Origin: Utricularia gibba | Lineage: Eukaryota; Plantae; Magnoliophyta | DNA: 46,931 bases | Reading direction: 5' to 3' | Assembly: GCA_002189035.1 (NCBI GenBank) | Contig: NEEC01000125.1 | Location: 1 to 46,931, forward strand | Shown: in pieces, positions 1 to 46,931 of the stretch | Layout: every line of letters begins with the position of its first letter | How positions within the stretch are numbered: the first letter of the stretch is position 1 | The notes under the pieces: generated by a model | What the model saw: only the letters and a program-made list of their open reading frames with translations | Told to the model about the DNA's origin: nothing | The model's database searches: none | Position numbers and translations under genes: made by a program

Positions 1-49
1 GAATCATGGGGGTTTCTGTGCTGTCAGTAACATTTTATCTCGTCTGCAG

Positions 50-1487
50 CTCACGTATTTCTTCCCAAGGTATCACCATTGGTGATTCTCTATCCAACAA
101 TGTTGATGGAGATGAATCAACCTCTTCTAGTCCAGTCAGTCATCTTCCAGTGTCCCTCTCAATCTCATCAGTATCGGATGGCTCTATTTCACATTTTTCA
201 AGATTGAAAGATAGAATTTCTAGTTTGTGGTGGTATGCAATACGAAGATGGCACACAGTATGTACTTGCTGACTACTATTTGCATTGGGGGAAATTAGGA
301 AGTACAGAATAATGGATGAGTTTGGTTTTTAAGTTTTTCCTGTCCTCAATTGCATTTGGATGAGTTTCATCTCTTACAATGTAAAACAGTTGCTACCATT
401 GACCCGGGAAATGCTCATGTTGGCTCTCCGCACAAACCTCATGTTCTTCTATTTTGAAGGTCATCGGATCAGATACTTCTTTTCAGAGAAAGCATTATAT
501 GTTTTTGCTTACTCATCTATGTTTCATCCATATTTTGTTGGTCTCTTGCAGGCCTCTATTATCATATATCAAAAAGAGCTGCTGGGATACGTTATGTTTA
601 TGTAGGCAAACCTACAGATCAGAGGCCAAGGTTTTCTTAAACGTTAAGCCTTCAACATGGAAAAAAAACTTGTTTGCAGGCTTTTGATGAGTTGAATTTT
701 CCTATCAACACAATTTGCTCACTTGTGTAATATGTGCAATTTTATGAAGGTATCAAATCTTGGGCGTTTTTCTACTAGCTCAGCTTTGCATCATTGGTGC
801 TGAGTGGTTAAGGAGAAGCAATTTGTCCTCTGTCGCTGCTTCACTTCAGCAAACATCTACTGGAGCTTATCCACCTTCAGCAGGCTAGTGCTTTTTTTTA
901 ATAGAAATTCATCTGTGTTGACATGCTTTCCGCATCCCTTTCTGTTAGATGCAATGCCTTTTCACTCCTTTCTGTGTGATATTTGCTGTTACATTAGCAA
1001 TGACACACGGCTTTCAAATCACCATTGGCAGTTAGGGGCATTCCTGTTCTAACGAGGAGGGAAATCTCGTTGCTGAAGACTCTATAAAATCTGTGGGGAA
1101 TTCAGAATCCACCTCTACTTCCAGTGTATGGCGCCTTCCATCTCTTAATCCATGGCTTTGAATCACTCCACTACCAAATCAGTTCATGACAGTGATTCTA
1201 TTTCCCAGGCCCCCATCATCAGAACAAGCAAATGCACCCTCTGCTTGAGTAATCGTCAGCAGCCAACAGCCACTCCTGCGCCATGTATTTTGCTGGTATC
1301 ATCAGCAGCACTCTTTCTCTGTGTTGTATTCTTCCGCGTTTGTGATGGTTGATTGTGCTCTCTCTGGTTTGGTTGCTTCCGCAGGAACTGCATAATGGAA
1401 TGGTGTAACGAGAAGCCGGAATGCCCACTGTGTCGCTCTCCGGTGACGCATCCTTCTCTCGTTTGTCTCCATCACTCCGATTTCTGA
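50..1487 (+). CDS. PEX10: Peroxin 10 (peroxisomal RING E3 ligase), 3' part of a multi-exon gene; 5' exons lie outside the window
   Basis: Spliced exons read ...LALRTNLMFFYFEG/LYYHISKRAAGIRYVYVGKPTDQRPR/YQILGVFLLAQLCII...RGIPVL(N)EEGN...SKCTLCLSNRQQPTATP(CG)HVFCW/NCIMEWCNEKPECPLCRSPVTHPSLVCLHHSDF*, the plant PEX10 C-terminus. Stop TGA at 1485-1487. Apparent 1-bp deletions at ~1051, ~1277 and ~1280. Confidence 0.95.
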
Positions 1488-1703
1488 GGGCGGTTCCCTC
1501 TGTTGTTTACACAGTTTCCCATTAGGGCTCGTTCTAATGATAAATATAATTTTTAAAATGAAATATATATTAAACCCTTTTTTGGAATAAATAATTAAAA
1601 GGCGCGTATTATTATTAAAAAAAGAGAGATAGCGTTTGGTTGGCGGAAAACAACATGACGCAGCTTATCTTCTCGACGCGGGATGAAAGCAGGGATAGAA
1701 CAA

Positions 1704-2622
1704 ATGGCAGTTGCCTCCGCCGCCGTCGCTTGGAGCAGCGTCTCCGTTCAGAACAGTCTGATCAGACTTCACTACTGCGTTTCGGATATTTCGTATCGGC
1801 GTCGCGGAACTCTGAAATTGAGGAATTCCGGTGACGATGGCGTCGCGGCCGTTGAATCGGAGTCTAATTTGCCGGAGGAAGTTCCGAAAATCACCCGCCC
1901 GTCGTTGATTTCCGCAATCAACGTGGAAAAGCCTTGCGCCGCATCGGTATTCTCGAAATTTTGATCCGGTTTCTAATTCGCTCCTGCAATCGATGGTTCA
2001 CGCAGTAGAATTGCAGCAATTACGGATGCCGATCACTACGGGAGGCTCGATCTTCGCAGCGGATGCGCAACCGATGAGGTCGTAGTTTCTAATTTTACTC
2101 CCATTTTTTTTCAAAATTCCACCAACTGATGCCTGTATTCAGGTTGAGGTTGCCTACCGGAACAAAGTAATGGAGGCAATGAACAGAGGCTTAGAGGAAG
2201 AAGATCTCAACAAGGAGCTCGATCTGTTGAAGGTTTTGTCAATTCCCTAATCGGCAAAGCAAATTTCATAGATAGACATAAGATTTGAAGTCTTTAGGAA
2301 TCGTATACCATTTTGTCGACGGCGGAAGAGAGGAGACTCTACGATTGGAGTTTGGCTCGGAACATGAATGCAGATAGATATGTTTGGCCTTTTGAGCTTG
2401 ATTCGACTCCGACCTCCTCCGGCGACCCTCCTCCTGAGGTACCACCCCGGTCATGTCATGGATTAATGTTTCAATCAGATTGCCCCTCCACGAGCGCCGT
2501 ATCACTACCATCGAGTTCCTTTTCAGGAGCCGGAGGACGAAGCGCCGACAAGGATCGTCGGATACATTCTTCTAGGTTGGGTGTTACTCTCGTTTGCTCT
2601 CTTGATCGCTTTCGACATTTAG
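1704..2622 (+). CDS. NDHU: Chloroplast NDH complex subunit U (J-like protein CRRL), 5 exons
   Basis: Transit-peptide-like N-terminus, then PSLISAINVEK(A)LR.I/AITDADHYGRL...E/VEVAYRNKV...LDLLK/ESYTILSTAEERRLYDWSLAR...RYVWPFE...PPPE/EPEDEAPTRIVGYILLGWVLL...*, matching NdhU/CRRL. GT-AG introns. One apparent 1-bp deletion at ~1931. Confidence 0.92.
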
Positions 2623-3691
2623 GCCAATCCTCCTCTCCTCCAAGCAGCATGTGACTTTTTCTTTGACAAGATGAAAAATATAGCCGTTGTTATTTGTACG
2701 CGGAATCGATGGCCCAGATATCCCACATCGGCTACGCAAATAGTTCATTGGGAATTTCAGCCACTATAAAATCCCCAATTGCATCCCCACTTACACATAA
2801 CAGCTGCGAGATAAGCACAAAGCGAACTATTCTTTCGCCTTTTACTAAAGAATACCGTGTGCTTGTCTCACCACGCAGCATACCCCAATTTTTGGAGGGC
2901 TTTTCACAAAGGCCCTGTAATTCAGTTCAACAAGTTTTTCCATTCATGATGGGAATTGTGACCAATGAGAGACAATTTAAACTTATCCTTCAACAACCAA
3001 ATGACGAGGTAGGTCCGTGTGGGTTTGTCGGTTTAGCTTCTTGGGTGTGAAGTGGAATCCAGTTGATAATACTTTTTTTTTCTGAGAGGTTTCGCAAAAC
3101 GCAGCAGCGGCATGTGTGTGCGAGGCTTGTCGCGCAGGCGGCAGAGTTTTCAGAGCAGCTTTTTTCCACATAACTTCGAAAAGGTCTTCGTCTGTGTTGG
3201 CAGGCACTCACATGTGCGGTCGGCCCCGACGACGTCGTTTTCACACTTTGTAATCATCATTCTCATTCCCTGCTTGGCTGGTTTTTATCTATCTTTCTTA
3301 TTATTGTTTTATCTTTCGTTTGTATTACAGGAAAGCACTACTTCACCACACCACCACCGATGCTAACGAGACACTGGGTGTTGCCGTACGCAACACCACG
3401 GTGAACCCCTCAACTAATCAGGTAATTAGACCAAGATCATTATCATTGGTGCAAGAAAAGAGTATCATCACATCTTTGTGCTTCTTCTGTACGTGGGATT
3501 TGATCCATAGCTCTGACTAAACATGAGTTTTTCCTCATTTCTAAGGTGGTCATCGCTTTGAGTTCTAATATAACAACACCGAGTGCTCCACATTTGGATA
3601 CTGTCCCATCTCGATAATAATATGAATAAGTTTGCTGCAAGATCCATGAGTATGGGGAACTCGGGTTTCTGGGTTCTCAAGCATTGTTCTT

Positions 3692-4794
3692 TTATGTAGA
3701 GGAGAAGTTGAATTTGTGGCCGGTTAATTTCTCCAGGTAAGAAACAATGGCAGCTTCTCTGTTATCAGCTAGTCTCTTCTCTCGAGCTCTTGCCTTGGCT
3801 TCCTTCTCGAACCTCGCCATTTCTTGAACTCGCCACTCCTCTTCCCTCGCGCGTCTCTCTTCATCCAGTCTCTCGATCATCTCCGTGAACTTGTTGTTCA
3901 GAATCTCCTGATGACTCATCATCTGCTTCACTAGCTTACCGAAAAACTCAGCCATCGGAGGGATCACTTCTCTGTACTCACTCCTCCTCTTTCTCCTCTT
4001 CTTCTTCCTCGCGTTCGAGCCTTCTTCTAAGTCCTCCTCTTCGTTCTCTCCAGCCGTGGCATCGGAGCCTTGATCCGGCTGGGCCGCGTTTGCCGATGGG
4101 AGGCTTTTGTATATGGCTTCCAACTCCCCGAACTGTACTCTGCCCGTGGCATGGCTTTGTGCCTGTGCGCCGACTGCTTCACTGTCTTCATTGGATGCGT
4201 CTGCTGCAAGAGGCTCCCTAAAAGCAATGCAACGGGGCAATTCAGATTAGGGAGTTTGTCTCTTTGTTGTGTACAAAAACCAAATCTAATCAACGTGATC
4301 CTTTTTGTCCTAAGCGATTCCTTCATGGATTCTCCAACCCAAAAGAAGCAAGCATAATCATCATATATTCTCATACACTATGCATTATGCAGAAGAGAAC
4401 AATTACCAAAAGGGTTGGTGTAGTTTAATCCCGAATTGAAAGTCCCAAAGGAGGGTCTCGTCTCCGCAACTCCACTCTCTTTAAGCTCGTTGGGAGAACA
4501 AAATTCGTTCAACCCAAGCCTGAAGTTGACGGCGGGGAAATAAGGCGCCGCCGTGCCGGCAGCGGTGGCGCTTCCGGATCCTCCAGCGACGAAGTTCTGC
4601 GGGAGGAAATGGTGGTGGTTCTGGAAGAGGTGATGGTGGGTTGTGGGCTGCATTGAGTGGATCTGGTGAACAATGTGTGTCTGGTTCATCCACACGACGA
4701 CCGGTGCTGATGATTCGGGTGGGTTCTGCGGCTCCTCAGGCTCGAAACCGGGTTGGGTCGTGGATCTTTCCATACCGTAGCGATAATTCCTCAT
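3692..4794 (-). CDS. GT-2/PTL-related trihelix-family protein, 2 exons (4794-4407; 4217 or 4203 to 3692); keeps the coiled-coil but no complete trihelix domain
   Basis: His/Gln-rich N-terminus, FPAVNFRLGLNE, FGELEAIY, basic RKKKRRKRR, and the GT-2-type coiled coil FFGKLVKQMMSHQEILNNKF...ERRAREEEWRVQEMARFEKE...AAIVSYLEKLTG. Confidence 0.8.
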
Positions 4795-5248
4795 CGCAGC
4801 AGCAGCACCAGAAGAGGAGGGAAGAAGAAGCTGAAGAGATTGGGGATTTTGAAGAGCTCTTCCTCCCACACACTGCGGTGGCGCCTTTCTTTCTTCCCTG
4901 TTGTTGTGATGGTGTCACCTTCCGAGAAGATAAAAAAGCAATAACCCCGTGGGTGTGTGTGTAGGCAGTCGTCAGTCAGGTTCCATATATTTTTCTACTT
5001 CAGAGGACATGTTATTTTGTACTTCAAAAACAATTAAAATAATCACAACTTGCATCTATCCATTTTATGCGTCTCAGAACAATCAAGAATTTCATCCCAT
5101 TTCCCCAACAACACACACTAACTATCAAGAAGACGTAAAACTGGGTAAGCTGTGAGTAAAGCGGAAAATGGCGTCATCGTGTTGGGTACGAAGACGATGA
5201 AAAAGCCAAGGGTTTCGTGGAGGGGTGGAAGGGAAGAAGGACAAGGGG

Positions 5249-5332
5249 CACGTGTGCGAATGCGGGTGATAAGAAGGTAAACATTAAACCCTCGTTACCC
5301 AAAAGAATTGAATGTAAATGGTGGCGCACGTG
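5249..5332. promoter_or_regulatory. Two G-boxes (CACGTG at 5249-5254 and 5327-5332) about 460 and 535 bp upstream of the trihelix-like ATG
   Basis: Exact CACGTG matches in a GC-richer stretch upstream of the gene; function inferred only. Confidence 0.45.
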
Positions 5333-5426
5333 AATGGATGGATGGGGAGCCCCGTCCCTTTCACCCCATTCATTCTTATTTCCCTAAATGCCCTAAAAAT
5401 CTCTAATGGTTATGTACTCTTTTTTA

Positions 5427-5837
5427 GGTAGTGTTTAGTTGGGGTATAAGGGGGATTAATTAATGGGTATTAGATATTAATGTGTTTATTTGTGGTTTAT
5501 ATATCCTGGATTATACGTAAATTTGATAAATTTTTGTTGGTGGGATTATATAAAATAACCACACCCCATTACTTTACTTAATCCCATGATATGATTTTAT
5601 CAAATTAACTTTATCTTACACCTATATTTATTTTTAAAAAAAAAATTCAATTCAAAAAGTATTTTAGTAATTATCTTTTTTAATCTCATATATTTTAACG
5701 TCATCAACAACATAGTATAACATAATCTCATATTAACTAACCAAACACAATAAAAAATGATATTTTATCCTATTCTACTTCATTAATCCTCATTAATATA
5801 AAATCACTCATCATATTACTGTCAATTAAACACACCC
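5427..5837. mobile_element. Tourist/PIF-Harbinger-like MITE, 411 bp
   Basis: Imperfect TIRs GGTAGTGTTTAGTTG ... CAATTAAACACACCC, TTA on both sides (5424-5426, 5838-5840), AT-rich non-coding interior. Confidence 0.7.
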
Positions 5838-8800
5838 TTACTATTTTATCATTTGATAAGTCCTAACCGGATAAAAAACTAATTTGACTTAAAATTGGGT
5901 ATTAAACAAACAATCTGACATTGAAAAATGAAAGTAAAATAATTTAATATATGCAATTTTTCAAATTATTATTATTAATTGAATTAATTTGTTAATGTGA
6001 TCTATATTTTTTGTATATTTGAATTTTACTTATGTTTATTTAATTAATCGAATTCTTAATTTCAAAATTTTATCACCATCATCCTTGGCAATGTGATGCG
6101 TGAGGATGCACCGGCGAGCGACAATAGATAGTGATCGATGGAGGATGGCAATGGGTGGGTGGTAATTTGAATATAAATTAAGATTGATAATGAATACCAA
6201 TTTTACCAAATAATAAAACAATATAAATTGATATTGTTTGGTTTTTTAAATTTAATTATGCCAACCAAATGGTGTAAACTGCATATGCAATTCTCCCAAC
6301 TCTTTCCAGGGCCCGTGGGCGAAACTTCAACTAAGAAAAGCCCATTTTGGAATATTGGGCCAGCCCATTTTCAATGGATAAACTCAAGTACGACTATTCA
6401 TCCTCTAGTACAAAAGTCGTACGTTGCTCGTATACATTTGTCAACGAAATTCTAACCTTGCTCATTTTTTTGTTTATTTTCTCAGAAAAAAAACCCACAT
6501 TTGTTTTTGTTGGCCGTAATAGTGTTTTCATTTTTCTATAAGTGATATAATAATTTTTATTTTTCATAATACAAAGTAAATGGTGTTTGGTAACAATAAA
6601 AAAAATATATTACATACACTTTTTAAATTAAGGGATAACGTGTGTGTGTGTAGAAGATAATATAATAAACAATGACTATAGATCATATGACAACAAAACT
6701 TTAATATGTGTGAATAATGCATGTAATGCTTGGAATCAGTACGTTATACTTTAGCCGAATGAAGAATGTAGAAATTTTATTGGAATCACTTAGAGTGATG
6801 ATCTAACGATATTTTATTCTTAATGAAATCAAATGGAGAATCAAGAATGGTTATACAAAGAGTGTTAATGAAAATCAAAATGGAATGTTTGAAATCAGTT
6901 CATTATGCTATAATTGAACATAAAAAGGTAGAATTTTGTTGGAATTTTATTGGAAGGATGATATAATGATATGTTATGATCTTAATGAAGTCAACATAAT
7001 AATGGAGATTATTCATACACTATTACACAAATGGATTGTTTGATAGCAAAGTATTAGCATGCTTAAGAATATAATTTTAAGCATATGAATGATATACATC
7101 TAACTAAGACTCCTCTTTATTTATATATATTACTCATATATCAAAAAATGAGTATGTCAATATATAATTATATAAAGTTAATATATGTATTAATCAATCA
7201 AATAATGATGTATGTGTAAATTTAGGTATATATTTTATATTCACTTATTAAATAACCCGAGAAAATACCACCGAAAATCAAAACAATTATAAAAGTTATC
7301 CCGTAGATGAGTTATTTAGAATCGGAAAAAAAATGAATATTTATCATTATAACTATTAAAAGAAATTATAATTTATGAAGCACTAATGAATACAAATATA
7401 AGAAACAAATATATTTGATGAGATAAGCTGGTATAATTGAATAATTAATTTACTAAATATTTTAAGAAATTATATAAATTAAATCTCATTTTAAATTTAT
7501 AATTACAATTAATTATACCTGGTGATTTTATCATTAAAAAAAAAAAATATTTATTAATAGAAAAATGCATACTTCTTAATTTTTTTTGTTTTGAAAGGAA
7601 TGAAAAATAAGGGTTCAATTTTTTGAATTTCATATTCTCCTATGAAACATGATGAATATCGAATATCCGAGAAATGATGATAATCCGGATGAAAGACAAT
7701 TCCTTAAATGCCCTTCCCAGCCGGCTCCCTGAAGCTTGACCCCCGGTCTATAAAAATGAACTAATGGGAAGTCCAAGGTCAACCCTGGTTAATAATTTAA
7801 ATCTTGGAGTAGGACCCACATAATTAGAATAGAGTATTCAATTTATAAGATTCTAATGGATATGGATCCACAAAATCGATATTTGATGATAAGTATCATT
7901 TAAATTTTAATATTGATAATTAAATATTTATAACTTTTTTACTATCAAAAAAATAAAAAATTGCAATGAATATGCACTTTTATTATTGGAAAACAAAATT
8001 TTACAAAAAAAATTGTAAATAAAATGAAGAAAAGAGAAATTATTTAAATTTAGCAGATAGGTAAAATTGTAATCGATTAAACCAAAACTCTGGTTTCAGT
8101 TCAAAATTGTATTTTTCATATGATCCCATTATGAAAAAAACTGTCAAAAAACATTATTTTTACTAACATCCATATATTGTAAGTGCCTAGAAAAAAGTTG
8201 ATATTTTTGAGAATGTTTTAATATACTCATAATAATTTTTATGAACCTTGAAGAAATTTAAAAAAAACATTGTGCTTCTAAAACATACACAATGGCTAAT
8301 GTGGGTGAGTGGAATAGAAATTTGAATCAAATTTGATATCAAATCGTGATTTATGAAAATGTTTTGGAAGGCATCACAACACTAGAGGTGGGTTTATTTT
8401 TTGTATATTTCAAGTTTTTAATATATTCACGAAAATGTAGCTCTGAAGCGCTGTTCTTCAGAGTTCGTTTCGAATGAGATGGGCCATGTTTTGATCAGGG
8501 GAGCAGACGATGTCGTTTTGGCATTTTCTAATTTTTTGTTTTTTTTTGCTTTTCTTTTTCTGAGATGCGGAAGAAGAGATTGGATATTAAAAAAGTAAAA
8601 AGAGAAACAAAAAGGGCCGAGGGATAAAAAAAAAAAAAAAAGCTCGTCTGCAGCGGCTCGTTTCCTGGAAGAATTCTTGAAGAAAGTCAAGGTCACTACT
8701 CTTGGGATCTGGTTCATTTTTTCTGTGAAGAGGGCGCACTGATTCCGCCGATCTGATTCAGTTCGGCCGCAAAAAGTGTGTTTTTATACGTGGAAATTGT

Positions 8801-8927
8801 CTGGGTAATTGCTGGTTTTTCGCTGTTCAGTTTCTTGGAATCCCGAAGGGTAATGCAAATCTGCGATTTTTTTTTTTTCAGTTACTCGTAGTGCTGGGAA
8901 GTAGTCCGTGGTTTCTTCTCCGTGTGT

Positions 8928-11900
8928 ATGAGGATTAGGTGCTTACTATTTTCCTGCTTTGGGGGCAGAGGAGAAAATTTATTTTCTTTTATCATTGGTT
9001 ATTTGCGTCGTTACCACCTTGCTGGTAAGCGGAACGGGTTGAAGGAGAGGGTAGTTTTGGGTGATGAATGTGAGGACATGGATGAAAATTCTGGATTCCG
9101 TCTTCGGGTGGTGATGCCGAGGGGTTGATCTGAATGAAGGGCTTTTTCTGATCCGGAAATGAGTCTTGCCGATGGGGATTTCAGCAATTGGATAATTCAG
9201 TTGCAATCTAGGCAGGGTGTTGTTGATGGGGTGAGGGAGGAAAGAAGATGCTAGCGTCAATGTGGGTTTGAGTGATGAGTCATCATCTTCCTTGGCGACA
9301 GCAATTACAATGGGAACAGAGCATTGTGAGCGTGATAACAAACGGAGTAAAACTCATTCTTTATCACTGTAAGACACCCGATTTCGCTTTCCATTTTATC
9401 AAACTCAGATTTTATCATCTTCGCATAATTAGGAAAAAAAAGATCAAATTATACTGTGTTGTTTCTATTGTTTCCCATATTCTTTTCCCGAGAAATGAAC
9501 ATAAGTTGTTGCACAACCTGATTTTCGTCTCTCTTGTTCACCATGAGCAATACTCAGTCATATTTTTTTCACAGGGAATGGGGCGAAAGGATTTGTAGTG
9601 CATCCATTACCCCTGTTTAGTGAATGCGATAACTGAGGTGGATACTAATTTGGGTGATCATGTTATTCCCATGGATAACAGTGGGATTAATGGAGATCCC
9701 ATGTTCCAGGATGATTCAGATGTTAGGATGGACCTTACTGATGACTTGCTGCATATGGTTGGTGTAACCCGTCCAACTCTCTACTCATTATCCTATTGTC
9801 TTGGGCTAACTATCCTGCTTATCTGTGAACTTATACAGGTATTCAGTTTCTTGAACCACAGTGACCTTTGCCGTGCGGCAATTGTTTGCAGGCAGTGGCG
9901 GGATGCTAGTACCCATGAGGATTTATGGCGTTACTTAAATTTTGAGGGTCGATCCATATCTGTACCGCAGTGTGAGTGTTGCATGATTTCTCTTTAATTT
10001 TTCCTAAATAAATTAAGTAAGCGAACCTGAATTCTTATTTAACTAAATTCGTTATCTTATAGAATTGATCAGGTGCAAGATGCATGACACTGATATTGAT
10101 ATGGATGTTTGAGTGCCAATATATAGTTTCTTATTTTTCCTCATCCAAAAAGTTTGTTAATTATTTTGTTTATGTTGGAGCTATTTATTGCCCAAGACAT
10201 GTGTCGAATATAGTTCATTTGTTCCTAAGCTTTGATTTTTTTTTTTTCTGAAATTCTGTTCAAGAACTAATCTTTTTAGTGGCTTTGATGTATAGTTGAA
10301 GTGATTTGTCGAAGGTACCCCAAGGCTTCTGCTGTTAATGTCTATGGCGTGCCTAATATGTATAACTTGTTGATGGAAGCTGCCGCCTCATTGAGGTATT
10401 TTTTACCGTAGAATGGATAGTTTATGTTGATTTACGAATTCCAAGGCATTTATGCCTTTTTTTTGTTCTCAGAAACCTTGAGGTTCTAACTCTTGGGAAG
10501 GGCCAGATAGATGAACCCTTTTTCCAAGTCTTGTGTGAATGCCAGGCGTTGAGATGTTTAATAATCAATGACGCTACTTTGGGTAATGGATTTCAAGAAA
10601 TTATGGTTTTCCATAGTCGATTACATGATCTTCAGATAGTGAAATGCCGCCTGTCACGGATCTCAATCAGGTTTCATTGAAATATTTCATTAGTTCCAAT
10701 GCTATCCCTTTCTAGAATAAAGATACATCTATCCTTGCAGGTGCCCCAAGCTTGAAACATTGTCCCTGAAACGCAGCTCTATGCCACAGGCCACTCTCAA
10801 TTGTCCTACTCTGCGCGAACTTGATTTGGCATCATGTCACAAGATGTCAGATGCTGCAATACGCTCTGCAGCAACTTCGTGCCCATTGTTGGAATCCTTA
10901 GATGTGTCCAACTGTTCATGTTTTAGTGATGAGACACTTCGTGATATTTCTGTTTCATGTGGAAGTCTTCATTCGCTCAATGCTTCATATTGCCCTAACA
11001 TATCTCTTGAAGTACGTTTTTATTTATTCAATCTCTATTTTTCTTTCAAGAAAACGAAGGATCATAATTTTCTCCAGTCAAATTACATCTTATTATTTAC
11101 TTTATCCTTTGAAGTCTGTGAGACTGCCAGTGCTGACCGTGCTAAAGCTTCATAGCTGCGAGGGTATAACATCAGCTTCAATGGCTGCTGTTGCGTATAG
11201 CTATATGCTCGAGGTTTGATTGCGCTGCTCAAGCATTTCTTTGTGCCTACTGTTTTTAATTTTTTCCAGAAGTTTAGCAAAATCTGATTTTTCTCATGTA
11301 ACATATCTTCTATAGGTCCTTGAGCTTGACAATTGCAATTTGTTGGTATCATTGTCATTGGATCTACCACGATTGAAGTGTATACGGCTCGTACATTGCC
11401 GCAAGTCTGTTCTAATTTTCATTGCTGGCCTTAAAAATTTACTCGCTGTTTGGATGAACTGAAACCTTTTTTTTATTCTTTCAGATTCGCTGATCTAAAT
11501 TTAAGAAGTAATATGCTGTCATCAGTTAATATTTCCAATTGTCCTTCCCTACTGAAAATAAGTATCACATCCCATGCACTGAAGGTAAACTTCATATTGT
11601 CACTCGCATATCCTCACACACACAAAATTGACATGTATCCATTCATTGAGGCAAATGTATTGAATTTATTTGCAGAGATTAGTCTTGCAAAAGCAAGAAA
11701 GTCTAAGAACCTTGATACTGCAATGCCGTTCCTTGGAAGAGGTTGACCTCACTGAGTGTGAATCTCTAACGAATTCCATCTGCGAGGTTTTCAGTACAGG
11801 AGGAGGTTGCCCTTTGTTAAAATCATTGCTTCTTGACAGCTGCGAGGTACATCACACGATTTCTATCCCAAATTTCAAAATTTCTTTCCATTAATTATTT

Positions 11901-13720
11901 TTAGAATGTGGCAGCTTCTTTTTGGTATATCTGAAGTCAAGTTCTTTTTCTTGCAGAGTTTGACATCAGTAAATTTCCAAAGTATGTCCTTAATTAACCT
12001 TTCACTTGGTGGTTGTCGTGGATTAACTTGTGTAAAACTCAACTGCCCATTACTTGAGAATGCTTCGTTGGATGGGTGCGATCATCTTGAGAAGGCATAC
12101 TTTTCTTCAGTAAGTCAGCAACATGTCATTGATGGGAGCTTGAATTTTCAAATGAAAATTTCGAAAGATCCTGACTCATTATATTTTTAATATCTATTGC
12201 AGGTTGGTCTTCGCTCCTTGAATTTAGGCATATGCCCAAAGTTAAACGTGCTCCACATTGAAGCACCACAGATGGTTTCACTTGAACTTAAAGGCTGTGG
12301 CGTACTGTCAGAAGCGTTTATATATTGCCCACTTCTTACATCATTAGATGCATCCTTCTGCAGGTATTTAGTAGTTGTCCCTCAATCTGAACTAGATCTT
12401 GATGAGTTTCTTTCCTTGTTATATTTTTTCACTTTACACTTGCAGCCAACTGAAGGATGACTGCTTATCGGCTACCGCATGTTCCTGCCCCCTCATCGAA
12501 GTCCTAGTTTGATGTCCTGCCCTTCCATTGGTTCTGGAGGACTGTCTTCCTTGCACTGCCTTTCCAAGTTGACTTACCTTGATTTATCCTATACATTTTT
12601 GGTTAACTTGCAGCCTGTTTATGACTCCTGCTTGTTCTTGAAGGTACTCCACTCTTCACGAAACAGAGAATCATCTGAAGTCTTCCAACTTTTTTTGAGC
12701 GCATTTGGTTACTTATAGGCAATTTAGCTAATCTTTCCATCCTGATTCTTCCACCTTTTACAGGTTCTTAAGTTGCAAGCTTGCAAGTATCTCTGCGACA
12801 TGGCTCTCGAACCCGTGTATAAGGGCAATGCTCTCCCAGCTCTTTGTGAACTGGACTTGTCCTATGGGTCACTCTCTCAGTCAGCAATAGAGGAACTGCT
12901 TGCTGGTTGTATGAACCTAACCCATGTCAGCTTAAACGGATGCGTGAATATGCATGACTTGGATTGGGGCGGCAGACTCTCTGAAGTAAACTCTTTTTAT
13001 GGGTCATTGGAGGAAAATGAGCTTTTTAGACGTGATCGGCTTCTGCAGAACCTGAACTGTGTTGGCTGTCCCAATATAAAAAAGGTGGCTATTCCTCATG
13101 CAGCACAATGTGTTCATCTATCGGCGCTCAATCTTTCACTGTCATCAAACTTGAAAGAAGTCAATTTATCATGTTCCAATTTAACCTTTCTTAACCTGAG
13201 GTATTCTGTTTCTGAACTCCTACACCATTCTCGATCCTTTTGATGCACAATATGTTTCTTATTGCTTCTTGAACCGTCCAGCAACTGCACCTCCTTGGAG
13301 ATTCTCAAGCTCGACTGCCCAAGATTGACCAGCCTTTTTCTTCAGGTACGCCGCATCAGTTTGCTCCCTCTTATCTTCAAAAGACTCCCTGGTGTGTGTT
13401 TTCAGCCCGCTTCTCTTTTGGTGATACATCACTTAGCTTCTTTTTGACCCGGTGATTCTTCTAGTCTTGTCATATTGATGAGGAAGCTGTTGAAACTGCC
13501 ATTATGCAATGCAACATGCTGGAGACTCTTGATGTGCGCTTCTGCCCCAAGGTTCACACAATGATACCTAACCACAACTTCTTATCCCTTTGGGTTGAAC
13601 ATGCTGCTAAGTATTGACATTTCTCTTGGCATGGCACAGATATTTCCACTAAACTTGAGCAGATTACGCGGGGCGTGCCCAAGTTTGAAGCGGATTTTTA
13701 GCAGTTTAGCTCTCCATTGA
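8928..13720 (+). CDS. FBXL15: F-box/LRR-repeat protein 15 (SLOMO-like), many exons
   Basis: Starts MRIRCLLFSCF. F-box MDLTDDLLHM/VFSFLNHSDLCRAAIVCRQWRDAS. Cys-rich LRRs (LKRSSMPQATLNCPTLRELDLASCHKMSDAAIRSAATSCPLLESLDVSNCSC...). Ends LRGACPSLKRIFSSLALH* (TGA 13718-13720). Apparent 1-bp deletions in exon 1 (~9110-9245), at ~9617 and at ~12509; exact start less certain. Confidence 0.93.
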
Positions 13721-14297
13721 GAACAAAAGAAAAGAGTAGTGAATTCCATCCCACAATGAGTATTATCAAAGAAACATTGTTTACAGTGGGTTGTGGTGTT
13801 TGGATGTCGCCTATGGGCTTCTATGGAATAATTTACTGTCGTGTGTTGTTGATGTATAGGAAACAAAAAAAAAAGCTCTAGAAACCTTGTATTTATGCCC
13901 GGATCCCTGTAGAAGCAGAGTCAAGTTCTTCTGATCCTCTACAATATGAAGAATCATGGCTCTGCAATTATCAGAGACTGCAACTCCGTCTATTAATTTA
14001 TAGCTATGGTGTTAGCAAGTTCTTTGCTCATTGGTAAGCACAATTGCCACTTGGTTAAATACATGAAGAAACAAATGGATTGATCTCTCCTGACCCACAG
14101 CAGTTTCATAAAAAACAATTCGAAATTGCATTGAATACGGAAAAAAGATGCCCCTGCATCCAAAAACCGTTGCGACAGTTGGTTTCTACAATCATCAACC
14201 ATGTATGTCACTTATCGCAGAAGCAAACTATCTGTCACAGAGTTCGAGCAAACCTTTCTGCAGCTCCCATACGTGTCTCAAATTGCACCACCTGGTC

Positions 14298-15218
14298 TCA
14301 CTCTGTTCTCCCCGAAAGCCTTGTGATCCATTTCTTCTGAGATGATGTTAAATGAGTAACACTTTCCTGTGAATAACAGGGAGAGTTGTCTGTAGAAGGA
14401 GGAAGTTCAGCTGGCAATGCAGCTGCCGTGCTGGTGAAAGCATTCAAAACTAGGAATGCGAGAATGGGAGAAAGATCCAGTGTCCCACCAAGCGGTGGGA
14501 TAAGGCCTCTGAAGATGTTCAAATAGGGATCACATAATGTGCTGAAAAAGGCAGTGAAACAAACTCCATTTCAGAATTCTGCACTCAACTGAAATCATCT
14601 GGGTTTATTGTACAAACCAGTTAAATTGTTACCTAAGTGGACTGACGATTGCAGGAGGAGCGTTGGGGAACCAAGTCAAAACCAACCTCACAATAAGCAA
14701 TGTGTTGTAGATGCTCAAGAAGTTCAAAACCCCATTGGCTGCCACCATCCCTGCAACTGAATCGCCAGGTAAAATAGCAGCAAAATTCGAATTTTGCATC
14801 AGAACCCCGCTCTGGAACCCCTGGTGTCAGGAGATCGAACACTTGATGAGCATTCACAACACCGACACGAAATACAGCAACTTGAACAGAGGAAAATTAC
14901 ATGGAAATTGGAATCCAATCCGAGGATGAACACGAATGGACAATATCTTTTCCAGAAACCCATTTTGGGAGATGAACTCTTGCATCATTTGGAGGCATCT
15001 ACTGACATTGGATGAAAAATTTTTACCCAGATGTCGCAAAAAATCTCGGTTTTCTCCGTGAAGTTAGGACGGTGGCGTGGAGGTTGCCTGAAGCTCTGAA
15101 TGAGACCCAATTGAGACGAAATCAATGGCAAGAAAAATGAAGGCGAAGCAATTGTTCCAGAAACGAAATCTTTTTCATCTTTAAAACGGTAATCTGAAGA
15201 AGACGGGCAAGAATTCAT
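14298..15218 (-). CDS. YLMG2: YGGT/YlmG homolog 2, chloroplastic
   Basis: NFAAILPGDSVAGMVAANGVLNFLSIYNTLLIVRLVLTWFPNAPPAIVSPL/STLCDPYLNIFRGLIPPLGGTLDLSPILAFLVLNAF is the YGGT domain of YLMG2. Apparent 1-bp deletion at ~15038-15053; first intron boundaries unresolved. Confidence 0.9.
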
Positions 15219-15454
15219 TTTCTTAGGACAGAGGAAGGAGATGACGATGCGGTGGTAGAAGGTGAAAGCTTTGTCCAGTTGCCGACGCCGATCTACGTTC
15301 CTTCAGATACCTTATCCTCAACCTGGTGCACTCAGCACTGCACTGCATGGTTTTTATTTTATTTAACATATTATTATTTATCTAAAAATAAAAAATAAAT
15401 TAAATTAAATTAAAATTCTCTATTTTTAAAAATAATATAATATTTTTAAACTGT

Positions 15455-15487
15455 TGGGCCAACGAAAACGGTTGATCCAATGGGCCG
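15455..15487. promoter_or_regulatory. Site II-like elements (TGGGCC x2) in the short divergent YLMG2/CID7 intergenic region
   Basis: TGGGCC at ~15455 and ~15481 between two head-to-head genes. Confidence 0.4.
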
Positions 15488-16599
15488 ATTCCGTACAACT
15501 AATTTAGTATATAACGACTTTTCATTGCACGCAACTGAATTTATACATCACGAAGTATTGAAGAGAAAACACTTAAAATTGATGGTTGGAATGGGGAAAC
15601 CAAGGTGGGGAGGAGAAAGCAAAAACCTATTTTTGTGGTCTTGAAGCCTAAGCAGACTGCTGGGATTGTACAACTCTCTGAAGAGGAAGTAGAGAGAGAA
15701 GGAAAGGGAGGTCGGAAACAGAGATAGAAAGATTGGAGAGAGAACTTCGAGTAGACACCGCTGCAAACAAAGGTGACCCAAAATCCAGCAACGAAAACTA
15801 GCACCCAAGGTAGCAATTATTGGATTTCACCGCCTCTGGTTTCACTTCTCTCCCACCCCAGCTCATTTTCCTTAGCCTCTCTGTTTCTGTGCAGTAATGG
15901 ATCAACTGGGAGTCCTTTCTTTCGTTATGGATGTTCGTAAAGGTATGCCTGAGAGACCCACTTGTTTGGTTGTTTCTAATCTTGTTTTTGGGTTGAATTA
16001 CTGGAGATCTATTGTGATAAAGCTGTGGTTTTGTGGTTCAAGTTGTGGGCTCTCTTGTATGTGCATATTCTTTGCTGGATCTTCGACGTTTGTTTAGCTT
16101 CTTGTTGTTTGTTTTTGTTTTTTATTGATTTTTCTTTTTTGTTGCAGTGTGTTCAGAGTAGAATCAAGTTGTCACTGTAGTTGCATTTATTTACTTGGAT
16201 TTCGTGATAGTAATAGTTTTTTTTTAATATTACACATTTTACTTCTCATGTTGGCCTTCATTGGCTCGTTTACCTGTTTTTGCAACAACGGTGCTTGCTG
16301 AAAAAGTTTATTTGGTTTGAATTGATTCATTGCATAGTTGCTTTGGTTCACCAGGAGCTCACGAAATATATTCTGGTGTCTCTATTTGCAAGGTTTTCTA
16401 GAATTGCACTTCACTAAGTGTAGTAGTTTGGTGTGATTATTGGGCTTTTGACTTCAAGCAACTCACTCGTTTGCAGGGCTCGGGTGATTCGTTATTACTC
16501 TTGCACTCCTCATAATTTAAGAAGTATTTTTTTATGTGCCCCACGTTGTTTAGTTCATTTGGAGGATAACAAAAGAGTGAATTGGCAATAAGTGATATA

Positions 16600-18954
16600 A
16601 TGAACTTGTCTGTAAATGAAATCTCGCATGGTGACAAGAAGTTTAGTGCGATGAAGGCACCTTTGAATCCAAATGCCGCAGAGTTTGTTCCTCTGGCTCT
16701 CAGAACATCTGATGCAGGTTTAACCCATGTTAATGCATCATCTAAGTTTGCAGCTGCTACTGCAGCCACCCACGGAAAAGCAGTATTAGGCAGATCAGAG
16801 TCATCAGTTTCCAATAACTCTGATGATGAGGTTCAGCAATACTGGCGCTGTCAGCTCCCCGATGATATTACTCCTGACTTCAATTTAATGGGTATAGATG
16901 ATACTCAAGGGATAAAAAACTTACCCTTATCGAGCTTATCATTGAGTGAGACTGATGACGGGTCAAGTTTCATGTCTTCTGGCTTTATTTCTAAGGATCA
17001 AGGCTTACCTTCTCATTTACTTGATGGTCATCAAAACTGTGAACAACTAAGGCGTGAGTATCCCATGTTTCAACCTTCTGTTGGTAAGCCTTGGGACAGG
17101 CAAAATATCGGAAATGATCACCTCCACGTAAGAGGGAATCATTCATATAGTGAGAATTCACAAAACAGTTTCCCCTTGGACATTTCAAATGAGGCCTTGT
17201 TGGAAGAAAATGCGGCTGCAAGCCCCCTCAGGTTTTTAGCTTCAGAGTTTCCTGGTTTTGCAGTTGAAAGTCTCGCAGAGGTTTTCTTTGCTAATGGAGG
17301 TGACTTAAACCTGACCATTGATATGCTTACTCAGCTTGAGGTAAGCAACTTAAGCTTTTACATGCTTTGTACTTCTTTAGATTTATCACCTTTCTGACCT
17401 CATGCTTGAAATGTGCTGCTCTGTAATATGATGATTATGTAGATTTTGGTTACTTAATTGGTTTCCATGGCCTTTTCTTTTGCAGCTTCAGGTTGATGGA
17501 GGATTGAACCAGAGTTTTGAGTCTAAGACCTTATCTGCTCCGACACTTACTGCATTGGATTTTCCTGCTCTCACAGCTACTGATGGTCAAAATGGCTCAG
17601 CAAACTTTTCTAGCGATGCTCAGCATTTAAGTACTAGGCTTCATCATGCATCTGGAAAGGAGAACAGTTTGTTTTTCAGATCAAATTCATCAATTTCTTC
17701 CAGGGGTGCTGCAGATTTTGCTTCAGCTGTTCGGAAAATGGCACCTCGAGATGCAGGAATTTGGAATTATTCAAGAAATGGCTCTTTAGATGCAAACATT
17801 GGATCAAGTAGAATCTCACACAACTTGGGAAGTTCATATGATGGTGGCTTGGGTAAGGCAAGCCACATCGATAGGTTGTCATCTAGAGGATCAGCTCATG
17901 CATCTCCAGCTTGGCTTGAAACTGGGACCGCTGTTGGTAATGTTCTTCAATGATGTTTTTTATTATTCTACAGGACTTTGAAAGTAATATTTTCGGGATG
18001 GCAGCAAATATGTATTCTGAGATGAGAGAGGAGGCGCGTGATCATGCACGGGTGCGCAATGCATGCTTTGAGCAGGTACATGTTTTATACGACTGAATAA
18101 GAAAAGTGCTCAAATAGTGTTTGCGTTTCGTTTCACTCATATATGTAGATTTGGTAATGCATATTCCGTTTATCAGGCACGTCAGGCATATCTCAATGGG
18201 AACAAAGCTTTGGCCAGGGAGTTGAGCATCAAGGGGCATTTATATAACATGCAGATGAAGGCTGCTCATGGAAAAGCACAAGAATCCATTTACCGTCACA
18301 GGTTTGTTCTTTGCTCACTGACTTTACAAGATGAATGGTATATGATTTGAGTGTTATATGATGTGCGGCCTACACACATGCAAAACAAAACTTCGTCAAC
18401 AAAGGTGGCTCATCTGTCCAGCACTCGCACTTGTGTGCTTTTCATTAGGCATGTATATTGTTCTTTGACATGCAAATAAAGCTTAATGCTTCACCAAGAG
18501 TCAGCAGAATTGCACTACCACAAGATGATGAAGGTAGTACTTGTCACTTCGATGATCACTCACTAGCGATGGGAGGTCCTGAAATCAGCCAGGAACTTCC
18601 CATCTCTGCGTCTATCTTGCTATCTTTCACTACTGGGAAAATGTAGACTCACAAAACCTGTTTCAGGAATCCGGAGATGCACTCCAGTGGACAAGAGAGA
18701 TGATAGACCTGCATGGTTTACATGTGAGTGAAGCCATCCATGTCCTGAAGCGGGAGCTGGCGATGATGAGGAATGCAGCGCGTATGACGGACCAGCGGCT
18801 GCTTGTTGACATATGTGTGGGTACAGGTCATCACACAAGGGGTTCACGAACTCCAGCAAGACTCCCCATCGCTGTTCAGCGATACCTCCTGGAGGAGGAA
18901 GGCCTCGTCTTCTCAGAGCCCCAACCGGGGCTTCTACGTGTTGCTGTATACTGA
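16600..18954 (+). CDS. CID7: Poly(A)-binding-protein-interacting protein 7 (PAM2 + CUE-like + DUF1771 + Smr), 5 coding exons
   Basis: PAM2 motif LNPNAAEFVP; FLASEFPGFAVESLAEVFFANGGDLNLTIDMLTQLE; MYSEMREEARDHARVRNACFEQ/ARQAYLNGNKALARELS; Smr domain IDLHGLHVSEA...ICVGTGHHTRGSRTPARLP...LLRVAVY*. Apparent 1-bp deletion at ~18700. Confidence 0.93.
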
Positions 18955-21295
18955 ATGGAGCAGGGAAAGAAGAAAACAAAAAGAAAAATCAGGAAACAAG
19001 GGTGGGTCAGTGTGCAATCAATCTCTCTGTACATGGGACTGGAGGAAAGGAAGGTTAGTAAACTTTGAAGGTGTAAAAACATGAAAGAGACAAAAGAGAA
19101 GGAGGCCTTGCAGGCAGTTGAGGATGGATAGCTGTTGTAGGTTGCTGAATGACTTGGCCAGAATGATCAATCTGGTTTTTTGTCTTTTGTTTTGTATCGT
19201 CATCTTACTGCTGGCCTATATTTTTCTCCCTATCCTCTCTCTGCATGTGCTTTGCTTTCTGGGATCCCCTTCAAACCCAAAACCTCTTTGAAGAAAGCAA
19301 GTTGTGCATCATCCCACTACATTTAAATACCACTGCTACTTTTTATTTCTTGTATAGAAACAGAATGGTACTCGATGCAAAGTATGGTTTGAGAAGACCA
19401 GAGCTTGAGGACATAAAAATCCTCAACAGAATGGTACTCATTAGCAGAAACATCGGCTCCTCTTTGCCCTTTCTTGTGTCAGGGTTATTTAGCAATCCCC
19501 ATAGGAGGAAAAAGCAACGGTGACTTGAAAAGATGCAACATGCAGTCATTTAACAAAAGGGTTATTATGATTAGTACCCACTTTTCACTCCTAAAAGTTG
19601 AAAAATGACCATCTAAAAGTTTTTTGAAAAATAACCATTTTCATTTTAAATAGTGTTTTGATTAATTTTTATATTTTCAAATAAATTTGTTTAGTACAAT
19701 TGTAAAAATATTTTTAATAACTTGATTAAAAATTGTTTTATTTTTTTATATTTTTTTTATAAATTACATAATCTCATTTAACCATATTTTTAAATAATGC
19801 ATAATATTTAATCACTTTTATAAATGTGTGGAATTTGTTGGTGATATTTAAAATTACACTTAATGGATTTAGGGTGTATTTCAACTTTCTAAGTATCAAA
19901 ATTGCACCACATATACTTCAATTTACTGTTTTTAGTAAACAATTTATCTCCTAAACTTATAAAATTATATATATTTAACATTTCATGTTACCAAAATTAA
20001 TCCATTTTTAACTCTAACATCATCATAAATAGTATCTACAACTTTAATTCTTCCTTCTCTAATGATCTTATTGTTGCCAAATTCCAAAAATCATGAAACA
20101 TTAATGTTATATTGATGGGTATAAATCGGTCAAAGGTAATCGGTCTGCTGCCAATCGAAAGTAGTTCTAAGGAGATAGCACAATACAAGTACAAAAAACA
20201 AACGACACCTACATAAGTGAAGATTCGACCAAATCGACTTCTTCTATAAGTAAGATAAGTTCTGAAGAAAAAAAAGTTGGAACTCTAAACAAAAACTCCA
20301 AAAAAATTTGTATCATTTCTTCACCACCTCCATCTAGTAGAAATTTTCTCCGGCGAGCTCCAACAGTTCCATGGTTTTTCTGACTTACGATGGTTTCCAT
20401 GTAAAAAATCTCTGTCTATTTTCATTTTATCAGATCAAACCGAAAGAGTCACGGGAAGAAGCATAGAAAGAATTGACATTTCCGATCACATCCATAACCC
20501 GAAAATCGGCCCAACCTCGTATACCGATTTTCACCCATAACATATATAATACTAACAAGTGATTTTAATTCGTCAAACTTTATATGTAAATGCGAAAATT
20601 CTTAATATGAAATTTTGTAGACTATAAAACCAGAGGTACTTTTTTAATATTTTTAAAACTAATAATGTTTTTCAAATCCATTTTTACGAGAAGGTAGCCA
20701 CTCAACGACTGCCAGGTGGTAGAAGGAAAAACAGATGACGAGAGTTTTAGAATTTCATCAGCAGCTTGGGTTGCTTCCTAGTTCTTGTGTCACGTCTTGA
20801 ATCAGTCTCCTTTCTTCTTCTTCAGCATGTGGCCGGCCCGCAGCCAGCGAACACGAAATGGAATGGAAGTCAACTCTTTTTGAGTAATAAAGAAAATATT
20901 ATGTATTTCATTAAATGGAAAATGCAGGTTGGCTGAGAAGCAAGCGCTACTTAGATTTCTCCACTTCCTGGAAGCTTCAATGTGATAAATTATTATTCAT
21001 CAAGACGCGTCCAGTAAGCTTCCCATTTTATCTTTAAGAGAATCGTGGAGGAGCTCTCGTGGCAGAAACATATCTATCCTCTGGTCCTAAGGCAACCTCT
21101 CGTTGCAGAACGATGGTTTCGAAATCTCCATGGAGAAGGTTTGAATCGGCTTCAGGCTCGGGGCTCGTTCATCCAACTGCAAGCGAGGATGGATCAGAAA
21201 CACTGGACGGTATGGGTTTCGCCGATCACACACTCAGGTGATATATCAGTTTTCAAGTGAGTGACCATTTTTTCTGATATTGTTGGTACCCAGAC

Positions 21296-23888
21296 TTGAT
21301 CGAGAGAGGAGACTGGACGAGGGTCATGGAGATCGTTAAGGAATACCCGGAGAAGATCTTGAAGCCGATCACGCCCACCGGCGAAACTCTTCTTATGCTG
21401 GCGGTGAAGTCCCACCAAAATTCTTCGATCATTCAAGAACTGGTGGAGCTAACAGGTGTGAACGAGTTGACTAAAACCGACCGGTTGGGCAACACGGTGC
21501 TGCACATCGTGGCTGAATTTGGGACAGTAGAAGATGCAAATCTTTTGGTGAAAAAGAACCCTCGCTTGCTCACCAGACAAAACTACGCATCCTCTCTTCC
21601 AGTTCACTTGGCCTCCAGGAATCCAACAAACATATGACACCTGTTTTGCAGGAACGCATGGCTAAAGAAAATTCTCCCCAAAACTTGTCTTTAAAGGACG
21701 ACATGATATTAAAAAAGTGAATTCAGATCTAGAGGAAGGCTGCAATTGGCTGGAACTAGTAGAGTCGGTGAATCTAAGAAACTGGACCAAGGTCCTGAAA
21801 ATTGTGACAGAGCATCCCGTCGAGGCACTGAAATTGCGATTCGCACCCAACGACAGAACTCTCCTAATGGTGGCTGTGAAGTCGAATCAAACTCAGTCAA
21901 TTATTCAAGATCTGTTGCGGCTAATGTCCAGTAGTATGCTGATTTGGACAGACACGAGGGCTACACACCACTTCACATCGGGGCCAGTATGCTGATTTGG
22001 ACAGACAGCAAGGGCGACACACCACTTCACATCGCGGCCAAGTACGGGCGCATCGACAATGCTAAGCTTTTGGTGGAGAAGAACCCCCAGCCACTAAACA
22101 TGAAGAACAAAGAATCGCTGCTGCCGGTACACTTGGCCGCCAGGGAACTCCATAAAACCATGACAGTTTATTTCTTGAAAGAAATGAGAAGCAAGGATGA
22201 TCTGCTTGAGGGAGCAGGAGGTGTAGCAATTATGGAGTTGGCTCTCAACTACCAACTTTATGGTATACAGAATCGCACACTACCCAAATTTTTTATGTGT
22301 ATACCCATTTGAGGAAGGAATGTGTTTTGGTTCCCAGGTCTAGCTCTGTGGATTGTGGAGCGCCAACCAAGTCTTGCTATGAGCATGGAGACAATGTGCC
22401 CACCTTTGCATATGTTGGCAAGGACTTCCTCGGCCTTTCCAAGTGGGTGGAAATGGGGGTTTTGGCGAACACTTTTCTACTACTGTAAGCTTGCTTGCCT
22501 CCATCTTCCTGCTGTAGGAAAAGTAGGCCTTGAGCTTCTGTTGATGGTGCCATTTGATTGAAAATCCGTCGCAGGTATTCCAGAGACATATGGAGCTTCG
22601 GAGACGTTTCCACCACCATCAGTCATCTCCACGGCTACTGCAGACAGCAAGACAGCTCAGTCCTCTTTGATCGGAAAACTACTCAGTTCAGTTATCAAGC
22701 CTCTTACCGCAGTTCTTAAACTACTTGTGTTCTATATGCTGATGGGCTTGCAAGGTAACACTAGCGATGAAGCATGTGCTCCCCCCATGAAAATTTTGCG
22801 TCTTTTCAGAAAACACACAGCTTGTGTTCGAATCGTTGCAGGGATTTGGATTTTTCCGGCTAAAGTTGTCATTGATGCAAAAATCAATCATCGCTATGCA
22901 ATCCCGCTTGTGAAGAAGTTGTGTCAAGTCATAAATTCTCAAGCAGGAGAAGAGATAGCCACAAAATATCTCATGGATCCACTCTTTGTCGCCACACAGA
23001 ACGGGATAACTGAGATGGTGAATGAGATACTTGATTCACATCCGGATGCTATCAAATTCAGGACGAAGATGGCACCACTGCCATCAAACTATCGGTGACG
23101 CATCGCCAGATAAATATATTCAACATCCTACGACAACGGTACGTGCAAAGGGGCCACAATTTGTGGTACTGGTTTGATCGGGAGAAGGAGAACAACTTGC
23201 TGCATTTAGTGGCATGTAATCCGAAACGAAACTACCTTGATGCAAACCGCAGCACCTTCTTCGAGATGCAACGCGAGTTGCGATGGTTTCAGGCGATCGA
23301 GAGGATCGTGCATCCTTTTCAAAAGACGAGATTGAATGAAGACAAGGAGACACCCTGGACCGTGTTCATAGAAGAGCATCGTGAGCTCGCTGAAGGGGAA
23401 AGGAGTTGGATTCTTTCCATCGCCACTTCATGCTCCGTCGTGGCGACGCTAGTAGCCACAGTTGCATTCGCGGCCGTCATCACAGTCCCCGGCGGCAACA
23501 ATTCCGATGGGATCCCAAATTTTAAACACGGAAAGAATTTCAGCTTGTTTATATATTCCGATGCTCTCGCCCTTGCCGCCGCCGTCACCACCGTCCTGAC
23601 ATTCTTGACGGTATTCACCTCTCAGTTCAGGCCCATGGATTTCTTGAGCTCTTTACCAAGGAGAGTGGCCATAGGCCTCATCTCCCTTTCCATCTCAGTC
23701 ATCTGTTTGATGGTTGCCTTTATCTGCTGTATGCTTCTCATCGTCGCTCCCATAGCCAACCATCGGAGATGGCGATTGTTGCCACAGGGACTCTACCAAT
23801 ACTACTCTACAGCGCTATGCAGTGGAGATCTCTTTACCGCATACTCAAGTCTTCCTTCCATCGATCTCAGCTCCACTTTGATATGTAG
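21296..23888 (+). CDS. Ankyrin-repeat PGG-domain transmembrane protein (ACD6/ITN1-like), copy 1, with a doubled N-terminal ankyrin module; true start may lie upstream (~21045)
   Basis: ANK repeats (GETLLMLAVKS, GNTVLHIVAEFG, GDTPLHIAAKYG, LPVHLAA), NNLLHLVA, MQRELRWFQAIE, PGG motif SCSVVATLVATVAFAAVITVPGG, TM helices. Corrected-frame end ...LPILLYSAMQW...FDM* (TAG 23886-23888). Apparent 1-bp deletions near 21619, 21715, 23061 and 23751, plus a 52-bp duplication; intactness uncertain. Confidence 0.85.
21933..22039 (+). repeat. Imperfect direct tandem duplication (52 + 55 bp) of part of an ankyrin repeat
   Basis: AGTATGCTGATTTGGACAGACA...CACACCACTTCACATCG occurs at 21933 and again at 21985. 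Confidence 0.85.
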
Positions 23889-25555
23889 AATCTTCTGCTG
23901 TTTGTGTAGGATGTTTTCATTTGAAACAGTTAATGCGTTGAGCTTTGTTCCTTTTGTGATCAAACTCGGTTTTATCATAACAAATTATATATTTTAATTT
24001 TTATCCATAAATTTTACTAGCTATAATTATAAAATTTGATAAACAATTCACCCTAAACCATAAGACTATTTTTCAGTTTAGAACTTCATTGCACGATCGG
24101 TCTATGAAGTATGTGATACGTTTCATCTAAAAATATACTAATATATCATCAATAAAAACCATCATCCAATCTATGAATGTTACTGGTGCATTTGCGAATT
24201 CAAAAGGCATCACTACTAATTCGTGATGCCCACATCCAATCTGAAAGGTCATTGGATTAATTATCTATTTATACCAATTTAACTATTTAAAAACATTAAT
24301 TCCTCATACTCATATGCATTAGTAATTTGTCAAAAACGCTTGTTTCTTTCAATTTCAAATAGTTTAAAATAGATATGAACTTTATAACTATTTTTAAATT
24401 AGTTGATTAGAAAACATTGCTTGGACATAAAAAATCTATCCATTTTTTTTCCTAAAAAAACACATCATGTGCATTTAATAGCACACGGAAATTATTAAAC
24501 TGATGAACTGAAACCAACACCTCACCAAATACAATATACATCCACTATAAATTCTTTATTCAAATATTGGTGACGTGACAAGAAGGTGGCCGTTCCGCCG
24601 CCGGGAAGACGAAATAGGAGAGGATTACGCTTGACTTTCCTTTTTTTTAGCAATGAATTAAATATTATATATCTTATTAAATCGAAATTTGATATTTAAT
24701 ATTATGAATTAGATATTCAATTTTTTTTATCTAATTTAACATTTATGATGAAATATAAATGCATATATTAAGTGGATTTAATTAATTTTACTAATTTAAT
24801 GTAAAAAGTCGTATTAATGACTTGATAAATAATGAATTCTTAAATAAAAATTTCAATAGAACTATGAATCACTGATTCGACTTTTATATCATTTCTGGTG
24901 CATTGGGTGCCCAGATTAATTAATTAATTCATTTTAAATCTAATTTTTTTCTTCATTTATTTATTTTTTTATTTCTTAAATCTTACTAATTAATAATTCT
25001 AATCTAATAAGATTGAATCCGGTACGGGTGTTTATTGACTTCATATTTCTAATTTTATTTGATTTTTTATTTTTTAATTATTTTAAATGATATTTTAAGT
25101 TTCTTTAGTTTTTAGTAAAAATTAATTTATTTGAGTGTTTCAAAAAATAATTTAATATGTATTAAAATATTAAAATTAAAAATCGTAATTTTTTAAATCA
25201 CTAATCAATGTATTCAAATATGTGAATAGATAAATCCACAGTATCTATATATCCTAACCCCACCTAGAGAACATAATCATCATGTTGAAATCATTGATTT
25301 TTTTTTTATATACATTATCTCATTCTTATTTAATCAATTTTACAAAATACGAAATCTGAAAAGAAGCCAAGTCAGTATAGAAATTTGAAGACCGCGGCCG
25401 ATACAGCTTTCTGGATGATTGATTGTTTTGTGGTTTTGAATTAGTTGACTGTTTTGTGGGTTTAAATTGTGGATGATCCACCATGAACGTAGAACGGCGG
25501 CAGGAAGCACTTGGCAGAAATAAACGAAGGCTGGTTGTGCATTGAGGAGGAAGAA

Positions 25556-27654
25556 ATGAGTTCAAGCTCGGCATCCACTTCTTTTCCACTTCGCTACTAT
25601 CCACAGTTGCATGAACCAGCGCTTGAAGGTGCCCCATCCTAAATGATGTTTGCTTTTATCTCTTGTCCTGATGTCTGATTTGCAAGATCATTGTTAACTG
25701 GATTCAGATCTACCGGATTACGTTTCGAACGGAGAATGGGGATTGTGATGAACTTTGCGAGACACCATCCCGACGCACTGTGGACGCCATTACCGCCCAA
25801 GAGTCAGAATCTCCTGATGGTCGCAGTGAAATCGAATCCAAAGCCTTGGATTATTAGACATTTGGTGGAGCTCATGCCCAGGGACAAGTTGAACTTGGGT
25901 GACGACCAGGGCAACACGCCGCTTCACATCGCGGCGGAGTACGGGCGCTTAGAGGATGCTAAGCTTCTGGTGGAGAAGAACAGCGTGCTGCTGGCGACTA
26001 GGAACAAGGAGTCGTTGCTGCCGGTGCACTTGGCCGCCGCGAAACTCCATAAAAGTATGACCTTTCTTTTCATGGAGAAAATGAAAACAAACATGGATGA
26101 TGTGCTTGAAGGACCAGGTGCGGTATCATTCATGGATTTCGCTCTTAGTTTCCAGCTTTACGGTATGCAATAAAAACTGCCCAAACATTGGTTTGAACGG
26201 ATGAAAATGATTCCCATTAGAGGAGTATGGCTCTTGTTTCCAGATCTCGCTCTGTGGATGGTGGAGAAAAAACGATATCTTGCTATGAGCAGGGAAACAA
26301 TGTGCGTCCCATTGAACATGCTGGCATGGAACTCCTCTGCCTTTCGAAGTGTGATGAAACTCGGGATCTTGAAATCCCTTTTTTACTACTGTAAGCCTGC
26401 TTGCCTGGAAAAATACATTTCGAGCTCTGGGTTTCTAGAACTAGTGAACAAATCTAATCTCGGTTTCTAGGTAGTCCAGAGACGGATATAATTTCGGAGA
26501 CGCCATCACCAGGTGGCACTACTATTATTGAAAGTTGGATTCGTACTTCAGGAATCACAAGTTTCAGAAATTGCAGGAAATCGGAATTGCCAAGCAGTCC
26601 CGCTTGTGAAAAAGCTGTGTGAAGTGATCAATGTGGAAGCCCACGGACGAGCTAAAGATTTTCTCATGGAACCGCTCTTCGTCGCTACGCAGAACGGGGT
26701 GATTGAGATTGTGAAAGAAATAGTTGATTCGCATCCGGATGCTGTCAACTTTAGCGACGACGACGGCACTACTGCGATCAAACTAGCCTTGATGCATCGC
26801 CGGAGAAAGATATTCGAGTTCCTACAAAAACGCTACGTGCAAGGGGAAACAACATGTGGCGGGTTTTATCGAGAAAGGAGCAATAATTTGCTGCATTTGG
26901 TGGCACGTAATCCGAAACAAAGCTACCATTATACTTACCGCGACACCATCTTCGAGATGCGGCGCGAGTTGCTATGGTTTCAGGTGATAATGGAATGAAA
27001 ACATGGAACTCGTCGAGCATCATTTTATCTCATCTGATTAAGTGACTGTATCGCTGTGCTCATTCAATCTTCTTGGCGTCCAGGCAATTGAGGATATAGT
27101 GCATCCTTTGCAAAAGATGGACTTGAATGAGGATAACAAGACTCCTTGGGCTGTGTTCCTCGAAGAGCATCGCGAGCTTGCGGACAAGGAAAAGAGCTGG
27201 ACTCTTTCCATCGCGACTTCATGCTCCATCGTGGCGTCACTGGTCGCCACGGTTGCATTCGCAGGGGTCATCACAGTTCCCGGCGGCGAAAATTCCGATG
27301 GGATGCCGAATTTCAAAGATAGGAGAGGGTTCCCCATTTCATCAATTGCAATTATGCCGCCCTGACCTCCGCCATCGGCACCATCCTAATATTCTTGAAC
27401 ATATTCACCTCTCAATTCAGGCCCATGGATTTCATGAGATTGTTGCCGATTAAAGTGATGTTTGTCCTCCTCTTCGTGGCCATTGCCTCGGCTCCTTGTT
27501 CACCGCCTTTAATATAAGTCTGATTCTCATCTTAGATCCCCTAAAAATTTGGACGGCGGCGCTTCGTATTCTTCTAGTGGTACTGCTAGTCCTGGTTTAT
27601 GCTGTGCTCGGTTTCCCAATTTATTATCTACATCCATGGAATCGAAGAAACTAA
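25556..27654 (+). CDS. Ankyrin-repeat PGG-domain transmembrane protein, copy 2 (start approximate)
   Basis: LLMVAVKS, GNTPLHIAAEYG, LPVHLAA, ATQNGVIEIV, NNLLHLVA, RELLWFQ/AIE, AFAGVITVPGG. Ends ...YLHPWNRRN* (TAA 27652-27654). Several small frame-disrupting deletions, mostly in homopolymers; no TE insertion and no clear nonsense substitution seen. Confidence 0.8.
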
Positions 27655-29902
27655 TCATCGACATCGAATGATCCGGGGGGGGTGAAGACGACCATGCTGC
27701 TTCCATTACTACTACTGTGTTGTAACCTTGAATTTTCGAATAATAATTTAAAAAATGAAAAAAAAAACCCAGGAGTGTTCTTTATATTATTATCACTCTA
27801 ACCATTAGACAATTTTTAATAAGAAATGATCTTTAAATACCTATTTTATTTTTCTAAAATTCATTTATACATGAAAAGAAAAACGCAATAAACTCAAGAC
27901 CACTCGGTAATATTCTTGGCGTTTCACATGGTACCCGTATTTAAATATGGGTTATTCGAGAATATAACTAGATTATACTGTTTACAAAAATTTTAAAAAT
28001 TATTTTTACTATTTCAAAATTTCATATAATTAATCCTTATTATTCAAAATAATAATAAAACTGCGCTTCAATAATTTAGTACTTATTATTTATATAAACA
28101 GTTTGGTACAAATATTTTCTTTTATTTGAAATAATTGGCATTTTTTCCAATGGTTTAAAAATTTAATAAAATTAATCTCCAACTATGTTTAGCTTTTAAA
28201 CATAAGATATTAATTATACCAATTATTTGAAATAGTGGGAATTACTTGTAGGTAGTATGTCAAATTTTGTGAATTAATTATATCCGATATGTGAAACTTT
28301 TGAAACATATTTTGTTAATGAGGACAAAAAATATTAATGCCTTTTTAACATACTTTATTCAAATACATGCCAAAATACTAATATTATAACAAAAATGCCT
28401 GGTTCTTGTAATGATTATTTCAATAATTTGGTATTATTTTTCTCATAAAACATGAGTAATTTTTTCTCCCTAGTACATAATTTCCTTTCTATTGTGTTAG
28501 AAATAATTCTATTTTTCAAGAAGTAAAATCAATAGAAAGTAATTATTACCCAACATTCTTTGTCATGTTTTATAACGAGTTTCAAGCACAAAGCACATGT
28601 GATTTAAGTCCATAGCTTCATCATACTGTTTGGTTTTCAATTCTCAAATCCCGTTGGATATGCGGATGCCTTTAAGTCTCGCGACCGCTATTACCCTCTT
28701 TCCACTCGGAAATTTTTCTCCTGTGTGATGGTGGGGGTTGGTAGGATCAAAGAAGGACAGGGTTACCATCATATGCTAATGAGATAGGATTGGAAGACAC
28801 GGTTAATCAAATCCATGAAGGTTGCTAGTGTGTTTGTGAGTTCAAAAGGCATCACTAATAACTCATGATGTTCATATCGAGTTTGAAAGACCATCGGATT
28901 AGTTATCTATTTATACTAATTTAAATATTTAAAAACATTAATTCCTTACATTCGTATCCATTGGCAACTTATCAAAAAGGCTTGTCATTATTTCAATTTC
29001 AAATAGTTTAAAATATGACATAGGAGATCAACTTTACAACTATTCTTACATTAGTTGATTAGAAAACACATACAACTGATTGCTTGGACATAAAAAATCT
29101 ATCAATTTTTTTCTAAAAAAACGCATCATGTGCATTTAATGGCACATGGAAACTATTAAACTGATGAACTGAAACCAACACCTCACCAAATACAATATAC
29201 ATCCACTAAAAATTTTTTATTCAATGATTGGTGACGTAACAAGGTGGCCGTTCCTCCGCCAGGGAAGACGAAATAGAAGAGGATTACGATTGACTGCTTC
29301 TTTTCTTTTTTTTTTGCGCAGTAAAGAAAATATTATATATCTTATTAAATCGAAATTGTAGGTTGTTGGGTACAAACTGGGATCTCATTTGATTGGACAT
29401 GTGAGATTATTTTAAGTTAAATATTGCTAAACATTGATATTTAATATTATGAATTAGATATTCAATTTTTTTTTTTATCTAATTTAACATTTATGATGAA
29501 ATTTTAAGACCCCGGCCAATACAGCTTCTGGATGATTGTTTTGTGGTTTAAAATTGTGGATGATCCACCATGAACGTAGAACGGCGGCAGCAAGCACTTG
29601 GCAGAAATAAGCGAAGGCTGGTTGCGCTTGAAGTGCAGTGAGAAGGAAGAAATGCGTTCAAGCTTGGCATCCACTTCTGATCCACAGTTGCGTGAACCAG
29701 CGCTTGAAGGTGCTCCATCCCTCCTCCAATCAAATGATGTTTGCTTCTATCTCTTGTCCTGATGTCTGATTTGCAAGATCATTGTTAACTGGATTCAGAT
29801 CTACGGGATTACGTTTCGAACGGAGTATGGGGGATTGTGATGAACTTTCAGACACAGCATCCCGAAGCACTGTGGACGCCATTACCGCCCAAGAGTCAGA
29901 AT

Positions 29903-30269
29903 TGTTGGAGTGATAGTTCAATCAAGGACTTAACTGACTCGCCCAATGCATCAGACACAGAAAAGAAAACTCCCGCTGAGAATCCGACTTCGGAGAAGAA
30001 TAAGACAGACACGTTGAAGCTTCGCGGTCTGATTGTTCTGGGCTCCAATATTTCCTCAAATGAATACATGAAGAAGCCCAGTCAGGCCCATGTGCCAGAG
30101 CCTGAAAGCCCACCGTAATCCTGCACTCGAAGACAAAACAACGGCTAGTTAGATGCAGCAACGGATACTTTCTTCACTATAAATTGAGCATTGTACCTGT
30201 TTACAAGATACAGCCCTCAAGTTTTATAAATGTTATTTCATATCATGCCCTGTCTCTAAAATTATTTCA
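29903..30269 (+). mobile_element. Solo LTR, 367 bp, inserted in a coding exon
   Basis: Begins TGTTGG, ends TTTCA, flanked by AGAAT direct repeats (29898-29902, 30270-30274). The empty site GTCAGAATCTCCTG is present in copy 2. + strand CTATAAAT at 30177-30184. Confidence 0.9.
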
Positions 30270-30710
30270 AGAATCTCCTGATGTTCGCCTTGAAATCGAA
30301 TCCAAAGCCTTGGATTATTAGAGAGTTGGTGGACCTGATGCCCAGGGACAGGTTGACCTTGGTTGACAACGAGGGCAACATGCCGCTTCACATCGCGGCG
30401 GAGTACGGGCGCTTAGAGAATGCTAAGCTTCTGGTGGAGAAGAACAGCGTGCTGCTAGCGACCAGGAATAATGAGTCGTTGCTGCCGGTGCACATGGCTG
30501 CCGCGAAACTCCGTAAAAGTATGACCTTTCTTTTTATGGAAAAGATGAGAACAAACATGGATGATGTGCTTGAAGGACCAGGTGTGGTGTCGCTCATGGA
30601 TTTCGCTCTTAGTTTCCAACTTTACGGTATGCACTACAAACTGCCCAAACATTGGTTTGAACGGATGAAAATGATTCTCATTTGAGTACTCAAAGAGTAT
30701 GGCTCTTGTT

Positions 30711-31126
30711 TATAGGAATAATGGCGCTGCAATTGAGTTGAAGAGGACAAAAGACCTCACAACAGACTTCCAAGTCGAAGGAGGGCTCTTTATTAATGTA
30801 AAAGAGTACAAAAAACGTTCTGTAAACTAAGGGAATTTATAGAGTACAAAATCAGTTGTCGAGATCCTATAATTCCTCGATGCGGTTGCCTAGAATGATG
30901 CCTTTGACTCCCTCAAATAATGGAAAGTAGTTGATCTTGAAGAAGTAAACCTACTCCACTTCCTTTCATAAGCATATGATTTGACCGACTCATGTTCAAG
31001 TAGGGTGTACTAGGTTATCGAGTGACATTTTCCATCCTCATTAGGGGTCAGTCTCCTTATTACCCCTCACCTTATGGCTCCAACCCTTATTTCTCCACTG
31101 ACCCATGTCCTTCAACACCCTCTCTC
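30711..31126 (-). repeat. Copia 3' LTR (30711-31117, 407 bp) with polypurine tract GAGAGAGGG (31118-31126)
   Basis: On the minus strand the PPT is followed directly by TGTTGAAGG; internal CTATAAAT and AATAAA; ends CCTATA (probably CA mutated to TA). Confidence 0.85.
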
Positions 31127-31936
31127 AAACTTAGCTGTGGTTGGAGGCTAAGTTTGATTCTGAAAAATAGAAGTCTTTGAAATGGCATTCTCTTGGTGAA
31201 GAGATCTGCGAGCTGGTGTTGAGAGGGGATGTGACGAGTCACCAAGTAACCTAGGGCCACTCTTTCTCGAACAAAATGGTAGTCAACTTCAATATGCTTA
31301 CTTCGAGAATGTAGAACCAGGTTTACAGTCAAGTGCAGGGCACTGAGGTTGTCACAATATAGTGTAGGTGTGGTTGCAAGTTTAACTTGAATGTCTCTCA
31401 GAATGAACTGTAACCAAGTTACTTTTGCTGCGGTATGGGCCATTGCTCGATACTCTACTTCTGTACTGGAGCGAGACACTGTGTGTTGCTTTTTGGAGCT
31501 CCAAGATATTGGGTTTTTGCCCAAGAGAACACAATAGCCAGTGGTAGACCGTCGAGTAAGTGGGCAACTTGCCCAATCTGCATCTGAATGCGCATCCAAG
31601 CACATGGAAGAAGACTTGTCGAAGGACAATCCAAGGTTCAGCGTGCTCTTTATATACTTCAGGACTCAGGTGGCCAATGTGAGATGGTAGTGAGTTAGCG
31701 ACTGCATAAATTGTGAAATGAAATTCACACTGTATGTGATGTCAGGCCTTGTAAACGTTAGATATTGCAAAGCTCCTACAAGGGCTCGAAAGGGAGTAGG
31801 ATCAACAAGACGTTCTCCAGGCTGTGCAAGCTTAAGTTTTGACACTTGTGGTGTAGTGGCTGGCTTGCAATCTCAAAAACCAAACCTGTCTAAGACACAG
31901 AGAGCATAGTGAGACTGAGTAAGTTGAAGGCTAGTT

Positions 31937-33150
31937 GCAGTTTGTAAGACTTGGACTCCAAGGAAGTGATGCAAGGGACCAAGATCCTTCATACCAAATT
32001 CTGTGGATAATTTTTTGATCAAATCATGTATCAGGTCTGGGCTTGTTCCTGTTACAACGATGTCATCTACATAGAGGAGTAGGATTAGTGTATCACTGTC
32101 AACATGAGTGACAAATAATGACGGATCAAGCAAAACTACAAAAGAAACCCAAACTTAAGAGAAAAGAGCTGAAACGATCAAACCAGGCCCTCGATGCCTG
32201 TTTGAGACCATACAACGCTTTATTCAATTTGTAGACATGTGTAGGGTATTGAGAACTACGCATACCTGGGGGTTGCTCCATATAGATATTCTCTGTGAGT
32301 TCACCATGAAGAAAGGCATTCTTCATATCCAACTGGCGAATGTCCCACTCATTGATAAGTGTAATAGCGATTATCAGTCGGATGGTAGTTGGTCTGATCA
32401 CAAGAGAGAACGTTTCTGTGTAGTCAACGCCATCTATCACAGGAGAGAACGTTTCTGTGCGTCACCCCGGGTGGAGCGCTGCGATGCATGAAGAATTAGA
32501 AGCACTCCACAAAAACAACACCTGGACTTTGGTTCCACGAAGTTCTTTGCAGCACTCCATTGACTGCAAATGGGTATTCAAGGCAAAACTTAAGCCTGAT
32601 GGATCACTCGATCGTCTCAAAGCCCGTCTCGTTGCAAAGGGCTTTAACCAGATAGATGGCGTTGACTACACAGAAACGTTCTCTCCTGTGATCAGACCAA
32701 CTCCATCCGACTGATAATCGCTATTGCACTTATCAATGAGTGGGACATTCGCCGGTTGGATGTGAAGAATGCCTTTTTTCATGGTGAACTCACAGAGAAT
32801 ATTTATATGGAGCAACCCCCAAGTATGCGTAGTTCTCAATACCCTACACATGTCTACAAATTGAATAAAGCGTTGTATGGTCTCAAATAGGCACCGAAGG
32901 CCTGGTTTGATCGTTTCAGCTCTTTTCTCTTAAGTTTGGGTTTCTTTTGTAGTTTGCTTGATCCGTCATTATTTGTCACTCATGTTGACAGTGATACACT
33001 AATCCTACTCCTCTATGTAGATGACATCGTTGTAACAGGAACAAGCCCAGACCTGATACATGATTTGATCAAAAAATTATCCATAGAATTTGGTATGAAG
33101 GATCTTGGTCCCTTGCATCACTTCCTTGGAGTCCAAGTCTTACAAACTGC
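31937..33150. repeat. Long inverted repeat of copia RT: arms 31937-32438 and 32651-33150, spacer 212 bp
   Basis: The arms are reverse complements with about 11 substitutions and 2 single-base indels by manual comparison. The ORF track shows the same peptide (LLLYVDDIVVTGTSPDLIHDLIKKLS) on both strands. Confidence 0.95.
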
Positions 33151-36100
33151 CTTCAACATTGTTTCCAGATCTCGCTCTGAGGATTGTGGAGAAAAAGCGA
33201 TATCTTGCTATGAGCAGGGAAACAATGTGCCTCCCATTGAACATGTTGGCATGGAACTCCTCTGCCTTTCGAAGTGTGATGAAACTCGGGATCCTGCAAT
33301 TCCTTTTTCACTACTGTAAGCTAGCTTGCCTGGAAAAATACATTTCGAGCTCCGGTTTCTAAAACCAGTGAACAAATCTAATCTCGCTTTCTAGGTATTC
33401 CAGAGACGAATATATTTTCGGACACGCCGTCACCAAGTAGCACTACTATTATTGAAAGTTGGATTCGTACTTCAGGAATCACAAGTTTCAGGAATTGCAG
33501 GAAATCGGAGTTGCCACGCAGTCCCGCTTGTGAATAAGCTGTGTGAAGTGATCAATGTGGAAGCCCACGGACGAGCTAAAGATTTTCTCATGGAACCGCT
33601 CTTCGTCGCAACGTAGAACGGGGTGATTGAGATTGTGAAAGAGATAGTTGATTCGCATCCGGATGCTATCAACTTTAGCGACGACGACGGCACTACTGCG
33701 ATCAAACTAGCCTCGATGCATCGCCGGAGAAAGATATTCGAGTTCCTACAAAAACGCTACGTGCAAGGGGGAAACAACATGTGGCGCGGGTTTTATCGAG
33801 AAAGGAGCAATAATTTGCTGCATTTGGTGGCACGTAATCCGAAACAAAGCTACCATTACTTACCGCGACACCATCTTCGAGATGCGGCGCGAGTTGCTAT
33901 GGTTTCAGGTGATAATGGAATGAAAACATGGAACTCGTCGACTGTATCGCTGTTCTCTTCATCTTGGATCATCCTTATGTCTGTTTTGACTGAGCGGCAA
34001 TACTGATTGTGCTCATTCAATCTTCTTTGTGTCCAGGCAATTGAGGATATAGTGCATCCTTTGCAAAAGATGGGCTTGAATGAAGATAAGAAAACTCCTT
34101 GGGCTGTGTTCCTAGAAGAGCATCGCGAGCTTGTGGAGAAGGAAAAGAACTGGATTCTTTCCATCGTGACTTCATGCTCCTTCGTGGCGTCACTGGTGGC
34201 CACGGTTGCATTCGCAGGAGTTATCACATTTCCCGGCGGCAACAGTCCCGATGGGATGCCGAATTTCAAAAATAGGAGCACGTTCACAGTTTTCATCGAT
34301 TCCAGTAATGCCGCCCTGATCTCCGCCATCGCCACCATCGCAATATTCGTGAACGTATTCACCTCTCCGTTGAGGCCCATGGATTTCATGAGATTGTTGC
34401 CGAATAAAGTGATGTTTGGCCTCATCTTCCTAGCCTTTGCCGTCACCTTCTTGTTGGCAGCCTTTTATGCAAGTCTGATTCTCATCTCAGATCCTCAAAA
34501 ATTCTGCCGGCGAAGCTTCGGATTCTTGTAGTGGTACTGGCAGTCCTGGTTTATGCGGTGATCTATTTCCCATTATATTATCTACATCCATGGAATCGAA
34601 GAAACTAATCGTCGACATCGAATGATCTGGGAGGGGTGAAGACGACGATGCTGCTTCCATGCACTACTACCATGTTGTAACCTCGAATTTCCGAATAATA
34701 ATTTAAAAAATGAAAAAAATCATGGAGTGTTCTTATTCTAACCATTAGACAATATTTAAAAAGAAATGATCTTTGAATACTTACGTTATTTTTCTAAAAT
34801 TCAGAAAAATGCAATAAACTCAGACATTCGGTAATATAATTACTTTATACTGTTTATGAAAATTATAAAAATATTTTTTACTATTTCAAAATCTGATATA
34901 ATTAATCCCTATTATTTCAAATAAAAAAATTATTACTCATTATTTATATAAACAGTTTGGTACAATTATTTTCTTTTTTTTTGAAATAATTGGTATTAAT
35001 AGTTTCCAATCATTAAAAAATTTAATAAAATTAATTTCCAATTGTGTTTAGTTATTTAATAATACAGACTCATTATACAAATGATTTCAAATAGTGGGAA
35101 ACTAAAAATGTTTAACATATAAAATTTTGGGAATTAAGTGTATTTAATATGTCAAACTTTATGAATTAATTATATTCGATATGTGAAACTTTTGAGATAT
35201 ATTTTGTCAATGAGGATAAAATAAAAAATTTATATAAAATGATGAGACTTAGTTTTATCAAAATATTAATCATTAATATTTTTTGATTATTTACTCATTC
35301 AAATTCATGAATAATAGAGCATAAGGAAAATAAAAAACACATGCCAAAATACTAATATTATAACAAAAATGTCTGGTTCTTGTAATGATTATTTCAATAA
35401 TTTGGTAGTATTTTTCTCATAAAACATGATTAAATTTTTCTCCATAGTACATAATTTCCTATTCTATTGTGTTAGAAATAATTCTATTCTTCAAAAAATA
35501 AAATCAATAGAAAGTAATTATTACCGAACATTCTTTGTCATGTTTTATAACGAGTTTCAAGCATAGAGCACATGTGATTTAAGTCCATAGCTTCATGATT
35601 GTGTTTGGTTTTCAATTCTCAAATCCCGTTGGATATGCGGATGCCTTCAATCCCCGCGAGCGCTATTACCATCGGGTTGGTAGGATCAAAGAATGAGCTA
35701 GACTGGATTAAATTAATTTTTGAAAATCATTGAAATCAATTCTATTTATAATTAATTCTATTGGTTTTTTTATTTTTTAATGCATATCAAATTCTATTTT
35801 ACGAGAATTAATTTTTTAAAATCAGTAAATTTGTATAAAAAGCATGAAATGATAATTTTTTTATAATAATTGATTTTCAAGAAACAATTCTAAAATTAAA
35901 ATTATAGTTACATATTTTTTAATAAATAATAAATTGGTAATATGATAAATAATTTATTTATCTTGATTTTTAAAATTTAATTTTAATATAAATATATTTA
36001 AATTAAAATAATAACGTAAATTATAATTTAAAAATTATGAAAATTTTTTATAATATATATGATATATAAAAAATATTTTAAATTATAAATTTTTAAGATA

Positions 36101-37715
36101 TAATTATTAATAAATATGAATAAATATATGATTTATTTATTAAAATTAATTTTTATTTTTTATATTATAAACATGAAATAATTTTATAATTAATCATTTA
36201 AAAATATTTTCAAACATATATAAGTTATTATTATATCAGAACTTTCAATTTTCCAGAAATTAACTTTAGAGTAATGTTTTAAAATGTAACAAGTTTCCCA
36301 CAATCCCGAGGAGCAGCTCTCGTTGGGGAACGGTGGCTTGGAACTTCCTTTCAGCGAAGTAGCCCACAGGTGAAATCCGGTGAACTCCCACCTATACGAT
36401 TACTAACACTACTAGATTAAACATTATAAATTAGAAGATTAACTTTATAAATTATTGAATGTTTTGAATATATGTTTTAATGATTAAATAAAATATTAAT
36501 TGAAAAAATTATAATATTTATTGTTTCATTTATTCCAAAAATATTAAGTTATTCATAATTTAATATATTAAATATATAATATATATTTTTATTTTATTAA
36601 ATTTTATAATATAATTTAGATTATTCTAAAAAATAATTTTGAAATCTCAAATGGATTTTATTCACATAATATAAAACACAATTTCAAATTATAGAAATAT
36701 TCATAGATTCGAGAAATTCAATAATTTATAAAGTTAATTATAGAATCTTAAGTTTTGATTTTATTACATAACTATTAAAGATTAGAATTTTCAAAAATTA
36801 AATAGAATGAATTCAAAAAATTATGAAAACAAAATTGACTCTATAATCGTGTAATGTCTGATGTTTAAAAAACATTAATTTATTCAACATGAATAGTTTT
36901 TTATATTAATTGAATTAAATTCTATTAAATAACAGCTATCACAATTTATTGACTATATTTTTTACCATTTAAAATACTAATAAAGTTATTTGTATGTATA
37001 TATGCTGATTAATTAATTTTAAAAGAAAAAAAAGTGAAAATAGTTTTTTAAAGGGGTTTGTTCTGTTGTCCACTTCTCAAGCTCACTCCCACCGAAGGGA
37101 GCGATCCGACATCTTCATTCTCTCTTTTCTGATGTTAGTGGGGAAGTAGCAAATTTCCATTTTGCCAACTTCTCTTTGTTCTTGGTTTGCAGCCCCTGTG
37201 ATTCTTTTTCTTGCATAGGGATTGGCATTAAAGGGGTTGTGGTTTTTCGTTTTCTTTTTTTTGCTGTTGATTCACTCTCTAGCCTTGGTTGCGACAATGA
37301 CAAGGGAAACTAGATTTAATGAAAGCGAAGTCCTTTATTAGCCATTGTAGCTTCTCTTACTTCTGAATCCGCTGCGTACAATTATGCAATCCGTTTTTAT
37401 TTCTTGAGCAGCGGGAAAAAAAAAAAAAACAAAGGAATGGGTGGAGACATTTATGAGATTGGCGACTGAGTCTGATGGGTAACTTGTTGGTTCCTTTTAG
37501 AAACCTGTAGTGTTCTTTGTGAATTTTTTTTTAGCTTATTTGTAATTTTTTATATGGTTTTTGTAGGTGTTACTTGCATGAATGGTGGAGCTATGTTGCT
37601 CTGAGAGGACTTGATTCATGTTCACTCATGCTTCCTTGTTCTTTATCTAATGAGCTGTTGAAGCCTACTGGCTGAAGGTTTCAAGCTGATAGATTTCATC
37701 CTTTTTGTTGACACG

Positions 37716-40700
37716 ATGGGATTTGAAACCCGAGATGATGACATGGTTGTCACCCAAATTAGTGTTGCTGGACTTGAAGACTATGTTACTGCCAAGATGC
37801 TCTTGGATTATTTTGAGGATAAAATCGGACTTGTATGGAGATGCAGATTGAAAACTTCCTCCACCCCTCCTGATGCATATCCAATTTATGACATTGAGAT
37901 TGGTAGTTCACAAAGAAATAATAACTATGAGAAGGCACAGCGTCATGCATTTCTACATTTTGCAGCTCCACATTCTACGAAAAATGCTCTAGAATCTGCT
38001 AAACGCGGTGAGCTTATTATTGGAGAGAAGCAACTGAAAGTTGGTTTGGGACCCCAAAATCCCCACCGCTTTCATGAAAGGAGAATAACTACTGAACCAT
38101 ATCGGCTGTCTGATGTTTCCCTTGAGATTGGAGTAATGAAGAACCAAGATGAGTTTGTTGTTGGTTGGAGAGGGCCAAACAATGAGGTTGATTTTGTTGT
38201 TGATCCTTACAATGGTTCCTGTAAACTACAATTCACGAAAGATACTGCTTTTTGTGTGAAGGATAAACCAAAAGCCAGACCTCTTGTAATAAGGTGTGAT
38301 TTCAAGGTGGAGTTTTCATCAAGAGAGATACTTGGGATAAAACAATACAGGGATTTTTCCTTTTTGATAATTGTGTTGCAGTTGGCTTCATCACCTTTGA
38401 TATACTACAGAACAGCTGATGATGACATTGAAGATACAGTTCCTTATGATTTGTTAGATGATGATGATCCCTGGATCCGGACAACAGATTTCACTTCAAA
38501 CAGAGTTATAGGTCGATGTAATACATATCGAATTTTTCTGAAGCCACGGAATGGTCCAAAACTCAAGAAAGCCTTGGAGTACCTTCGTCAGAGAAGAGTG
38601 GCTGTACATGATGAATTTCGAGGAAAACTCTTTCAAGTTTTGGATGAGCCTGACTTGCATAGTATGACTACGATCCCTTCTTTTGTTTTCAGCGTGTTGA
38701 AGGAATAGATTTCAAGATTATGTTCTTGGTGAATGCACTGATGCATAAAGGTATTGTCAATTACCATCAGATGCCTGAGGAGTTTTTTGATATGTTGAGA
38801 ACTCAGCCGAATGAGCTCGTTGTAGCTTCACTTACGCACTTGTCTCACTACAAGCATCCTGTTGATAATGCTTTCAAGGCTTTGAAAGCTGTTCAGAAAT
38901 GGCTATCAAGAAATCCTAAACTTCTTGAGAAACGTAATAAACTGGGGGAAAGTATTCATGTCAGGAGATTGATTATTACCCCCACCAGAGCTTATTGTCT
39001 TCCCCCTGAAATAGAACTTTCAAATAGAGTTCTAAGGAAGTATGCAGATGTTGCTGACCGATTCCTAAGAGTCACTTTTACAGATGAAGCAATGCAGACA
39101 CTCAACAAAAATCTTTTAACCCATTACGCTCATCCAATACTAAGAGATAAGACATCATATCCAGTCCCACAAAAGACGACCGTGTTTAATCGAATCAGGA
39201 GTATTACAAAGGATGGATTTTATTTATGTGGGCGGAAGTACTCATTCCTGGCATTTTCAGCAAATCAACTGCGTGACCAATCAGCCTGGTTTTTCGCTGA
39301 AGACAGGAACATTAGTGTGAAGAATATTATGAGCTGGATGGGAAATTTTCCAAATAAGAATGTTGCAAAATTTGCTGCTAGGATGGGCCAATGTTTCTCC
39401 TCCACATATGAAACTGTAGAAGTACCTCCATCAGAAGTTAATTCAGATCTTCGTGATGTAGAAAGAAATGGTTATACATTCTCTGATGGCATAGGCATGA
39501 TTTCAATTGATCTGGCCATGGAAGTTGCCAAGAAACTGCAGTTGGCTCCTGATTTACCCTCTGCTTACCAAATCAGGTATGCTGGTTACAAGGGCGTTGT
39601 TGCGTGCTGGCCTTCCATGGGTGATGGAAAACGCTTAAGCCTAAGGCCCAGCATGAAGAAATTTGAGTCGAAACACACAATGCTGAGATATGTTCATGGA
39701 CTAAATTCCTACCTGGCTTTCTGAATCGGCAAGTCATCACACTTCTCACAGCTTTGGATGTTCCAGGTGATGTATTCTGGGGAATGCAAGAAGGAATGGT
39801 TTCAAAGCTTGATCAAATGCTTGAGGATCCTGGTGTTGCTTTTGATGTCCTCACTGCTTCCTGTGGTGAGCAGGGAAATACAGCAGCACTAATGGTAAGT
39901 ACTGGATTTAAACCCCAAGCTGAAGCTCATCTACGAGGCATGCTGATAAGCATTAGAGCTGCTCAGCTTGGTGATCTTAGACAAAAATCTAGAATTTTCG
40001 TTTCTTCAGGGAGGTGGTTGATGGGTTGCCTAGACGAGCTTGGCATACTTGAGCAGGGTCAGTGCTTCATCCAAGTCTCAAATTCTTCTTTGGAAAAGTG
40101 TTTCATGAAGCATGGATCAACTTTTTCCGACATCAAAAAGAATCTTCTAGTGGTCAAGGGCCTTGTAGCAGTTGCAAAGAATCCATGTCTTCACCCCGGA
40201 GATGTGCGAATTTTGGAGGCAATTGATGTGCCTGGACTGCATCATCTTTATGACTGTCTTGTCTTTCCTCAGAAGGGAGATAGGCCTCATACAAATGAAG
40301 CTTCTGGGAGTGATCTGGATGGAGACGTATACTTTGTCACTTGGGATGAGAATCTCATTCCTCCAAGTAAGAGAAGCTCACCTCCCATGGAGTATACAAC
40401 CCCAAAAGTCGCGGAACTGCCTCGCAATGTCATTCATTCGGTAATCTATTCCGAGATTTCTTGAGATGAATTTTTTTACTCATCAAAGCTTCTTAGAAAC
40501 CTGACCTTGCTTTCTGCTGCATCTTCTTCTGTTGATCCTAAGTGAAGTCATTTGCTTCCTTTACAGGACATAATTGACTTCTTCTCAAGGAACATTGTGA
40601 ATGAGAACCTTGGTACCATCTGCAACGCCCATGTGGTTCATGCAGATCTTAGTGAGGATGGAGCGAAGGATGAGAAATGCCTCAAATTGGCAGAGCTTGC

Positions 40701-41438
40701 GTCCCTTGCAGTTGATTTCCCAAAAACCGGTAAAATCGTGAGCATGCCACCTGAACTGAGGCCAAAGTTGTATCCTGATTTCATGGGGAAAGAAGAATTC
40801 CAAACCTACCGTTCCAGCAAGATTTTAGGCAAGCTCTACCGCAGAATCAAGGAAGCTTATGATGATGAATCAGCACCCCAGAATCAGACCTCCCCTGATG
40901 CCATCACATGGGATCCAGACCTTGTGATTCCTGGTTCAGAAGCTTTCCTACACGATGCATGGCCCTGCAAATGCTCATACGACGGACAACTAATGGGTCT
41001 ACTCTCCCAATACAAAGTGAACCGCGAGGAGGAGGTCGTTACAGGACACATATGGTCGATGCCGAAAACCAGTAGCAAGAAACAAGGGGTCCTCAAGGAC
41101 AGGCTCAGACATGCTTACGATGCACTGAGAAAAGAGTTCAGAGGTGTGTTTGAGAGCATGGGGCCGGAGTTTGAACAACTCCCGGAGGAAGACAGGAGTA
41201 TTGCATACGAAAGAAAAGCATCCGCCTGGTACCAGGTAACGTACCAGGAAAGGTGGGTAATGAAAACAAGGGAGTCTCTGGGAATTGAGGATGCATCAGC
41301 AGCACCAGCAATGCTGAGCTTCCCGTGGATTGCTGCCGACTATCTTGCGCGATTAAGGTCCGAGTTCGAAAACAGCAAAACTCCATCTCCTCTGAGCCGT
41401 TCGATTCTCTTGCCAGGTATCTGGCTGATAAGATTTGA
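37716..41438 (+). CDS. RDR6: RNA-dependent RNA polymerase 6, 2 coding exons (intron ~40441-40567)
   Basis: RDR6-type N-terminus VVTQISVAG...GLVWRCRLKTSSTPPDAYP; AARMGQCFSST, FSDGIG, QIRYAGYKGVV, KNPCLHPGDVR, catalytic SGSDLDGDVYFVTWD. Corrected-frame end ...DSLARYLADKI*. Three apparent 1-bp deletions (~38667, ~39685, ~41352). Confidence 0.95.
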
Positions 41439-42719
41439 CTCACCTTCTCTCGCCATGCTCCATATCCACCTTCCTGTATATTTTGCTTTTACTAAAACAT
41501 TTGGGTTGTTTTTTTTTTCATAAATGTTTTTAAGAATTCGAAAATATCATCTAATTTTCCTTATATTCAGGGGAATATGTTTTAATTAGAATAATTATGA
41601 TTATCAAAAAATTCATTAAATATCATGATTTATTTTTGCTTTTTTATGTTAATTGGTATTTTGAGTGTGTCGTGATAATTGTCTCTCTTTTATTATAAAG
41701 AAAACAATTAAAAAATTCTAAATGAATAAAATATAATTTTTTATGTTAAAAAATTATTTTTTATGTAATAACAGCATTGAATTAATACCATCAATAATAT
41801 GGGTGATTGAAATCATTGATGTACAAGATAAATGGTTATTTTTAGTATTTATTAAATATTAAAATAAAAAATTAGTATTGAAAAAATAATAATAGAAGAT
41901 TAGAGTAATATTATGGAAAATTTTTAAATATTATTTTTACTTTTAAAAAAGTATAAATTAGAAGTATATTTTTTTGAAAAAGTAGAAACATAAATGGTAT
42001 TGACAAATTGGAATGGAGATCAGAAGTCAAAGGGTGAAAAATATTTTTAAAAATCTGATGGAAAAAAATAGAAATGATAATAAAATAGTTTTTTTATTAT
42101 TTTACTTATGATTCATTTGTAATTACACCTAAAAATTATTTTAATCAAAAATATAAAAAGTAAAATTATTTTTATAAAATTTTTAAAACAATTTTTACTT
42201 TTAAAAAGTAAAATAATTTTAATTTAGTACATCAAATTTTTAATTTAGTTCTATCAAAAAATATTTTAGTATTGCACTTTAAAAATAGTTTTGAAACAGT
42301 AGAGAAGAACTACTTTTATCTTATTTCTATTTTTTTTAATATGAATCCTTAAAAATTTTCACAATTTTCTACAATAATCTTTTTTTATTTTATTTTATAA
42401 ATTATTTTACTTCTATTTTTTACTTTTTCAAAAGTAAAAAGAGGTTTAAATTTTTCTAGAACAATTCCTAAGTATTTTATACAAAATTATTTTTGATAAA
42501 AACAGAAAAAAACATTCAAAATCTTCCAAAATACAATTCTAAACTATTTTAGTAAAAAAAATTAAAATGAATATAAAATAATATAATAATCCCCGTTTGT
42601 TTGCAGATAGATAGAGTAGGGCGTACATTTATGTGGGCCGAGCACATCTTATCATCGAGCCGGCCCATTACCATCCCGTTACGATCAATATACACGAGAC
42701 TTGGTGACGTATGTCATCA

Positions 42720-43457
42720 TCATATGCTGGAGTGGAGGTCTTCGCCATTTGTGAATGGAAGCTGCGCATCCTCCCAATCCAAGAGGAGCAGCTCCTCCAC
42801 CATCTGCGTTGCAAGTTTGCTCTCTTCGGTTGCTGCCACGTTGCTCGGCTGAGACGACGCGACGTCTGCGGCTCTCGTTCTTCTCTTGAGCTCCACCTTC
42901 ATCACCCACTGCGAACCCGACTGCCGGCCTGCCCTCTTCTGCCACACTCCTATGTTGGAATCGTCGTTGTCCAGCTTCAAACATGTCACTGATGGCGCTG
43001 GATTCTTGCAACTCTTCCTCAGTTTTTCTCCCAGAACCTCAGACAACCTGCACCCAGAATGGAATCAGGGTTGGGTTTGTAACAGGAATAGATCGTTTTG
43101 TGGGTTATACTATTCTGACCTCGTTACTGTGGATTCGGTCTCCTTCCCACCGCCACCGCCCACCGGGAAATTGGTCTTAGCATTCTGACCAATCATCAAC
43201 ACTGCGGCTTCGTCGTAGGCCCTCGCGGCAGCCTCCGCCGTCTCAAACGTCCCCAGCCATATCCTCTTCTTCCTACACCACCGCCAGTACAAAGCATCGG
43301 ATCACTTGGGAGCACTTGATCACACAATGCAACGCAAATGCAATAAATATCGAGAGCAAGGAAACGAAGGGAAATACAGTAAAGGATGGCGGATCTCAGC
43401 GACCCAAGAGCCCCACTGGCGCTGCCTGACACCTCTGAGCTTGGTCGAGTGTACCAT
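42720..43457 (-). CDS. SHN: SHINE/WIN1-clade AP2/ERF transcription factor, 3 exons (43457-43378, 43272-43120, 43047-42720)
   Basis: [53 protein letters not shown]...AKTNFP; middle motif [33 protein letters not shown]...WVMKVEL; C-terminal motif [10 protein letters not shown]. Clade-level call; paralog number not resolved. Confidence 0.9.
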
Positions 43458-45879
43458 AACTGTAAGCCTGACAATGGGGAAGAAAAAGTGATGCTCTGGA
43501 GACGCAATCACAGGAATGGGATTGGAATCGTAATGGGTTTTGAAGGAAGGCGTGTCAGCTGTAGAGCATGTGGTTGAAATTTATGATGATGGGGTGTAAT
43601 AAAAGCATTCACCTGTTACACAGAGAACCGTATGAGGTGAGGTGAGGTGATGCAGATCTTTTTTATTATTGCTGTTGCAGAAGAGAAGTCAATGGAACTA
43701 CCAAGCAGTAGAGGAGAAGTTGAGCCCCAAAGCTTTGTTTCGGGGAGACGAGACAGGACAGGGAGGCGAGGGCCATGCAGCTTCGTTGGAGTATTTATTG
43801 TGCTTTCTACTTTTCTTTTGTTTTTTCACCTAACACTTGACTTCATGGGTCACCCCTTCAATGAATTTCCCCAATTTCATCATACCAGGGGAAGGGATAG
43901 GGAACTCCAATCCCCCATTGGTTCAAACTGGATAGATGCTACACAACAAGACACCTAATCAAAAATTTTCATATTTCATAACAAAATTATTTTTCGGATA
44001 TATAATTTTTTCGAAAAAAATAACAATTTTAGTGAACCCTAAACTATACACCTTGCAAGAAAAAAATAATGACTTGGACTATAGAAACTAACGTGGTGGG
44101 TGTTTGATAGCTGAATTTGATTGATTTTAATATATCATATTTGATAATAGTGTTGTGATTGATTCCTAATCGATGGTTTATAAATCATGGTTCGATATCA
44201 AATTCGATTCCGATTTCAATCATAAATATTGAATCAAATTGAAATCGAAACCAAATTACATGGTTTCGTTAGAAAACAAAATCATAAATCTGGAATTGAA
44301 ACTAAACCCTATGATATCTTGAAATATCCTAAAAAATATCGACTTTTTTCCACAATAACTCATGTGGATAGTATGGTTCATGGGTTTTGATTTTGAATTG
44401 TTGATTCCAAAAAATAATGAACCATACGAAACGATGAATTAATTATCTAATTACTTTCAACTCATTTATAAATAATGTAGGTTTTTTTAGTGAACACCTA
44501 AAATACTAAAATATTTAGAAGAATAATATAATATTTTACTTTAGTTAAATGTTAAGCATCAACCACCATGGTACTTGAGGGGCAGGTGCATGTTATGTTT
44601 GTTCTTCATCTCATCTCATCTCACACTTGGACCAAATGGTTGGTGATTACCACAAGAATAATGTGCCATCATTGCAAGAGCATGATTTTACATAGCTTAG
44701 CTTAATCAAGCATTGGTGCTTCATTACCTAAAAAAGAAAAAAAAAATACAATTGAAAGAGATCCATATGTTTATTTTACAGATTTTTCATAACAATTTTT
44801 ATTTTTATTGAAACATTTTAAAATCAATTTTGTTAGAACTTCAAAAGGAAGATAAATTAAAAAGGGTTATCTTAAATTAAAATCTTTTATTTCCTCATTT
44901 GACGACATATAATTTCATATTTTGTTTTTTGTATATACAAACAAAATAAAGTATGAAATTCATTACTTAAGATGAATTCATTACAATATATTCTTACTTT
45001 TGAAACCCCAAAAAATTAAAATTTGAACTTAAAAAAAGTATATAAAATCGGTAGTAGTTAACCATTAAATTATTAAAAATCAGTTAACTGGTTCAACTTC
45101 GTAAGTTAATTGGTTGAATTGAAAACATACGTTACAACTATCAACAAAAATGACTATTTTGTAAATAAAAAGTAATTATTTTTTTTCAACTCGGCGATCC
45201 ATCTAAAGTATCCGGGTGACCCGGACCAATCAGCAAAACGAACGGCTCATTAGGTTATAGCATAAAATAGATGAATAACAGGATTTTTCTATTTTTTTAT
45301 AAATTATTTATTTTTAATATATTTAAATATCGTAATCTGTCTTCCTTTCTATCATAATTTTAATATTTTTAAAATTAAATTAGAAAATATTGGAATCCAA
45401 AAGTTATGTAAGACACTCTTGACGCTTTTGGTAATTTGTTCAAAATTCTAGTTATATGATTTAAAATAAAATAAAATTTATATTTTAAAATTTGAAAATA
45501 GATTAAATATGTTAGATTTATACATATAAGATATGCATATAATTTCCTTTAATATCAATAAACAGCGTAAGACATTGATAAATGATTTTGTATCCTATTT
45601 TTTCATCACTTTTTAAGATTTTTTTACCCTAAATAAATATTTAAAAATGATTTTGAAAGATTTATATACAAAAATTTAGTTAAAAAATCTTATTTAAGAT
45701 CATCATATATTTAAATTTTTCTACAATAAATTTTAAATTAAACTCTAAAATTAATTTAAATCTTACTACTAACATTTATACTAAGTAAAATACTTAAAGT
45801 TAATTTAAACATTATCTAAAACACTCCAAATCATATTAAAAAAGAAAGATTAGGGGTATTCATGTACTTTCTTCGGAAC

Positions 45880-46190
45880 CGCGTTTTGTTGCAGGGCCGG
45901 CCCACATCCTCCGATTGTACCCAAAAGGCGTAACGCCGGCGCTCTCCAGAGTCTCCCTTGTAGCCCTTACCTCTTCGATTCTCGTATTGCTTTGCAGACC
46001 CTTGCACTTCCCGTTGCAGTTGCACATCAATCGCCGTTTCATAATTGTTCGTTGATCAGATTGAATTTTCTGGTTTTTGTTTCATCGAGCTAGCAATGTT
46101 GCTTGTGTTTTTTGATGGATACTATTGACCACTCATTGTTTGGGTTTGCCGCAGATCTCTGTGGTTCCTCCGTCCGTAGGTATCTCGATC
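45880..46190 (+). promoter_or_regulatory. Probable promoter and 5' UTR of a downstream + strand gene, with a candidate leader intron starting at ~46181
   Basis: Abrupt GC-rich island after AT-rich DNA, GGGCCGGCCCA site II-like motif, pyrimidine-rich leader, then TAG/GTATCT donor followed by T-rich intron-like sequence to the window end. No CDS seen. Confidence 0.35.
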
Positions 46191-46931
46191 TGGGTTCGAT
46201 TGATTTCGCCTTCATGATTCTTGAATCTAGTGTCGTCTGTTAATGAAGAGTTGGTGCGGATCGGTTCATTCTTGGATTTCTCGCTTGATTATCTGCATGG
46301 GGTCAGTTTTTTTTTTTTTTTTTTTGCCTCTTTTATGTTTTGATTTGTCGATTTTAGTTGCGCAGTTGTGATTGCTAGGGTTATTCAGACAGAGTTCTGA
46401 CTTTTAGTGTGTTCTTTAATCCAAAAAGGGGAATCGACAACATGTCAGAATTGAGAGTATTAGCTTTTCCAAAGCTCTAAACTAACTTATGGAGACTTGG
46501 GATTGAAAATTTAAAAGTTGGAATCTTGCACTGTTTAGAATGTTGATGAATGGTTTCCGTATGCTGAATGGATCAGCACTTTTGTAAAATCTTTATGCAT
46601 GATGCTTTTGATCTGCATCATTCTCAAGTATCAGTTAATTATCTTCCGTAGCATGCTATCCTGGTTTGTATATTCTTGAATCTTGATAGCCATGCTTGTC
46701 GGCTTGAATTCGTAAGGGTTTGGTTTCATTTATCATGGGATGCTGCTGTAGCTTATGTCAAATTTTGACACACTAATCATCTGTTTGGTGAAAATCCTGT
46801 TTTGTAACAGAGCAGAAGTTGTTTTGGATGTTGTACGAAGACACCACATATAATATCTGTCGATGAACAATCCAGAGGACTCAAAAACAAACCCCAGTCT
46901 GTAAAGAAGCATACCGTTACCGAGGATTTTT

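Follow-up and report, generated by a model that had tools for sequence, protein, structure and literature searches.

A rearranged copia remnant with a near-perfect inverted repeat in an intron of a tandem ANK-PGG gene copy of Utricularia gibba

Inverted-repeat loci described so far and the copia repeat of U. gibba

How plants first recognise active transposons is an open question, and hairpin-forming rearranged copies are among the few documented triggers. Long inverted-repeat transcripts made by Pol II are cut by DCL2/3/4 into siRNAs of 21, 22, and 24 nt without an RDR (PMC10827316). In maize, the Mu killer locus causes a heritable silencing of MuDR that is genetically proven (Slotkin et al. 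2003, 2005; PMC3440606, PMC10827316). The repeat of Mu killer includes TIRA, the promoter-bearing terminal repeat, and the model by which the locus is transcribed through read-through has been questioned (PMC3440606). Mu killer and the U. gibba locus described here have in common a naturally occurring transposon duplication, partial and inverted, beside host transcription units, from which a hairpin is possible on paper. However, Mu killer duplicates TIRA together with the 5' part of the transposase gene, whereas the U. gibba repeat consists of internal reverse transcriptase (RT) sequence of an LTR retrotransposon and is, here as in the comparisons below, known from sequence alone.

The Ac/Ds composite insertions of maize are likewise inverted duplications, produced there by the element's own aberrant replication or transposition, and their coding parts give rise to 21-22-nt siRNAs (bioRxiv 10.1101/2020.01.07.897926). 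They differ from the U. gibba locus in that they derive from a DNA transposon by re-replication and in that dsRNA, siRNAs, and heritable repression have been measured for them. Copia sequences lying in opposite orientation at one locus have also been proposed as silencing trigger for the nested antisense EVD insertions of Arabidopsis (PMC11624286), but in that case two whole insertions with facing LTRs are the proposed source of an LTR hairpin, whereas the U. gibba locus appears to be a single rearranged copy with only RT in its repeat. The endoIR-siRNA locus IR71 of Arabidopsis is, like the U. gibba repeat, long and slightly imperfect, and loci of this type are defined by measured small RNAs (PMC10827316, PMC5393186). 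An intronic source of hairpin siRNAs is called a 'sirtron' in PMC5545994. The U. gibba repeat lies wholly inside an intron, the gene copy concerned being a pseudogene. A further parallel is offered by twin priming of LINE-1, where a 5' inversion leaves a copy truncated and partly inverted during its own reverse transcription with the target-site duplication (TSD) kept; LINE-1 uses target-primed reverse transcription and its inversions usually come without a long duplicated arm, whereas the U. gibba sequence belongs to an LTR element and has a duplicated arm of 500 bp.

By its structure, the locus is unexceptional within a familiar class, the copia-derived inverted repeats. What lends it some interest is that the anatomy of the junctions is resolved and hints that the repeat arose during reverse transcription: the junctions appear to display the route of formation, with serial template switches, both tips of the element kept, and a TSD. 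The repeat is probably the scar of one aberrant Ty1/copia copy, a by-product and not a selected device, and adds a cleanly resolved LTR-retrotransposon example, as a structural example only, of how such repeats arise.

Host gene copy and structure of the insert

The analysed stretch of DNA (the window) comprises positions 1-46,931 of the forward strand of contig NEEC01000125.1 in the U. gibba assembly GCA_002189035.1, and the read evidence consists of Logan contigs from four DNA runs (X1, X2, X3, and X4). The window contains three ANK-PGG paralogs with Ank and PGG domains in tandem (21300-24000, 25400-27900, and 29500-34800), which have a mutual identity of 75-92%. In the alignment of copy 3 with copy 2, the offset is 4464 as far as position 30686 and 6924 from 33159 onwards, and this jump indicates that an intron of copy 3 contains 2.4 kb of additional sequence. 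The two aligned blocks are separated in copy 2 by 11 nt situated inside a phase-1 intron of ~85 nt (..TAC G/GTATGC .. TTTCCAG/AT CTC.., with slashes at the splice sites) that has no insert. The splice sites of copy 3 are the donor GT at 30627-28 and the acceptor CAG at 33166-68. The comparison with the ~85-nt intron of copy 2 thereby bears out the initial annotation, which had placed the repeat in the intron of copy 3, 5' of an intact acceptor. The insert approaches this acceptor to within 5-10 nt, and the original branch-site and polypyrimidine region has been displaced by 2.4 kb.

The second transposon insertion of copy 3 is a solo LTR of an unrelated family, which is flanked by the 5-bp TSD AGAAT (29898-29902 and 30270-30274) and is absent from copy 2. 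Since both insertions are missing in copy 2, both are younger than the duplication. In addition, copy 3 has an in-frame stop codon at 33614-16, where the equivalent codon of copy 2 encodes glutamine. Copy 3 is a pseudogene, as its exon is interrupted by the solo LTR and its reading frame is closed by the premature stop. Contigs from X1 and X2 have a C at 33614, so that the stop is either polymorphic or these contigs derive from a closer paralog. A candidate empty allele, represented in X2 and X3 by a joint that skips 30686-33159, was rejected: the contigs are 7-8% diverged, which equals the distance between copies 2 and 3, and were assigned to the paralog. The solo LTR on the + strand faces the LTR of the copia remnant (30711-31117, - strand) across the remaining exon piece 30275-30626, and convergent transcripts over that exon are therefore conceivable.

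The whole insert (30711-33158; 2,448 bp) is one copia remnant bordered on both sides by a duplication of TTGTT, and its parts are listed in Table 1.

Table 1. Positions of the copia remnant, its parts, and the surrounding features of ANK-PGG copy 3 within the window.
Feature	Positions	Strand	Remarks
Solo LTR of an unrelated family, in a coding exon of copy 3	29903-30269	+	367 bp; TG..CA ends; TATAAA at 30178
Intron of copy 3	30627-33168	+	Phase 1, GT..CAG; ~85 nt before and 2,542 nt after insertion of the copia remnant
Left copy of the TSD, TTGTT	30706-30710		Copy 2 has a single TTGTTT here
Sole LTR of the remnant, ~407 bp	30711-31117	-	5' tip TGTTGAAGG at 31117-31109; starts TGTTG
Polypurine tract GAGAGAGGG	31126-31118	-	Directly before the LTR
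Internal region with polypurine tract, pol end, and C-terminal part of RT	31118-31936	-	Frameshifts present
Left arm, RT (RVT_2 profile ~47-231)	31937-32438	-	Continuous with the rest of the element
Templated filler, 18 nt	32439-32456		32433-32459 is a second copy of 32393-32420
Spacer, N-terminal RT sequence in sense, single occurrence	32457-32650	+	Loose end at 32457 in X1
Right arm, RT in sense	32651-33150	+	Frameshift and stop codons
CCTTCAACA, 9 nt, reverse complement of the LTR 5' tip TGTTGAAGG	33150-33158	-	Exact match
Right copy of the TSD, TTGTT	33159-33163		Followed by TCCAG, acceptor

The affiliation with Ty1/copia follows from RVT_2 matches on four ORF pieces together with the pol end, the polypurine tract, and the LTR, as well as from a 5-bp TSD around the termini, of which the right one comprises only 9 nt of LTR in an ambiguous reading. 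Of the features of an autonomous copy (two LTRs, primer-binding site, gag, protease, and integrase), the remnant has one LTR and nothing upstream of RT, and both copies of RT are frameshifted. The RNase H region, which gave no Pfam match, was assigned by position and ORF sequence only. Three contigs of other copies diverge from the window at 30711/30712 and 31112/31117, i.e., at both ends of the remnant LTR, whose 3' end reads ..CCTATA instead of the usual ..CA. This LTR lies outside the inverted repeat and its promoter is directed away from it. At the DNA level, a search of the window revealed no further copy of the RT or of either LTR. An exact-product look-up of two locus-specific ORFs, one running across the fold-back (32237-32488) and one in the host exon (30281-30682), found none on record. 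The Rfam scan of 29-35 kb yielded no match and thus no known miRNA or other RNA family in this region.

As determined by a repeat search and by blastn, the two arms of the inverted repeat have lengths of 502 and 500 nt and an identity of 97.4%, with 212 nt between them; the repeat search reported three abutting inverted pairs that blastn merges into a single 502-nt match. Both arms are recognised by the Pfam profile RVT_2 (E=4.7e-30 and 2.6e-17 in the left arm, 2.3e-14 and 3.3e-13 on the right side), and since the N-terminal ends of RT face each other the arms are head-to-head. The architecture given in the initial annotation, two RT arms of ~500 bp and ~98% identity arranged head-to-head around a 212-bp loop, thus proved correct. 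In a gapped alignment, the arms differ by 11 substitutions and two 1-nt indels. The indels (32386/32135) are possibly not both real: all three X1 contigs at 32702 have an extra A that would remove one of them, although these contigs may themselves represent the left arm or other copies. An extension of the arms past 33150, obtained in the gapped alignment up to 33179, was discarded as over-extension with many gaps, its meaningful part being only the 8-9 nt CCTTCAAC(A). RNA of the + strand is predicted to fold into one continuous stem of ~500 pairs with a minimum free energy (MFE) of -1022 kcal/mol and a longest perfect duplex run of 131 nt. The locus shares with endoIR loci a long, near-perfect repeat that can fold as one RNA.

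Arm divergence and possible capacity for silencing

All of the 11 substitutions between the arms are transitions. By comparison, the flanking paralog DNA shows 85 transitions vs. 75 transversions (53% transitions; P ~1e-3), and transitions make up 73% of the contig differences (P 0.03). When the arm differences are read as C-to-T changes, one falls in a CG, five in a CHG, and five in a CHH context, the corresponding numbers of sites in both arms and on both strands being ~46, 61, and 302. This transition-only divergence fits an in-place decay of two once-identical copies under long-term cytosine methylation, and such a decay argues against two different source copies. The methylation signature is expected from a hairpin-driven pathway as readily as from ordinary Pol IV silencing. 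At rates for transposable elements and annual plants, the arm divergence of 2.2% corresponds to roughly 0.5-2 million years (0.9-1.6 at 1.3e-8 to 7e-9 substitutions per site per year), and the slower rate of 2.5e-9 substitutions per site per year gives ~4.5 million years; methylated sites mutate faster. In RNA of the + strand, seven of the 11 differences stay paired as G:U and four become A:C. This is no departure from chance, so the wobble pairs do not suggest that pairing on one strand has been selected for. The 11 arm-diagnostic substitutions, among them those at 32403/32686, 32334/32754, and 32003/33084, make the locus usable for small-RNA and methylation tests.

It had been proposed that the ANK promoter or the upstream solo LTR drives transcription of the repeat, and in the window both are indeed located upstream of it in + orientation; the solo LTR with its TATAAA motif is the nearest upstream promoter candidate on the + strand. 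With two correctly oriented promoters, read-through on the + strand is plausible. If Pol II read through the repeat on either strand, the 500-bp stem would become a Dicer substrate and yield siRNAs against the RT of a small family. Such siRNAs would mean transcript cleavage and methylation of the element body, not silencing of the LTR promoter. As the repeat does not contain the LTR promoter, heritable transcriptional silencing is not expected and a heritable effect of the Mu killer type is unlikely. The likeness to Mu killer drawn in the initial annotation thus holds for the partial inverted duplication of a transposon near a host promoter, but does not extend to the element promoter, which is not part of the repeat. 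The locus could function in the manner of endogenous inverted-repeat siRNA loci and is not an equivalent of Mu killer, whose repeat includes the promoter.

The anticipated silencing of related copia elements across the genome would have targets, since related copies of 90-99% identity exist, but these appear to form only a small family: the contig depth summed over the remnant amounts, as a rough estimate, to ~1-3x that of the single-copy flanks, from which a family that is probably small was deduced. A run search with a long query, based on sampled words and contigs, returned DNA runs only and no RNA run, which is weak evidence of low expression.

That the locus is a working hairpin-RNA silencer, read from the ANK promoter or the solo LTR, processed by Dicer-like cleavage without an RNA-dependent RNA polymerase, and silencing related copia elements in trans, is considered unlikely. 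The long and near-perfect stem (with perfect runs of up to 131 nt and the low MFE given above), the proper orientation of the upstream promoters, the genomic relatives of 90-99% identity, the methylation-type mutation signature on the arms, and the documented precedents of Mu killer and the Ac/Ds composite insertions are all compatible with such a function. Set against these are the absence of the LTR promoter from the repeat, the lack of RNA evidence from the run search, the pseudogene state of the host copy with the insert only 5-10 nt from the acceptor, the apparently small family together with the age and decay of this copy, and the fact that the read-through model is disputed even for Mu killer (PMC3440606). 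Judged from the sequence, some hairpin-derived siRNAs may be made somewhere in the plant, a possibility to which we give clearly less than even weight, and it is decidedly doubtful that the locus matters for silencing today. The combined proposal, according to which the repeat would have arisen in one step, as an aberrant cDNA, and would since then have served as an RDR-independent source of hairpin siRNAs restraining a small copia family, appears more doubtful still. If it were true, LTR retrotransposons would regularly make their own 'killer' alleles through error-prone reverse transcription.

Junctions and origin of the repeat

Matching stretches of 3 to 8 nt are found at or beside each junction. 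The templated filler has a 3-nt overlap at either end, ATC at the start and GTG (32457-59) at the end. It has a G at a position where the left arm now has an A and where the right arm keeps the matching base; as this G allele was lost from the left arm, the filler keeps the sequence as it was when the repeat formed. In a contig of a canonical copy, the upstream sequence leading up to 32457 has the translation ..PSTPKSVKEA, a type of sequence that is the usual lead-in to copia RT. Since canonical copies are continuous through 32457, this position is a true breakpoint. At the third junction, the GCCTTCAAC of RT, which lies 7 nt past the end of the arm (31921-29), provides an 8-nt match (CCTTCAAC) with the tip of the LTR. 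Between the pieces there is no LTR and no second TSD. The microhomologies and the templated filler, combined with one pair of TSDs and no LTR in between, point to serial template switching on a single element.

We read the 9 nt at 33150-58 as the last nucleotides of a lost 5' LTR, a reading that is ambiguous. The alternative would be RT sequence after a 7-nt deletion, RT having GCCTTCAAC at 31921-31929. Seven nucleotides that are present in the left arm at 31932-38 are absent, and a further small deletion is needed under either reading and under either of the models discussed below. The left end of the insert coincides with the LTR end in other copies and the right end with the other LTR tip, so that both termini of the element are present.

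These features would be accounted for by an aberrant cDNA. Plus-strand synthesis would have begun at the polypurine tract, yielded the first 9 nt of the LTR, and then left its template. The strand would have annealed via 8 nt to the RT of the sense RNA genome and copied ~700 nt backwards, before it rejoined the minus-strand DNA with one short slip and continued to the end. On the + strand of the window, this would give the order of antisense RT up to 32438, the filler, and then sense RT that starts at 32457, 194 nt further upstream, and runs as far as 33150. Integrase would have inserted the molecule carrying both tips and TTGTT would have been duplicated in the process, with the antisense element coming to occupy the short intron of one of the tandem ANK-PGG paralogs, today a pseudogene. 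As an alternative route, a replication or repair error on the chromosome after a normal insertion could have led to the same product. Such a rearrangement must end 9 nt from the edge of the element, and the 8-nt homology could have guided that as well. The aberrant-cDNA model most simply explains most features at once, and the model of a chromosomal rearrangement is not separable from it.

Capture of filler DNA, in which a double-strand break in the intron would have been patched without integrase by copia pieces from elsewhere through template switches, is improbable as the source of the whole insert. Templated filler and microhomologies are typical of repair of the polymerase-theta type or of replication-based repair, and a 7-nt deletion in RT could explain the right end without any LTR tip. 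However, this explanation leaves the target duplication of 5-6 bp unaccounted for, as well as the position of the left end at the LTR end of other copies and the correspondence of the right end to the other LTR tip. Two separate, oppositely oriented insertions of one family, trimmed by later deletions, are much less probable again: nested antisense insertions are known for copia, e.g., EVD (PMC11624286), but the U. gibba locus has a single pair of TSDs, no remnant of an LTR between the pieces, and filler at the junction, and arm differences consisting of transitions only would not be expected of two distinct source copies.

The arrangement was also checked against the four DNA runs. A 498-nt contig of X2 is identical to 32730-33227 without any mismatch, contains nine alleles specific to the right arm, and continues across the right junction into the exon. 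Another contig, from X3, matches 32236-32393 with 0 mismatches and contains six left-arm-specific alleles. The region 32611-32948 is covered in X4, and a contig of X1 covers the filler at 32452 at a distance of at least 40 nt from the contig end. Arm-diagnostic SNPs, which the initial annotation had suggested for the mapping of small-RNA reads, identified both arm haplotypes in independent short-read contigs. Among the contigs of the four DNA runs, none spans both arms and none of those listed extends over the left boundary at 30711. Had long reads formed a fold-back chimera, identical arms and no spacer would be expected, and an assembly artefact of this kind, in favour of which the lack of a read across both arms and possible single-base indel errors in the window (frameshifts of the RDR6 homologue described below) may be cited, is hardly credible given that the arms differ at 13 positions and enclose a 212-nt spacer with filler and that the right junction and the haplotypes of the two arms recur exactly in short-read contigs from separate studies.

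Some other parts of the window were noted in passing. A homologue of RDR6 (37716-41523, + strand; Pfam RBD_RDR6, RDR6_2nd, and RdRP) is located ~3 kb downstream of the ANK-PGG array. It has a normal-looking intron at ~40.44-40.57 kb, and its frame shifts near 38.66 kb and 39.68 kb, where there is no space for introns; these changes of frame indicate either a pseudogene or single-base indels in the assembly. Very AT-rich blocks with a GC content of 0.17-0.25 lie between genes at 35000-37000, 7000-8000, and 24000-25000, and a full-length U5 spliceosomal snRNA gene is present at 2802-2916 on the + strand (Rfam RF00020, 99.5 bits).
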